Assembly: GCA_964624635.1 (NCBI GenBank)
Contig: CAZUXM010000010.1
Coordinates: forward strand, 3,462 to 67,461
Direction of reading: 5' to 3'
DNA from: an uncultured Candidatus Competibacteraceae bacterium
Lineage (GTDB): Bacteria > Bacteroidota > Bacteroidia > CAIKAF01
Length of the DNA: 64,000 nt
Under the pieces are notes generated by a model that did not search any database, was not told the DNA's origin, and saw nothing but the letters and a program-made list of their open reading frames with translations. Of this stretch, positions 1 to 64,000 are shown piece by piece. Within the stretch, counting starts at the first letter, position 1. Every line of letters begins with the position of its first letter. The translations under genes were made by a program, and so were the position numbers.

Positions 1-1
1 C

Positions 2-742
2 ATGGTAATGGTAGCTGAATTGGCACTGGGAGGAACAGCGGTTGGGACCGGTTTAAATACACCTAAAGGTTATGATGTAGTTGTTGCCAAAAAAATTGCT
101 GAATTTACCGGGCTACCATTTATAACTGCACCAAACAAATTTGAAGCATTGGCAGCTCATGATGCCATGGTTGAAATGAGTGGTGCTTTAAAAAGAGTAG
201 CGGTTTCATTAATGAAAATAGCGAATGATATAAGAATCTTAAGTTCGGGTCCACGTTGTGGTATTGGAGAAATTATTATCCCTGATAATGAGCCGGGATC
301 TTCTATCATGCCGGGTAAAGTAAATCCTACTCAACCCGAAGCCATGACTATGGTAGCTGCTCAGGTAATGGGAAATGATGTTGCCGTAAATATTGGTGGA
401 GCCACCGGACATTTTGAATTAAATGTATTTAAGCCTGTAATTGCGGCTAACGTTTTACAAAGTGCCAGATTAATCGGTGATGCTTGCGTAAGTTTTGATG
501 AAAAATGTGCAAAAGGGATTGAACCGAATTTACCAATCATTAAACAACATTTAGAAAACTCTTTAATGCTGGTTACAGCTTTAAATCCTCATGTTGGGTA
601 TGACAATGCTGCGAAGATTGCTAAAACAGCCCATAAAGAGGGAAAAACACTTAAACAAACTGCTGTTGACTTAGGATTGTTAACCGCAGAACAGTTTGAC
701 CAATGGGTTAAACCGGAAGAAATGACCGGAAGTTTGAAATAA
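2..742 (+). CDS. fumC: Fumarate hydratase class II, C-terminal part (5' end cut by window edge)
   Basis: ORF runs off the left edge. It carries the fumarase/aspartase family signature [13 protein letters not shown] and a typical class II C-terminus. Confidence 0.9.
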
Positions 743-750
743 TGCATATA

Positions 751-777
751 AAAAAAGCCCCGAAATGGGGCTTTTTT
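751..777. terminator. Rho-independent terminator hairpin, bidirectional (A-run / GC stem / T-run)
   Basis: AAAAAAGCCCC-gaaat-GGGGCTTTTTT directly after the fumC stop, between convergent genes. Confidence 0.7.
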
Positions 778-805
778 ATTGTATATATGTGTTGGTAAAA
801 AGGGT

Positions 806-1297
806 CTATTTAAAGTAAGTATTATAGCATATCTCTGCCTTATCATGATCTCTAAAATATATTCTTCCTACTGATGATCTTTCGATGGTTGCAGGAACAT
901 TCGGAGCAGGATATGTAGTGGTTGAAATGGATGTAATGTCTTTTGATGTATATAAATAAATAACATCCAGTTGACCGGGAGTAAAGGTTGATTTTAAATC
1001 AGATACACCTAACGAACAACTACTTTTATCTAATTCATCCAACTTACATTCTATCATCTCAATTTTTACAGGAGTCCCATTATCAAACTCTACTGTAGTA
1101 TACCAAAGATTTTGATTCTTAATCTCTAAATAACAACGTTCGTAATGGCTATTTTTATTTACCGTAAAACTACATACCTCATTCCCGGGAATCTTAATTT
1201 TTTGTTTTCCAAAATCAAGTTCTGTTTGAGCTATAAGAACCGGGCTGCCTAATATGAATATCAATATTGGCAGTAATGATTTTCTAATTGAGTTCAT
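806..1297 (-). CDS. Hypothetical secreted protein (163 aa)
   Basis: ATG start with an N-terminal hydrophobic signal-like segment (LLPILIFILGSPVLIAQ). No recognisable domain. Confidence 0.5.
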   Translation of the reverse strand: MNSIRKSLLPILIFILGSPVLIAQTELDFGKQKIKIPGNEVCSFTVNKNSHYERCYLEIKNQNLWYTTVEFDNGTPVKIEMIECKLDELDKSSCSLGVSDLKSTFTPGQLDVIYLYTSKDITSISTTTYPAPNVPATIERSSVGRIYFRDHDKAEICYNTYFK

Positions 1298-1382
1298 ATT
1301 ACCAATTTACAAAAATGTTTTTGAGAGTTGGCTATGTTCAATCATATTTTAATACTAACAATGTTTGTTAAAAACTCTGGAA

Positions 1383-2714
1383 TCACACTTCCATCCTGAT
1401 TCTCCATTCAGTAGGATAATAATTATTGATTCGGTTGCCTAAATATTTAGCTAGCCCTAGTATAGAAGAATCATATCGAATAATATGCCATCCATGTTGA
1501 TTAGATGATAATTTAATATCTTTTTTAGCCAGATATTCCAAAGCTGTTTGTTGGTCTACTTCTATTTCAGGATAGTAATTATTATAATAGATACTCATCG
1601 ATAAGGCATGATCTGGAATAAGGTCTTTTCCCTTTATTGAACCAATATTTAAATACCCCCCTAACACTTTTGTAATGGAAGTAATTTTCTTCCATTCATC
1701 TGATAATTGTTTATGTACCCCAAAAACATTTTCATTAAGTTGTAAAAACTCAAATTTTTCCTCATGGGTTACCATCGGAGACACCCTTTCTTTAAAACTA
1801 GTATTACTCCAATTAATTTTTGCTTTTTTGATGACATGTTCACTATCAATAGTATCCGTTTTACGCAATACACAACAATAAAACCCTTCTCCTTTACTGA
1901 GGTGAGGATAAAATGCATAACCGCCCCCATCAGTATTTCTAACTGAAGAAAACACGGAAGCATCTACAGAGATGAGTTCTACCGGGAACTCCTCTAACAT
2001 CCATTCTAAATTCTCATCATTCTCTGCAGGATTAAACGTACAGGTGGAATATATACAATAGCCTCCTACATTTAATGCAGGTAAAATATCAGCAATGATT
2101 TTTTTTTGACGTTTTGAACATAGATTGCAATTTGCTTCACTCCATTCATCAATGGCATCTTTATCTTTTCTGAATAAGCCCTCTCCACTACAAGGGGCAT
2201 CAATTACTATACAATCAAAAAACTCATCAAGTCCACCCAATACATGCACATCCGTATTAGTTACCCATGTATTTGCATAACCCCATTTAATGATATTTTC
2301 CAATAAAATTTGTGCTCTTGAGCGAATCACCTCATTGCTCACTAAAAGTCCTTCTCTATTTAACCAGGACGCAATTAAAGTAGATTTACCTCCGGGAGCT
2401 GCACAAAGATCCAATACTCTGATGTTTTTATTTGAAAATAAGTTTTCAAGAATATAATGAATAAACATGGAGCTTGACTCTTGTACATAATATGCTCCTG
2501 TGTGAAAATACGGGTCAAGTGTAAAAACAGGGCGTTTATTTAAATAGTACGCATTATTACACCATGGAATTTCATCATTACCTAATTTTACATTCTTTCC
2601 TTTTAGCGGGTGTTTTCTGATTGAGGTAACAGCCGGATTATTTAATGCATCGATAAATGCATCTGCATCGGAGAATTGAGTTTTGATTCTTTGAATGAAT
2701 AAATCCGGAAACAT
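1383..2714 (-). CDS. RNA cytosine-C5 methyltransferase, NOL1/NOP2/Sun family (RsmF-like)
   Basis: SAM-binding LDLCAAPGGKS and catalytic DAPCSGEG / TCT motifs. The track start at 2753 is TTG; trimmed to the ATG at 2714, which abuts the upstream gene. Confidence 0.75.
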   Translation of the reverse strand: MFPDLFIQRIKTQFSDADAFIDALNNPAVTSIRKHPLKGKNVKLGNDEIPWCNNAYYLNKRPVFTLDPYFHTGAYYVQESSSMFIHYILENLFSNKNIRVLDLCAAPGGKSTLIASWLNREGLLVSNEVIRSRAQILLENIIKWGYANTWVTNTDVHVLGGLDEFFDCIVIDAPCSGEGLFRKDKDAIDEWSEANCNLCSKRQKKIIADILPALNVGGYCIYSTCTFNPAENDENLEWMLEEFPVELISVDASVFSSVRNTDGGGYAFYPHLSKGEGFYCCVLRKTDTIDSEHVIKKAKINWSNTSFKERVSPMVTHEEKFEFLQLNENVFGVHKQLSDEWKKITSITKVLGGYLNIGSIKGKDLIPDHALSMSIYYNNYYPEIEVDQQTALEYLAKKDIKLSSNQHGWHIIRYDSSILGLAKYLGNRINNYYPTEWRIRMEV

Positions 2715-2715
2715 A

Positions 2716-3480
2716 TTAATTGTTTCTTTGACGAACAGCTTCAAATAATGCAATACCGGTTGCTACAGAAACATTTAAACTTTCTACAGGTCCCGACATA
2801 GGTATTTTACACGTAGCATCACATAACTTTAAATATTCCGGTGAAATACCATCTTCCTCACTTCCCATAACAATGGTAGTAGGTTTTGTTAGCTCTGCAG
2901 TATATAAAAGTTGTTTGGTTTTTTCGGTAATACCTACTACTTGTATCCCTGACTCTTTTAAAAATTTGATAGTATCTTTTAAGTTATATGACCTGCATAT
3001 AGGAATTTGATGAATGGCTCCTGCAGATGATTTAATCGCATCTTCATTAAGTTGTGCTGCTCCACGCGAAGGTACTATTACTGCATCGGCTCCGGCACAA
3101 ACAGCACTCCTGCATATGGCACCTACATTACGTACATCCGTAATACGATCAAGAATGACCAATAAAGGAGTTTTGCCTTCTTCAAATAGTTTAGGAACTA
3201 TATTTTCGATATTCTGATATTCAACCAATCCTAAAAAAGCAATAATACCCTGATGAGGTTTCATGGTTATCTTATTTAACTTCTCAACAGGCACATCCTG
3301 CATAGGAATGTTTCGGTCTTTACAGATTTTAAAAATTTCACCTGTAAATTCATTTTTTAACCCTTTTTTGATGAGAATCTTCTCTATTTCTTTACCACTA
3401 TGTAATGCTTCTAATACCGGATGCATACCATACGTGAATGGCATGGTGCTTTTAGGTGGATAAAATTTCTTTTCTTGCAT
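2716..3480 (-). CDS. rlmB: SpoU/TrmH-family 23S rRNA 2'-O-ribose methyltransferase (RlmB-like)
   Basis: N-terminal substrate-binding domain (GMHPVLEAL) plus SpoU motifs (NVGAICRSA, VMGSEEDGIS, IPMSGPVESLNVSVA). Confidence 0.75.
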   Translation of the reverse strand: MQEKKFYPPKSTMPFTYGMHPVLEALHSGKEIEKILIKKGLKNEFTGEIFKICKDRNIPMQDVPVEKLNKITMKPHQGIIAFLGLVEYQNIENIVPKLFEEGKTPLLVILDRITDVRNVGAICRSAVCAGADAVIVPSRGAAQLNEDAIKSSAGAIHQIPICRSYNLKDTIKFLKESGIQVVGITEKTKQLLYTAELTKPTTIVMGSEEDGISPEYLKLCDATCKIPMSGPVESLNVSVATGIALFEAVRQRNN

Positions 3481-3555
3481 GTGTACAAAAGTACAAATTA
3501 TACCAATGGTTTTGTTTACTTATTAAAGTTAGAAATTACTCATTACCTTTGTCTA

Positions 3556-4752
3556 ATGAAAACTTATCACGTTCCCTTAATTATACAGGCTATACAGTGG
3601 ATCTTTGTAAAGAAGAAAACTCCCGGAAAAGCATTGGAACTTTTATACAAAACCTACGAAGTAAACGGATTTGATAAAAAAATTGTAAGTGAAAATGTAT
3701 ACGAAATTATTAGATGGTGGAGATTACTGGTTGAGTCAAATAATAACAACCCCAGTATGCAGGATGAAAACATTGCCCGTATTATTGGAATCAATCTGAT
3801 AAAAAAAGGGAATAATCTTCCTCCACATCCGTGGTTAAAAAAGCTCAATATAAATACCATTCAAAAAAAGCTGGAAGAAAAAATAAATATTGATGTTTGT
3901 AAACATTCATTGCCTGATTGGATAGAAGAAAAAGGCAAAGAAGAATTAGGGAATCAATGGGATGAAATGATGAATGCTTTAAATTCTTCTTATAAAATTT
4001 GTTTAAGAGTAAATACGCTAAAAACTAATTTGGAAGAGGTGGTTTCTGAATTTAAAGAAGAAGAGTTTGAGATTTCTACTTCTCAATTAAGTGAAGATGG
4101 GATAGTACTAAACGAATTTGAGAATATTTTCAGACACCCATTTTTTAAAAATGGGATGGTAGAGATACAAGACATGGGGTCGCAACATGTAGCCTTTTTT
4201 ACCGGGGTTAAGCCGGGTTTACGAGTAATAGATGCTTGTGCTGGGGCAGGGGGTAAAACCTTACATATGGCGGCCAGAATGAAAAACAAAGGGAAAATTA
4301 TTGCTCTGGATATTCATCCATATAAATTGGATGAATTAAAAACACGTTGTAAAAGAGCCGGGGTTGAAAATGTAGAACCCAAACACATTGAAAACAATAA
4401 AGTAATTAAACGATTAAAAGAATCTGCGGATCTTGTACTTATTGACGCACCATGCAGCGGATTAGGTGTGTTAAAACGTAATCCTGACATTAAATGGAAA
4501 TTACATCAAGACGAGTTGGAGGAAATATTAGAAATACAGAAAGACCTCCTGCACAAATATTCTACCATGGTAAAAAAAGGGGGTAAACTGGTGTATGTTA
4601 CCTGTAGTATTTTCCCCAGCGAAAATGAATGGAGAATAAAAGAGTTTATTGAATCTCACCCGGATTTTGAACTGGAAGAAGAAAAAAATATTTCACCTGC
4701 TATTCCCGAAAGTGATGGTTTTTATATGGCAAGGTTGGTAAAGAAGAATTAA
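3556..4752 (+). CDS. rsmB: 16S rRNA m5C methyltransferase, RsmB/Sun-like
   Basis: VIDACAGAGGKT SAM motif, DAPCSGLGV and VTCS catalytic Cys motifs. The track ORF starts at 3421 inside the divergent promoter region; trimmed to ATG 3556 (MKTYHV). Confidence 0.7.
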   Translation: MKTYHVPLIIQAIQWIFVKKKTPGKALELLYKTYEVNGFDKKIVSENVYEIIRWWRLLVESNNNNPSMQDENIARIIGINLIKKGNNLPPHPWLKKLNINTIQKKLEEKINIDVCKHSLPDWIEEKGKEELGNQWDEMMNALNSSYKICLRVNTLKTNLEEVVSEFKEEEFEISTSQLSEDGIVLNEFENIFRHPFFKNGMVEIQDMGSQHVAFFTGVKPGLRVIDACAGAGGKTLHMAARMKNKGKIIALDIHPYKLDELKTRCKRAGVENVEPKHIENNKVIKRLKESADLVLIDAPCSGLGVLKRNPDIKWKLHQDELEEILEIQKDLLHKYSTMVKKGGKLVYVTCSIFPSENEWRIKEFIESHPDFELEEEKNISPAIPESDGFYMARLVKKN

Positions 4753-5801
4753 TTATTGACATTACGTACTGTAGTAGGAGTAATTTTTTTCTTATATTTT
4801 TTCTTTTTACCACTAGGATAAGTGATTATCCCTTCAACAAATTCATCATTGAGAAATGTACCTGTTTCCGTTGTTCCGTCTGGGAAAACATAAACCCCTT
4901 CTCCCTCTCTTCTCCCTTCGTAAAAATTTCCTTTGTAAATATCACCATTGCTAAAACGAAGTTCACCGTAACCGTGGCGTTTATTATTTAGATAATTACA
5001 ATCGCAAATAGCACCATCGCTGCTAGTATATTTACCTTTGCCATTTCTTTTATCACTCACCCAGTTACCTTCATAAATATCTTTGGTATCACTCCAAAAA
5101 TAAATCCCGTAACCATTATAATTTCCATTAAGAAAGGCTCCTATATAATACGACCCATCTACATAGGTGAATGTTCCCTGACCCGTTTTTTGTCCATTGG
5201 CCCAGTCTCCTTCATACTTATTACCATCTGAAAAATAAAAGACACCTTTACCATGCTCCTTATTGTCAATATAATCTCCAATATATTTATTACCGGTTTT
5301 AAAAATGTAAGTACCCTTTCCCGTTCTTTTTCCATCAATCCAATCTCCTTCATAAGTATCGCCTACTGCCCAGGTGTACTTTCCAAAACCATGCATCTCA
5401 TTTCTTTTAAAATCTCCTTCATATACGTCCCCATTAGCTAAACCATCAAACATTCCGGCTTTCATATCTCCTTGATATACCTCTCCTGTTATAAACTTAA
5501 ATATACCCCTGCCTGAAGGTTCATTATTGATAAATAATCCGGTGTATACGTTTCCATTTTTCCAGGTATAAGTTCCCTGACCATTTCTTTGATTATTTTT
5601 CCATTCACCCTCATATACTGACCCATTGGCGTCAGTAATTTTACCATAACCATCACACATTTTATTTTTAAAATCCCCAGAATAAACGGTCCCATCGGAG
5701 TATTTATAAGTACCCTTGCCGTTGTTGCAATTTCCCAAAATGCACTGAGAATAAGCAACTTGTGATAAAACTAAGAGAATAGATAGGGTAAAGTACCTCA
5801 T
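4749..5801 (-). CDS. Secreted MORN-repeat protein (~13 repeats)
   Basis: About 13 consecutive 23-aa units of the form YxGxWxxxxxxGxGxxxxxxG. Trimmed from the TTG at 5852 to ATG 5801, which gives the signal peptide MRYFTLSILLVLSQVAYSQ. Confidence 0.8.
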   Translation of the reverse strand: MRYFTLSILLVLSQVAYSQCILGNCNNGKGTYKYSDGTVYSGDFKNKMCDGYGKITDANGSVYEGEWKNNQRNGQGTYTWKNGNVYTGLFINNEPSGRGIFKFITGEVYQGDMKAGMFDGLANGDVYEGDFKRNEMHGFGKYTWAVGDTYEGDWIDGKRTGKGTYIFKTGNKYIGDYIDNKEHGKGVFYFSDGNKYEGDWANGQKTGQGTFTYVDGSYYIGAFLNGNYNGYGIYFWSDTKDIYEGNWVSDKRNGKGKYTSSDGAICDCNYLNNKRHGYGELRFSNGDIYKGNFYEGRREGEGVYVFPDGTTETGTFLNDEFVEGIITYPSGKKKKYKKKITPTTVRNVNN

Positions 5802-5893
5802 GTAAATACAATCGTTATATGCAATAATACACAGAAAACGTGCCGTAAACAAAGTTGTTGTTTAATTAAATATGGTATTTAGCAAGTAAAAGG

Positions 5894-6385
5894 TTAGGAA
5901 ATTCTTTCGAATCGTTGAAAAGTATAATTATATGCATGTTTTTCATCTGTAAGATGTGCTTCTTCCCAAACTAGTTTCCAATGGTTCCAGTTAACTTCCG
6001 GGAAATACACATCTGCCTCCATAATAACATCAACACGGGTTAAAACTAAAATATGAGCCAAAGGAAGTGCTTCTTTATACATTTGGGCTCCTCCCACTAT
6101 ACAAATCTCTTCTGAGTCTTTAAAATGCTCCAATGCAGCTTCTAGTGTGTTAAAAACTACAATATTTTCTACTTGAATAGTATTATCTCTGGTAATAACC
6201 ACATTTACTCTTCCGGGTAAAGCCCTTCTTCCAATGGATTCGAACGTTTTGCGCCCCATGATGATTATTTTACCTAATGTATAGGCCTTAAAAAATTTCA
6301 AATCATTGGATAAATGCCAAAGTAACTGGTTGTTTTTACCAATGGCAAAATTTTCGGCGACTGCGGCTACCAAACTAATTTTCAT
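5894..6385 (-). CDS. folA: Dihydrofolate reductase
   Basis: 163 aa with IGKNNQLLWHL, IMGRKTFESIG and a GGAQMY-type motif. Lies immediately downstream of thyA. Confidence 0.9.
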   Translation of the reverse strand: MKISLVAAVAENFAIGKNNQLLWHLSNDLKFFKAYTLGKIIIMGRKTFESIGRRALPGRVNVVITRDNTIQVENIVVFNTLEAALEHFKDSEEICIVGGAQMYKEALPLAHILVLTRVDVIMEADVYFPEVNWNHWKLVWEEAHLTDEKHAYNYTFQRFERIS

Positions 6386-6393
6386 ATCAAATA

Positions 6394-7275
6394 TTATACG
6401 GCTACCTCAGCTTTAATATGAGGATGTGGATCATAATTAAGTAACGTAAAATCGTTGTAAGTAAAATCAAAAATGTTTTTTACAGCCGGATTCATCTGCA
6501 TAGTAGGCAAAGTTCTGTAGTCTCTGCTTAATTGCAAATGAGCTTGATCAATATGATTTGAATATAAATGGGAATCACCTAACGTATGTACAAAATCTCC
6601 GGGTTGTAAATCACAAACTTGAGCAATCATCATGGTAAATAATGCATATGAGGCAATATTAAAAGGGACTCCTAAAAACACATCCGCACTACGTTGATAT
6701 AATTGGCATGATAGTTTTCCATCGGCTACATAAAATTGAAAAAATGCATGACATGGAGGTAGTGCCATTTGATCAATCTGGCCCACATTCCAAGCACTAA
6801 CGATCATCCTGCGGGAATCCGGATTTTTTTTGATGGTATCAATCAACTGTGTAATCTGATCAATATGTTTTCCATCAGGGGTTGGCCAATTTCTCCATTG
6901 ATAACCATATACCGGACCTAAATCCCCGAATTTTTTTGCAAACGCTGAATCATTAGCTACCTTATCCGAAAATTCCTGAATCGTTTCTCCTTTAAACTCT
7001 TCGCTTTTTTTATATTTTGCATAAGGCCAATCATCCCAAATACGAACACCATTTTGGGCTAAATATTCAATATTTGTTTCACCTTTTAAAAACCAAAGTA
7101 ATTCATGAACAATAGATTTTAAGTGAAGTTTTTTGGTAGTTACCAATGGAAATCCTTTAGATAAATCAAACCTCATTTGATGTCCGAATACGCTAATTGT
7201 TCCCGTTCCGGTTCTATCTTCTTTTTTTACTCCTTCATCAAGGATTCTTTGCATCAACTGATGGTATTGCTCCAT
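6394..7275 (-). CDS. thyA: Thymidylate synthase (ThyA type)
   Basis: [20 protein letters not shown] (catalytic Cys) and [13 protein letters not shown] motifs, near-colinear with E. coli ThyA apart from a ~29-aa insert. Confidence 0.95.
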
Positions 7276-7353
7276 AACCTAAATAAAATGATGATACAAA
7301 TTTAATGGAGAATCATCTGAAGTAAACAATAAGTTTTGATGTGTTTTAAACAG

Positions 7354-8979
7354 TTACCTGATTAAATTTAACTGACCTCGGTAAACGCTTTTGCTCCCAT
7401 TCAAATCTTCGAATTCAAACAGGTATACATACACCCCAGTTGGCATGTCGTTTCCAGTAGTATTTTTACCATTCCAACCTTGGGTGACATCATTCCATGA
7501 ATGAATTTCTTTCCCCCAACGATCAAAAATGGTGATTTGCGTTCTGAAACTACAATTGGCTTTTATGAAAAACTCCTGATTAACTTCATCAAGATTAGGG
7601 GTAAATGCATTCGGAATAAATACCTGAGATTCGCAACTGTTTACGTGAATAATAATTGAAGCTGTATCACTACAATCACCATTGGATGCTGTTAACAGTA
7701 CAAAATGATTTCCGGGATGAATAAATGTATGTTGGGGATTTTCATCATCAGATGTACCCGTTGTACCAAATTGCCAAGCATAATTATTGGCTCCTGTTGA
7801 GGTATTCGTAAAGTTTACCCATAAAGGAGAGTTCCCTGAAATACTATCGACTGTAAAAGCGGCGATTACATTCTCTTCTGTAATATAAAAATATACGGTA
7901 TCCGATAATGTACCACACGAATTAATTGCATTCACATAATAGGTTCCGGAATTGTTTACAGTAATCGTTTGATTGGTACTTCCTGTATTCCAAATATAAA
8001 ATCCGCCAGGTCCGGCGTCTAGCAATACACTTTCTCCTTCACAAAAACTAATATTTTCATCATGGATAAGTAATTCGGGGGGCGCCATTGGTAAGATATG
8101 AAGTGTATCTGTTATACTCCCATTACATGTTTGTACCTCAAGAATCAATGATCCTGAACTTACATCTCCCGGTCCAACTATATAATAAACATTTAGCTGA
8201 TTATTAGTTATCCATGTTCCTGACCCTCCATTCCAGACAAGGTCGGTATAAGTTCCGGATACAGATCCTGTCAATAGAATCGTATCACCAATACAAGCAT
8301 TTTGATCGACACCTGCATTTACTATTAATGGGATATATGGTGCAGTACATCCATTATTTACATACGTGGGATTTCCTGTCCAGTCATATACAACTGCAGC
8401 ACCATCTCTATCTGTAGATGAACCGGCAACTCCAATATTACCATTGATATCGGTTAATAATTGACATGAATAACTAACTATATCTGAACATCCACCAAAG
8501 TCTAAAGTGAGGTTTCTAATTCCACTTCCCGTAGCATTGGCAAAATGACCGGAAGTATTTCCAACACATTGGAAAATAATATAAACGGTATCACTTAATC
8601 CGGCAAAAGAATTGGCTGCTACACTAAAATTTGTACTGGATACTAAAATTACATCAGCACCTGCAGGTAAAATTCCGCCAACAGGTTCTAATAGAATTCC
8701 GCAAGATGTAATACTTGAATTTAGTTGAGCAACACTGGTAGCAGTTTGAGCATTCTGACAAACACCCAACCAGCTATTATTAGGCCAGTTTACCGTTAAA
8801 GATCCTGTAGTTAGTGGATTAGGACCTACTTTAAAACGAACCATTTCGTTTTCTCCTTCAGGATTACCACAAGCATCCACTAATATGCTTTCAATTTCAA
8901 AGCAGGTAGAGGGAGTTTGTGCATAGGTATATGCTCCAAACAAAACTGCAAAGAATAATATGAGGGTTCGCTTTTTCAC
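7354..8979 (-). CDS. Secreted protein with PKD domain and T9SS type B C-terminal sorting domain (gliding-motility-associated CTD)
   Basis: GTG start with signal peptide and an in-frame stop just upstream. PKD-like segment (FTVDS...NFTNTSTGANNYAWQFG...). C-terminus IPNAFTPNLDEVNQEF...IFDRWGKEI...WNGK...GVYVY...G.LNLIR matches the type B CTD pattern. Confidence 0.8.
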   Translation of the reverse strand: MKKRTLILFFAVLFGAYTYAQTPSTCFEIESILVDACGNPEGENEMVRFKVGPNPLTTGSLTVNWPNNSWLGVCQNAQTATSVAQLNSSITSCGILLEPVGGILPAGADVILVSSTNFSVAANSFAGLSDTVYIIFQCVGNTSGHFANATGSGIRNLTLDFGGCSDIVSYSCQLLTDINGNIGVAGSSTDRDGAAVVYDWTGNPTYVNNGCTAPYIPLIVNAGVDQNACIGDTILLTGSVSGTYTDLVWNGGSGTWITNNQLNVYYIVGPGDVSSGSLILEVQTCNGSITDTLHILPMAPPELLIHDENISFCEGESVLLDAGPGGFYIWNTGSTNQTITVNNSGTYYVNAINSCGTLSDTVYFYITEENVIAAFTVDSISGNSPLWVNFTNTSTGANNYAWQFGTTGTSDDENPQHTFIHPGNHFVLLTASNGDCSDTASIIIHVNSCESQVFIPNAFTPNLDEVNQEFFIKANCSFRTQITIFDRWGKEIHSWNDVTQGWNGKNTTGNDMPTGVYVYLFEFEDLNGSKSVYRGQLNLIR

Positions 8980-9100
8980 TGATTAATTCCGGGTAGCAAA
9001 GTTCGTTGATTTTTTATTGAATTATATCATCAGTAAATAAGTTTAACAACAAGATATTATTAGATATAAGTAACTGTATAAAAGAATGTTGGGCTGTTTA

Positions 9101-9127
9101 AAACAAAAAGGCCCCTAAAAAGGGGCC
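9101..9127 (-). terminator. Rho-independent terminator of giant gene A
   Basis: The minus strand reads GGCCCCT-tttt-AGGGGCC followed by TTTTTGTTTT, 24 nt after the stop. Confidence 0.7.
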
Positions 9128-9150
9128 CCTTATAAAAAATAATTATAGTA

Positions 9151-12100
9151 CTAATAACCTTGTTTAATGATGATAGGTTTAGAAACCATATTATCACTAG
9201 TAGAGATTAATAAATAGTAGGTGGCCGAAGCCAAATAACTAAAATCAAATGTATGATTTTGTTCAGTTAGCATACCAGAATAAATTACCTGACCCAATGA
9301 GTTCAATAATTTCACTTCAGTATTTTCTGTTGGCATCTCAGCTAAACTTAGTGTAAAAATACCAGTACTTGGATTAGGGTAAATATTAGCTAACAATTGT
9401 CCATCTTCACCTTCTATTCCTAAACATGGATCAACCACCACTATTTGGTTCTGTGTCCATGTATTTCCATTACCATCATCAAAAGTCCATATCACCAGAT
9501 AGGTGCCAGGTAGGTTGTAGGTAATAGGATCTGTAGTGGTTCCAGTGATTAAATCTCCTGAACAATTATCAGATGCTGTAGGAGGAGCAGGAATTGTTGT
9601 AATACAATTTCCAACTACGTTAGGCAAAAACACCAATGAAGGAACAGGAGGGTCAACATCAATTACCGTTACCGTTTGGGTTTGAGTAGATATATTGCCT
9701 CTTCCATCGTCATATGTCCATGTGATGTTATAAGTTCCAGCATCATTATATGATAGAGGATCAGTAGTTGTTGCCGTAATAGTACCTTCACAAGCATCAG
9801 TAGCTGTTGGTATTGTTGATATAAGCACGGTACATGTATCTGATATAGCCGCTAATGGTGCAACATCTGGCACCGGAGCTATTGAATCATTTATGATAAC
9901 TGTTTGTAAAAGCACAGACGTATTTCCAGCTAAATCTGCAAATGTCCATGTAACAGTATAGGTACCATTAACATCATAGGTAAGAGGATCTGAAGTAGTT
10001 CCTGTAACAGTTCCATCGCAGTTATCTTCTAATGTAGGTGCCGGACTTCCTAAAACTGCAGAACAAGGATCATTAATAGTTGGTAAAACTATTTCACAAC
10101 CTATTATTCCAGTAAATGTTTCATCTTCACCTCCATTAACTGTTCCTGATGAGATTACTGAACTCCCGCAAGTAATTTCAAAGTCAAGAATATTATCATT
10201 CCAGAATCCTTGAGTTTCAGCAAAGAAAGTAAGTGGTTCAAGTGCTCCTGAAATATCAATTTGTTCAGCAAGTAATCCAGGAGAACCCAAAGCAGGATAA
10301 GGACCGCCACTTGCAATTAAAGTATTGGTACTATCATATAGCTCCCAAGAACCCTCGTCAAGATTAAAACCGCCATAATAAATGCTAAGTACAAGTGCAC
10401 CGCCATTGGTTGCTGGAGCTAAATTATCTACAACGGTTACATCAAACGAACAAGTTGAACTATTCCCTGAAGCATCTACCGCTTCAAAGGTTACAGTAGT
10501 TGTTCCTACTGGGAAAACAGATCCTGAGGTAGGGCCTGCAACTTGTGTTACTGTTGGTACAGGAACCGGGGTAAGCGAAATTGGCATATTATACAACCAA
10601 CTGATAATATTTTGACGCAAATTGGCAGCATCAGGCAGAGGTGAATGGAAATTTGGTAAGGTCATTCCACCAAAAGTAGCTATACCGCTACCCCATGTTT
10701 TGGACGCAAACTGAACGTCTCCACAACCTTGTAACATATTGGTTAAACCTGTACCTGTTACATAAGCATGTGAAAAACTACCTCCTGCATATCCGGTTGT
10801 AGTGCAAGGTAAAAATGGTCCGGCAAAAATCGGATCAGATGGGGTAACAGCATCTACTGGTCCGTTACAATCTGAACCTCCACCGTAATTTAATGTAGTT
10901 CCACCAAAGCCAAAATCAATATTACCCCCTTCGTTTGGAGCAGCATTAATAAATATAGTTCCTCCGTTAAATACATATGTTTCTATTGCGGGAAGATTTG
11001 TTGCTAAAAATGCAGATAACTCGCTGGCATTAGCATCACTTCCTTCCAGAAATACAAATTTAGTAGCAGTACTAAAAACTGTAGATACATTTGCGGTTTC
11101 ATAAAACTCCGGTATCCATCCTCCTGCACCAAATACTGCATTCATTGCAGTTAAATTATTATTGCTAGTTGCAAAAGACCATGGCTCACCTGCTACATTT
11201 GAACGGATATAATAAGCATCGGTACCAGTATAAACATCTGCACAATTATCTGTTGCTATAGGATTAGAAAAACTAAATACTGCTCCGCAAGTCCCCGGAT
11301 CACTACCCATAGTAGAGTCATTAATACAGTTTATTACCGGTGGAGTAGCATCCGGAGATAAAATTACGTTTTGTGTTTGAGAACTTGAGTTTCCATTTCC
11401 ATCATCATAAATCCATGTAATGGAGTAAGAACCTCCGACTGTATATACAGTCGGATCAGTAGTAGTTCCATCTATAGAACCAACACAATTATCAGTAGCT
11501 GTTGGTGGGGTTGCTACAATGTAACAACTTCCTGTTAAATCAGGTAATAACGCAACGTCAGGAGTTGGAGCAGTGGCATCTACCTGAGTTAGGTTTAAAA
11601 CAAAATCTCCTGTTTCAGTACCTGAACCATGTACAAGAATATAATAGGTTGTTCCACCGGCTCCTGCCCATGTAGCTTCAGACTGAGTTGTACAAAAATC
11701 ATCATTTCCTGCAATACAATTTAATGCACCACAAGTTCCATCAAATACACTTATTTGTGAATTATAAGTAGTTCCTGTACATAAACTAGCCGTAATATTA
11801 CTTGAACAAGTAGTCGTAAAAGTATACCATACTCCACCAGCTGTTGGAGCAGTGGCTGTTCCACATAGGGCTACTGCATCAATGTTAGAACAATTGGTGG
11901 TACCATTAGTTGTACCCGGCGTAATAGCTATTGCATCTGCACAATCATCATTGGCTGGAGCTTCAGAAGATACTGTTAGAGTATAATCTCCGCTTTGAGT
12001 ATTATAGCCTTTAACTAATATCCAGTAAATGGTTCCGGGAGTTGTTGGAACATCTGTAAGTTGAGATTGCGTTCCGCAATCATCGTCGTTTGCATCAATA

Positions 12101-13167
12101 CATGTAAGAGTCGAACAATCCGGACCTTCATATAAGCTTAAATATGTATCGTAAGAAGATCCACATAAACTTATGGTCCAATCAAGACCATTTCCAGTAA
12201 AAGTATACCATACTCCGTTTGATGTATAATCATCATAACAACCGTCTGTTTCACTGGTAGCAGATGAGGTTGATCCATTAATAACATCTCCACAATTCAA
12301 TTGAATAGCATCTACACAATCATCATTCGCAGGAGGTGGTGGGCAGTCTTCTGATGTTACGGTCATTGTATATGCGCCCAAAGCCGAATTCCAATCAAGG
12401 CTGGCTAAAACGGGTAAATAATATGTACCAGCAGGTAAGTTATTAAAGTTATATACTGCATTCCCATCACCACAATCATCAAAATTATCAGAGTAGCTAA
12501 AAGTAGTATAAGGACAATCAGTATAAACATCAATGGCAAAGTCCATTATACCGGGAGCTGTACCACAAAAATCTACTGTTAAATTATTACATGTGCCGTT
12601 TAATGTAACTGCATGCCAAACAAAAGCTGCACTACCAAAAATTACATCGTTCATTAAGGCAGCCTCATCAGCATTCATGGTGGCTCCATCTGTAGTTCCA
12701 TTAAAAACAACAGGTACACCACTGGTTAAAACGGTAGGAATTACATCTGAACAATTATCGTTAGGCAAAGCAACACCTCCGCTACAACTAACGGAAAAAG
12801 TATATACATTAGGCTGATCATTATCACATGCCGGACTCAAATGTCGATACACTCTATAATCCTCTGTTGAACTACAAACAAAAACTAAAGTTCCCGTTCC
12901 TGTTTGAATAGGACTATCAGTTAAGTCATCTGAGATAGTCATATAAATTCCGGGACACGTGAATGTATAAGTAGTTCCTGCGGTTAATGTTAACAATGAA
13001 TATTCTCCTGTATAACAATCAGTGGCCAATACTTCATCTGAACCGATACAAGTAGGGACGTATGTTGAAGATGGCCACATGTCGATTTCTCCAACACATT
13101 GCGAATACAAATTCGAAGAAATCAATAATAAAATTATGCAAATTATTTTAGATAAATATTTTTTCAT
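9151..13167 (-). CDS. Giant secreted multidomain protein A (1338 aa) with T9SS type A CTD
   Basis: Signal peptide, then three Cys-rich ~125-aa modules each opening xNDxC. Four ~75-aa ATDNC...DDGNGN Ig-like modules and HYR-like halves (FPVGTTTVTFEAVDASGNSSTCSFDVTVVD). C-terminal IYPNPSTGIFTLSL...YYLLI sorting domain. Confidence 0.85.
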   Translation of the reverse strand: MKKYLSKIICIILLLISSNLYSQCVGEIDMWPSSTYVPTCIGSDEVLATDCYTGEYSLLTLTAGTTYTFTCPGIYMTISDDLTDSPIQTGTGTLVFVCSSTEDYRVYRHLSPACDNDQPNVYTFSVSCSGGVALPNDNCSDVIPTVLTSGVPVVFNGTTDGATMNADEAALMNDVIFGSAAFVWHAVTLNGTCNNLTVDFCGTAPGIMDFAIDVYTDCPYTTFSYSDNFDDCGDGNAVYNFNNLPAGTYYLPVLASLDWNSALGAYTMTVTSEDCPPPPANDDCVDAIQLNCGDVINGSTSSATSETDGCYDDYTSNGVWYTFTGNGLDWTISLCGSSYDTYLSLYEGPDCSTLTCIDANDDDCGTQSQLTDVPTTPGTIYWILVKGYNTQSGDYTLTVSSEAPANDDCADAIAITPGTTNGTTNCSNIDAVALCGTATAPTAGGVWYTFTTTCSSNITASLCTGTTYNSQISVFDGTCGALNCIAGNDDFCTTQSEATWAGAGGTTYYILVHGSGTETGDFVLNLTQVDATAPTPDVALLPDLTGSCYIVATPPTATDNCVGSIDGTTTDPTVYTVGGSYSITWIYDDGNGNSSSQTQNVILSPDATPPVINCINDSTMGSDPGTCGAVFSFSNPIATDNCADVYTGTDAYYIRSNVAGEPWSFATSNNNLTAMNAVFGAGGWIPEFYETANVSTVFSTATKFVFLEGSDANASELSAFLATNLPAIETYVFNGGTIFINAAPNEGGNIDFGFGGTTLNYGGGSDCNGPVDAVTPSDPIFAGPFLPCTTTGYAGGSFSHAYVTGTGLTNMLQGCGDVQFASKTWGSGIATFGGMTLPNFHSPLPDAANLRQNIISWLYNMPISLTPVPVPTVTQVAGPTSGSVFPVGTTTVTFEAVDASGNSSTCSFDVTVVDNLAPATNGGALVLSIYYGGFNLDEGSWELYDSTNTLIASGGPYPALGSPGLLAEQIDISGALEPLTFFAETQGFWNDNILDFEITCGSSVISSGTVNGGEDETFTGIIGCEIVLPTINDPCSAVLGSPAPTLEDNCDGTVTGTTSDPLTYDVNGTYTVTWTFADLAGNTSVLLQTVIINDSIAPVPDVAPLAAISDTCTVLISTIPTATDACEGTITATTTDPLSYNDAGTYNITWTYDDGRGNISTQTQTVTVIDVDPPVPSLVFLPNVVGNCITTIPAPPTASDNCSGDLITGTTTDPITYNLPGTYLVIWTFDDGNGNTWTQNQIVVVDPCLGIEGEDGQLLANIYPNPSTGIFTLSLAEMPTENTEVKLLNSLGQVIYSGMLTEQNHTFDFSYLASATYYLLISTSDNMVSKPIIIKQGY

Positions 13168-13187
13168 ATGATTATTGAATTGATAGT

Positions 13188-13622
13188 TTATTTAATGCCT
13201 TTTAGTTTTTTATATTCTGTTGGATTATTTTCAAACCATGTTTTGATAGCAGCATTGTACATTGTTTTATCTGTTTCTACATTTCCTGTGTTGATGTACT
13301 TAGGAAAGCCCGCCATATTTTCAAAATCCCATGATTTTTTACCTTCTTCTGAGGTAATTTTCATAGAAAGAGGACCATTGTGATTTTCTCTAATCCACTT
13401 AAATTTTGCTACTTCATAATTAGCATCATCTAGTTTTTTATCTCCGGTATTTATATATAACGGATAATCTGTTAACTCAACGTTGATGGTAGTGTTGGTC
13501 TGGGCATTACCCATGCTTTTGCTATTGCTTTCTTGCTTAATACGAGAAGTTGACCTTGTATTTTGCGCCATGATATGTCCTGACATAAACAAAAGCACTA
13601 CTACTAAATAAAATTTATTCAT
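13188..13622 (-). CDS. Small secreted protein with two NTG(D/N) motif repeats (cassette A partner)
   Basis: Signal peptide, then YPLYINTGDKKLDDANYEVAKFKWI and FPKYINTGNVETDKTMYNAAIKTWFENNPTEY. The stop is 20 nt before the giant gene A start. Paralogous to 16968..17318. Confidence 0.7.
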   Translation of the reverse strand: MNKFYLVVVLLFMSGHIMAQNTRSTSRIKQESNSKSMGNAQTNTTINVELTDYPLYINTGDKKLDDANYEVAKFKWIRENHNGPLSMKITSEEGKKSWDFENMAGFPKYINTGNVETDKTMYNAAIKTWFENNPTEYKKLKGIK

Positions 13623-13765
13623 AAATCAATCAAATTTTAATTCGGCCCTAAACTAATCATAATTATTTGTTTTTGCAATGTTTTTCAGTATTCATTGTAT
13701 ACAAAATTTGTTATCCTTAAAATAAAAAGAGCTCATGATTTGCGTTAATGAATTAGCATAAACAT

Positions 13766-13793
13766 AAAGAGGGGCTCAATTGAGCCCCTCTTT
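13766..13793. terminator. Perfect 28-bp palindrome / terminator hairpin after giant gene B
   Basis: AAAGAGGGGCTCAA|TTGAGCCCCTCTTT, 22 nt downstream of the stop at 13816. It separates cassette B from cassette A. Confidence 0.65.
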
Positions 13794-13815
13794 ATTATAT
13801 AAATACAATCAACAA

Positions 13816-16800
13816 CTAGTGATTAATAATAATTGGCTTGCTAACATGCCCATGATTATTTGTAATCAATAAATAATAGGTAGAGGCTGCTAAATGACTA
13901 AAGTCAAATTGCTGAACCTGATTTTGTAATTCACCTGAATAAATTATTTGTCCTAATGCATCCATTAAACGAATATCTGTTTTTTCTGTTGGCATTTCAG
14001 ATAAACTTAAAGTAAATACTCCTGTACCCGGATTAGGATAAACAAGCACTGTAATTTCTTCACCACTTTCACCTTCAACACCTAAACAAGGTTGTACCAC
14101 CACTGTTTGGTTTTGTGTCCATGTATTTCCATTTCCATCATCAAAATGCCAGATGATAAAGTATGTTCCCGGAAGATTATATGAAATAGGATCTGTGGTT
14201 GTTCCTGTGATTAAATCACCTGAACAGTTATCGGATGCTGTTGGTGGAGCGGGAACAGATACCACACAGTTTCCAACTACGTTCGGTAAAAATACCAATG
14301 AAGGAACCGGAGGATCGACATCTATTACTGTTACTGTTTGTGTTTGTGTTGTAATATTACCTCTTCCATCATCATACGACCAGGTAATGGTATAGGTACC
14401 TGCATCATTATAGGTTAATGGATCAGTAGTTGTACCGGTAATTGTTCCTTCACAATTATCAGTAGCTGTTGGAACAGAAGAAACCAATACTGAACAAGTA
14501 TCAGAAATAGAAGCTAATGATCCGATATCAGCTACAGGCGCAATAGAATCTTCTACAATAACTGTTTGAGTTTGTATAAATGTATTCCCTGCTAAATCTG
14601 TATATTCCCAATTGATTGTATACACACCATCTGTAGTATAGGTTAGCGGATCCGATGTGGTTGCAGTAACCGCGCCATCACAATTATCATTACCTGTTGG
14701 AGCTGTTAAAGCAATTGAACAATCTGCATTCAAAGTAGGAAGTTGTTCAGGATTTTCAAAGTTTAATGTAAACTCTGTTAGATTTCCTATATCACCACCG
14801 GCATCATCGAAAATTGAAATTTTCCAATATCCGTTAGGATCTTCTCCATTAAATACTCCAAATCCACCGGCACCTTCAGGAATATAACTTCCCGTAAAAG
14901 GTGCTACTCCGGTAGTAATATTTGATGCAGCAGTCATATCAAAACAGGTATTGATAAAATTATCACCACCACCGCCATTATCACTACTTAAATCGAATAT
15001 TGTACCTAATGGAGATATTAAAGAAATATCAAGATCTGCATCAAATGTGTGATTAATATTGATACAGATAGAAGAAATCATTCCGGTAGTTAAAGCAGCA
15101 GGTAAACCGGTTACCAATACTGAATCAATGGCTGTAGTACCATCTAATATATCTACATCAATAGCTCCATTACTAAAAGTAAACGATTGAGTAACATCAG
15201 GCACCGGAGCTTGCATATCCTGTACAATTACGTCAAATGAGCAGGTAGCAGTATTACCAGCACCGTCAGTTGCTACAAATGTATTAGTAGTAGTTCCCAT
15301 CGGGAATAAAGAACCAGACGGCAGCCCGGCTGTTTGAGAAATAGTAACAGATGGAGATGAACCATATAAATTCATTAAAATATTTTGATCTGTAAATCCA
15401 AATGCAACGAATGGATCTACCGGTTGAGGAGCACCACAACTTGGTGCAGCTAAGTATGCTATATCTGTTTGACCCGCAGTATTACCTGCAGGATATAATC
15501 CACCACCATAAGAAAATCCAACAACTAAGTTAGTTCCTGCAGGAACTGTATATGAAGTTGGTACAGTTAAGATTATTGGAGACCCAGCAGTTACCAATGG
15601 GGCAAAAGCCGGAAAGCTTGATAACAATGTTAAGTTAGAATAATCAAGCGGACCCGACAAGCTGTATAAATTAATGTTGATAGTTTGAGGTGTTATATTT
15701 TCTCCAATACCAACAGAAACGCTATCTAAAAACAATGATCCGGTTAAGTTAAATATCCTCATCCATTCGTTCGGAGCAACATTACATGAAATGATGATTC
15801 CTGATGTAGCTGTTTGAGATAAGTTTTGAGTCAGCATTGTATTATCATAACAGTTATCATCTGCACCAACAGAATACACAAATGTTCTGCCACAGATATC
15901 TTCATCGTTTCCAACTGTGGTATCATTTAAACAAACAATGGTAGGGGGTGTAGGATCATTGATAACTACGTCCTGTGTTTGAACAGAAGTGTTTCCGTTC
16001 CCATCATTATAAACCCAGTTAACAGTATAAGACCCGTTAAGGGAATATGTAGTAGGGTCTGTAGTTGTGGCAACAATAGTACCTGCACAGTTATCAGTAG
16101 CTGTAGGTGCTGTTAGTGTAACAGAACATACAGAGTTAACGTCTGGCAGAGGATCTAAATCTGCAACGGGAGCTGAAATGTCTACCTGAGATAATGTTAA
16201 ATCAAAAGAACCAATAGCCCCATTACCATGAACTAGAATATAATAAGTAGTTCCGGCAGTAGCTGACCAACTAACTTCTGATTGAGTTCCACAAAAATCA
16301 TCATTACCTCCGATACAATTTAAGGCTCCACATGATCCATCAAATACACTAATTTGAGAATTGTAAACAGTTCCAGTGCAAAGGCTGGCTGTTACTAGTG
16401 CAGAACAACTGGTAGTATATGAATACCAAACTCCTCCTGTTGTTGGAGCAGTAGCAGTACCACATAAAGGAACAGCATCTATATTAGCACATGCGTTAAT
16501 TGACCCGGAAGTAGTTCCAGACAAAATAGCAATTGCCCCTGCACAGTTATCATTTGTAGGGGGTACTGGTGTAGAAACATATGCAACTCTGGATACATTA
16601 AGTGCAGCACATCCAGCCAGATGTCTATAGAAACGATAAACACCTGTTGTTGGAGCAGTATAAGAAACTGATCCGGTAGCAAAAGCTACTACTACATTTG
16701 CATTATCAGTAATAGTAATAACATCAGTTGCTACTGAAGTATAAAAGGTATAAGCAACTCCTGCTGTTAAATTAACATTTGAATATTCTGAGGCCCAGGC

Positions 16801-16959
16801 AAAAGCTGTAATAGTTTGAGCACCCCCACAATTAGCAGGAGTAAAAGTTGCTGCCGGATATAAACCATACGCCGCAGTATTACATTGAGAATATGATGTA
16901 GACAATATGCCTATCACAAAGAATACTGTTAATAGAATTTTTTGTATAATTTTTTTCAT
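13816..16959 (-). CDS. Giant secreted multidomain protein B (1047 aa) with proprotein-convertase P-domain-like segment and T9SS type A CTD
   Basis: Paralogous to protein A at both ends. One Cys-rich NDNC module and split HYR halves. P-domain-like DLDISLISPLGT...YWKISIFDDAGGDIGNL. C-terminal YPNPGTGVFTLSL CTD. Confidence 0.85.
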   Translation of the reverse strand: MKKIIQKILLTVFFVIGILSTSYSQCNTAAYGLYPAATFTPANCGGAQTITAFAWASEYSNVNLTAGVAYTFYTSVATDVITITDNANVVVAFATGSVSYTAPTTGVYRFYRHLAGCAALNVSRVAYVSTPVPPTNDNCAGAIAILSGTTSGSINACANIDAVPLCGTATAPTTGGVWYSYTTSCSALVTASLCTGTVYNSQISVFDGSCGALNCIGGNDDFCGTQSEVSWSATAGTTYYILVHGNGAIGSFDLTLSQVDISAPVADLDPLPDVNSVCSVTLTAPTATDNCAGTIVATTTDPTTYSLNGSYTVNWVYNDGNGNTSVQTQDVVINDPTPPTIVCLNDTTVGNDEDICGRTFVYSVGADDNCYDNTMLTQNLSQTATSGIIISCNVAPNEWMRIFNLTGSLFLDSVSVGIGENITPQTININLYSLSGPLDYSNLTLLSSFPAFAPLVTAGSPIILTVPTSYTVPAGTNLVVGFSYGGGLYPAGNTAGQTDIAYLAAPSCGAPQPVDPFVAFGFTDQNILMNLYGSSPSVTISQTAGLPSGSLFPMGTTTNTFVATDGAGNTATCSFDVIVQDMQAPVPDVTQSFTFSNGAIDVDILDGTTAIDSVLVTGLPAALTTGMISSICININHTFDADLDISLISPLGTIFDLSSDNGGGGDNFINTCFDMTAASNITTGVAPFTGSYIPEGAGGFGVFNGEDPNGYWKISIFDDAGGDIGNLTEFTLNFENPEQLPTLNADCSIALTAPTGNDNCDGAVTATTSDPLTYTTDGVYTINWEYTDLAGNTFIQTQTVIVEDSIAPVADIGSLASISDTCSVLVSSVPTATDNCEGTITGTTTDPLTYNDAGTYTITWSYDDGRGNITTQTQTVTVIDVDPPVPSLVFLPNVVGNCVVSVPAPPTASDNCSGDLITGTTTDPISYNLPGTYFIIWHFDDGNGNTWTQNQTVVVQPCLGVEGESGEEITVLVYPNPGTGVFTLSLSEMPTEKTDIRLMDALGQIIYSGELQNQVQQFDFSHLAASTYYLLITNNHGHVSKPIIINH

Positions 16960-16967
16960 GATTTGGA

Positions 16968-17318
16968 TTATTTGGGTTGTTTTGAATTTTCTTCTTCTAT
17001 GTCAACTTTGCCATTTCTGATCAAAAATTGATCATAAAGAGCTTTGTTTTTTTCATTTTGCATCCATTGATCTCTGGCTGCTTGAAATGTTGCATTGTCT
17101 TTTTCAATATCGCCTGTATTCACAAATACGGGAAAACCGGGTAATTCTGCATTAACATCAACAACACCCACCGCTGGTTGGCTCTGAACTGAAAAAGTGG
17201 AAGATTCTTTTGATTTGTTTTGATTTTGTAAATCCGCTTGATCAGCTATTGAGGCGCTTTGAGCTGATAACCCGGCCGCAAAAATTACTGACAGAAGTAA
17301 TAAGTAAAGTTTTTTCAT
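16968..17318 (-). CDS. Small secreted protein with one NTGD motif (cassette B partner)
   Basis: Signal peptide MKKLYLLLLSVIFAAGLSAQ and FPVFVNTGDIEKDNATFQAARDQWMQN. The stop is 8 nt before the giant gene B start. Confidence 0.7.
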   Translation of the reverse strand: MKKLYLLLLSVIFAAGLSAQSASIADQADLQNQNKSKESSTFSVQSQPAVGVVDVNAELPGFPVFVNTGDIEKDNATFQAARDQWMQNEKNKALYDQFLIRNGKVDIEEENSKQPK

Positions 17319-17346
17319 AAATCTTAATTTGATGTTTCACCAAATT

Positions 17347-17354
17347 TAACATAT
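17347..17354. repeat. Target-site duplication, left copy (TAACATAT)
   Basis: Identical 8-mer directly abutting both transposon ends; the right copy is at 20191..20198. Confidence 0.85.
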
Positions 17355-17378
17355 TCTGACTATCTGTTTATAGGAAAC
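17355..17378. repeat. Left terminal inverted repeat
   Basis: TCTGACTATCTGTTTATAGGAAAC is the reverse complement of 20167..20190 with one mismatch. Confidence 0.85.
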
Positions 17379-17400
17379 AAGATTCATAACTAATTGATTA

Positions 17401-17634
17401 TTATATAGATACGCCTCTCATCTTTCCAAGTCTTTTTATCGAATGAATTGAAGATTTTACGTGTATCAACATTTCTTCATATTCGTCAATATTTTGATGA
17501 CTTGGATTCTGTTTAATGAAATTTTCCAACTCTGTTTTAAGATCTTCCAAATTATTGTGAGAAGAAACAATCTTAGTATTCATTTTTTTTCTTTTAGGGA
17601 AGAAAATTAGTAATAATTTATCAAGTATTTTCAT
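17401..17634 (-). CDS. Hypothetical 77-aa protein (passenger; alternative start M18 at 17583)
   Basis: ATG ORF 36 nt downstream of the HTH gene on the same strand. Helical, charged sequence with no recognisable domain. Confidence 0.45.
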   Translation of the reverse strand: MKILDKLLLIFFPKRKKMNTKIVSSHNNLEDLKTELENFIKQNPSHQNIDEYEEMLIHVKSSIHSIKRLGKMRGVSI

Positions 17635-17670
17635 ACTGGTTATATTTTAACCAGGTATAAAGTTTATGAT

Positions 17671-17886
17671 TTATTTCTCCAATAGTTTAGTGATTGAAAC
17701 ACCCAATCCCTCAGAGATTTCCAATAGATATAGATAAGACGGATTTATATTACCAGATTCAAGTCGTTGAATTGATTGTTGGTCTTTATTTACATTACTC
17801 GCAAGATCAGATTGGGTAAGACCTTTACTCAATCTGATTTCCCTAACCCTTTCCCCTAAAGACTTTAATTCCTTGTCTTTTTTCAT
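17671..17886 (-). CDS. XRE/Cro-C1-family helix-turn-helix transcriptional regulator (71 aa)
   Basis: LSKGLTQSDLASNVNKDQQSIQRLESGNINPSYLYLLEISEGLGVSITKLL is a classic HTH_XRE. The track start at 17904 is TTG; trimmed to ATG 17886. Confidence 0.8.
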   Translation of the reverse strand: MKKDKELKSLGERVREIRLSKGLTQSDLASNVNKDQQSIQRLESGNINPSYLYLLEISEGLGVSITKLLEK

Positions 17887-17920
17887 ACCATCAAGATTAT
17901 TCAACCCTGTGGATACTTTT

Positions 17921-17961
17921 CACAACCGATCCGTTGTAAATACAACCAATTTGTTGTATTT
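17921..17961. promoter_or_regulatory. Two tandem palindromic operator-like sites, (C/T)ACAAC-N6-GTTGTA
   Basis: Site 1 is 17921-17938 (CACAACcgatccGTTGTA). Site 2 is 17941-17958 (TACAACcaatttGTTGTA), with arms extendable to 17938-17961. Centres are 20 bp apart, and the sites lie midway in the divergent HTH / T9SS-gene intergenic region. Confidence 0.6.
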
Positions 17962-17993
17962 TTACCCTATTAACTAATTAAAACAAGGATTTT

Positions 17994-18656
17994 ATGACCA
18001 AATGGGTATTAATGATTTTGATCTTGTGTATTAAGATCAATTCATTCTCACAAACCACTTATGAGTTTAGTGTATATGATACAATTGGATGTACTGGGTC
18101 AGGATGTGATTCAGAAACAGATGGGAATATTCAAATAACAATGAATATGGGTGATACACTAAGATTCAAGAATGGAGAACCTGTGATACGTGCAATGTAC
18201 TTACATAAGAATGGTGAATGGCCTATCAATGATGATTCTTACAATCCAGGTGATCTAATATATGGGAATGCAGTCAATCCTGGAAATTATTTAGACACTT
18301 CAATAGTAGTATCAAGTAATTCAGTTTATAAATGTTCTTTTTATAGTCCCTGGTCTTTTATTCATTTCATAAATGTCAAAATAATCATCTCCAATGTTGG
18401 AATTGAAAATAGTAATGATTTTACTTTCAATGTTTATCCAAATCCGACAACTGACTACATAAATATTTCAGGTGAAAATCTAACAGGTTATTCTGTTCAG
18501 GTAGTTGATATTTCAGGGAGATGTATCACCCAAACTATACTCTTACAGAATAACACAATCCTAGACTTATCTAAATCAATTAAGGGAGTGTATTTCCTTC
18601 GGTTAATTGATGGGTCAGGTAAATGTTTATCCACGAAGAAAATTATTAACCAATAA
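17994..18656 (+). CDS. Small secreted protein (220 aa) with T9SS type A CTD (passenger)
   Basis: Signal peptide, a ~130-aa N-terminal domain of unknown function, then FNVYPNPTTDYINISG...GVYFLRLID, typical of a Por_Secre_tail CTD. Confidence 0.75.
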   Translation: MTKWVLMILILCIKINSFSQTTYEFSVYDTIGCTGSGCDSETDGNIQITMNMGDTLRFKNGEPVIRAMYLHKNGEWPINDDSYNPGDLIYGNAVNPGNYLDTSIVVSSNSVYKCSFYSPWSFIHFINVKIIISNVGIENSNDFTFNVYPNPTTDYINISGENLTGYSVQVVDISGRCITQTILLQNNTILDLSKSIKGVYFLRLIDGSGKCLSTKKIINQ

Positions 18657-18668
18657 AAACAATCAATT

Positions 18669-18878
18669 ATGTCATTCAAATCTAGTGAAATTAATTACGG
18701 TGTATTGAAGGTAAAAGGTAGATCAGTTGAAGTCTATGAAAGTTCTTCATCTTATAGTTTAATCAATACCGAAACAGAAGTAGAATCTGCAAATTGGGCT
18801 GGTGATGCGGTTTTGGTGAAATTAAAGAATGGGAAAATGAGACGATACAAGACAAAGACAACATACGAAAATGTATAA
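18669..18878 (+). CDS. Hypothetical 69-aa cytoplasmic protein (passenger)
   Basis: The ATG is 12 nt after the preceding stop and a strong terminator follows. No signal peptide and no recognisable domain. Confidence 0.5.
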   Translation: MSFKSSEINYGVLKVKGRSVEVYESSSSYSLINTETEVESANWAGDAVLVKLKNGKMRRYKTKTTYENV

Positions 18879-18883
18879 ACAAA

Positions 18884-18912
18884 AAACCCTTCCACATCTG
18901 GAAGGGTTTTTT
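18884..18912 (+). terminator. Rho-independent terminator
   Basis: 11-bp stem AAACCCTTCCA-catc-TGGAAGGGTTT running into a T6 tract, 6 nt after the stop. Confidence 0.8.
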
Positions 18913-19160
18913 AATTTTGTCTCATACTTTTTTACAAGTATAGATGAGGTCAAAATTTATTGGAAGGTGATTCCAACGAAAAAATAACTCATCTTTTATG
19001 AGTAACAGTAAATCATTTAAGGAACTTAAAAAGTTCTTGAAACTTTTGTATTTATTACTCGAAATCTTAATCGTTAGTAAAGTAATAATACAAATTCTGT
19101 AATTGAAGGGAGGTCTCACCACCTCCTTTCTTTTTATTATATTCTAAATTTTCAAAAAGT

Positions 19161-20078
19161 TTAATTCCATTTGTGAGAAATTCCTGCAATCAAGAGTCCA
19201 TCGAATGAATCTCTATATTCAAAATTTCTTCTATTAAGTTTATAACAGAATTCGTTTAAGTATAGTTGTAAATATTTATGGTTTATAGAATGATGGACAC
19301 CTAATAATCCTCTTTTAACATTAGAAATAATAGTATGTACCCATGGTAATTTTTTCATACTATCTTTTGGTTTTACCCTCATCTTTTTGTGTTTATTTAC
19401 TACATCAGTAACGTTATTATAACCCCTCCATCCATCAGTTGTTAAAGTAGAACTTTTATCTACTGATTTCTTTAATTCATAATTAATACCTTCTGAACTT
19501 AAATCGTCCATTACAATCATTTTTACATATCCCAGAACTCTTTTCTTTTTATGTTTAAGATTATGATTGATTGGTTCACTTTCAGTCATCACCAACACTG
19601 GTGTTTGTTTTTGACTTCCTCTACCTCTCTTTAATGGTTTCTTAGATTTTGGTTTAACAGATTCAAAGAATCCCTCATCAACTTCTATGTTTCCATCGAG
19701 TTTATAAAGACTATCTCTTTTACCCATTATAGTACGTATTTTTAACATCATATACCAAACTGGTTCATAGAATTTAAGTCCTAATTGTCTCTGTAACTCA
19801 AGTGCAGAGAAGGATTTCTTAGTACTGGTCATTAGGTGTATCGTTATAAACCATATACGGATGGGTAATTGAGATTTTTCCATTATCGTACCTGATTTAA
19901 TATTAGTCCTAGACCTACATACAGAACATTGGAACTTATTGACTGAGTTTAACCAGTAGTGTTTAGTGATAGTTTCACACTTCTTACAGGTTATACCTTG
20001 TTTAAGTCTTTGTTCCTTCAAGTGGTTTATACAACTTTGTTCGTCAGGAAACTTTTGAGTAAATTCTAATAGATTCAT
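19161..20078 (-). CDS. IS1595-family transposase
   Basis: N-terminal zinc-ribbon (CKKCE...CSVCRSRTNIKSGTIMEKSQLPIRIW) and DDE region (IEVDEGFF, TTDGWRGYNNV, NVKRGLLGVHHSINHKYLQLYLNEFCYKLNRRN). Confidence 0.9.
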   Translation of the reverse strand: MNLLEFTQKFPDEQSCINHLKEQRLKQGITCKKCETITKHYWLNSVNKFQCSVCRSRTNIKSGTIMEKSQLPIRIWFITIHLMTSTKKSFSALELQRQLGLKFYEPVWYMMLKIRTIMGKRDSLYKLDGNIEVDEGFFESVKPKSKKPLKRGRGSQKQTPVLVMTESEPINHNLKHKKKRVLGYVKMIVMDDLSSEGINYELKKSVDKSSTLTTDGWRGYNNVTDVVNKHKKMRVKPKDSMKKLPWVHTIISNVKRGLLGVHHSINHKYLQLYLNEFCYKLNRRNFEYRDSFDGLLIAGISHKWN

Positions 20079-20166
20079 ATATCATGAAACGATCAGTAAA
20101 TTGGTATGTTTTACGGAGGTAGCTAAGGATTTATTAAGGAAATATTGGAATTTAATTAAATTTATA

Positions 20167-20190
20167 GTTTCCTATAAACTGATAGTCAGA
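20167..20190. repeat. Right terminal inverted repeat
   Basis: GTTTCCTATAAACTGATAGTCAGA, 88 bp upstream of the transposase ATG. Confidence 0.85.
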
Positions 20191-20198
20191 TAACATAT
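20191..20198. repeat. Target-site duplication, right copy (TAACATAT)
   Basis: Identical to 17347..17354. Confidence 0.85.
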
Positions 20199-20369
20199 AT
20201 TTAAAAAACGTCGATAGAAAAAGCTGAACAAAATTCAGATAAAAGGTATGCGTGATGATGACTTATTATTTTAAACTATTAATTTATTGATGATTACAGC
20301 GGAAAAGTAGTTATTAACACCTTTCGTATTATTTCTTTAAACCACATTTAAAAATCATATATTGGGTAA

Positions 20370-22091
20370 ATGCAACCTGACAAAAAATGGGTCAAAAAAC
20401 CCAATCCTGATCCTAATACCATCCAACACCTGGCTCAGTTACTTGGTATTCCCTTGCACTTAGCAAAACTATTAGCACAAAGAGGCATTCATACTTATGA
20501 TGAAGCCCGTGTATTTTTTAAACCTAATGCCAACGATATGCATGATCCCTTTCTAATGAAAGATATGGATAAGGCAGTTATTAGGCTAATAAAGGCGATT
20601 GATAATAAAGAGAAAATTCTTGTTTTTGGTGATTATGATGTAGATGGAACTACCAGTGTTGCTATGATCTACTCTTTTATCAAAAATGAATTGGGATACA
20701 CCGGTTGTGCATACTACATTCCTGATAGATACAAGGAAGGCTATGGAATATCAAAAGCAGGAATTGATTTTGCCATTGATAATGAGTTTTCACTCATTGT
20801 TGCATTGGATTGCGGAATAAAATCTGTTGAACTGATTAAATATGCTAAAGAAAAAAACGTTGACTTCATTGTTTGCGATCACCACCTTCCGGGAGATGTT
20901 TTACCCGAAGCAGTTGCCATATTAAACGCAAAACAAAAAGATTGTAGTTACCCATACAAAGAACTTTGCGGATGCGGAGTAGGATTCAAACTCATGCAAG
21001 CTGTTTCGAATAAGTTAGGGTTACCGGCACAAGATGTTTTTGGGTACTTAGACATGGTAACTGTAGCCACTTGCTGTGATATTGTTCCACTTACCGGTGA
21101 AAATAGAATTTTAGTGGCGGAAGGAATAAAAATGTTGAATTCACAGCAACGACCCGGAATAAAAAAAATGTTAGAACTGGCAGGACATCAAAAAAAACTT
21201 ACTGTAGAAGATATTGTTTTTATCATTGGTCCCCGAATTAATGCTGCCGGAAGAATTAAGCATGGAAGCGGAGCTGTAGAGTTAATGATGGCCTCGGCAC
21301 ATGATCCCCTTATTAAAGAATTAGCAGAAATATTACAAACTAGTAATAAGGAAAGACAAGGATTAGACAAGGAAATTACTGCTGAAGCATTGATGATGAT
21401 TAATGCTGACGAAAAATTACAACATAAAAACTCCAATGTATTATTTAATGCAAAATGGCATAAAGGTGTAGTAGGAATTGTTGCATCACGTGTGGTAGAA
21501 AATTATTATAAGCCCACAATCATCCTCACTGAAAGCAATGGACTTGCTACAGGATCTGCCCGAAGTGTAAAAGGGTTTGATGTACATGCTGCCATTGATA
21601 AATGCAGTGAATTATTGGAAAATTACGGAGGACATATGTATGCTGCCGGATTAAGTTTAAAAATGGAAAATCTTGAGTCTTTCATTGATCAGTTTGAAAA
21701 AGTAGTTACACGTCAACTTAACGGATATATTCCCATTCCGGAAATTGATATAGATGAAGAACTTCCACTTCCTCAGATTAACAAAAAATTATTTGACTTT
21801 ATACAGAAAATGGGGCCTTTTGGTCCTGCTAACATGGATCCTGTTTTTACTTGCGTAAATTTATTAGCCTTAGATGGGACCAGAATAGTGGGTGACAATC
21901 ATTTAAAATTAGTACTGGCGCCCAAGGGACATCCTGAACATGTTTTTAAAGCCATTGCCTTTAAGCAAGGGCATCATTTACCTGAACTTTTAAAAGGAAC
22001 TCCTTTCTCCATTGCCTATAACCTGCGTGAAAACGAATGGATGGGAAATGTAAATATTGAATTAGACATCAAGGACATCAAATTTAACTGA
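20370..22091 (+). CDS. recJ: Single-stranded-DNA-specific exonuclease RecJ
   Basis: DHH motifs (FGDYDVDGTTS, DCG, CDHH) and the DHHA1 region (GGHMYAAG). Confidence 0.9.
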   Translation: MQPDKKWVKKPNPDPNTIQHLAQLLGIPLHLAKLLAQRGIHTYDEARVFFKPNANDMHDPFLMKDMDKAVIRLIKAIDNKEKILVFGDYDVDGTTSVAMIYSFIKNELGYTGCAYYIPDRYKEGYGISKAGIDFAIDNEFSLIVALDCGIKSVELIKYAKEKNVDFIVCDHHLPGDVLPEAVAILNAKQKDCSYPYKELCGCGVGFKLMQAVSNKLGLPAQDVFGYLDMVTVATCCDIVPLTGENRILVAEGIKMLNSQQRPGIKKMLELAGHQKKLTVEDIVFIIGPRINAAGRIKHGSGAVELMMASAHDPLIKELAEILQTSNKERQGLDKEITAEALMMINADEKLQHKNSNVLFNAKWHKGVVGIVASRVVENYYKPTIILTESNGLATGSARSVKGFDVHAAIDKCSELLENYGGHMYAAGLSLKMENLESFIDQFEKVVTRQLNGYIPIPEIDIDEELPLPQINKKLFDFIQKMGPFGPANMDPVFTCVNLLALDGTRIVGDNHLKLVLAPKGHPEHVFKAIAFKQGHHLPELLKGTPFSIAYNLRENEWMGNVNIELDIKDIKFN

Positions 22092-22145
22092 CCATCTTAC
22101 CTATCGAAATATTTGTTTTCGGACATTATGTCGCCTTGTTTTTCT

Positions 22146-22170
22146 TTTTTACGCCATTCTGGCGTAAAAA
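22146..22170. promoter_or_regulatory. 11-bp-arm inverted repeat upstream of hsp20
   Basis: TTTTTACGCCA-ttc-TGGCGTAAAAA, 56 nt upstream of the hsp20 ATG. The T-run precedes and the A-run follows on both strands, which is the wrong polarity for an intrinsic terminator. Confidence 0.4.
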
Positions 22171-22226
22171 TTCGATTGGAATAAGAGTTGAAGTATCCGC
22201 TCCAAACAATTTAAAAACAAAAAGTT

Positions 22227-22691
22227 ATGATAGTTCTAAAAAATAAAAAAGCCGCTTTCCCTTCTTTTGCGCCTAAAATGAATCATGGTTTTCCTTTTCA
22301 TCCTTTTATGATGAATGATTTTCAACATTTTTTTGGGCAGGATGAACAAACTACAATACCAAATGTAAATGTTATTGAAGATGAAAAAGGATATACTTTA
22401 CAATTAGCCGTTCCCGGAGTTGCCAAAGAAAATATAAAAATTGATTTGGATAAAGAAGTGCTCTCGGTTAGTGCTGAGGCTTTAACAAATGCTAAGGATA
22501 ACAAAGAAAACGCTGTTAAATTTTTAAGAAAAGAGTTTAACTACTACGGTTTTAAAAGAAGCTTTACGCTGCCTGAAAACACAGACGTTACAGGTATAAA
22601 AGCACAATATGAAAATGGTATTTTATATGTGGTATTGCCTAAAAAAGAAAAAAGCAATGACCCAACCATTAAAACAATTACTATTAGTTAA
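22227..22691 (+). CDS. Small heat-shock protein, Hsp20/alpha-crystallin family
   Basis: Alpha-crystallin domain pattern (VNVIEDEKGYTLQLAVPGVAKENIKIDLDKEVLSVSAE...F.R.F.LPENTD...A.YENGIL.V.LPK). Confidence 0.85.
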   Translation: MIVLKNKKAAFPSFAPKMNHGFPFHPFMMNDFQHFFGQDEQTTIPNVNVIEDEKGYTLQLAVPGVAKENIKIDLDKEVLSVSAEALTNAKDNKENAVKFLRKEFNYYGFKRSFTLPENTDVTGIKAQYENGILYVVLPKKEKSNDPTIKTITIS

Positions 22692-22712
22692 TCGTTATAA
22701 ACATTAAATTTG

Positions 22713-22749
22713 AGGTGTGTTGTTGTAAGCTATTAACAACAACACACCT
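22713..22749 (+). terminator. Rho-independent terminator after hsp20
   Basis: 14-bp stem AGGTGTGTTGTTGT / ACAACAACACACCT followed by a T-rich tract. Confidence 0.8.
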
Positions 22750-22763
22750 TTTATACTTTTTAC

Positions 22764-23033
22764 ATGATAAAATTTGTAGTTAACGGACAAAGAGGATCAA
22801 AAAATATTTTGATATCCATAGGTCTTACACTCATCATTATTTCGATGTTGGTGTTTTGGTTACCTAAAGTATTTGCCTACATTTTTGCAGGAATAGTTGG
22901 CTTATTAGGTATAGGCGCATTGTTAAGAGGGATTACGGCAAAACCATCCAATCCTGATAATAATAATAATGGTCCATACAGGGGGTATAATAATTCAACC
23001 GAAGATGGTTCGTATCAGGAGGTAGATGATTAA
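22764..23033 (+). CDS. Small membrane protein (89 aa, two TM segments)
   Basis: Two hydrophobic helices and an Asn-rich tail. Overlaps the next ORF by 8 nt (ATGATTAA). Confidence 0.5.
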   Translation: MIKFVVNGQRGSKNILISIGLTLIIISMLVFWLPKVFAYIFAGIVGLLGIGALLRGITAKPSNPDNNNNGPYRGYNNSTEDGSYQEVDD

Positions 23034-24594
23034 AAAACTAGCTTACATACTAGTGGCTTTTACTTCACTTCAAATTTCTGCACAGAATTTTGACGTGAAG
23101 TTTTCTAATGTAGAAAAGGTGGGGTTTAGGGAATTACATGATCGTATCATTGGTTATGATTCTACTTCTTTTGATATTTTACGATATAAATTCAGCCCTT
23201 TTGGGGAGGCCACTATTTATGCCGACCATTTTGATCTCGAGTCTGGCATGAGAAAGTATTCCATCGAGATTTTTAAAAAAGATCTGTACAAAAACAATTA
23301 TCTGAAAACTAAAACTGAGTTTGAAGATGCCTTTGTTATTGATAGTTCTCTCATCGTTTTGTTTTCTTGTTATAACCCCGATAAATTAGAAAACGAATTG
23401 TACGGAATACAATTCGTCAATGGATTTCAATTGGGGGATCCCCAACTCATCATGTCTGTAAAATCAATGAACCGATATGATAAAAATCCTATACTCATCA
23501 AATACGATCAACAACAAAAAGTATTTGCCGCAGTTTCATTAGAAGCTGATTTAAGAGCAGACCATCCTATTATGGTTATCGGTTGTTTTAATCAGGATCT
23601 TTCTGATGTATGGAAACAAAAGCTGGATATTCCTTACAAACAAAACAAATTTGATATTGAACAAATTCAAATAGATGAAAATAAACATCTGTATATGTTG
23701 TTTAAAATTGTGTTGACCAAAGATCTTCAAAAACAACACGGTCTGCCGAATGCAGATGAATATTTTTCATTATTACAATTAAGCGAACAACAAGATGAAG
23801 ATTATTTAGAAACCGTACTCAATATTGAAGACAAGGTGATTACCAACATGCAAATGGAGGTAAATAAAAAAAAAGATAAAATCTTATTATCTGGTTTATT
23901 TTATAATAAAAGAGGAGATATCCACCCTCAAGGGGTTTATTTTACTGAATTTGAAAAAGACAGCATCACTCCTTCTGCTATTAAAGTACAACCTTTCGGA
24001 AGTGAATTTATTCCTGATTTTGAAACCGAAAGTCCGTTTACCGAAACAGCGGCTGATATAGAGCCTGAAATAGATTTGATTGATATGGTTGCATCACCTG
24101 GTGGAGGATATTATTTACTGGGCGAATATAAACTCATTAACGAAACCTGTATGCCAGATTACCGGAGTTCACTCATGAGTTGTAATTATAATTATTACTA
24201 CAATGATATTTTTGTTTTCAAATTCGATTCTACCGGCAGCCTTCAAAGAAAATTACGTATTCCTAAAAAACAATTTACCCGTAATGATGGTGCCATATAT
24301 TCTTCATTCTCTTATGGAATATTAAAAAACAAACTGGTTTTACTGTATAACGACCATCCCAAAAACTTAAAACCTAAAAACCCGGCACATCTTACCTTTA
24401 TGACGGATGCTAAAAAATCGAATTTAGCGATAGTAAGTGTTGATCAAAATGGAATAGTTGATAAAGAGTTTTTATTAAATAACGATAAGAAAAAAACCTG
24501 GTGTAAACCTATGTTGTTTTTTAATAACGAGCGTAAATCAATGGTGATGTTTGCTGAAAAAGGAAGATTTTTTCAGAGTATTGAGATAAAATAA
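23026..24594 (+). CDS. Hypothetical secreted protein (522 aa)
   Basis: Signal peptide (AFTSLQISAQ). Distantly paralogous to 53984..55603 (shared LLSGLFYNK / LVFAGFFADK and ...VLLYNDHPKNL / ...VIIYNDLAQNV segments). Confidence 0.6.
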   Translation: MIKKLAYILVAFTSLQISAQNFDVKFSNVEKVGFRELHDRIIGYDSTSFDILRYKFSPFGEATIYADHFDLESGMRKYSIEIFKKDLYKNNYLKTKTEFEDAFVIDSSLIVLFSCYNPDKLENELYGIQFVNGFQLGDPQLIMSVKSMNRYDKNPILIKYDQQQKVFAAVSLEADLRADHPIMVIGCFNQDLSDVWKQKLDIPYKQNKFDIEQIQIDENKHLYMLFKIVLTKDLQKQHGLPNADEYFSLLQLSEQQDEDYLETVLNIEDKVITNMQMEVNKKKDKILLSGLFYNKRGDIHPQGVYFTEFEKDSITPSAIKVQPFGSEFIPDFETESPFTETAADIEPEIDLIDMVASPGGGYYLLGEYKLINETCMPDYRSSLMSCNYNYYYNDIFVFKFDSTGSLQRKLRIPKKQFTRNDGAIYSSFSYGILKNKLVLLYNDHPKNLKPKNPAHLTFMTDAKKSNLAIVSVDQNGIVDKEFLLNNDKKKTWCKPMLFFNNERKSMVMFAEKGRFFQSIEIK

Positions 24595-24595
24595 A

Positions 24596-25372
24596 TCATC
24601 CTATTTCAAACCCATCCCTATCCTCATAAAACGGCAAGTTTTTTCGTATTGATTGAAGTTTTGAATAATCAATGGAACCTTCAATTATCATCTCTTTAAA
24701 AGAAGTTGCTTGTTGTATAGGTTGACCCATCGGATCTAAAATCACTGATTCGCCTCCATACAAGACCCCAGTTCCATCATTTCCTATTCTATTCACCCCA
24801 ACTACATAACATTGGTTTTCGATGGCCCTGGCTATTAATAGTTGATTCCAGGCATAACTGCGGCGTTCCGGCCAGTTAGCTACCAATAAAATGAGATCAT
24901 AATCATTTTTAGGAGTCCTTCTTATCCATACGGGAAACCGAAGGTCGTAACACACCAACAACGAAATATTCCAACCTTTATAATTCACTATTACTTGTTC
25001 TCTACCCTCCGAAAAAACATCTTGCTCATTGGTTAAACAAAACAAATGTTTTTTATTATAAATAGTAATCTTGCCATCAGGTTCTACAAAATGTAAACGA
25101 TTATAATTTTCACCATGATCGTTCACGAAAAAACTACCCGCAATTGCTGAATTTTTTTGTACAGCCATTTTTTTCATCCACTCTACCGTTAGTCCATCCG
25201 ATTCAGCTAAGCCATTATTCATTGAAAATCCTGTGGTAAAAGTTTCAGGAAGAAGAATGATATCACTATCCTTAATGTTTGAAATCAACCGGGTAAAATG
25301 TTCAAAATTACCGGCGCGATTTTCCCAATGCAAATTCGTTTGAATAGCTGATATTTTAAGTTGTACTTTCAT
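24596..25372 (-). CDS. Carbon-nitrogen hydrolase family protein (omega-amidase, YafV-like)
   Basis: Nitrilase-superfamily Glu-Lys-Cys context: LLPETF, KKHLF, LLVCYDLRFP. Confidence 0.75.
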   Translation of the reverse strand: MKVQLKISAIQTNLHWENRAGNFEHFTRLISNIKDSDIILLPETFTTGFSMNNGLAESDGLTVEWMKKMAVQKNSAIAGSFFVNDHGENYNRLHFVEPDGKITIYNKKHLFCLTNEQDVFSEGREQVIVNYKGWNISLLVCYDLRFPVWIRRTPKNDYDLILLVANWPERRSYAWNQLLIARAIENQCYVVGVNRIGNDGTGVLYGGESVILDPMGQPIQQATSFKEMIIEGSIDYSKLQSIRKNLPFYEDRDGFEIG

Positions 25373-25373
25373 C

Positions 25374-26528
25374 TCAAACTTTCATAAGTTTTTCAGCCGC
25401 TTTTTCAAGGGTTTCATTTTCCTTCGCAAAACATAAACGCAAATAATGGTTATCTACCTGATTGCTATAAAAAACGGACATAGGAATAGGAGCAACACCA
25501 TGTTCTTTTGTTAAACGAATGGCATAATCTACATCTTTTTCATCTGTAATTTTTTCGTAGGATACCAATTGAAAATATGAGCCATGCACCGGTTTTAAAA
25601 CAAACCTTGACCCTTTCAATAATTTTTTAAAATAATCTCTTTTTTCCTGATAAAAATTACCCAATTCCAGATACAAAGAGGTGTCTTTTAGCAACTCTGC
25701 ATACGCCGCTTGGATGGGAGTATTTACACAAAACACATTGTACTGATGTACTTTTCTAAATTCTACCATTAAGTTTTCAGGTGCCAACACATAACCAATT
25801 TTCCAGCCTGTTGTGTGGTATGTTTTTCCGAAGGAAGAAACAATAATACTACGTTTCGCTAATTCAGGGAAACGGGCTACACTTTGGTGCTCTACTTTAT
25901 CAAAAATAATATGCTCATACACTTCGTCACTGATTACAATAATGTCTTTGTCTTTGACCAGTTTTTGCAATTTGGTCATATCCGCTGCTGATAAAATAGA
26001 CCCTGTTGGATTATGGGGTGTGTTAATGATGATCATTTTTGTTTTGGCACTCATCAACTTTTTTATATCCTCCCAATTCACGGTAAAGTTTACATCATCC
26101 AGTTTTGCAAATTTGGGCACACCACCACAAAGCTCAATTGCGGGAACATAACAGTCATACGCCGGTTCAATAATGATTACCTCATCTCCTTCACGAATAA
26201 AAGCGGCTATTGCCGTAAAAATAGCCTGTGTCGCTCCCGCCGTAACTGTAATCTCTTTGTCGGGGTCGTAATTGGCTGAATAAAGCTCCGTCGTTTTTTT
26301 AGCGATCATGTCACGTAAAACAGGATGCCCTTGCATGGGGCAGTATTGATTCATTCCTTTTTTCATGGCATCCGTTACCAATTCTATGAGTTTTGGATGG
26401 GTATTAAAATCAGGAAATCCCTGTGATAAATTAATAGCATTGTGCTCTCTGGCCAATGCACTCATCGTAGTAAAAATGGTAGTTTTTACTCTGGGTAATT
26501 TTGAAACAATGTTTCCTGGAAATAGCAT
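25374..26528 (-). CDS. Class I/II PLP aminotransferase (methionine/glutamine aminotransferase, YbdL-like)
   Basis: NLSQGFPDF, NTPHNPTG and SFGKTYHTTGWKIGY (PLP lysine) motifs. Confidence 0.75.
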   Translation of the reverse strand: MLFPGNIVSKLPRVKTTIFTTMSALAREHNAINLSQGFPDFNTHPKLIELVTDAMKKGMNQYCPMQGHPVLRDMIAKKTTELYSANYDPDKEITVTAGATQAIFTAIAAFIREGDEVIIIEPAYDCYVPAIELCGGVPKFAKLDDVNFTVNWEDIKKLMSAKTKMIIINTPHNPTGSILSAADMTKLQKLVKDKDIIVISDEVYEHIIFDKVEHQSVARFPELAKRSIIVSSFGKTYHTTGWKIGYVLAPENLMVEFRKVHQYNVFCVNTPIQAAYAELLKDTSLYLELGNFYQEKRDYFKKLLKGSRFVLKPVHGSYFQLVSYEKITDEKDVDYAIRLTKEHGVAPIPMSVFYSNQVDNHYLRLCFAKENETLEKAAEKLMKV

Positions 26529-26537
26529 AAGGTTGGG

Positions 26538-27911
26538 TTATGAATAAAAAAGGTGTTTATATAATTCTTCTACTTTGTTTAATCCAACTACTTTGATGTT
26601 GGTTTTGCCCAAATTCAATCCTTTGGTATTAAATTTAGATACAAATATGGTTTTGAAGCCTAACTTTTCAGCTTCTGATATTCTTTGTTCTATTCTGGTA
26701 ACAGGACGCACCTCTCCGGTAAGACCTACTTCCCCTGCAAAACAAAATTCGGGGTTCACCGAAACGTTTTCGTTGCTTGATAAGATGGCTGAAATCACCG
26801 CTAAATCCATAGCCGGGTCCTCCACTTTAATTCCACCTGTTAAATTTAAGAATACATCCTTGATACTCAGTTGAAAACCGCATCTTTTCTCAAGAACTGC
26901 TAAAAGCATATTTAACCGTCGGGTATCAAATCCGGTGGCCGATCTTTGGGGTGTTCCGTACACTGCTGTTGATACCAAAGCCTGTATCTCCAGCAGGATG
27001 GGGCGTATTCCTTCCATCGTTACACATACTGAGGTGCCACTCAAATTTTCTTCCTTATCGGGTATCAAAATACCTGAAGGATTCTCCACTTCCCGTAAGC
27101 CTTCTGATGCCATTTCGTAAATACCTATCTCTGAGGTACTTCCGAATCTATTTTTGCTTGCACGGAGGATGCGGAACAGGTGATTTCGGTCTCCTTCGAA
27201 TTGGAGAACCACGTCTACCATATGTTCCAGTACTTTGGGTCCGGCAATACTTCCATCTTTGGTAATATGACCAATCAAGAATACGGGAATTCCTGTCGTT
27301 TTTGCCAGTTTTAATAGTTGACCTGCACATTCACGTATTTGGGAGATACTTCCGGCTGAAGATTCTATCAATCCTGTATATAAAGTTTGAATTGAGTCAA
27401 TGATAATTACCTCAGCTGGATGATTGGATAATTGGGTAAGGATATTTTCCATCACTACTTCCGTTAATACAAAAAGTTGATCGTTATTGGCGGCAATCCT
27501 ATTGGCACGTAATTTTATTTGTTGATCACTTTCTTCACCCGAGATATATAATACTTTTTTCCCTTGTAGGTTAAGTGCCAATTGAAGCATCAATGTACTT
27601 TTTCCAATACCGGGTTCACCTCCTAATAATACGAGTGATCCATTGACAATTCCTCCTCCTAATACTCTATTAAGTTCATTACTGTAAGTAACTATTCGGT
27701 CTTCTTCTTTAAATTGAATCTCATCAATGGCAATGGGCTTATTGTTTTGTTGACGAACAGAGCCAACACTTTGTTTGGAAGTCCCTCCTTTATTCACCAA
27801 CTCTTCCACATATGTATTCCATGCTCCGCAAGCGGGACATTTCCCCACCCATTTAGGAGATTCTGCACCGCATGATTGACAAAAAAATACTGATTTTACC
27901 TTGACAGCCAT
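26538..27911 (-). CDS. radA: DNA repair protein RadA/Sms
   Basis: Zn-ribbon CQSCGAESPKWVGKCPACGAWNT, Walker A GGEPGIGKST, the KNRFG motif and a Lon-like C-terminal domain. Confidence 0.95.
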   Translation of the reverse strand: MAVKVKSVFFCQSCGAESPKWVGKCPACGAWNTYVEELVNKGGTSKQSVGSVRQQNNKPIAIDEIQFKEEDRIVTYSNELNRVLGGGIVNGSLVLLGGEPGIGKSTLMLQLALNLQGKKVLYISGEESDQQIKLRANRIAANNDQLFVLTEVVMENILTQLSNHPAEVIIIDSIQTLYTGLIESSAGSISQIRECAGQLLKLAKTTGIPVFLIGHITKDGSIAGPKVLEHMVDVVLQFEGDRNHLFRILRASKNRFGSTSEIGIYEMASEGLREVENPSGILIPDKEENLSGTSVCVTMEGIRPILLEIQALVSTAVYGTPQRSATGFDTRRLNMLLAVLEKRCGFQLSIKDVFLNLTGGIKVEDPAMDLAVISAILSSNENVSVNPEFCFAGEVGLTGEVRPVTRIEQRISEAEKLGFKTIFVSKFNTKGLNLGKTNIKVVGLNKVEELYKHLFYS

Positions 27912-27984
27912 TTGTCAAGATTACAAAAGTGAGAAGTAAAATAAAAAAAAAGAAATTAACTGCTTTGACAGATATTTTAGCAAA

Positions 27985-28359
27985 TTACCTATATAAATCA
28001 CGTTGTATAAACCCACCGTAATCTTCAGTTCCAACAACTAGCTCTTCATAATTGATTTTTACAATAATCCACTGTCCGTTCATTGGAATATTTCTATCCT
28101 GAATATCTGTTCCTTTAATTTTAATCACATTATGCGTGCCATCAGGGAACATTTCATAGGTACCTGTATCTTGAATACCAGTAGTAAGATTGTAAAAAGT
28201 AACTTGACCTCCTTCTTCAAAATTCCAACGCATATCATGTTGAAGCGGATCTACCTGATTAGCATATTGCCATTGGCCCAATACTTGTTGGGGAGCTTCT
28301 CCTAAGCAACTGGTTGAAATAATAGCTACTAATAAGAGTCCTGGGATAAGCTTTTTCAT
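27985..28359 (-). CDS. Hypothetical lipoprotein (124 aa)
   Basis: Trimmed from the TTG at 28425 to ATG 28359, giving the lipobox-like MKKLIPGLLLVAIISTSC. Confidence 0.5.
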   Translation of the reverse strand: MKKLIPGLLLVAIISTSCLGEAPQQVLGQWQYANQVDPLQHDMRWNFEEGGQVTFYNLTTGIQDTGTYEMFPDGTHNVIKIKGTDIQDRNIPMNGQWIIVKINYEELVVGTEDYGGFIQRDLYR

Positions 28360-28429
28360 AAATCTTGATTTTATGATTTTGGTATAGTTATGTACAAATA
28401 TAACCGATTTTTGGTTTATGAACAAGTTT

Positions 28430-29485
28430 TTAGCCCTTGTCTAGCTCCATAGGTTTATAGTTTCTATTAAATATGGGTATCAGCATCATAACAATCACCC
28501 CAACAGAAAGTATCATAATTTCCTGCGCCCCCCATATAATCCACCCCAAGGCATTACCTGTTCCTGCATCCACTCCTCCAAACTGATCCAGACCAACGAT
28601 AATCCTTACAACAATTGGAAATAACCCCAATCCATTAGGCGTGCCCATAATGGCAAAAGTTCCGAATATCATAATCATAAACGGAGCCCACGGACTGGCT
28701 GATGCTGTTTGAGGTAAGGAAAAAAAGCATACCCAAGTCATTAAAAAGTACAAACCCCAAATAGCTAATGAATAGAATAAGAACAATCCTTTTTTCTTAA
28801 TGAGTAAGGTTGACTTTAATCCTGCCCAAAACCCCTTGATAATACCTACCATTTTTCCATAAATTTTTCCAATGAATTTGTTCTTTCTGAATAAAAACAA
28901 AACCGCAAATATCAATATTCCAAATCCTACTAATAAATACTTCCAGTATTTCATGAAAAACCCGGGTTCTTTTGGTTCTCCCTTTCCTAACATAAACTGA
29001 TCAATAGCTGCTTGAATAGAAGCTGAAAGACTGGTAAATGTTTCATTACTAAATACAAAAATTCCACCCAAAAATAGCCCGAAAAATAACAGGTCAACAG
29101 CTCTTTCGGCAACCACTGTTCCCAATGATTTTTCTACAGGAATCTTTTCGTAATTTCTTAAAATGGCACAACGCGTTACTTCGCCTAAACGAGGCACCAT
29201 GGCATTAAAAAAATACATATTCATTACCGCAAAAAACAAGTTAGATGTTCGGGGTTTGTACCCAAAAGGCTCAATAATCAACTTCCAACGTAATGCTCTT
29301 ACATAATGGGCCAGTGTGCCTATAAGAATAGATACTATGAGCCATAAATAGTTAGCCTTTGAAATACCTTCCCAGAAAGAGGATTTTTCATCATCAGGCA
29401 TACTATTATACACCCAGTAGGTAACAAATATACCCAGGCTAAAAAAAAGAATAATCTTAAGGGCCTCCTTAAGTTTTTTACTCAC
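28430..29485 (-). CDS. Polytopic membrane protein, UPF0104 / lysylphosphatidylglycerol-synthase-TM-region-like (flippase-like)
   Basis: About 8 TM helices and a GTG start. Composition and synteny (next to panD) resemble this family. Assignment from memory only. Confidence 0.5.
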   Translation of the reverse strand: MSKKLKEALKIILFFSLGIFVTYWVYNSMPDDEKSSFWEGISKANYLWLIVSILIGTLAHYVRALRWKLIIEPFGYKPRTSNLFFAVMNMYFFNAMVPRLGEVTRCAILRNYEKIPVEKSLGTVVAERAVDLLFFGLFLGGIFVFSNETFTSLSASIQAAIDQFMLGKGEPKEPGFFMKYWKYLLVGFGILIFAVLFLFRKNKFIGKIYGKMVGIIKGFWAGLKSTLLIKKKGLFLFYSLAIWGLYFLMTWVCFFSLPQTASASPWAPFMIMIFGTFAIMGTPNGLGLFPIVVRIIVGLDQFGGVDAGTGNALGWIIWGAQEIMILSVGVIVMMLIPIFNRNYKPMELDKG

Positions 29486-29489
29486 TGCG

Positions 29490-29843
29490 TTATTTAATTA
29501 GTTTATTAGTTTTTTCATCGGGAAAAATAACCCATGGTTGATGTGTTTTAGCTTTCTCAAAATCCATCAACGCGTAAGAAAATATCAATAATATATCTCC
29601 TTCCTGAACCTTACGTGCAGCTGCTCCATTCAAACATATCATTCCGCTGCCTCTGGTTCCTTTTATCACATAGGTTTCCAGTCTTTCCCCATTATTATTA
29701 TTTACTATCTGCACCTTCTCATTTTCTATCAGATTGGCAGCGTCCATTAAATCCTCATCAATGGTAACTGATCCTATATAATTCAAATTAGACTCTGTAA
29801 CTGTTACCCTGTGGATTTTTGATTTTAATACCTGTATCATCAT
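29490..29843 (-). CDS. panD: Aspartate 1-decarboxylase
   Basis: [26 protein letters not shown], including the Gly-Ser self-cleavage site. Confidence 0.95.
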
Positions 29844-29963
29844 AGCGGTACAAATTTAGTGAATAAATGCAATTAGGGTAATAAGGGTTAAGGATTAACA
29901 ATAATTATTGATTTGGGTCAAACAAGTGGTTATTTGTTCAAAAATGAATGTTGTAGGCTGTAG

Positions 29964-29983
29964 AGACGGTCCATGGACCGTCT
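29964..29983. repeat. Perfect 20-bp GC-rich palindrome in the panC-panD spacer
   Basis: AGACGGTCCATGGACCGTCT equals its own reverse complement. No adjacent T-tract on either strand. Confidence 0.6.
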
Positions 29984-30142
29984 GTGCAAACATAATATAA
30001 CCTAAATGACTATTGCTATATTAAGCTAATATTTTTACGCTACCTGCCCCAAAATAGAAGTAATGATTTATTATATATGCAGCCCGGGCGAAATGGCACC
30101 CCACAGCACTGAACATCAGTAACACTTGCGAAATAAAGCTGC

Positions 30143-30982
30143 CTATAGAGGCATATTATCAATTAATCTCACCTCTCCTGCATAAAAAGCGGTAAATACA
30201 CGAATATTTTTGTGTTTGCTGGGATCCTCCACCAACTCTAGAGTATCAGCATCTGCCAATTCAATATACTCACATTTTAAATGCTCAATCTTATTTACAG
30301 ATTTAGTAAACCAGTCTTTTGCTTCTTGAACCGTTTTATCTTTCAGCTTTTCATTGATCTTTTTTAAAAGGGCAGGTACTTTCACGGCACTGTTATATTC
30401 ATCAGGCAATAATCTCATATTACGACTGCTCATGGCAAGTCCTTTATCATCACGGATGGTTTCAACACCTTGTATCTTGATATGTGGCAAATGTTGTGCT
30501 GTAATTTTTTTGATAACCATATATTGTTGGTAATCCTTTAATCCAAAAAAAGCCACATCGGGTTGAATAATCTCAAAAAAGCGCATAACCACATTGGCTA
30601 CTCCCTGAAAATGTCCTGGACGAAAAGGCCCTTCCATTACCTCGTTTAAATGCCCCAGATCATAGTTTCTTGGTTCTGATTGACCATATACCTGCTCATA
30701 GTTAGGATTGAACAATAAATGACAATCGATTTCCTCTAACATTTGGGTATCTCTGGCTATGGTATTGGGATATTTTTTAAAATCATCAGGATTATTGAAT
30801 TGCAAAGGATTGACAAAAATGCTGCAAACCACCGTATCTGTAGCCATTAATGCACGTTCTATAAGTGCCATATGACCTTGATGAAGGGCTCCCATAGTGG
30901 GTACTAATCCAACTTTTTTACCCTGGCTGCGTATAAAGTTTATCTCAGCATGAATCTGACCGGATGATTGAAATACTTTCAT
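30143..30982 (-). CDS. panC: Pantoate--beta-alanine ligase
   Basis: VPTMGALHQGH (HIGH-like), PLQF and SSRN motifs. Confidence 0.95.
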   Translation of the reverse strand: MKVFQSSGQIHAEINFIRSQGKKVGLVPTMGALHQGHMALIERALMATDTVVCSIFVNPLQFNNPDDFKKYPNTIARDTQMLEEIDCHLLFNPNYEQVYGQSEPRNYDLGHLNEVMEGPFRPGHFQGVANVVMRFFEIIQPDVAFFGLKDYQQYMVIKKITAQHLPHIKIQGVETIRDDKGLAMSSRNMRLLPDEYNSAVKVPALLKKINEKLKDKTVQEAKDWFTKSVNKIEHLKCEYIELADADTLELVEDPSKHKNIRVFTAFYAGEVRLIDNMPL

Positions 30983-31173
30983 CTAAATTGTGTAGGGGGC
31001 TTGTGAATAGGGCGTTACATGCTCTTTTAGGGGTTGCGAATGTAAAGATTATTTTGAAATTAACGGCTTTTTTTGTTAATTTTGCAGTACACTTATGAAC
31101 AGATCACTTGTTTATATCTGTTTCGTTCTTTAATAACCGACTAGTCTATAACGATAAAACACATAATTTCTAT

Positions 31174-31998
31174 ATGGAAAAACGCAAGGTGCTCTTTATT
31201 TCTCAGGAAATGATACCGTACATGACAAATGAAAACGAAATTACCCGAATGAGCAGAATGGTTCCACAGGGTGTTCAAGAGCAAGGATTTGAAATAAGAA
31301 CTTTTATGCCAAGATTTGGGTGTATCAACGAAAGAAGACACCAGCTACATGAAGTGATTCGCCTCTCAGGAATGAATATCGTTGTTAACGACTCTGACCA
31401 ACCTCTTATTATTAAAGTGGCGTCAATCCCAACTGCACGTATGCAGGTTTACTTTATTGATAATGAAGAGTATTTTCAACGTAAAACCACTCTAAACGAT
31501 GATAAAGGACAGTTTCATGCTGATAATGATGAAAGAGCCATTTTCTACATTAAAGGAGTATTTGAAACCGTAAAAAAACTTGGATGGTCTCCTGATGTTA
31601 TCCACTGTCATGGTTGGATGGCTTCATTGGTTTCTGTTTACCTTAAAAATGTATACAAAAACGATCCTATTTTTGCGAATGCAAAAGTGGTCATGTCATT
31701 ATATAACTCTGATGAGTTTGAAGGCGAATTAAATACCGGTTTCGGTAAAAAAGTGTTGATGGATGAAATGACTCCAGAACACTATAAAGTAACCAAACCA
31801 ACATATGCCAACGTAATCAATGAAGGTATCCGTTATGCTGATGCGGTTGCTATTGGGAACGACAAAATCAACAAAGACATTGAGAAATACTTGAAAACTT
31901 CAGACGTGAAGAAAGTAAATTACAACCCGGATGAAGATTATGTAGGTCCTATGTTGACTCTTTACAATGAGCTAATCGAGGATTCGGTATTGGCTTGA
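31174..31998 (+). CDS. Short Bacteroidetes-type glycogen/starch synthase-like protein
   Basis: KVLFISQEMIPY... N-terminus typical of Glyco_transf_5-like proteins. The track start at 31108 is TTG; trimmed to ATG 31174. Confidence 0.65.
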   Translation: MEKRKVLFISQEMIPYMTNENEITRMSRMVPQGVQEQGFEIRTFMPRFGCINERRHQLHEVIRLSGMNIVVNDSDQPLIIKVASIPTARMQVYFIDNEEYFQRKTTLNDDKGQFHADNDERAIFYIKGVFETVKKLGWSPDVIHCHGWMASLVSVYLKNVYKNDPIFANAKVVMSLYNSDEFEGELNTGFGKKVLMDEMTPEHYKVTKPTYANVINEGIRYADAVAIGNDKINKDIEKYLKTSDVKKVNYNPDEDYVGPMLTLYNELIEDSVLA

Positions 31999-32071
31999 AA
32001 TAAAAAATCATAATTTCTTATAGTATATACTTATCTGCAGAGATTTTCGTTAGCTTTGCAGATACTTTTTT

Positions 32072-33406
32072 ATGAAGAGGCTGAATATTTTTTTAGTGTG
32101 GTTGGTTGGTATATCTATTACCCTCGTTTCGTGTACAACAGAGAATGACCCCAATAATGGTATAATTCCCGTATCAGATTCATTACAACTCAGATTTACT
32201 GATACTACTACTTTACAGGCACATATTGTGCAGGATGATACTTTAAGGACCGATAATACCGACAGAGGAATTCTGGGAAGCTATCATGATCCTATTTTTG
32301 GAAGAACCACTTCTTCGTTTTACTCTACTTTTACAAGTTCTCAATCATTTATTGGTAATAGCTCATACATTTTAGACTCTGTAATCCTCACCCTTCGTGC
32401 TGATGGAGGATATGGAGATCTAAGCAAATTCACTGGCTACCAGGTATTGCAGGTATTTGAAGTCACCGAAACCATTGGAACCGCTCCAGCGACCGGCTAC
32501 AATTCAACCGATAGTTTTGATTGTGCTCCAGTACCCTTAGCGACCTTTGGTTTTGCTCCTCAATTCTTTTCACAAGGTACAGAACCTGCTGCTATCCGTA
32601 TAAAACTCAACACCTCATTTGGTAATCGATTTTTTAATAATGATACCATCAATGCTACCAACCTCAATGAATATTTAAAAGGTATATATGTACGCATTGA
32701 TCCTTCAATCTATAATATACAAGGTATAGGCAATGGAGGTATTGTTTACTTCAAATTGAACAATGATGTTTCTGCACTTAAAGTGCACTATCATGAATGT
32801 CCAACATGTACTACAGCTGCTGAAAGAAGAACTGTAAAATTCCCCATGAGTTCCTCTGCCAATAAACGCATTAATATATTCAGGCATAATTATACCAATG
32901 CAGATGCTGCATTTATGGCTAAACTGAATGATACAAACAATACTGTAGCATCTGATAAACTATATATACAATCACTACAAGGTATACGTATTAAAGTAAA
33001 AATGCCTTATTTAAAAAGTTACCTTGATTCAGGCGATGTAATTGTGAACAGAGCTGAATTTATTATTCCGGTGGATCCTTCACAAAACTATCAATTGTAT
33101 AAAGAGCCTGCCAATATTATGGCATACACGCTAAATAGTTCAGGCCAGGTAAGATTAATGGATGATATATTTTATGTGTATTATGATTCATACTATAATA
33201 CCGCCACTCAGGAATATAAAATTGTTTTAACTCAATATGTTCAACAGGTATTAAATGGGGGTAATGTCCCTTCAGAATTTTATTTTGACATACCTGTACT
33301 CGCAAAAAATACGGATGCGTTTAGGTTAGTCATTAACTCGCCTGAGCACTTCACCAAACCCATGAAATTGAATTTAACTTATACCCGAATACCTACTACT
33401 CTATAA
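32072..33406 (+). CDS. Lipoprotein, DUF4270-like
   Basis: Lipobox LVSC. Its position between glycogen synthase and glmS matches what I recall as conserved Bacteroidetes synteny. Confidence 0.5.
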   Translation: MKRLNIFLVWLVGISITLVSCTTENDPNNGIIPVSDSLQLRFTDTTTLQAHIVQDDTLRTDNTDRGILGSYHDPIFGRTTSSFYSTFTSSQSFIGNSSYILDSVILTLRADGGYGDLSKFTGYQVLQVFEVTETIGTAPATGYNSTDSFDCAPVPLATFGFAPQFFSQGTEPAAIRIKLNTSFGNRFFNNDTINATNLNEYLKGIYVRIDPSIYNIQGIGNGGIVYFKLNNDVSALKVHYHECPTCTTAAERRTVKFPMSSSANKRINIFRHNYTNADAAFMAKLNDTNNTVASDKLYIQSLQGIRIKVKMPYLKSYLDSGDVIVNRAEFIIPVDPSQNYQLYKEPANIMAYTLNSSGQVRLMDDIFYVYYDSYYNTATQEYKIVLTQYVQQVLNGGNVPSEFYFDIPVLAKNTDAFRLVINSPEHFTKPMKLNLTYTRIPTTL

Positions 33407-33412
33407 AATACT

Positions 33413-35257
33413 ATGTGTGGAATTGTTGGATACATTGGAAAAAAACAAGCATACCCCATCCTTATTAAAGGATTACAACGATTAGAATACCGCGGTTACG
33501 ATAGTGCCGGCGTAGCTTTACTTAATGGAGGTATCAAATTATATAAAAAACAAGGAAAAGTTTCTGATCTTTCTACTTATACCAATAATAAAGATAAAGA
33601 CGGAAGTATAGGTATTGGTCATACACGTTGGGCAACCCATGGTGTACCCAATGACATCAATGCCCATCCTCATTTCTCTCCGAGCAAAGAATTAGTCATT
33701 ATTCATAACGGGATTATTGAGAACTATTCAACCATTAAAGAAGGGCTTCTAAAACGTGGTTATACATTCAATAGTGATACTGATACTGAAGTATTGGTTT
33801 TTTTAATTGAAGATATTCTTAAAAAAGAAAATTGTTCATTAGAAGAAGCAGTACGTTTAGCACTTAATGAAGTAATTGGGGCGTATGCTATTGTAGTGAT
33901 GAGTAAAAATGATCCTCATAAACTGGTAGCTGCCAAAAAGGGAAGTCCGTTAGTAATTGGTATTGGTGATAATGAGGAAGAATATTTTGTAGCATCCGAC
34001 GCTACTCCAATTATTGAATACACAAAAAATGTAGTGTATTTAGAAGATGAAGAATTTGCTGTGGTAGAACCAGGCAAAAAACTCAAAATAAAGACTATTA
34101 AGAATGCTGAAATCACACCTTATATTCAGGAGCTTCAAATGGAATTGGAGAGTTTGGAAAAAGGAGGGTATGAGCATTTTATGTTGAAAGAAATCAACGA
34201 ACAGCCCCGTTCTATTCGTGATAGTTTAAGAGGAAGAATGGATCCTACTACCGGTCAAATAAAAATGGCAGGGATTGATGAATTTGAGAAAAAATTATTG
34301 ACGGCACAACGTATCATCATTGTTGGTTGTGGTACCAGTTGGCATGCCGGATTAGTAGGTGAATACCTCATTGAGGAGTTAGCTCGTATACCTGTTGAAG
34401 TAGAATATGCTTCGGAATTTCGTTATAGAAATCCCATCATCAATGAAAATGATATTGTCATCGCTATTTCGCAATCGGGGGAAACAGCTGACACTTTAGC
34501 AGCTATTAAACTGGCTAAAAGCAAAGGAGCTACTATTTTTGGTATTTGTAATGTAGTGGGCTCATCCATTGCCCGTGAAACACATGCAGGAGCCTATACT
34601 CATGCCGGACCCGAAATTGGGGTAGCCTCCACCAAAGCATTTACTGCACAGGTATCTGTATTATGTTTAATTGCACTAACCCTTGGATATAAAAAGGGAG
34701 TACTAACAGAATCACGCTACCGACAATTATTGGAAGAATTAGATACTATTCCTCATAAAGTAGAAGAAACACTAAAAACAGATACGGTAGTTAAACAGAT
34801 TAGTGATGTGTTTGCCAATGTGAGAAATTTCCTTTATTTAGGTCGTGGGTTTAACTTCCCTGTAGCACTGGAAGGAGCTTTAAAACTTAAAGAAATATCT
34901 TACATTCATGCTGAGGGGTACCCTGCAGCCGAGATGAAACACGGACCCATTGCATTGATCGATGAAGAGATGCCAGTGGTGGTAATTGCGAATAAAAATA
35001 CTTCTTACGAAAAAATTGTATCTAACATACAGGAAGTAAAAGCCCGTGGGGGTAAAATCATTGCTATTGTAACTCACGGTGACCATGAAGTAACCCAACT
35101 GGCAGATTATACTATTTCGGTTCCTGAAATTGATGAAGCATTTTCACCTATTATTACGGTTGTGCCCTTACAGTTACTTTCGTATCATATTGCCGTAATG
35201 AGAGGTTGTAATGTAGATCAGCCCCGTAATTTAGCGAAGAGTGTAACAGTGGAGTAA
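33413..35257 (+). CDS. glmS: Glutamine--fructose-6-phosphate aminotransferase
   Basis: MCGIVGY N-terminal nucleophile, two SIS domains and the C-terminal ...KSVTVE. Confidence 0.97.
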   Translation: MCGIVGYIGKKQAYPILIKGLQRLEYRGYDSAGVALLNGGIKLYKKQGKVSDLSTYTNNKDKDGSIGIGHTRWATHGVPNDINAHPHFSPSKELVIIHNGIIENYSTIKEGLLKRGYTFNSDTDTEVLVFLIEDILKKENCSLEEAVRLALNEVIGAYAIVVMSKNDPHKLVAAKKGSPLVIGIGDNEEEYFVASDATPIIEYTKNVVYLEDEEFAVVEPGKKLKIKTIKNAEITPYIQELQMELESLEKGGYEHFMLKEINEQPRSIRDSLRGRMDPTTGQIKMAGIDEFEKKLLTAQRIIIVGCGTSWHAGLVGEYLIEELARIPVEVEYASEFRYRNPIINENDIVIAISQSGETADTLAAIKLAKSKGATIFGICNVVGSSIARETHAGAYTHAGPEIGVASTKAFTAQVSVLCLIALTLGYKKGVLTESRYRQLLEELDTIPHKVEETLKTDTVVKQISDVFANVRNFLYLGRGFNFPVALEGALKLKEISYIHAEGYPAAEMKHGPIALIDEEMPVVVIANKNTSYEKIVSNIQEVKARGGKIIAIVTHGDHEVTQLADYTISVPEIDEAFSPIITVVPLQLLSYHIAVMRGCNVDQPRNLAKSVTVE

Positions 35258-35611
35258 ATGAAGTATCTAGCATTTACCGGATACACCCTGTTTATTATTT
35301 CTATTTCAGTACTGGCTTATTTAAATGTCATTCCTACTAAGAAAATTAATATACCTTATTACGATTATGTAGGACATTTTATTTTGTACGGCATTTGGGC
35401 TTATTTATTTGCTATGGTACTACCTAAAAATATCTTACCTTTTATTCCCGTAGGAATTCTCTTCATTACACTTATTACTATTGTTGAAGAGTGTTTACAA
35501 TCTTTTTCTTCGGTTCGAAGTTTTAGTTTGGTTGATATGGGATGTAGTATTGCAGGAATAATATTGGGGGGAGTTATTTTTAACCTCCAATCAAAAGCTG
35601 CCTATAAATAA
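35258..35611 (+). CDS. VanZ-like membrane protein
   Basis: Four TM segments. D..GHF..YG and E..Q......R..S..D......G motifs. The start abuts the glmS stop (TAAATG). Confidence 0.55.
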   Translation: MKYLAFTGYTLFIISISVLAYLNVIPTKKINIPYYDYVGHFILYGIWAYLFAMVLPKNILPFIPVGILFITLITIVEECLQSFSSVRSFSLVDMGCSIAGIILGGVIFNLQSKAAYK

Positions 35612-35661
35612 TGAGAATTTGCCTTAAACCTTTGTTGACCAGGCAATCTGAATGTATACAA

Positions 35662-36327
35662 CTAAGCAAACTTCAAATTCAGTTTTTTACTGGCATGTTT
35701 GCAAGCCACCTGCTGAGCTTTCTTTTTTGAGTTTCCCTCTCCGGTTCCTAAGGGTTTACCATCAATATGTACATTGATGATGTATTTCTTTTTATCACCA
35801 CGTCCGCTATCGGAAATGGTTTCGAACTTGAGTGTCTTTTTATTTTTTTGAACCCAGATAAAAAGTTCACTCTTATAATCAATATGATCTTCTTTAATCT
35901 CTTTTAAATTGATTCGTTTTTCAATAATCTGTGTTTTTACAAACTTGTAAGCTACCTTAAATCCTCGATCCAGATAAATGGCTCCAATAAACGCTTCCAA
36001 TGCATTTCCTTTTACATCGTCAGGCAAAACATTTTTATTAAAGTTCCCTCGTATGTACTTATCCAAACCCAACTCTTCGGCGATACGATTAAGTTGCGAC
36101 CGTTGTACAATGATTGACCGGAGTTTGGTTAAATCCCCTTCGTTTTTATCAGGATAATTTTTATATAAAATATCAGCAATCACTAAATCCAAAACGGAGT
36201 CTCCCAAATATTCTAATCTTTCATTATTCAATTTGTTTCCGGTTCTTCCATTAGAAGCAGAAGCATGAATCAATGCCTGTTCGTAATAGGAAAAATCTTT
36301 AATGGGGAACTCAAGAATCTTTTCCAT
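35662..36327 (-). CDS. rnc: Ribonuclease III
   Basis: ERLEYLGDSVLD catalytic signature plus a C-terminal dsRBD. The reading frame stays open ~90 nt upstream of the ATG (see findings). Confidence 0.9.
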   Translation of the reverse strand: MEKILEFPIKDFSYYEQALIHASASNGRTGNKLNNERLEYLGDSVLDLVIADILYKNYPDKNEGDLTKLRSIIVQRSQLNRIAEELGLDKYIRGNFNKNVLPDDVKGNALEAFIGAIYLDRGFKVAYKFVKTQIIEKRINLKEIKEDHIDYKSELFIWVQKNKKTLKFETISDSGRGDKKKYIINVHIDGKPLGTGEGNSKKKAQQVACKHASKKLNLKFA

Positions 36328-36591
36328 TCTTGTTTTGAATTCCCTTTTTTCTTTGCTGGTAAAGCCCAGCGATTTTAAAAATCCTTGTAAAACTAGTACT
36401 ATAATAAGCCCAACATTTTAAGTTACTCCAATAAAAAATATAGCAATGATTTATACTTGAAAATTAAGAAGGGCTTTGGTGCTTGGGTGAAGATTATCAA
36501 ATAATGGTCACCAAACCACGAAGGCCGACATATTTCTTAATTACCTTACAAGTAACGGTAATTGCAAAAACCTATACTAAAGTAAAAATTA

Positions 36592-37842
36592 TTACTGATA
36601 TTTTTTGAAAATCACAGAGGCATTATGCCCTCCAAATCCGAATGTATTTGAAAGTGCAGCTCTTACTTCTCTTTTAGCCGCTTTATTTAAAGTAAGATTT
36701 AATTTTTGATCAATCTCGGGATCAGGAGTTGTATGATTAATCGTTGGAGGAATAATTCCTTCTTGCATTGCCAATACTGAAGCAATAGCTTCAATGGCTC
36801 CGGCAGCTCCCAATAAGTGCCCTGTCATTGATTTAGTTGAACTGATATTAAGATTATACGCATGATCTCCAAATACTTTGGTAATGGCTTTTAATTCCGC
36901 CACATCACCCAAAGGTGTAGATGTACCATGTACATTAATATAATCTATTTCGTTAGGAGACATATAAGCATCTTCCAATGCCATTTTCATTACACTGGTT
37001 GCTCCAATTCCATCAGGATGCGGAGCAGTCATATGATAAGCATCAGCAGTAGCACCACCACCCACCATTTCGGCATAGATTTTAGCACCACGAGCCAAAG
37101 CATGTTCTAATTCTTCTAAAATAATACAACCGGCACCTTCACCTAATACAAATCCATCACGTGTTTGATCAAATGGACGAGAGGCAGTAGTTGGTTCATC
37201 ATTACGGGTTGACAATGCATGTAAAGCATTAAATCCACCAATACCGGGTTCATTTACAGCAGCTTCAGAACCTCCGGCTACAATAATGTTTGATTTACCC
37301 AAACGGATAAAATTAAAGGCATCAATTAAACTATGTGTTGAGGAGGCACAAGCAGAAACAGTAGCGAAATTAGGGCCTCTAAATCCATGACGGATAGAGA
37401 TATGACCTGAAGCAATATCGGCTATTACTTTAGGAATAAAAAAAGGATTGAAACGTGGAGTTCCATCACCTTTACTAAATTCATTTACTTCATTAAAGAA
37501 AGTGGTAATTCCACCAATACCGGATGCCCAAATTACCCCAATTTTATCCAGGTCTTCTTTTTCTTTATCAATACCGGCATCAATTATTGCCTGATCCGAT
37601 GCAGCAATGGCATAATGAGTATACGGATCTAATTTGCGTGCTTCTTTGCGGTCCATGTAGTCTTCCGCATTAAAGTTTTTCACCTCGCAGGCAAATTGAG
37701 TCTTATACTTTGAAGCATCAAAGCGTGTAATATTAGCCGAACCACTAACACCCGCTTTTAGATTTTTCCAGTATTCTTCTACCGAATTACCTAATGGGGT
37801 AATAGCACCCAGGCCTGTAACTACTACACGCTTTAATTGCAT
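36592..37842 (-). CDS. fabF: Beta-ketoacyl-ACP synthase II
   Basis: VSACASS active-site Cys, the HGTSTPLGD and GHLLGAAG His motifs, and the C-terminal NTFGFGGHN. Confidence 0.95.
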   Translation of the reverse strand: MQLKRVVVTGLGAITPLGNSVEEYWKNLKAGVSGSANITRFDASKYKTQFACEVKNFNAEDYMDRKEARKLDPYTHYAIAASDQAIIDAGIDKEKEDLDKIGVIWASGIGGITTFFNEVNEFSKGDGTPRFNPFFIPKVIADIASGHISIRHGFRGPNFATVSACASSTHSLIDAFNFIRLGKSNIIVAGGSEAAVNEPGIGGFNALHALSTRNDEPTTASRPFDQTRDGFVLGEGAGCIILEELEHALARGAKIYAEMVGGGATADAYHMTAPHPDGIGATSVMKMALEDAYMSPNEIDYINVHGTSTPLGDVAELKAITKVFGDHAYNLNISSTKSMTGHLLGAAGAIEAIASVLAMQEGIIPPTINHTTPDPEIDQKLNLTLNKAAKREVRAALSNTFGFGGHNASVIFKKYQ

Positions 37843-37854
37843 TCAAATAAAGTA

Positions 37855-38094
37855 TTAAGCTTTTGCGTTGTCTTCGATGTACTTGATAGCTTCACCTACG
37901 GTACTGATTTTTTCAGCTTGATCATCCGGAATAGAAATATTAAATTCCTTTTCAAATTCCATGATTAATTCAACCGTATCCAGAGAATCGGCTCCCAAAT
38001 CGTTTGTAAAGCTAGCTTGTGGAGTAACTTCACCTTCTTCAACACCAAGTTTGTCAACAATAATTGATTTCACTCTAGATGCAATGTCAGACAT
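37855..38094 (-). CDS. acpP: Acyl carrier protein
   Basis: [17 protein letters not shown] phosphopantetheine site. Confidence 0.95.
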
Positions 38095-38227
38095 AGTAAA
38101 AAATTTATGGTTTAATGGTGCAAAGTAAATAAAAACTATACAATATCAACCAAATTCATAAAAAAATAAATTTCGGGGTATTATTTGAAAAATCCTATTA
38201 TACAGACAATTACAGCTTTGTTAGGAA

Positions 38228-38869
38228 CTATTGACCGTATCTGTATAATGTTGTTTTAGCTATTCCAAACACCAATTCATCCTTACGGGGCTCTACTATA
38301 TACAATCCCGTTAAGCTGCCAAAAGCAGGTAAAACGATTTGATTTTTCTTTATCCAAAAGCACGGTAGTCTAACAGATTGATTCGCTTTACCTACCAGTC
38401 TAATTCCAGGATGTATATGTCCGCAAATATTAAATCGATTACCATTTTCTATAGGTTCATGCGTAAAGCAGATATTTTGTATGGTGAGTTCTTCAATACA
38501 GGTAATGTTTACTTGTTTATACATATTAGGTGTAAGTAAATCATGATTGCCTTCGATAAGTATAAATTGTGTGGTAAATTTTTTAATCCATTGGGCAAAT
38601 ATGTCCCATTGAATATTATGTTGACTGTGGAAAAGATCACCTAAAAAAATAACAGTTTGGGGTTGGTATTCTATGATGAGTTTTTCTATTTTTTCTAAAT
38701 CTCCCAGTTCAACTCCTTGCGAAAAGGCTATTCCGGCTTTTCTAAAGTGGTCAGACTTACCTAAATGAACATCCGAAATAATGAGCATTTGTTGGGAGGA
38801 CCAATATAAACACCGTTCAACCAAAATTGTCATCCTATTCCCACCAAAAACTATTTCATCTTTCGTCAT
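38228..38869 (-). CDS. pdeM: Ligase-associated DNA damage response phosphoesterase PdeM-like (calcineurin-like metallophosphoesterase)
   Basis: LIISDVHLGK..HFRKAGI........L..........P..VIFLGDLFH ... EGNHD ... GHIHP pattern. Length of ~213 aa fits PdeM. Confidence 0.65.
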   Translation of the reverse strand: MTKDEIVFGGNRMTILVERCLYWSSQQMLIISDVHLGKSDHFRKAGIAFSQGVELGDLEKIEKLIIEYQPQTVIFLGDLFHSQHNIQWDIFAQWIKKFTTQFILIEGNHDLLTPNMYKQVNITCIEELTIQNICFTHEPIENGNRFNICGHIHPGIRLVGKANQSVRLPCFWIKKNQIVLPAFGSLTGLYIVEPRKDELVFGIAKTTLYRYGQ

Positions 38870-38940
38870 CTTACAAAAATAACAGGCTTGTTTGAACCTT
38901 TTAAACCCATGGGTGTAAACTATAGCATAAAAACTGTAGC

Positions 38941-39561
38941 ATGAAACCGTACATATTACTTACATCACTGACCCTAAGCATTTTAACTGTTAGGGCGCAA
39001 AATTTAATTAACCAACAAGTCAGCTTTAATAATGTACAAACCAATGTCAATTACACCTTTAATAACCTTGATATTAATGAAAACAACACCGGTAACCGTG
39101 GTAGAGGTTCTTCGACATTCAATAACCCTGGTAATTCAGGAAATAACACCAACCCTCAGGTAAAGGTGGTTCAGGTTCAACAAAAAACCAATAAACCCAA
39201 AAACAAAATCAACAGCAACCCTGTTAATGAAGTAAATGTAAACAGAGGGAATGTTTTTGATGTAAACGACAATGTAAATGATGTTAATGTGCAGAGTGTA
39301 ACTATTACTCATGTAAAAAGCAATCCGGTAATCATTAATAACAATAAAAAAGTAGCGGATAAACCTGTTGTAAAAGAATATGAAGGTTTGGATTTTAAAC
39401 CCAGTGGTTTATCAGGTAGGGATTATAGCAATGGTGGAAAGCTAAAAAAAGGAGAAAAAAACATCAATAAACCTACCTATACTAAACATAAACCGGTACA
39501 TAGAAAAAGACCATCATTTAAAAAGGTAAAATATCATACCGCGAAATGTGCTAAGTGGTAA
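38941..39561 (+). CDS. Secreted Asn/Val/Lys-rich low-complexity protein
   Basis: Signal peptide (LSILTVRAQ), long N-rich and VN-repeat stretches, and a basic C-terminus. Confidence 0.5.
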   Translation: MKPYILLTSLTLSILTVRAQNLINQQVSFNNVQTNVNYTFNNLDINENNTGNRGRGSSTFNNPGNSGNNTNPQVKVVQVQQKTNKPKNKINSNPVNEVNVNRGNVFDVNDNVNDVNVQSVTITHVKSNPVIINNNKKVADKPVVKEYEGLDFKPSGLSGRDYSNGGKLKKGEKNINKPTYTKHKPVHRKRPSFKKVKYHTAKCAKW

Positions 39562-39566
39562 AGCGA

Positions 39567-41711
39567 TTACAAATACACAATAAAATCTACCTGTCTTCTT
39601 TCTAAGTCAGCATTTTTTACCTGTATTTTTAGCTTATCTCCTAAACGATATCGTTTACCATATTTGCGGCCTATATACTGATGGTTTTTTTCGTCATATT
39701 CGTAGGCATCATCTTTAAGGTCACGACCACGAACCATTCCTTCACATTTATTTTCAATGATCTCTACATAAATACCCCATTCAGTAACACCACTAATCAC
39801 CCCATCAAACACTTCACCTATTCGGTCAGATAAATATTCTACCTGTTTATATTTGGTAGAAGCACGTTCGGCCTCTGCTGCTTTTTTCTCCATGTCGGAA
39901 GAATGTCTGCATCTAATTTCATAATCTTTTACATTTACAGATGCCATTCCCATCAAATATCGGTCTAATAAACGATGTACCATTACATCTGGATACCTTC
40001 TGATAGGTGAGGTAAAATGGGTATAGTGCTGAAATCCCAACCCATAATGTCCTATATTTTCAGTGCTGTAAATCGCTTTTGCCATACTTCGTATGGTAAG
40101 GCTTTGAATCATATCTTCCTCCGGTTTTCCTTTTACTGCTGCCATCATTTTATTGAGACTATGGGCAATGTTTCTTGGAGAATTAATATCAATAGTATAT
40201 CCAAATGTTTTTACAAATTCTTTTAATTCCCCAAGCTTCGTTTCATCCGGTTGATCGTGGATTCGGTATACAAAAGTTTTTATTTCTTTTTGGGTTTCGT
40301 CCTTTAACCCAATTTTTTCAGCCACTTTTTTATTGGCTAATAACATAAACTCTTCAATTAACCAGTTAGCTTCTTTGGTTACCTTAAAATATACTTCATA
40401 AGGAACTCCTTTATTATCAAGTTTGAATTTTACCTCGGATGATTCCACCTTTAAAGCACCATTATCAAATCTTTGTTTACGAAGTTGTGATGCTAAATCC
40501 CAAAATATTTTTATTTCTTCTTTTAAATCTCCTTCTCCGGTTTCAATTACCTCCTGTGCTTCTTCATAGGTAAAACGACGAATAGAGTGTATAACAGTTT
40601 TTCCAAACCATTGCGATATTATATTAGTGTTTTTATCCATTTCAAAAACAGCACTATAACATAATTTATCTTCATTAGGGCGCAATGAACAAACCCCATT
40701 CGACAATTTTTCAGGTAACATCGGCACCACACGATCTACCAAGTATACCGAGGTAGCCCTGTTAAAAGCTTCCTGATCAAGCATACTTCCTTCAGGCATG
40801 TAGTGGGTAACATCTGCAATGTGTACGCCTATTTCATAATTACCATTAGGTAAAATCTGTATAGATAAAGCATCGTCAAAATCTTTGGCATCATGTGGGT
40901 CAATAGTAAAGGTGGTAATCTTTCTAAAATCTCTTCTTTTTTTAATCTCCTCTTCAGGGATATCAAAACTAATTTTTTCAGCATAACGTTCTACCTGAGC
41001 AGGAAATTCCGTAGGAAATCCATATTCAGCCAGAATGGCGTGCATTTCAGTTTCATTCTCTCCCTTTTTACCTAATACTTTTATTACCTCACCAGTGGGT
41101 TTCTTGCCTGATTTTGGCCATTCAGTAATTCGAACCACCGCCTTTTCACCATGTTTACCTCCATTTAAATTAGGGATCGGTATAAAAATGTCCAGGTTGA
41201 TTCTATCATTATCAGGAACAAGAAAAGCATATTTTTCGGATACATCTAAAGTGCCAACAAACTCACTTTTATTCCGTTGTAAAACCTCTATAATCTCTCC
41301 TTCTTTTCTACCCTCTGTTTTTTTATTAAAAACATTCACCTTTACAAAATCCGAAGGCATGGCTCCGTTAATATTCTTGGAAGAAATAAAAATATCGTCT
41401 TCCAATCCATCAACAATAACAAAAGCGTTACCTGAGGATAACATATCCACTTTACCTTCAAAGGTGGTTTCTTTTTTAATGAATTTGAATTTGCCTTTTT
41501 CTAACTCTTCCACCTCTTCTTTTTCAACCAATGAATTCAGCATTTCTGCAATTAATTCTTTGGTAAACTCATCCTTGGCCTCCATTTTGGCGGCAATTTG
41601 TTTATAGTTCAGAGCCTTGTTACCAGCACCCTGCAATACTTTTTTTATCTCAGCGGCTAAATTATTGTTTAGGTTGCCTTTTGACTTTTTCTTAGACTTT
41701 TTACTCCCCAT
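39567..41711 (-). CDS. rnr: Ribonuclease R
   Basis: RNB catalytic domain (DPHDAKDFDDALS, HFTSPIRRYPD) and a C-terminal S1 domain. Confidence 0.95.
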   Translation of the reverse strand: MGSKKSKKKSKGNLNNNLAAEIKKVLQGAGNKALNYKQIAAKMEAKDEFTKELIAEMLNSLVEKEEVEELEKGKFKFIKKETTFEGKVDMLSSGNAFVIVDGLEDDIFISSKNINGAMPSDFVKVNVFNKKTEGRKEGEIIEVLQRNKSEFVGTLDVSEKYAFLVPDNDRINLDIFIPIPNLNGGKHGEKAVVRITEWPKSGKKPTGEVIKVLGKKGENETEMHAILAEYGFPTEFPAQVERYAEKISFDIPEEEIKKRRDFRKITTFTIDPHDAKDFDDALSIQILPNGNYEIGVHIADVTHYMPEGSMLDQEAFNRATSVYLVDRVVPMLPEKLSNGVCSLRPNEDKLCYSAVFEMDKNTNIISQWFGKTVIHSIRRFTYEEAQEVIETGEGDLKEEIKIFWDLASQLRKQRFDNGALKVESSEVKFKLDNKGVPYEVYFKVTKEANWLIEEFMLLANKKVAEKIGLKDETQKEIKTFVYRIHDQPDETKLGELKEFVKTFGYTIDINSPRNIAHSLNKMMAAVKGKPEEDMIQSLTIRSMAKAIYSTENIGHYGLGFQHYTHFTSPIRRYPDVMVHRLLDRYLMGMASVNVKDYEIRCRHSSDMEKKAAEAERASTKYKQVEYLSDRIGEVFDGVISGVTEWGIYVEIIENKCEGMVRGRDLKDDAYEYDEKNHQYIGRKYGKRYRLGDKLKIQVKNADLERRQVDFIVYL

Positions 41712-41819
41712 TTCGCTTAATTTCGGGTTAAACTTACCTAATTAACCTCAATTTTATTCCAATTCTAACAAGTATTAATAAACAACAATGTTATCTTTGG
41801 AGTCTTGTATTTATAGTTC

Positions 41820-42806
41820 ATGAAAGCGCTAATAGAAGGATTTTCGAACCAGATAGAGAAAGGAATTGAGATTTTTTTGGCCAATCCACCCAAAGAAGTT
41901 CAACAAAAATATTCCCAAATTGTAATCAGTGGATTAGGTGGCTCAGGTATTGGGGCTACTATTATACGTGACCTAAGTGCCACCTTTTCAACCATACCGG
42001 TAATTGTTAATAAAGAGTATTCTATACCAGCCTTTGTAGGACCTCAAACATTATTTATTGCCAGCTCATATAGTGGGGATACTGAAGAGACTTTGGCTGC
42101 CACTCAAATGGCTGCTGAAAAAAAAGCAAATATAGTTTGTATAACCAGTGGGGGGAAATTAGGAGAAATGGCCAAAGCCAACAACTGGGGTCTGTTATTA
42201 ATTCCGGGAGGAAGTCCTCCAAGGGCTAATCTAGGCTATTCATTAACCCAACTGATATGTATATTTTCCGCTTCCGGTTTTTTACCTGCATCTGCTAAAA
42301 ATGAGTTGGAAAAAACAATCACATTTATTCGTCAGAATGAAACAGCCATTCGTGAAAAAGCAGCCGAAACCGCCAAAAAGTTATTTAATAAACGAATAAC
42401 TATCTACACTGATGCATCACATGAAGGAGTAGCTGTTCGTTTTCGCCAACAATTGAATGAAAATTCAAAAATGTTATGCTCTCATCATGTTGTACCTGAA
42501 ATGAATCATAATGAATTAGTAGGTTGGACCGAAAAGTCAGATGAACTAGCTGTAGTTTTTATTCGTAATAACTCTGATCATTCCCGAAACCAATTTAGAA
42601 TGGACATTAATAAAAGTATTGTTGCTAATTACACCAATACGGTTATTGAACTATGGGGAGAAGGAAATAATGAAATTGAAAAAACTTTTTATATCATCCA
42701 TCTGGTGGATTGGATTTCTTTTTATCTGGCGGAAATGAAAGGGGTAGACATCATGGATATTAAAGTGATTGACTTTCTAAAACAGAAGTTATCAGAAATT
42801 AACTAG
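41820..42806 (+). CDS. SIS-domain bifunctional phosphoglucose/phosphomannose isomerase-like protein
   Basis: GLGGSGIGA and SYSGDTEETL SIS motifs. Size and layout match the archaeal/bacterial PGI/PMI family. Confidence 0.6.
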   Translation: MKALIEGFSNQIEKGIEIFLANPPKEVQQKYSQIVISGLGGSGIGATIIRDLSATFSTIPVIVNKEYSIPAFVGPQTLFIASSYSGDTEETLAATQMAAEKKANIVCITSGGKLGEMAKANNWGLLLIPGGSPPRANLGYSLTQLICIFSASGFLPASAKNELEKTITFIRQNETAIREKAAETAKKLFNKRITIYTDASHEGVAVRFRQQLNENSKMLCSHHVVPEMNHNELVGWTEKSDELAVVFIRNNSDHSRNQFRMDINKSIVANYTNTVIELWGEGNNEIEKTFYIIHLVDWISFYLAEMKGVDIMDIKVIDFLKQKLSEIN

Positions 42807-42816
42807 TTACATTCTT

Positions 42817-43533
42817 ATGGTCACAGCCAACAAAATGGTTGAGTTGAAAGATTTGGGCAAAATTAATTATAAAACTGCCTGGGATTATCAATTGGAATTA
42901 TTTGAGCAGACCAAAACCATTAAGCTAAAGAATCGTGATTTACCTGAAGAAGAACAATTAGCTACCTCCAATTATTTATTGTTATGCGAACACAACCATG
43001 TATACACCTTAGGTAAAAGTGGATTCATGGAAAACCTTCTGCTAAACAATCAGCAATTAAAAGACGAAGGAATAGAATTTTATCATATCAATCGTGGTGG
43101 TGATATTACCTATCATGGACCGGGCCAATTAACCGGATATCCCATTTTTGACCTTGATAATTTTAAAACTGATATTATTGTTTATTTACGGGATTTAGAA
43201 GAGGCTATTATCGAGGTGATAGCAGAATATGGATTGAAAGGTGGAAGAATTGAAGGACTCACAGGTGTTTGGTTAGACTGGAATGATCCAAACAAAGCCC
43301 GTAAAATATGTGCTATGGGGGTACATACCAGCCGCTGGGTAACTATGCATGGGTTTGGACTCAATGTAAATACAGATTTAAAATACTTTGGACATATCAT
43401 TCCATGTGGTATTATTGATAAATCGGTTACATCCATTGAACAGGAAGTAGGGAAAGTAAATATGGAAGAGGTTAAAAAGTTATGTATTGAAAAAATCTCT
43501 AAAGTATTTGGTGCCGATATTCAACTATTATAA
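42817..43533 (+). CDS. lipB: Octanoyltransferase (lipoyl(octanoyl) transferase)
   Basis: RGGDITYHGPGQL and KICAMGV (catalytic Lys) motifs. Confidence 0.9.
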   Translation: MVTANKMVELKDLGKINYKTAWDYQLELFEQTKTIKLKNRDLPEEEQLATSNYLLLCEHNHVYTLGKSGFMENLLLNNQQLKDEGIEFYHINRGGDITYHGPGQLTGYPIFDLDNFKTDIIVYLRDLEEAIIEVIAEYGLKGGRIEGLTGVWLDWNDPNKARKICAMGVHTSRWVTMHGFGLNVNTDLKYFGHIIPCGIIDKSVTSIEQEVGKVNMEEVKKLCIEKISKVFGADIQLL

Positions 43534-43538
43534 GCACT

Positions 43539-44840
43539 ATGTCTAATACTGTGTCATCTTTTTATTCCTCTGGAAAAGTTTTTATAGGGTTATTCATTGT
43601 TACTCTTATACTCATGCAGTATAAGCAACACAAAACAACCAATTTCGATTGTGAGATATGTTCTGATAAGGCAGGTTATTATATGTATTTGCCGGCTACT
43701 TTTTATTACGGTTTTAAGGCTGGTGCTTACCCGAAAAGCTTCGACCATGAACACGGCGATGGTTTTTACCTGGATCATACAAATGATAAAGTAATAACAA
43801 AATTTACTACCGGTGTGGCTTTATTACAATTGCCGTTTTATACACTTGGTTATTGTATTGATAAAATTATAGGAATCAATGCTCATCCATATTCTACTTA
43901 TTATTTGTTTTTTATTAATCTGGGTTTAGCATGTTACTTGACTATTGGTTTATATACACTGTATAAATGGTATGCCATATTTACCAACCCCCAGGCAGCT
44001 TGGTGGACAAGTTTATTAGCATTTATTGGTACTAATTTATTCTACTATACGATTGACGAAAGTTTAATGAGTCATGCTTATTCTTTCTCGATGTTTGCTA
44101 TTATGTTGTATGCTGTTTCAAAATATTACAATACCTCAAAAACAACATTTTTTATATTGTTTTGCATTGCTTCAGCTATGGCTATATTAATCCGACCTAC
44201 CAATATTATCATGGTCCCGTTTAGTTTAATAATACAACCAACTACTTTATCTATTAAAAACTCATTGATAAAGTTGATGAGTTTAAAAAATATCATTTAT
44301 GGTATCACAATACTGAGCATGGTTATCTTACCACAATGTATTTACTGGAAATTTGCTTATAATCAATGGTTCGTCTGGTCATATCAGGGAGAAGGTTTTA
44401 GCTATTGGAGAAATCCTCAATTTCTAACAACTCTATTTTCTCCTCAAAGTGGATTATTTCCTTACACACCTATAATGTTATTATCAATATTGTGTTTGCT
44501 ATTCATTCGTGAAACTCCTCATAAATGGGCAATACTACTATTATTATTAGTCATTATTTACATGTTTTCTTCATGGCATAATCCATATTTTGGTGTTTGC
44601 AATTTTGGTAAAAGGCCCATAGTAGAGTACTATCCTGTTCTAATGATACCTATTCTGTTTTTAGTTTCAAAGATTCCCGTATACAAAAAGTGGCAGAAGT
44701 TTGGTGTTATTATTTTAATTTTTGTTCTCGTATATTATAATCTCATTTTCACTTTAGGTTTCAACACCTGCTTCTTTGGAAAGCCATGGGAATGGGAAGC
44801 TTTTGGTCTTTTATTGAAGAAAGTTTTCTTGTTTAAATAA
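43539..44840 (+). CDS. Polytopic membrane protein, possible GT-C-type glycosyltransferase
   Basis: More than 10 predicted TM helices and an aromatic-rich composition. Family assignment is uncertain. Confidence 0.4.
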   Translation: MSNTVSSFYSSGKVFIGLFIVTLILMQYKQHKTTNFDCEICSDKAGYYMYLPATFYYGFKAGAYPKSFDHEHGDGFYLDHTNDKVITKFTTGVALLQLPFYTLGYCIDKIIGINAHPYSTYYLFFINLGLACYLTIGLYTLYKWYAIFTNPQAAWWTSLLAFIGTNLFYYTIDESLMSHAYSFSMFAIMLYAVSKYYNTSKTTFFILFCIASAMAILIRPTNIIMVPFSLIIQPTTLSIKNSLIKLMSLKNIIYGITILSMVILPQCIYWKFAYNQWFVWSYQGEGFSYWRNPQFLTTLFSPQSGLFPYTPIMLLSILCLLFIRETPHKWAILLLLLVIIYMFSSWHNPYFGVCNFGKRPIVEYYPVLMIPILFLVSKIPVYKKWQKFGVIILIFVLVYYNLIFTLGFNTCFFGKPWEWEAFGLLLKKVFLFK

Positions 44841-44939
44841 ATTTAAATGTATTCATTACAGCAGGGCATTGCTAAGTTTGTCTCACTTTTTTAAACAATT
44901 TTTAAATCATTATATTTACTATTCAAACAAAGCATTTTT

Positions 44940-47324
44940 ATGATTAAACACAGATATTTATTTGTTCTGCTTATCATATTATTTAGTATCACTTCTTCTT
45001 TTCTTATGGCTCAAAAAGATTCCACTATTAAGAAGATTAACATGGATTCAGTTCTGAAAACTTATTTTAAAACCTCAGATACTAAAACACTTACTAAATC
45101 TGATTTTACTCAAAGAACTGAGTGGGCCTACGAAATATTAGATGATGCCGTAAATGTTTCTGAAATTTCATGGCAAGAACTTGCCGGAAAGGATCAGTTA
45201 AATGAAAACCGTAAGATTATTCGTGTTTTAAGAAAAGTTTTAAAACGACATACCAATAGTGATTTCAGAAATCTTCAGCTATACCGTAATATGCTGGTAG
45301 ATATTCTTAATCAAAGCAATAACATTAGTAAATACTTAGAGGAAAAAAAACAAAACATCATTACCTCCAGAGAAAATATCATGACCATTCCTAAGGATTC
45401 TATTCTCTACGTGATGATAAAAACCAGTTTAGAAGACACCACAAAAAAAATAAGAACAAAAAGCCTCAAGAAAAAATGGGTGTTTACTGAAACCATGCTG
45501 AAAGAGAATTTGGATTCAGTGAATAGATGGATTTCGTTGTCATCACAACAAACAATCATGATTTCGAGTCTTTTACATAAAACAGACTCACTTATTCAAC
45601 ACGGTGGATTAAAAGCGTTTAATGGCGATTATCCATTTTTATGGAAAAAAGAATTAATGGATACTACAGTAGTTGTAGTAGATACATCAGCTAATGCTAC
45701 TACTCCGGCACAGGATAATGATAAAATAATACGCTATTATGTAAAACGAAATCTTACCCGAATACTTTGGATACCCGTTATTGTATTTATTCTATTCTAC
45801 ATATGGATAAGGAGAAAATACAAAAGTTTAAAAACTACATCAAACGATATTCTTGAAAAAGATCATTATCTGTTTTTTATCAAAGTAAGTCGGGTTATAT
45901 CGGCTGTTATTATATGCCTTAACTTATTCCCCTTACTTGACGTACATGCTCCCTGGTTTTATTTGGTTATAAACCAATGTATCATGATGGGCTCTGTTAT
46001 CTATTTATTCTGGCAAAAAGATTTACGCATGCTGGTTCCACACGCTGTATTTTTATTGCTAATGATGATTGGAATTACTATCAATAACAGCTTTGAACCA
46101 ACCAATGCACAAAGATGGGTATTAATTATTCTCAATATTTTATCCTTTGTATCTGCTTTCTTTTTGTTTTCTCGAATTAAACATCTGCCACAACTTAAAA
46201 AAGCTGTTCGTTTGGTTACTGTTGTTTACATGTTGGTGAATTTGGCTGCTATTGTATGTAACTTATTAGGTCGCGTAATTATTTCAGAAGCATTAACCAA
46301 TTCAGGTATCATTGGTATTACACAAATAATTGCTTTATCTGTATTTCTACAAATTATTTCGGAAGCATTTTATTTACAATTGCTCAGTAGTAGGGTGAAA
46401 AGAAATATGCCACAAAATACTGAGTATCCAACAATACTCACTTCTTTAAATAAACCCATATACGTTTTTATATTAGTTGTTTGGGTGATGATGTTTACAG
46501 CTAATCTTTACACCTATGTAATGATGGAAGCAGCTTTGCTAAAGTTACTCACTACTTCTATTAATATAGGCAGTCTTTCATTTACAGTTGGAAATCTGGT
46601 GCTGTTTTTTGTGATTATTTGGATTGCCCACTTATTACAAAAATATATTGGGGCGTTTTTTGGTGATGCGGATGCAGATGGAGATGAGAACCTTGAAAAC
46701 AAAAAGGGGCGTTCTCGAATGATGGTAATCAAACTGGTTGTTTTATGTTTAGGATATTTGCTTGCGGTAGGGGTTTCCGGGCTTCCATTAGATAAAATCA
46801 CCATTATCATCGGAGCACTCGGCGTCGGTGTCGGTATGGGTTTACAAAACATTGTCAATAATTTTGTTTCGGGGGTGGTGCTAATTTTTGACCGTCCATT
46901 ACAAATTGGTGATACCATTGAGGTAAGTGGAAGTAGTGGTAAAGTAAAAAACATTGGTATCCGTTCAAGTACTATTTTAACCGATGATGGAGCTGAAGTA
47001 ATTATTCCTAATGGTGATATTTTATCACGCCCCATTACCAACTGGACTTTAAGCAATAACCAGCGTAGGATTATTCTACATTTTAATTTAAAAAATGCTG
47101 ATAGAGATACCATTATCCCCATCATTCACGAAGTGGTGAAAACCACAGATGGTTCGGTTACAGAAAAAGATCCGGTAATTCTATTTGAAAGTTTAAAAGA
47201 AAACGAAATGCGTATAAAAATTTTCTTCTGGTGTAATAATGCCGGAAAAAATGATTGGTTAAAAAGCGAAGTTCGTTATTTGTTGTATAGCAAATTCAGA
47301 GAAAAGGGAATTATAGTGATGTAA
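44940..47324 (+). CDS. Mechanosensitive ion channel family protein (MscS/MscK-like, 794 aa)
   Basis: Signal peptide plus a long periplasmic domain and multiple TMs. Conserved MscS core GVGMGLQNIVNNFVSGVVLIFDRPLQIGDTIEV. Confidence 0.85.
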   Translation: MIKHRYLFVLLIILFSITSSFLMAQKDSTIKKINMDSVLKTYFKTSDTKTLTKSDFTQRTEWAYEILDDAVNVSEISWQELAGKDQLNENRKIIRVLRKVLKRHTNSDFRNLQLYRNMLVDILNQSNNISKYLEEKKQNIITSRENIMTIPKDSILYVMIKTSLEDTTKKIRTKSLKKKWVFTETMLKENLDSVNRWISLSSQQTIMISSLLHKTDSLIQHGGLKAFNGDYPFLWKKELMDTTVVVVDTSANATTPAQDNDKIIRYYVKRNLTRILWIPVIVFILFYIWIRRKYKSLKTTSNDILEKDHYLFFIKVSRVISAVIICLNLFPLLDVHAPWFYLVINQCIMMGSVIYLFWQKDLRMLVPHAVFLLLMMIGITINNSFEPTNAQRWVLIILNILSFVSAFFLFSRIKHLPQLKKAVRLVTVVYMLVNLAAIVCNLLGRVIISEALTNSGIIGITQIIALSVFLQIISEAFYLQLLSSRVKRNMPQNTEYPTILTSLNKPIYVFILVVWVMMFTANLYTYVMMEAALLKLLTTSINIGSLSFTVGNLVLFFVIIWIAHLLQKYIGAFFGDADADGDENLENKKGRSRMMVIKLVVLCLGYLLAVGVSGLPLDKITIIIGALGVGVGMGLQNIVNNFVSGVVLIFDRPLQIGDTIEVSGSSGKVKNIGIRSSTILTDDGAEVIIPNGDILSRPITNWTLSNNQRRIILHFNLKNADRDTIIPIIHEVVKTTDGSVTEKDPVILFESLKENEMRIKIFFWCNNAGKNDWLKSEVRYLLYSKFREKGIIVM

Positions 47325-47346
47325 CCATCATCTTAAAGTGTTTAAA

Positions 47347-47868
47347 CTACGGTTTTACATTCACCCATAAACTGTTGATGTTTTTCAGCAAGGTTAATTT
47401 TGTATATTCAAATTGGGCCGAATATTCTTTGTCTTTAAAATCATTCCAACATTTATTGAATTGCTCCGGTTTCCAATCTCGGTTACCAATGGTAATATGA
47501 GGGTGAAATACATAGGGGCGTTTTTTATTTAATCCTGAGAATCTTTCATAAAAACGAGTATTAAACATCTCATACAAGTGCATCAGTTGGGAATTTTCTA
47601 CCACATCAATATATACCACTCTTTGATTAAACCGTTGGTAATTTTTTAATTGTATGGTAAATGGGGGGCATGTAAACTCGTTGAGTTCCTCCAATAATTC
47701 GGTTTCATTTCCCCAGAAAAACGGAGGTATGATGGTAATATGTGCAGGTGATTTTAATACGGATTTGGTATGGTACGTAACCGAAATATGCCTTTTAAGG
47801 TTTTCAATCTCTGAGCGTAAAGGCTCAGGTAAAGTAATGGCAATAAAGTATGAGTGATTTTGTGGCAT
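47347..47868 (-). CDS. 2H phosphoesterase superfamily protein (2'-5' RNA ligase/LigT-like)
   Basis: Two H-x-T motifs (PAHITIIPPF and HPHITIGN) at the spacing expected for the 2H fold. Confidence 0.65.
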   Translation of the reverse strand: MPQNHSYFIAITLPEPLRSEIENLKRHISVTYHTKSVLKSPAHITIIPPFFWGNETELLEELNEFTCPPFTIQLKNYQRFNQRVVYIDVVENSQLMHLYEMFNTRFYERFSGLNKKRPYVFHPHITIGNRDWKPEQFNKCWNDFKDKEYSAQFEYTKLTLLKNINSLWVNVKP

Positions 47869-47880
47869 GAATCAAAACAA

Positions 47881-49323
47881 CTATTTCAAAAACTCTTTAA
47901 ACCATAAACCACTATCCTTGATAGTTCTTTTTTGGGTTCCGTAATCTACATGTACCAAACCAAAGCGGGGATGATATCCTTCAGCCCATTCAAAATTATC
48001 CAGTAATGACCATACAAAGTATCCATGTACCGGAACGCCTTCGTTTTTGGCTCTTAATACCTGTGCTAAATAATCTTTAAAATATTGTACCCTTTTTACA
48101 TCATGTACTTTATCTCCTTCTACTTTATCAGGGAAAGCAGCACCGTTTTCGGTTACAAAAATTTTCTTTACTCCTTTATAGGCTGCCAGTTGTTTTATTA
48201 CCTGATAAATTCCTTCCGGATATACTTCCCATTTCATATCCGTTAATTCACTTTCATCTTTTACCAACTTGGTTGGTTTTACTTGGTTGGCCCATAACAC
48301 TGGAGGAAATGCCGAATGGGTAGCTACAATGCGAAAATAATTTTGCACGCCATGGAAATCAAAATCAAAAATCATTTTTTCTTCGTCACCAGGCTGCATA
48401 TGTTTTTCAACTTCCTTGATATAAGAAAAGTCTTTAGATGGATATCCTAATCCTAATGCAGGTTCAATAAATAAACGATTGAGTAATGCATCCATTCGTT
48501 TGGCTGCACCCAAGTGTTTAGGAGAATTATCTTTGGGGTGAATGGCCGACATAGAATAGGTAGTACCTACATTTGCTCCTTGTACCAAGTTTCTTACAAT
48601 ACGCCCCCCCTCTGCCTGACATAATACAACGTGGTGTATCACCTTAGGATATTTACCTAAACTTTTTTTGCCGGGAGCATGCATTCCGGTCATATAACCC
48701 AAACCCGTAAATGCAGCAGGTTCATTAAAAATCATCCAATTTTTTACTCTATCCCCAAAACTTTTAGCGCATAATGTAACATATTCATTAAACCAATTGA
48801 TTACCTCGCGGTTAGCCCACCCCCCCCTATCTTCTAGAGCTTGGGGTATATCCCAATGGTATAAAGTAACCCAGGGTTCGACCCCCATTTCCAAACAAGT
48901 ATTTATTACTTGATTATAAAACTCAATACCTTTTTGGTTAACCTCTCCTATACCGTTTGGAAGAATTCTACTCCACGCAATAGAAAAACGAAACACATTC
49001 ATGTTCATTTGACCAATCAATCCAATATCCTCTTTATATCGGTGATAAAAATCACAGGCGATGTCTCCATTTTCATTGTTTTTAATCTTTCCCTTAGTAT
49101 GGGTAAACGTGTCCCATACAGAGGGTCCTTTTCCATCAACATTCCATGCACCTTCAATTTGATATGCTGCCGTTGCAGCACCCCATTTAAAATCAGGACC
49201 AAAATCATTCTTGCTCATCTCTAACCAATCTTTGTCTAACACCCCCTTAGCCAGTAACTTAGGTATGATTAAACCGGCTGCTCCGGTGATAGCAAGAGCT
49301 TTTACAGCTTCTCTTCTTTTCAT
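47881..49323 (-). CDS. GH1 beta-glucosidase with Tat-type signal peptide
   Basis: TLYHWDIPQ, the FNEP acid/base Glu and the VTENG nucleophile Glu. N-terminus MKRREAVKALAITGAAGLI. Confidence 0.9.
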   Translation of the reverse strand: MKRREAVKALAITGAAGLIIPKLLAKGVLDKDWLEMSKNDFGPDFKWGAATAAYQIEGAWNVDGKGPSVWDTFTHTKGKIKNNENGDIACDFYHRYKEDIGLIGQMNMNVFRFSIAWSRILPNGIGEVNQKGIEFYNQVINTCLEMGVEPWVTLYHWDIPQALEDRGGWANREVINWFNEYVTLCAKSFGDRVKNWMIFNEPAAFTGLGYMTGMHAPGKKSLGKYPKVIHHVVLCQAEGGRIVRNLVQGANVGTTYSMSAIHPKDNSPKHLGAAKRMDALLNRLFIEPALGLGYPSKDFSYIKEVEKHMQPGDEEKMIFDFDFHGVQNYFRIVATHSAFPPVLWANQVKPTKLVKDESELTDMKWEVYPEGIYQVIKQLAAYKGVKKIFVTENGAAFPDKVEGDKVHDVKRVQYFKDYLAQVLRAKNEGVPVHGYFVWSLLDNFEWAEGYHPRFGLVHVDYGTQKRTIKDSGLWFKEFLK

Positions 49324-49426
49324 GTTTATTAAGCTTTATACTGAACTATCAACACACTGCGGTGTATTATAGATCGTTATAAATATCTATAATTAATTGA
49401 TATAATCTACCTTTGCATTAAATTGA

Positions 49427-50329
49427 ATGGCTATGTCAGAACAAAAATCTTCCGGTAAAAATATTCTCATTGGAGTTTTAGGATTATTATTGGTTGCTTC
49501 CGTTGCAGGAAATGTATTCCAATTTTTTAATACCAAGGAAATTATTCACGAAAGAGAGGTTACCAAACTGGTCGTTGATTCATTAAGCATCCGTAAAGAA
49601 AGATTAGAAGCAGAATATAATGCTTCCATTTCCACTTTGGAACAATACAAGGGTGAAAATGCTCAGATGGATTCTTTGCTTCAGGAAGCTTATGCCAAAA
49701 TTGAAGATCAAAAGAAAAAAATTAATAAGCTGATTAACGATAATCAGGATTACCAGATCTTACAACAACGTATGGCTGAGATGAAAGAGACAGTGGAGAT
49801 TTATAGAAAAGAAATTGAACGATTACAGGCTGAAAACAATCAATTACGTTCAGAAAATACAGAGCTTTTAGTAAAAGTAGATCAAACTACCACTGAAAAT
49901 AAAGACTTGAAAGGGAAAGTAGATGTGGCAAGTAGATTAAAAGTAACCAGTATGAGTTTAAAAGGATTGAGTGTAACCAATGGTGGTAAAGAAAAACCTA
50001 CTGATAAAGCAAGCAAAACTGAACGTATAAGTATTACCTATACTTTGGATGAAAATCCATTGGTAGAAACCGGATCACATACTATTTATTTCCGTATTGT
50101 TAATCCAGAGGGCTTTATTTTAGCAGATGCCGGACAAAGTGTTAGGAAATTCAAGTCAGAAAAAGGCGATGACATTGCATATTCAAGAAGCGTTACCATT
50201 AATTATGATGGTTCTAAAGTAACCAAAACCATTACCTGGGATCAGGATGCATTTAATGCCGGCCAATACAAGGTAGAAGTATATATTGACGGGTACTTTG
50301 CCGGAGTGGATAAATTGAGTTTAAACTAA
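49427..50329 (+). CDS. Membrane-anchored coiled-coil protein with C-terminal beta domain
   Basis: One N-terminal TM, ~130 aa of heptad-like charged sequence, then a ~120-aa beta-rich C-terminus. Function unknown. Confidence 0.55.
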   Translation: MAMSEQKSSGKNILIGVLGLLLVASVAGNVFQFFNTKEIIHEREVTKLVVDSLSIRKERLEAEYNASISTLEQYKGENAQMDSLLQEAYAKIEDQKKKINKLINDNQDYQILQQRMAEMKETVEIYRKEIERLQAENNQLRSENTELLVKVDQTTTENKDLKGKVDVASRLKVTSMSLKGLSVTNGGKEKPTDKASKTERISITYTLDENPLVETGSHTIYFRIVNPEGFILADAGQSVRKFKSEKGDDIAYSRSVTINYDGSKVTKTITWDQDAFNAGQYKVEVYIDGYFAGVDKLSLN

Positions 50330-50697
50330 TGCATTTTCGCAACATAGCAATTTTAGCTGTATTTTTTATTTTATCATGCCAGCAGCAAAAAAAAGCAGAT
50401 ATACTTTCCATTGAAAAAATGGCGGATATCATTACAGATATCCAATTATTAGATGCAGCTTATAAACTTGATTTGTTACCTGATGATTATAAAAGCCAGC
50501 CTCAAAAATATTATTTGGAAATACTTGAATATCACCAAACAGATAGCATGATATACAATAAAAGCATGCAGTTTTATGCCGAAAATCCTATGTTATTAAA
50601 AAAGATATATCAAAAAGTAGAAAATAACATTCAGATACAAGGGGGGAAATCCAAGCCTGATCAACAAAAGACCTCTACTTCACAGAAAGCACCTTAA
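50329..50697 (+). CDS. Small lipoprotein, DUF4296-like
   Basis: Lipobox FILSC. The start overlaps the preceding stop (TAATG). Family call from memory of the MADIITDIQLLDAAY-type motif. Confidence 0.45.
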   Translation: MHFRNIAILAVFFILSCQQQKKADILSIEKMADIITDIQLLDAAYKLDLLPDDYKSQPQKYYLEILEYHQTDSMIYNKSMQFYAENPMLLKKIYQKVENNIQIQGGKSKPDQQKTSTSQKAP

Positions 50698-52855
50698 TTT
50701 CTACTCTACGGTTTGACTGATGCTCTTCTTCTGAACATTCAACCCCATCTTTACAACCGTTCACCAGTTTTTCTTCACCATATCCTTTGGCAAGTAAATT
50801 CTCTTTTAATACCCCTTTTTTGATGAGATAATCAACACATGATTGGGCTCTTTTTTGAGAAAGACTCTTGTTTTGTGCTGCTGAACCTCTGGAGTCGGTA
50901 TGGGCACTTAATTCTACTTTGATGTTAGCATTTTCTAAAAGGAAGGCCGCTAGTTTTTCTAATTCTTCTGTGCTTTCTATACGAAGGGTAGCTTTGTTAT
51001 AATCAAAATAGATGTTGTTGATTACAAATACATCTCCTTTTTTAATCATCTCCATTTCGAAAGTAAGATCCAACTTATCCACGTCTTTATCTACACGTGT
51101 ATTAAAGCTGCCTTCTCCGTCTTTGTGACTATGATAGTGAGTAGATACCGAATAGTCTTTTTTACGGTCAGAGATTATACGAACATATCCGTCCTTATCT
51201 GCTTCATATTCGTTCATTACACCAGCACTCTTCAGTTTTACTTTTGCACCGGGCAATGGTTTTTTAGTTTCTTTATCAACGATTAAAAGATTAACAGCCA
51301 CTTTTAATGACTTCATCTGTAAAAGAGCATTAAAGTCTTCTGATTGTAATTTTCCTACGGTAGAAACATTGTATTCACCCTCTTGTTCATAGTCTTCTTT
51401 ATTGGTTATTACTTGATATTTAGAATTCTTTTTAAGGGTGTACGCAAATTTACCAAGACTATCCGTAGTAACTTCTTCCTCAGTGCCTGTAGTTAGATTT
51501 TTTACGGTTACTTTTGTATTAGGTAAGGGTGTTTTTTCAGTATTATTTTCTGTTACCAAACCATTAATGGTGAATACAGGAACAAACATGTTGGTTTGGT
51601 AAATTCTGTCATAAAAATCACCTCTGTTACTGGCAAAATAAGCGATATTTCCTTCCTTGTTGGTAGTAATAGAAAAATCATCAAAACGGGTATTGAGAGG
51701 ATATCCTAAATTTTCAGGCTCATCAAACATCCCAGATGTATGATTGTGACGTGAAAGAAAAATATCAAAACCTCCCAATCCTACATGTCCTTTTGAAGCA
51801 AAAAACAAATCTCCGTCATGTGAAATATATGGAAACATATCATCATAAGCAGTATTGATTTTAGCTCCCAGGTTTTCGGGATTTGACCATGCTCCATTGG
51901 TAAAAGTAGATTTGTAAATATCTGATTTACCAAATCCGCCGGGCTTGTCTGATGAAAAATACATGGTATTTCCATCAGGGGTGAAACAAGCATGCGCTAT
52001 ATTATAATCTATATTATTAAACTCAAATGCTTTTAAATCTTTTCCTGTTTTAGGAAATGTTTTTGCATCCACAGTAGTAGAAAATAATCCTAATCGTATG
52101 ATGTCTTTTTTGCCATAGGTACCTGGAATATTCATGGTAATCATAGCGGTACCTGTAACTTCACTAATAGCATACGGACCATCATGAGGTACACGATGTT
52201 TGGCAGTACCCAGCTTTACCATTTTAGCCGAAGTGTATTCTCCTTTTTTATTGGGTGATGATACATAAGTGTTAACGAAAAATGTTTGATCCCATCCGAA
52301 AGAACGATTCACAAATGCCTGATTGTGCCTATACGAAGTGAATAAAATTTTGTCGCCATATACCATAGGTGAAAAATCTCCATATCCTTTGCTGAATGGC
52401 ATTTTTTTAATGGTATAATTGGCACTGTCTAATTTAAGATCTGTAAAATAGGTTTTGTCTAAAATATATTCTTTGGCCCATTTATTTTCAGTATCCGTTG
52501 CCAATATTACCTGCATAATGGCATTTGCCTCTTCATATTTTCCTAACGTTCTTAATACTTCAGCATAATTATGATCGTCTTCATTGTTGCAATATCCGGC
52601 TTTAAACAAAGCTTCGTACATTTTTGCTGATTCAGTATAATTGTGAGATAAGTAATAGGATAAAGCTGCACGGCGAACTACTTCCCAATTTTGGTTTTTA
52701 CCTTTAATGGTTTGTGTACTAAGGTCCTTATAAATGGGTGCTGCAGATTCAAAAGCCAACACGTTATAATAATCATCTGCCAGTTTTTTTCTAAGACCTT
52801 GTGAGTGAAGTACACCAACACATGAGACAAGTATAATGATGAAATATTTTTTCAT
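50675..52855 (-). CDS. OmpA-family outer-membrane/peptidoglycan-associated protein with TPR, beta-propeller-like and CarboxypepD_reg-like regions
   Basis: C-terminal OmpA-like domain (NIYFDYNKATL...HTDSRGS...N..LSQKRA.....L...G......GYGE...NRRVEIKV). Follows a PorP/SprF gene. Confidence 0.85.
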   Translation of the reverse strand: MKKYFIIILVSCVGVLHSQGLRKKLADDYYNVLAFESAAPIYKDLSTQTIKGKNQNWEVVRRAALSYYLSHNYTESAKMYEALFKAGYCNNEDDHNYAEVLRTLGKYEEANAIMQVILATDTENKWAKEYILDKTYFTDLKLDSANYTIKKMPFSKGYGDFSPMVYGDKILFTSYRHNQAFVNRSFGWDQTFFVNTYVSSPNKKGEYTSAKMVKLGTAKHRVPHDGPYAISEVTGTAMITMNIPGTYGKKDIIRLGLFSTTVDAKTFPKTGKDLKAFEFNNIDYNIAHACFTPDGNTMYFSSDKPGGFGKSDIYKSTFTNGAWSNPENLGAKINTAYDDMFPYISHDGDLFFASKGHVGLGGFDIFLSRHNHTSGMFDEPENLGYPLNTRFDDFSITTNKEGNIAYFASNRGDFYDRIYQTNMFVPVFTINGLVTENNTEKTPLPNTKVTVKNLTTGTEEEVTTDSLGKFAYTLKKNSKYQVITNKEDYEQEGEYNVSTVGKLQSEDFNALLQMKSLKVAVNLLIVDKETKKPLPGAKVKLKSAGVMNEYEADKDGYVRIISDRKKDYSVSTHYHSHKDGEGSFNTRVDKDVDKLDLTFEMEMIKKGDVFVINNIYFDYNKATLRIESTEELEKLAAFLLENANIKVELSAHTDSRGSAAQNKSLSQKRAQSCVDYLIKKGVLKENLLAKGYGEEKLVNGCKDGVECSEEEHQSNRRVEIKVLSVK

Positions 52856-52867
52856 GGATGTGTACCT

Positions 52868-53815
52868 TTAGAAATAATTAAAATATCGTGGTGATAAATA
52901 GTTTTTATTCTTTTTGGCAATGTCAAACTGCAACATAACCTCATGACTACCATACTGATTAAATCGCAAGTCATTATAAGCAAAATCAAAGGCATACCCT
53001 ATTGTAAACATATCCGCAAATGTGTAAGAAAGATTCAATCCTGCAGATTCATTAAAACGGTACATTCCACCAATCCAAAGTTTCTCGAACAACAAAAAGC
53101 TGGCGTTCAAATCAAAGGTAAGTGGGGCATTGGGTGTAATTTTGATTAAAGTGGCAGGTTTAAATTTAACTACACTATTCAGGTTAAATACGTACCCCCC
53201 CATAATATAAAAATGTCGGGCTGATCTTGAGTTGCCTGAAACAGCAGGATTATTTAAATTATTTTCCAGGATACGTGGAACCGAGAATCCTACATAATGT
53301 CTTTGCCCATAATAATATATTCCTCCTCCAAAATTACCCACAGTAGTTGAATAATTAATCGCTGATGGGTCTGTTGGATCATCAATGACCATACTGGAAG
53401 TATTCATTTGCCAGATATCCACCCCCCCATTGATGCCAAATGCTAAGCGATGATTTTTTCTGTTTAAACGAATAGAATAGGCAAAATCGGCATAAATAGA
53501 AGTCCTGTTTCTTGCACCTACCATATCGTTTACCACATTTAATCCTAATCCAATATTTTGTCGTGCAATAGGAGCATGTACCGAAAGGAACTGTGTCATG
53601 GGAGCTCCATTAATTCCCACCCATTGAAAACGACCAATAGCAGTAATGTTCATGGTACCCCTGCTACCTGCATAAGCAGGATTAAAGTTAAGTACATTGT
53701 ATTGATAAAGTGAGTTCTGTTCTTCTTGCTGAGCTGATAAATTCAACCATGAAATAACAGATATACAGAGTAATGCGCCCGATTTAAAAAGTGCTTTTTG
53801 TAAAAAATTTTTCAT
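52868..53815 (-). CDS. T9SS membrane protein, PorP/SprF family
   Basis: N-terminal QQEEQNSLYQYNVLNFNPAYAGS hallmark. About 315 aa, beta-barrel-like. Confidence 0.9.
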   Translation of the reverse strand: MKNFLQKALFKSGALLCISVISWLNLSAQQEEQNSLYQYNVLNFNPAYAGSRGTMNITAIGRFQWVGINGAPMTQFLSVHAPIARQNIGLGLNVVNDMVGARNRTSIYADFAYSIRLNRKNHRLAFGINGGVDIWQMNTSSMVIDDPTDPSAINYSTTVGNFGGGIYYYGQRHYVGFSVPRILENNLNNPAVSGNSRSARHFYIMGGYVFNLNSVVKFKPATLIKITPNAPLTFDLNASFLLFEKLWIGGMYRFNESAGLNLSYTFADMFTIGYAFDFAYNDLRFNQYGSHEVMLQFDIAKKNKNYLSPRYFNYF

Positions 53816-53983
53816 TCAACTTAGGAGTTTGGCAATATCCTTGATATCGTAACTTACAATATTATTAATTTTTGTTGAAAACATCAAACCAGTGCCTCAT
53901 TTGGTATAAATGTAGTTTCTTATATCTTTGACGCCGGACTAAATTTGCTTATTTATTAACGTTGTCCTATTGAATTTTATCTT

Positions 53984-55603
53984 ATGAAATTTAACCTTTT
54001 CGTTGCTAGTGCTTTATTTGTGGTTTCAGGCCTCATGGCTAATGCTCAGTTGGCTGAAGTAAGCTGGGGGGATCCCACTAAGCTTGACCCAAAAATGATA
54101 AACACAGGAATCTTCTCGGATGAGAAAGACTATTTATATTCTACCAGGACCGGCCCTGCAGAATATGGATTTAGTTCTATTTTTATTGATAAAGTAGATA
54201 AAAAACAGCTTGCTACTGAGTCATCTTTTGAGATTTATAACCCTACCATGTATTCAACTGATGGTAAGACCCAAAGGGCGTTTCAGTTTAACGAGGTGGT
54301 ACATACTCAAGACGGTGGGTTTTTAGTGTTCTTTACCGAACCTGATTACATCAAATATACATTTACCTCCCACTGTCAAAAATTTGATAAAGACGGTAAA
54401 AAAGTAGGATCATTAGTCCAGTTACAGATTTTTCAGGGTCATGAAAAAACAGTGATTGGTCGTTTCATTGTTATTCGTTCACCCCTAAATGATGGGTTTT
54501 TCTTAATGTATTCTCGTCCATTCATTCAATATGATAACGAATATCTTGTATTTGATTTTTATGATTATAACCTGGAGAAAAAATGGGAAAGAAAACAAAA
54601 ATTCCCCCTCAACGGTAAAGAATTTGAACCACGTCAATACAAAACCAATATTGAAGACAGTACTTTGTATTTAGTAGTCCGCGTGTTGGAAGAAACGGAA
54701 GAAGAAAGAGCTAAAAAGGGTAATTCAAAAATCAATTACTCATTCTCTCTTTTAGATTTTAAATTTGATCCGAATGATACCAATACTACATTTAACAGTA
54801 CTCCTATACATTTGCCTAAAAAGTATATTTCAGATATCTCTTTTGAAGTAACCAATCATGAATTGGTGTTTGCCGGTTTCTTCGCTGATAAAAAAACCAT
54901 GGAGGCAAATGGTGCTTTTTGTATTGTAATGGAAGAATACAGCAAAAAAGTTCGTTCAACCAATCATGTTGATTTTGAAAAGGGCTTTGGAGATAAATTC
55001 CTTGATCATCCAAGTGATAAATACGGAAAAATTGCCATGGGAAGAGGAGACGGAATTCGCGACTTTCAATTAAAAGACCTTCAAATTGCTAATGACGGAT
55101 CTATTTATGTAATAGCAGAAAACGTTTTTGCAGCTTTTAAAGCAGGTAAAGTAAGAGGGTTTACAGAGATTGTTTATTCTCCATATTACAACAACGTTGT
55201 AGTTACTAAAATTGGTAATGACAGAAAGGTAAGTTGGATTACTCCGGTAATTAAACGTCAGGTACAACCTACCTTTACCACCAATGAATTTTCAGGGTTT
55301 TCATTATCATATACCTATGCTATTTACAATGACAAGGTGGTGATTATTTATAATGATTTGGCACAAAATGTAAAAGCACTATCACCAATGGATATTAAAT
55401 ATGTTAGCTCTGCAAAAGGTACCGTACCTGTATTGGCAACCATTAACAGCAAAGGAGAGGTATCAAGAGATATATTTTTAGATGGAGAAGATCAGAAAGT
55501 GGTGCTTTGCCCAAAAACCTCCGTAGTAGAAAATAAAAACACTATTTACATATATACTATCCTTGACAAAGTTCAACGTTGGGGTGTGTTTAAATTCTAT
55601 TAG
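53984..55603 (+). CDS. Hypothetical secreted protein (539 aa), distant paralog of 23026..24594
   Basis: Signal peptide, with colinear weak similarity to the 522-aa protein. Confidence 0.6.
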   Translation: MKFNLFVASALFVVSGLMANAQLAEVSWGDPTKLDPKMINTGIFSDEKDYLYSTRTGPAEYGFSSIFIDKVDKKQLATESSFEIYNPTMYSTDGKTQRAFQFNEVVHTQDGGFLVFFTEPDYIKYTFTSHCQKFDKDGKKVGSLVQLQIFQGHEKTVIGRFIVIRSPLNDGFFLMYSRPFIQYDNEYLVFDFYDYNLEKKWERKQKFPLNGKEFEPRQYKTNIEDSTLYLVVRVLEETEEERAKKGNSKINYSFSLLDFKFDPNDTNTTFNSTPIHLPKKYISDISFEVTNHELVFAGFFADKKTMEANGAFCIVMEEYSKKVRSTNHVDFEKGFGDKFLDHPSDKYGKIAMGRGDGIRDFQLKDLQIANDGSIYVIAENVFAAFKAGKVRGFTEIVYSPYYNNVVVTKIGNDRKVSWITPVIKRQVQPTFTTNEFSGFSLSYTYAIYNDKVVIIYNDLAQNVKALSPMDIKYVSSAKGTVPVLATINSKGEVSRDIFLDGEDQKVVLCPKTSVVENKNTIYIYTILDKVQRWGVFKFY

Positions 55604-55626
55604 TATTTCTAGAATAGAAAATAAAA

Positions 55627-55650
55627 AACCCAAACAAAATTGTTTGGGTT
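55627..55650. terminator. Bidirectional rho-independent terminator
   Basis: AACCCAAACA-aaat-TGTTTGGGTT flanked by an A-run and a T-run, between convergent genes. Confidence 0.8.
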
Positions 55651-55663
55651 TTTTATTTGTTTC

Positions 55664-56542
55664 TTATCTAAATCTCTTCTGTGATTCTTCTCTATATTCT
55701 TTTACTGATAAGCCAGTGTATTGTTTAAAGAATTTACTAAAGTGAGCAGGATCATCAAAATTTAACTGATAAGCAATTTCTTTACTCATCAAGTCTGTAT
55801 TAAACAATAATCGTTTTGCCTCAAGAATAATTCTTTCACGAATAATATCACTGGCATGTTTGGCCGAATAATGAGTGCATTCATTGTTCAACACCTTTAA
55901 ACTGGTATTTAATGCCTCAGCATATTGACCGGGCATATGCCATTCGCGGAACTTTTCCTCGAGTATTTTTTTGAATTTCGAAAACAATCTCCCTTCTGAA
56001 ATATTGTTGAGGTCATCTTTTTGAATACCCTTTTGCAAATAGTATTTATAGAGAATGATGTATATATATGATCTGATGGCCGGAGTACAATCTAAATTAC
56101 ATCCATTAATTTCATTATTAATGTGATCAATAAGGTTGTAGATTTTATAAAACTCAACAGGATTTAATACAATCGTTTCTGCTGTGTCTTTATGAGCCCC
56201 TAGTTTATTGATGAGGTCGATTAAATCCTGAGATGGTAAAACAAAGTTTTCTGTAAAAGTCACAACCTTCCCTTTTGAATCCTGGCTGCGGTTTACCTTA
56301 TGAATTTGACCAGGAAAAACAATATGTACACATCCGGGTTGAATAGAGTATGGGGTAAAGTCAATCAAATGTTCACCTGTACCCTGTTCAAATAAAAAGA
56401 TTTCATAATAATTATGCCGATGGGCCGTATTGGTGGGATAGCCGGTAGTATAATCAAGGCTTTCAATTTTAAAAGGCATCCCTAGGGTGTCAGCATCATC
56501 AAAATGATGTACAGGAATAATGGGGTCTGTTGTTGTACTCAT
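55664..56542 (-). CDS. AraC-family transcriptional regulator (cupin + HTH_18)
   Basis: N-terminal cupin-like ligand domain and a C-terminal double HTH (...IAYQLNFDDPAHFSKFFKQYTGLSVKEYR). Confidence 0.85.
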   Translation of the reverse strand: MSTTTDPIIPVHHFDDADTLGMPFKIESLDYTTGYPTNTAHRHNYYEIFLFEQGTGEHLIDFTPYSIQPGCVHIVFPGQIHKVNRSQDSKGKVVTFTENFVLPSQDLIDLINKLGAHKDTAETIVLNPVEFYKIYNLIDHINNEINGCNLDCTPAIRSYIYIILYKYYLQKGIQKDDLNNISEGRLFSKFKKILEEKFREWHMPGQYAEALNTSLKVLNNECTHYSAKHASDIIRERIILEAKRLLFNTDLMSKEIAYQLNFDDPAHFSKFFKQYTGLSVKEYREESQKRFR

Positions 56543-56593
56543 ACGTCGTGGGCTGTTTTATACAACGAATATATGTATAAAAATGTATAATTC

Positions 56594-57019
56594 CTACTCG
56601 TAAAAAACACGTCGTCCGAACCAATTCCCTAATAATGAGCAAAATACGATTATCACTAGTGTGGCCTTTGAGAAAAAATTATACAATAAAAAGTCCAGCC
56701 AATTGTCTTTTCCTACCCCAATATATGGATGAATAAGAAACGGAATCAATAACCATAGGTTATTTACAACGGCTAATAACCTTAATTTTTTTAATGGAAT
56801 CCCTGTATAACTCCAGAAGTAACTGGCAATAGAGGCGGATAAAGTAACCAAAGTAATAGTCCCCATTAATACCAATGCAATTCCTTGATTCAATTCCTGA
56901 ATATTACTGAACCACGGGTATAAAAAGGCACCAATGACCACCACCACCAAATTTGATACAATCATTCCTGAGGCAATGTATTTTTTTGAATGATTGATTG
57001 TATTACTCTTATTTTCCAT
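56594..57019 (-). CDS. Hypothetical membrane protein (4 TM)
   Basis: Four hydrophobic helices and no recognisable domain. Confidence 0.45.
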   Translation of the reverse strand: MENKSNTINHSKKYIASGMIVSNLVVVVIGAFLYPWFSNIQELNQGIALVLMGTITLVTLSASIASYFWSYTGIPLKKLRLLAVVNNLWLLIPFLIHPYIGVGKDNWLDFLLYNFFSKATLVIIVFCSLLGNWFGRRVFYE

Positions 57020-57051
57020 TGTGCTTATAACCTCACTTCGTTCAGTTCAAA

Positions 57052-57405
57052 TTAATAGGGTACAAAAATAAATCCGGCCTCCGATTCAGAAGCCACTACA
57101 AACAAACACATAAATTCCTTCACCGGTTTATATTGAGTAATAAAAAATCGGGCTTTATCTACCTGTATAATGCCGGCCTTGATTAGGTCTTCAGCAGTAC
57201 TGGCGTAAACAGACCATGTAGTGAGCAATTCTTCTTTATCAAGTATCAACTCTCCTATAGGAAATGCTTCTTTTGACGCAATAAACACTGGATAATCAGA
57301 TACGCCTTCGCCTACAATGGAGGTGGAGGCCTCCATGATAGGCTCTTTATAAATTTCAAGATCCTTTTGTAAACTATCTAAATATGCAGGCTTTTCGTTA
57401 CTCAT
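57052..57405 (-). CDS. Hypothetical cytoplasmic protein (117 aa)
   Basis: Clean ATG ORF with intergenic spacing consistent with an operon including the gene below. No domain recognised. Confidence 0.45.
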   Translation of the reverse strand: MSNEKPAYLDSLQKDLEIYKEPIMEASTSIVGEGVSDYPVFIASKEAFPIGELILDKEELLTTWSVYASTAEDLIKAGIIQVDKARFFITQYKPVKEFMCLFVVASESEAGFIFVPY

Positions 57406-57499
57406 AATAAAACTTACAGCAAAAGTAGAGATAATTTACTGCTGTACAAAATGTACAATTATTAAAAAATATTATTTATAAAACTAATATATATACGCA

Positions 57500-58267
57500 T
57501 CAAAAATTAGCCAGCGAGTTATGCCCTGCTTTAAGGAGAATTTCATTGGCTAATTTACTAGCCCCTATTCTCATTAATTGAGGTGTTAACCATTCAGACC
57601 CTAACTCTTCATCAACAATTTTACAATACTCTGTTGCTTGATCAACATTACCTACCCCACCAGAAATTTTTATTCCTCTTTTCAGACCCGTTTCTTTATA
57701 GAAATCTCTGATCGCTCCACATATTGCACGTGCTGCATGAGGTGTAGCCCCCACCGATGATTTACCGGTTGATGTTTTTACAAAATCAGCCCCTACGTGC
57801 AGAGCTAATGTTGACGCCCCGTAGATATTCTGATCTGTTTCTAGCTCACCGGTTTCAATGATTACCTTTAGTGTTCTACCGGCGCAAATCTCCTTCAATA
57901 ATTTTATTTCCACTCCACAATCTTCTAATTTTCCCGAAAGAAACAATCCTCTGTTAATGACCATATCAATTTCTGTAGCCCCCTTTTCAATAGCGGCATG
58001 TGTCTCCAACATTTTTACCTGAGTAAGGGTTTGTCCTGTAGGAAATCCACCCGAAACAGCAGCGAATTCGATAGGCAAAGTACGGGCATTTTCTTTTAAA
58101 ACTTGCACCCAATTGGGGTAAACACAAATAGATGCAGGTAAAAAGACTTCACCACTTTGTTCATATACCATTCGAACTTGTCGTGCTAATCCTATGATTT
58201 TAACCTCATCGTCTTTAGGGTCTAAGGTGGTAATATCAAGTAATGAATATAGTTGGTGTAATTGCAT
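57500..58267 (-). CDS. deoC: Deoxyribose-phosphate aldolase
   Basis: Class I aldolase with the Schiff-base Lys context DFVKTSTGK and the upstream ...EIDMVIN... motif. Confidence 0.85.
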   Translation of the reverse strand: MQLHQLYSLLDITTLDPKDDEVKIIGLARQVRMVYEQSGEVFLPASICVYPNWVQVLKENARTLPIEFAAVSGGFPTGQTLTQVKMLETHAAIEKGATEIDMVINRGLFLSGKLEDCGVEIKLLKEICAGRTLKVIIETGELETDQNIYGASTLALHVGADFVKTSTGKSSVGATPHAARAICGAIRDFYKETGLKRGIKISGGVGNVDQATEYCKIVDEELGSEWLTPQLMRIGASKLANEILLKAGHNSLANF

Positions 58268-58393
58268 GGATTTACATATAAGGCTGTGATGAATACAAAT
58301 AACGAAATTTTATGTATTGAAAAATGATAAATCACGTTAAAGATTCCTTAACGTATATATTGTAAATGTCCATATTGCTACCTTTGTTAGCTT

Positions 58394-60859
58394 ATGAAAA
58401 ATGCCCTGGTTGTATTCATTGCCGGATTTGTTAGTATAGGCTCCATTTTTTCGCAAATGAATGGGGGGGGGAATATGCCCGAATTTACATTACAGGGAAA
58501 AGTAATTGACGCTACCAACAATAAACCTATTCCGTTTGTTACCGTTTATCTTAAACACTTAAAAGATTCTACTTATTTCTCCGGAGGTCTGGCTAATGAT
58601 AGTGGTGAATTTATGATAGAACAACTTAGGCCCGGACCTTATCAGTTAAAAATTTCATTCATTGGTTACAAAAATTATATTGATACTGTTTTTCTAAAGC
58701 CACCCGATTCTAAAAAAGATATAGGAACCGTTGCTTTAAGCCCCGAGGCTACGGATATGAATGAATATACTTTTTCCGAAGAGAAACCTGATTTTCAACT
58801 GGGCATTGACCGCAAAATATTTAATGTAGATAAAAACAATATTGTATCCGGTGGATCTGCTTTAGATGTAATGAAACAAGTGCCTACCGTAACTGTAGAC
58901 GTAGATGGTAGTATTACCCTAAGGGGAAGTGGAAGTTTTGTAATTTTTATCAATGGTAAAACATCAGGAATTACTGCTGACAACAGAACACAAATTTTAT
59001 CACAGATTCCAGCCAGTAACATCGAAAGAATTGAATTGATTACAAATCCTTCTGCAAAATTTGATGCCGAAGGAATGACCGGTATCATTAACATTGTTAC
59101 TAAAAAAGCTTTGAGCGACGGTAAAAGCGGACAGGTGCAAATTGGTATTGGAACGGGTCATAAATATAATGCATCAGGTAGTTTTAACATGAGGGTGAAA
59201 AACTTCAGTATGAGTCATACATTGGGATTTCGTTATAACCAAAACTGGGTGGAAGGATTTAATTTAAGAACCAATACCCCTGATAGTTTTCCTGCCTACT
59301 CTATCAATCAATATTCTACAGGGCTTAAAATAGGTATTTCTCCTACCATCTCGGGAAATTTTGATTGGTCATTAAAGAAAGATCAATCACTTTCCATTAA
59401 TTACATGTTTAACTATAACCGAGGAATTACTCCTGATAGTGTAAAGTACCAATATCTCGATTCTGCCTCATGGATGACTCGTGATACCCGAAGAACCACC
59501 CTTGAATATGGTAACACTTATAGTGCCGACGGAGGTTTAAATTACACACGTAAGTTTAAAAAGGGCAACGATATCTTTGTTTCAACCAATATTAATTATA
59601 ATCATTTTCAGGAAGATGCTGCTTTTAACCAAAAAGAATTTACACTCCTCAATGAAACTGACACTAATTACAATCCATTGTTACAAAACAACTATCGCAA
59701 AGAGGCTTCGTTGGTTTCAGTAACTCAGGTTGATTATACTCATCCTTTCAAAGAAAAATTCAAATTTGAAACGGGTGGTAAAGTTACTATCCGTAATTCA
59801 ACCAATACATTAGTGGCCGACTCATTTGATTATGGCCTAGGAAGATTGGTCATTGATTCTTCTATCACAAATACATTCCATTATCTGGAAAATGTAAATG
59901 CTGTATATGGAACATTTACTGCTAATTTCAAAAAATGGGGTTTTATGGCAGGTTTACGTATTGAGCAAACCAATAGTTGGGGAACCCAGGAAATTACCAA
60001 TCAAAGTTTTAGTAAACATTATGTTAACTTCTTCCCTTCGGTATTTATCAATTATAAAATCAATGATAAACATCAATTACAATTAGCGTATTCACGAAGA
60101 ATTAATCGCCCCGGATTAGGACAGCTTAATCCATTTGCTGAATATGACGATCCCTTAAATATCAGAGTGGGTAATCCTAATTTGAATCCCGAAAACATTG
60201 ATGCAGTCGAATTAAATTACAGCATGTCATTAAAGAACCACAATTTAATTGCTACAGCTTATTTTCGTCATGTAGATGGTGTTACACAACGTTTTAGATA
60301 TCTTGATGGAGACGTTGCTGTTGTTACATTCTTAAATCTGGATAGAAGTATCAACTTCGGTGGTGAATTTGTAATTCGTAACAATTGGTTTAAGTGGTGG
60401 AACATGACCACTAATTTTAATATTTTCAGGAATCAGGTAATTGGTACATCACCTACCGGAAACCTAGAGGCTACTAACTTTAGCTTTAGTATTCGTAATC
60501 AACAAACTTTTAAAATGGCAAAAGTAGCTGAGTTACAATTGTCATTCCACTATATGGCTCCTATGACTATGCCACAAGGTTTAATGCGTGAAATGTGGAG
60601 TTTGGATGGCGCTATTAAGTTTGATTTATTCAAAAGCAGAGCCGCTTTAACTCTCAATGTATCAGATATTTTTAATACCAGACGGTTTGCCATTTACTCA
60701 TTCGACGATGATTTTTACGGTGATGTTTATCGTAAACGTGAATCAAGAATATTTACTGTTCAATTTACCTGGAAATTTGGTGACATCAACGGTCAAAACA
60801 ATAAAAAGAGAAACAATAACAACCAAGGTGGCGGTGGTGGAGATGATATGGGATTATAA
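58394..60859 (+). CDS. Outer-membrane beta-barrel protein, TonB-dependent-receptor-like (CarboxypepD_reg domain + plug + barrel)
   Basis: N-terminal GKVIDATNNKPIPFVTVYL (CarboxypepD_reg-like) and a plug region (GSITLRGSG..VIFINGK). The long barrel ends FTVQFTWKF, followed by a G/N-rich tail. Confidence 0.8.
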   Translation: MKNALVVFIAGFVSIGSIFSQMNGGGNMPEFTLQGKVIDATNNKPIPFVTVYLKHLKDSTYFSGGLANDSGEFMIEQLRPGPYQLKISFIGYKNYIDTVFLKPPDSKKDIGTVALSPEATDMNEYTFSEEKPDFQLGIDRKIFNVDKNNIVSGGSALDVMKQVPTVTVDVDGSITLRGSGSFVIFINGKTSGITADNRTQILSQIPASNIERIELITNPSAKFDAEGMTGIINIVTKKALSDGKSGQVQIGIGTGHKYNASGSFNMRVKNFSMSHTLGFRYNQNWVEGFNLRTNTPDSFPAYSINQYSTGLKIGISPTISGNFDWSLKKDQSLSINYMFNYNRGITPDSVKYQYLDSASWMTRDTRRTTLEYGNTYSADGGLNYTRKFKKGNDIFVSTNINYNHFQEDAAFNQKEFTLLNETDTNYNPLLQNNYRKEASLVSVTQVDYTHPFKEKFKFETGGKVTIRNSTNTLVADSFDYGLGRLVIDSSITNTFHYLENVNAVYGTFTANFKKWGFMAGLRIEQTNSWGTQEITNQSFSKHYVNFFPSVFINYKINDKHQLQLAYSRRINRPGLGQLNPFAEYDDPLNIRVGNPNLNPENIDAVELNYSMSLKNHNLIATAYFRHVDGVTQRFRYLDGDVAVVTFLNLDRSINFGGEFVIRNNWFKWWNMTTNFNIFRNQVIGTSPTGNLEATNFSFSIRNQQTFKMAKVAELQLSFHYMAPMTMPQGLMREMWSLDGAIKFDLFKSRAALTLNVSDIFNTRRFAIYSFDDDFYGDVYRKRESRIFTVQFTWKFGDINGQNNKKRNNNNQGGGGGDDMGL

Positions 60860-60863
60860 TATC

Positions 60864-63776
60864 CTAATCAAAAAATACTTCATCAATAAAAATAAATGAA
60901 GGCTCGCCTTCTCCAGGATGTCCTTTCGGTAAAGGACCAAAATCCTCTACTACTATTTTATAATATCGATAAGCGGGTTTATCAGAAATACTCAATTCGC
61001 ATGGTACTACTTTTATTTCATCTGTATTGATGATGCCATTTTCATGTAATACCATCGTTTTTAACAACGTAAAGTTGGTTTTATCATCTGATCCATATAC
61101 CTCAAATGCGTTGGGGAAAAATATCCATGAACGGTTATCCGCTAAAAATCTTGCTGTAATTTTAGTATGTGTATTTTTCTTCTTTGTATCTATAATCGCT
61201 TCCAAATCCTGACCTTGATATCCGTGCCAATATCCTTTTTTCCAATCAGGATCCCCGGTAACCCCATCCAATAAACCATCAGCACCACCGGCAAAATATT
61301 GAGCATTGGCCTTGCTTAAAATTTCAATGGAATAATCGTTGGGTTTTAAAAAACATTTTCCTTTCGCTTCTGCGCTGTTATTTCCGCTTAATCCAAATGT
61401 TGAATAAGCAGTAATGGTACAGGTAGATTTAACCTTAAACTTTTTGGTGTATTTACTTTTAACTTCTTTTCCGTTAGAATATTTAATGGTGTAAAAAGTT
61501 GAATTAACGGTTGGGTTATCACTTAAAATTTCAACCCATGTGTCTTTTTTAAACACTTTCGATTCAATTTTAATCACAGGAGCTTTTATGTAATTGGGAG
61601 CTTCTACTTTAGATGTATTTAAAATATTTCCTTCGGTAATTATTCCCGGGGTTGATTCGAATCTTAATAAACCACCATGCATGATTTCTTCATAAGAAAG
61701 ATATAGTCTATCGAGGGGTTCTCCATTCCAACTAATGCTGTTAATCTCTCCTTTATCGCGTTGTATTGATAGTACCAATCCGTTTTCAAGATGTACCGTA
61801 GCTGTTTGAAAATGTGGAACTGTTAATGTAAAATAGGGTGATCCGGGATTTACCTGATACAAACCTATAGCACTTAAAACATACCAGGCACTCATTTGTC
61901 CACAATCTTCATTACCACTTAAACCATCTTCTTTGTTCGAATAAAATTCGGTACGTATTTTTGAAACTATACTGTTTGTTTTTTTAAAATCACCTACGTA
62001 ATTATATAAATAAGCTACATGATGACTTGGTTCATTGCCATGTGCATATTGACCAATCAATCCGGTAATATCTGCCTGTTCTCTTCCCGTCATGGTTGAA
62101 CTTGTACCAAACAATGAATCTAATTTTTGGTGAAATTTCTCTTTACCTCCATATAGTTCTATCATACCTGCAATATCATGAGGAACAAAAAAACTGTATT
62201 GCCAGCCATTGGCTTCAGTATAATAATTATTTACCTGACGAGGATCGAAATCCGGCAACCAATCACCATTGGCTCTTGGCATAATAAATCCTATCTCACC
62301 ATTGAATAGATTTTTATATCCTAAGCTCACTTTTTCAAAATCAAGTGCTTCTTTTTCTCTTCCAGCCCATTTACAAATTTTACTCATACAATGGTATTGA
62401 TAACAATATTCCAATGTTTTTGAAACCGATTCGCTTTCATCTTCAATGGTAAGGTGGTTTTGTGAGTTCATTACTCCAATACCTCGGTAATTATCCATTT
62501 TAGCGGTAGCTACCATAGCATCACCTAATATGGTTTTGTACTGTTTATCAATTAATCCTTTGCTTATTGCATCTGCTATTACCGAAATAGAATGAATACC
62601 AATCATACAATCTGTCTCATTAGATGCTAACTCCCAAACGGGTAATCGTCCACCATCTTTAAATTGTTGTATAAAAGTTTGTACATAATCTTTTGTTCTG
62701 TTTTGATCGATAAGTGTATACAATGGATGTGCCGCCCTAAAAGTATCCCATAATGAAAATACAGTATAATAATCTCCTTCTTTGGTATGAACTTGTCCAT
62801 CCATGCCTCTGTATTTTCCATCTACATCATTCCATACATTAGGAACAATCATGGTATGATACAACGCGGTATAAAAAGTTTCATAATCTGATTTAGTATC
62901 TGCAGATACTTCAATTTTTCCCAATTCTTTATTCCAAAGTTGTCGTGCTTTGTCTTTGATGGATTTAAAATTCCATCCTGGATTTTCAGTTGTTAAATTA
63001 AGTTTTGCTCCTTCCACTCCAGTACCCGAAATGCCTACTTTTACCAATAGAGTATCATTAGTTTTTACATCAAAAAAGAAATTAGCACATAGTTGTTTTC
63101 CATTAATTTTTTTAAAACTACTTAGCTTAACACTATCATCCAATGCAATGGCTGAGGTGATTTTTCTGGAAAATTCTATGTAATAAAATATTTTTTGGTC
63201 TTTGGCCCATGCTTTACTGTAACGATATCCGGAGATTGTATGGTCATTAACGAGTTCAATTTCTCCATCCAATAATTGATCGCGGTGATTAAGATTCAAC
63301 ACCACCATAGCTTTATTTTTATCATGAAATATGTATTGATGAAAACCTGTGCGTTGTGTTGAAGTAAGATTTACCGTTACATCATTTCCCTTTAATTTAA
63401 CACTATAAAAACCCGCTTGGGCTACTTCTTCGGCATGATCGTACTTACTGGCATAATCACCACTTTTAAATGCTTCAGATAAATGGGTAACCGGCATTAA
63501 CATAACATCGCAATAATCACTGCAACCAGTTCCACTTAAATGGGTATGTGAAAAACCGTAGATAATTTTATCAGAATAATGATAACCTCCACATCCATCC
63601 CAACTATCATCAATTCGGGTATCAGGACTCAGCTGAACCATTCCATGCGGAACAGTGGCTCCGGGGTAAGTGTGTCCATGCCCTCCGGTACCAATCAACG
63701 GACGGACATAATCAGCATAATTTTGAGCAAATACGGTTTGAATAAATAACAGGAGGAGGGGTAAAAGGCGTTTCAT
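60864..63776 (-). CDS. GH92 alpha-mannosidase with C-terminal discoidin (F5/8 type C)-like domain
   Basis: YVRPLIGTGGHGHTYPGATVPHGMVQLSPDT and GFSHTHLSGTG GH92 hallmarks. Trimmed from 63836 to ATG 63776, giving the signal peptide MKRLLPLLLLFIQTVFAQ. Confidence 0.9.
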   Translation of the reverse strand: MKRLLPLLLLFIQTVFAQNYADYVRPLIGTGGHGHTYPGATVPHGMVQLSPDTRIDDSWDGCGGYHYSDKIIYGFSHTHLSGTGCSDYCDVMLMPVTHLSEAFKSGDYASKYDHAEEVAQAGFYSVKLKGNDVTVNLTSTQRTGFHQYIFHDKNKAMVVLNLNHRDQLLDGEIELVNDHTISGYRYSKAWAKDQKIFYYIEFSRKITSAIALDDSVKLSSFKKINGKQLCANFFFDVKTNDTLLVKVGISGTGVEGAKLNLTTENPGWNFKSIKDKARQLWNKELGKIEVSADTKSDYETFYTALYHTMIVPNVWNDVDGKYRGMDGQVHTKEGDYYTVFSLWDTFRAAHPLYTLIDQNRTKDYVQTFIQQFKDGGRLPVWELASNETDCMIGIHSISVIADAISKGLIDKQYKTILGDAMVATAKMDNYRGIGVMNSQNHLTIEDESESVSKTLEYCYQYHCMSKICKWAGREKEALDFEKVSLGYKNLFNGEIGFIMPRANGDWLPDFDPRQVNNYYTEANGWQYSFFVPHDIAGMIELYGGKEKFHQKLDSLFGTSSTMTGREQADITGLIGQYAHGNEPSHHVAYLYNYVGDFKKTNSIVSKIRTEFYSNKEDGLSGNEDCGQMSAWYVLSAIGLYQVNPGSPYFTLTVPHFQTATVHLENGLVLSIQRDKGEINSISWNGEPLDRLYLSYEEIMHGGLLRFESTPGIITEGNILNTSKVEAPNYIKAPVIKIESKVFKKDTWVEILSDNPTVNSTFYTIKYSNGKEVKSKYTKKFKVKSTCTITAYSTFGLSGNNSAEAKGKCFLKPNDYSIEILSKANAQYFAGGADGLLDGVTGDPDWKKGYWHGYQGQDLEAIIDTKKKNTHTKITARFLADNRSWIFFPNAFEVYGSDDKTNFTLLKTMVLHENGIINTDEIKVVPCELSISDKPAYRYYKIVVEDFGPLPKGHPGEGEPSFIFIDEVFFD

Positions 63777-63827
63777 GGAATAAAAATAGAAATATAGATA
63801 TACATTTGAATAACTCATTTGATTTAA

Positions 63828-64000
63828 ATGTATCATTTCAACGCAAAGATCAACATCATAGGAATTAATCCGTATGTATTGTTACCTAAACCCGTTTTAG
63901 ATGATATTTTTAAAGACTCCGGGAAAACCAAAGGACCCATACCGGTTACTATACAACTTAAGGACCAAACGTTTACTCAGACACTGGTAAAATATGCCGG
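63828..64000 (+). CDS. Partial ORF (3' end cut by window edge), DUF1905-like
   Basis: Hand translation MYHFNAKINIIGINPYVLLPKPVLDDIFKDSGKTKGPIPVTIQLKDQTF... resembles DUF1905 N-termini. Not in the ORF track because it is under 60 aa. Confidence 0.4.
   Translation, partial: MYHFNAKINIIGINPYVLLPKPVLDDIFKDSGKTKGPIPVTIQLKDQTFTQTLVKYA

Follow-up and report, generated by a model that had tools for sequence, protein, structure and literature searches.

The ISfinder subgroups of the IS1595 family include ISPna2+ and ISNwi1+, which carry passenger genes, as well as ISSod11 and ISNha5. By the account of the papers that cite the original description, IS1595 elements with passenger genes, regulators among them, have already been described (Siguier, Gagnevin and Chandler, 2009, cited in PMC4611040 and PMC11891212), and the passengers of ISNha5 include regulators (PMC11891212). 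Such "transporter IS" (tIS; IS with extra genes), of which ISNha5 is one example, combine one zinc-ribbon/DDE transposase, short inverted repeats (IRs), an 8-bp target site duplication (TSD), and non-transposition genes, including a regulator, inside the IRs. The element described here has the same features and lies within a 64-kb stretch of DNA that we analyzed as a whole (the window). The closest named IS is ISBbi1, an IS1595-like element from plasmids of Bacteroides and Myroides, with a transposase 46% identical over 99% of its length; at only this identity, the window element would receive a new IS name. Canonical Bacteroidota relatives at 45–52% transposase identity share the terminal IR motif TGAyTATCCG but are about 1.0–1.1 kb long and carry no cargo, whereas the window element spans 2.8 kb and holds four or five extra ORFs. 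We consider it very probable that positions 17355–20190 are one intact 2836-bp tIS of the IS1595 family, with an XRE regulator that would gate its cargo.

The ends of this element could be read directly from the sequence, and every coordinate proposed by the earlier sequence-only reading for the IRs and the flanking TSD was confirmed in this way. The IR distal to the transposase (IRR in transposase orientation; 17355–17378, plus strand) is TCTGACTATCTGTTTATAGGAAAC, and the IR proximal to the transposase start (IRL; 20167–20190, minus strand) is GTTTCCTATAAACTGATAGTCAGA. These are reverse complements at 23 of 24 positions, with the single mismatch at position 11, and a repeat search extended the pair to 39 nt at 79%. 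With up to three mismatches allowed, the IR sequence occurs only twice in the 64 kb, compared to none expected from 100 shuffles. The IRs of related elements, with the consensus nnTGACTATCCGTTTATAGGAAAG, are homologues of IRR. A perfect 8-bp TSD, TAACATAT, abuts both IRs, with its left copy at 17347–17354 and its right copy at 20191–20198. As in a tIS, one IR pair encloses the passenger genes, there is one transposase, and a second IS copy is lacking; the element is present once in the window. A composite transposon was also considered and rejected, because a single transposase gene and a single IR pair are present and nothing else in the window resembles the element.

The transposase gene (19161–20078, minus strand) encodes a full-length protein of 305 aa, as judged from Pfam, NCBIfam, and an alignment with 10 relatives. 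The IS1595 DDE domain (PF12762) matched over the full profile (1–153 of 153; 7.1e-27) in Pfam, the NCBIfam model NF033547 scored 213 bits against a cutoff of 75, and the IS1595 zinc ribbon (PF12760) scored 27.5 bits against a cutoff of 25.4. In the alignment, the CxxC...CxxC cysteines of the zinc ribbon are invariant and the conserved residues of the catalytic region are all present. The two databases agree with the original assignment to IS1595, and the DDE domain, zinc ribbon, short terminal IRs, and 8-bp TSD of that family were all found. The transposase would bind the ~24-bp IRs and insert the element via 8-bp staggered cuts. Among the matches listed, the highest transposase identity found anywhere was 68%, with none above 63% in the scans of genomes and none above 57% in those of metagenomes. 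Searches for exact-sequence records of the transposase, the flanking RecJ, and the 220-aa cargo protein returned none.

The insertion site is AT-rich and intergenic, with a 116-aa gene on one side and recJ on the other. In two host relatives (L178 and L179, with RecJ proteins 78% and 81% identical), the flanking genes are adjacent and the cargo genes are absent. The distance from the 124-aa or 156-aa gene to recJ is 194 and 217 nt in these relatives, and the intergenic region of the window measures 207 nt after removal of 2844 nt (the element plus one TSD copy). The intergenic sequences of both relatives align contiguously across the reconstructed junction, with TAACACTT (L178) and TAACATTT (L179) as counterparts of the TSD. 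The empty site that had been predicted from the window was therefore recovered in two host relatives without any cargo gene, by an alignment that spans the junction; because the equivalent site is uninterrupted in both, the 2836 bp represent a single insertion.

Complete elements with transposases at least 56% identical to that of the window element are all long (2.8–4.1 kb). The related elements L161, L163/164, L165/166, L167/169, L001, and L090 range from 2796 to 4052 bp and have homologous IRs and perfect 8-bp TSDs, the latter seen at eight related insertions. In a neighbor-joining tree, the long elements group into a single clade of 11, in which no member has canonical length, and 55 of the 65 elements outside this clade measure 985–1111 bp. 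L165 and L166 share 99.9% identity across 2.8 kb and are located at two sites that differ in their TSDs, which shows that units of this kind are mobilized as a whole; one of the two copies sits in a myovirus-like contig. L169 is a 3300-bp contig equal to the element itself, found in 11 samples. The proposal that the mobile unit is the whole 2836 bp is borne out by the empty site, the long related elements, and the relative found whole at two sites, and the first and last of these make this a well-delimited IS with passengers.

A shorter unit was nevertheless considered, in which a canonical IS of ~1.1–1.2 kb would run from 20190 to a decayed IR near 18990, the four genes to its left would belong to the host, and the IR at 17355 would either be a solitary leftover or have arisen by chance. 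At 52% identity or below, family members are mostly 1.0–1.1 kb long with IRR 30–60 nt past the stop codon, and a weak IR-like stretch in the correct orientation is present at 18987–19007. This candidate was rejected as a chance-level match, since it requires two gaps and scores no better than stretches elsewhere in the element. A second IR near the transposase 3′ end was likewise absent, as first claimed: the mismatch search and the internal IR scan were both empty, and the best internal matches score no higher than those elsewhere in the element. The perfect TSD flanks the outer IRs, the host relatives lack all four genes at a site where their alignment crosses the outer junction, and the nearest relatives of the element are all long units; a short unit is thus highly improbable. 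The 2836 bp might also be a true single insertion that is now immobile, either domesticated or decaying, and kept for its cargo or for an effect on the neighboring promoter. The single copy in the window, the absence of a second exact or near-identical copy in the collections searched (among the matches listed), and the position within the promoter region of the operon of the 116-aa and 1047-aa genes are consistent with this reading. However, no decay is visible in the full-length transposase with all its conserved residues, in the IRs with a single difference over 24 positions, or in the perfect TSD. We consider immobility rather unlikely, and it is plausible that the intact 2836-bp tIS is still mobile.

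The operon into whose promoter region the element is inserted is a neighboring T9SS-substrate operon, and the insertion may alter host gene expression.

The ORFs for the transposase, the XRE regulator, and the 77-aa, 220-aa, and 69-aa proteins were found at the coordinates originally listed. The 220-aa protein (17994–18656, plus strand) has an uncharacterized all-beta domain and, by profile matches, a T9SS type A C-terminal sorting domain, in addition to an N-terminal signal peptide that was read from the sequence. Pfam (Por_Secre_tail, PF18962, 1.7e-14) and NCBIfam (TIGR04183, 2.4e-13, 49.8 bits against a cutoff of 23) both recovered the sorting domain, in agreement with its initial description as a T9SS-targeted secreted protein. 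The sorting domain, the signal peptide, and a T9SS-using host together predict a T9SS substrate, and an orthologue of the flanking 1047-aa gene bears Por_Secre_tail as well. Its predicted route of export is Sec followed by the host T9SS, with the cell surface or the medium as destination. Solved structures matched its C-terminal domain only, and its AF2 model (pLDDT 52) was unusable for a fold search.

The gene that follows (18669–18878, plus strand) encodes a 69-aa protein whose small, uncharacterized family occurs on mobile elements; the L001 element has an ORF with 43% identity to it. A word-based search with this protein returned only the self-match, whereas an exhaustive search found 56 representatives of the family, nearly all of ~69 aa and unannotated. 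Other members adjoin an XRE gene and a lipoprotein gene, or a serine recombinase. AF2 modeled the 69-aa protein with five strands (pLDDT 68), but a Foldseek search with this model found nothing below E 0.1, and the family profile gave only weak WD40-blade noise against the PDB. A strong terminator hairpin with a 14-bp stem and a T run (18881–18912, plus strand) closes the transcription unit of the T9SS substrate and the 69-aa protein, and all Rfam matches in the element, which were under the gathering scores, were caused by this hairpin. The earlier statement that genes fill the element almost completely did not hold for 18913–19160, which contains no sizeable gene and just a 34-aa ORF and two terminator-like hairpins. 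Within this 250-nt gap, the putative 34-aa hydrophobic ORF (18998–19102) is followed by a second terminator-like hairpin (19105–19130), and the two together span 18998–19130 on the plus strand. A TAnnTTTG motif is present at 18912, near this gap. A sigma-70 promoter scan found fewer sites than in shuffles, with a model that is inapplicable to Bacteroidota promoters. On the other side of the XRE gene, between it and IRR, the 77-aa ORF (17401–17634, minus strand) is an open frame only and its status as a gene is uncertain; it had no significant family match, no homologue, and no counterpart in related elements.

The regulator itself (17671–17886, minus strand) is an XRE-family HTH protein of 71 aa, and the HTH_3 match in Pfam (2e-13) upholds the identity first given to it. 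Its ORF (17671–17904) reaches a TTG at 17904, and the ATG at 17886 is the more likely start. PADLOC and PHROGs gave generic HTH matches only. The intergenic region between the divergent XRE and T9SS-substrate genes contains two tandem palindromes of the form ACAAC-N6-GTTGT (17922–17937 and 17942–17957, together 17922–17957), which are putative XRE operators. Judging from their position and symmetry, the XRE protein would bind both palindromes in this 107-bp region, and when bound may act as a repressor both of its own gene and of the divergent operon that encodes the 220-aa T9SS substrate together with the 69-aa protein. In other elements, palindromes with a sequence of their own are located 30–55 nt upstream of most XRE genes, with none found upstream of the XRE gene of L037. 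Between the related L163 and L001, the palindromes show paired base changes in both half-sites, so that palindromy is kept. An XRE gene is present in all complete related elements but one, the exception being the closest relative, L161. The XRE protein is 35–51% identical to those encoded at the equivalent position in related elements, depending on the comparison, and XRE identity follows transposase identity (rho 0.69, from pairs that are not independent). As far as such sequence comparisons can tell, the XRE gene is a conserved, co-diverging component of the element lineage and not a chance passenger, and it may be regarded as the part of the element that is heritable within the lineage.

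As the sole accessory gene kept across the lineage, and one that co-diverges with the transposase, the XRE gene could also be expected to serve the transposase. The regulator would then mainly repress the transposase gene, and thus transposition, rather than the cargo operon that it faces. We consider this unlikely, because the exact matches to ACAAC-N6-GTTGT in the window are confined to the two in the XRE/T9SS intergenic region, none is found between IRL and the transposase start even with one mismatch, and L161 lacks the XRE gene yet has intact ends and a TSD. Less probable still is that the element is stabilized by a toxin-antitoxin, addiction, or defence pair made up of the XRE protein and a small neighbor (the 77-aa or 69-aa ORF). 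HTH models of antitoxins and controller proteins do match the XRE protein weakly, and genes next to homologues of the 69-aa protein encode XRE regulators, serine recombinases, and a HEPN protein. Yet these antitoxin and controller matches are of the generic HTH kind and far under the family cutoffs, the 77-aa, 69-aa, and 220-aa proteins match no toxin or defence family, and no small partner is conserved across the related elements. A type II toxin-antitoxin module in particular was rejected, as the 77-aa, 69-aa, and 34-aa ORFs had no match in Pfam, NCBIfam, PADLOC, or PHROGs.

Regulation of the facing cargo by the XRE protein is the reading that we prefer, and the gene on the receiving side has a consistent character. 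In eight of eight elements, the gene facing the XRE gene encodes either a lipobox or a signal peptide with a T9SS C-terminal domain, while its sequence differs between elements; this position may therefore be a replaceable slot that always holds a cell-envelope protein. The clade-wide pairing of an XRE gene with a variable envelope-protein gene inside the IRs suggests a cheap route for the exchange of surface and secreted proteins in Bacteroidota. More tentatively, an uncurated, Bacteroidota-wide sub-lineage of IS1595 could be acting as a minimal shuttle for surface proteins, in which the inherited XRE regulator gates a swappable lipoprotein/T9SS slot, whose proteins are not related in sequence between elements, and in which the entire unit moves between chromosomes and phage genomes. 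If this is the case, the cargo may serve to modify the cell surface, with phage exclusion, contact-dependent exclusion, immunity, and adhesion as conceivable examples. There is also a practical consequence, as most IS annotation pipelines would report the 0.9-kb transposase gene alone and miss 1.8 kb of cargo.

The arrangement of the regulator resembles that of the C proteins of restriction-modification systems and of phage CI-type XRE repressors, where a small XRE HTH protein, tandem palindromes, and a divergent promoter region are also found. In those systems, this layout gives autoregulation and a gated facing gene, and the likeness to the window XRE is one of layout only: its scores are far under the cutoff for these proteins, and the facing genes encode envelope proteins rather than nucleases or lytic functions. 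A literature search found no publication joining IS1595, Bacteroidetes, and XRE. The window element is a newly recognized passenger carrier of the IS1595 family, of a type that has already been described and with closest relatives of the same layout, so the current understanding of IS1595 elements is not overturned. It differs from the described IS1595 tIS in its Bacteroidota host, in the short XRE gene adjoining the distal IR, and in the variable lipoprotein or T9SS-substrate gene with which that regulator is paired.

The terminal inverted repeats (IRs) and 8-bp target site duplication (TSD) of the 2836-bp insertion (17355-20190) are as the sequence-only reading described them. The IR at 17355-17378, TCTGACTATCTGTTTATAGGAAAC, read directly, has one mismatch against the reverse complement of 20167-20190, with weaker pairing beyond this core reaching 39 nt, and TAACATAT adjoins the element at both ends. 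Only these two IR copies were found within the 64-kb window at up to three mismatches, and none in 100 shuffles. The element is AT-richer than its surroundings (GC 0.26-0.34, versus 0.35-0.40 in the flanks). The claim that no second IR lies near the transposase 3′ end was borne out, with local alignment of each terminus against the element interior giving no match better than chance. The segment at 18987-19007 was rejected as an internal IR, being a gapped match with a score equalled at other places in the element.

The decisive test of unit length was the empty-site comparison. RecJ homologues (78% and 81% identical) came from contigs of two host relatives, L178 and L179, with the gene order of the window: genes for a large T9SS protein and a small one of 124 or 156 aa are followed, in divergent orientation, by recJ, HSP20, and 88-aa genes. 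The intergenic distance is 194 nt in L178 and 217 nt in L179, and the 3051 nt of the window become 207 nt once the element and one TSD copy are removed. This reconstructed site (CACCAAATTTAACATATATTTAAAAAACGTCG) aligns across the outer junction without a break against both uninterrupted sites (CATCAAACTTAACACTTTTTTAATAATTGTC in L178 and CCCCAAACTTAACATTTTTTTAAAGATCGTC in L179). The cargo genes were therefore not resident in the host, and the 2836 bp came as one piece, a single insertion with its cargo included, as had been proposed.

The insertion point is directly upstream of, with TSD overlap, a minus-strand TAAATTTG (17348-17341) that fits the Bacteroidota -7 promoter motif, lies ~23 nt upstream of the ATG of the flanking 116-aa gene, and is conserved as TAAGTTTG in both L178 and L179. 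The element end probably took the place of the upstream promoter half of the 116-aa/1047-aa T9SS operon. A distant paralogue of the 116-aa gene (13227-13622, minus strand; 23% identity, E 4e-9) is immediately downstream of the gene for the 1047-aa T9SS protein.

All five ORFs are located where they had been placed. The transposase (19161-20078, minus strand, 305 aa) matched DDE_Tnp_IS1595 over the full profile length (7e-27), as well as the IS1595 zinc ribbon and NCBIfam NF033547 (213 bits, cutoff 75), in agreement with the zinc ribbon and DDE regions claimed for it. The XRE protein (17671-17904, minus strand) is 77 aa as an ORF with an HTH_3/XRE match; the more likely start is the ATG at 17886, giving 71 aa. 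The 220-aa protein (17994-18656, plus strand) has a T9SS type A sorting domain, and family profile searches matched no family for the 77-aa ORF (17401-17634, minus strand) or the 69-aa ORF (18669-18878, plus strand). A strong terminator (18881-18912, plus strand) ends the T9SS/69-aa operon. Contrary to what had been thought, the genes do not fill the element almost completely: 18913-19160, from the cargo terminator to the transposase stop, is without a sizeable gene. Inside it are a 34-aa hydrophobic ORF (18998-19102, plus strand; MSNSKSFKELKKFLKLLYLLLEILIVSKVIIQIL) and a second terminator-like hairpin (19105-19130, plus strand); both, and a TAATTTTG motif at 18912 similar to the Bacteroidota -7 box, are convergent with the transposase. 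This region could hold a small membrane peptide gene, a type I toxin-like gene, or nothing.

No near-identical transposase was found among the matches listed from GTDB representative genomes (best 63% identical) and JGI metagenomes (57%), or in a 5.8-billion-protein set (68%); the closest named IS is ISBbi1 (46%). When 160 loci were scanned by script for IRs and TSDs, relatives at most 52% identical were mostly canonical (985-1111 bp, 8-bp TSDs), with IRs starting nATGAyTATCCG and the distal IR (IRR) 30-60 nt beyond the stop codon. Complete elements at least 56% identical were all long among the loci scanned: L161 (68%, 2977 bp, TSD TTAATTTA), L163/L164 (64%, 3573 bp, AAAAATTA), L165 (64%, 2798 bp, TTACTTTT), L166 (64%, 2796 bp, TAAAATAA), L167/L169 (61%, 3297 bp, TAAATTAT), L001 (63%, 3934 bp, TAATGTAA), and L090 (56%, about 4052 bp, TTCATCAA). 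Clear homology links their IRs, of the form nnTGACTATCCGTTTATAGGAAAG, to those of the window. In a neighbor-joining tree of 76 transposases, all with recognizable ends, the long elements formed one clade (n = 11, 1317-4074 bp) with canonical length in 0 of 11; outside it, 55 of 65 were 985-1111 bp. Loci L005, L007, L008, L083, and L085-L087 (52-56% identical) branch beside or within this clade and have elements of 1.3-1.7 kb (contig-limited estimate for L083), with 300-640 nt from transposase stop to IRR. These may be a first stage of cargo gain, or leftovers of loss. Outside the XRE clade, L033, L074, L110, L119, L121, and L065 have the IR ATGATTATCCGCAATACTCCCCAA and are ~2.0-2.2 kb, but 4.8 kb for L065, apparently independent cargo carriage within the IS1595 family.

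DNA-level alignment across elements was limited to the transposase and the IRs, joined in the L165 element by the XRE gene. Protein comparison found XRE in the window, L163, L165, L167, L001, L090, and truncated L037 elements and none in L161, always last or near-last before the distal IR, reading outward. Pairwise identities of XRE and transposase are correlated (Spearman 0.69 over non-independent pairs), a pattern more in keeping with long-term linkage of the two genes than with repeated capture. A palindrome is present 30-55 nt upstream of most XRE genes, weaker in L167 and L090; none was found upstream of the L037 XRE. The window has two exact ACAAC-N6-GTTGT palindromes, 20 nt apart and its sole exact matches, and L165 has TCAAC-N6-GTTGA. 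Between L163 (GTTATCATATATGATAAC) and L001 (GTTAACATATATGTTAAC), whose XRE proteins are 75-76% identical, paired changes in both half-sites keep the palindromy.

The gene divergent from XRE shows no sequence relationship from one element to the next, yet its product is envelope-targeted in every element examined (window, L001, L037, L090, L161, L163, L165, and L167). A lipobox is present in L161, L163, L165, L167, L037, and L001, the last also with PKD repeats; the window and L090 proteins have a signal peptide and T9SS C-terminal domain, with a LamG domain in L090. For the 69-aa protein, L001 encodes a counterpart with 43% identity; the protein belongs to a small family (56 representatives, nearly all ~69 aa), homologues of which were examined at L180, L181, and L183. 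One of two other members examined has an XRE/69-aa/lipoprotein arrangement, with a resolvase and reverse transcriptase nearby; the second immediately follows, with adjacent start and stop, an upstream gene for a 203-aa serine recombinase and is beside a HEPN gene (HEPN_LA2681). The family is associated with mobile elements, and it may be an accessory factor of them.

L165 and L166, 99.9% identical across 2.8 kb in different contexts with different TSDs, provide direct evidence of whole-unit transposition for such elements. L169, found in 11 samples, is a 3300-bp contig exactly equal to the element, which is the way multi-copy repeats assemble. The L165 copy, one of two of its 2.8-kb element, is on a 32.6-kb contig (Logan SRR27041488), flanked by genes that match major head protein, homing endonuclease, DNA methyltransferase, and tail sheath. 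This contig is a myovirus-like genome or prophage, and the position of L165 among such genes suggests phage-borne spread of its IS lineage. L037 (5404-6654, Chitinophagaceae MAG) encodes a related transposase that has lost 75 residues from its N terminus, where an unrelated 190-aa region is now fused in frame. L037 still has XRE, lipoprotein cargo, and a distal IR (9271-9290), and is therefore a decayed copy.

The window element has an intact IS1595 transposase and intact ends, and inserted as a unit into an AT-rich target with an 8-bp TSD. From family knowledge, the transposase would bind the IRs and insert via staggered cuts; we know of no experimental elucidation of IS1595 transposition chemistry. 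The layout suggests that XRE would bind the tandem palindromes and repress its own gene and the T9SS/69-aa operon. We favor XRE control of cargo rather than of transposition because an ACAAC-N6-GTTGT search found no operator copy near the transposase promoter. No recognizable toxin-antitoxin or defense partner was found in the element by NCBIfam, PADLOC, and PHROGs searches.

The finding of the sequence-only reading is real and its interpretation correct. This kind of element is already known, and that of the window is a further member. Modest added interest comes from XRE being paired clade-wide with an envelope-protein gene and from the copy located on a phage-like contig. Transporter IS, IS relatives with passenger genes, were defined on the IS1595 family (Siguier et al., 2009, as cited in PMC4611040), and transcription regulators are among the passenger classes listed for the IS1595 member ISNha5 (PMC11891212). 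The window element, with its single IS copy, is not a composite transposon, and it has each IS1595 family feature tested.
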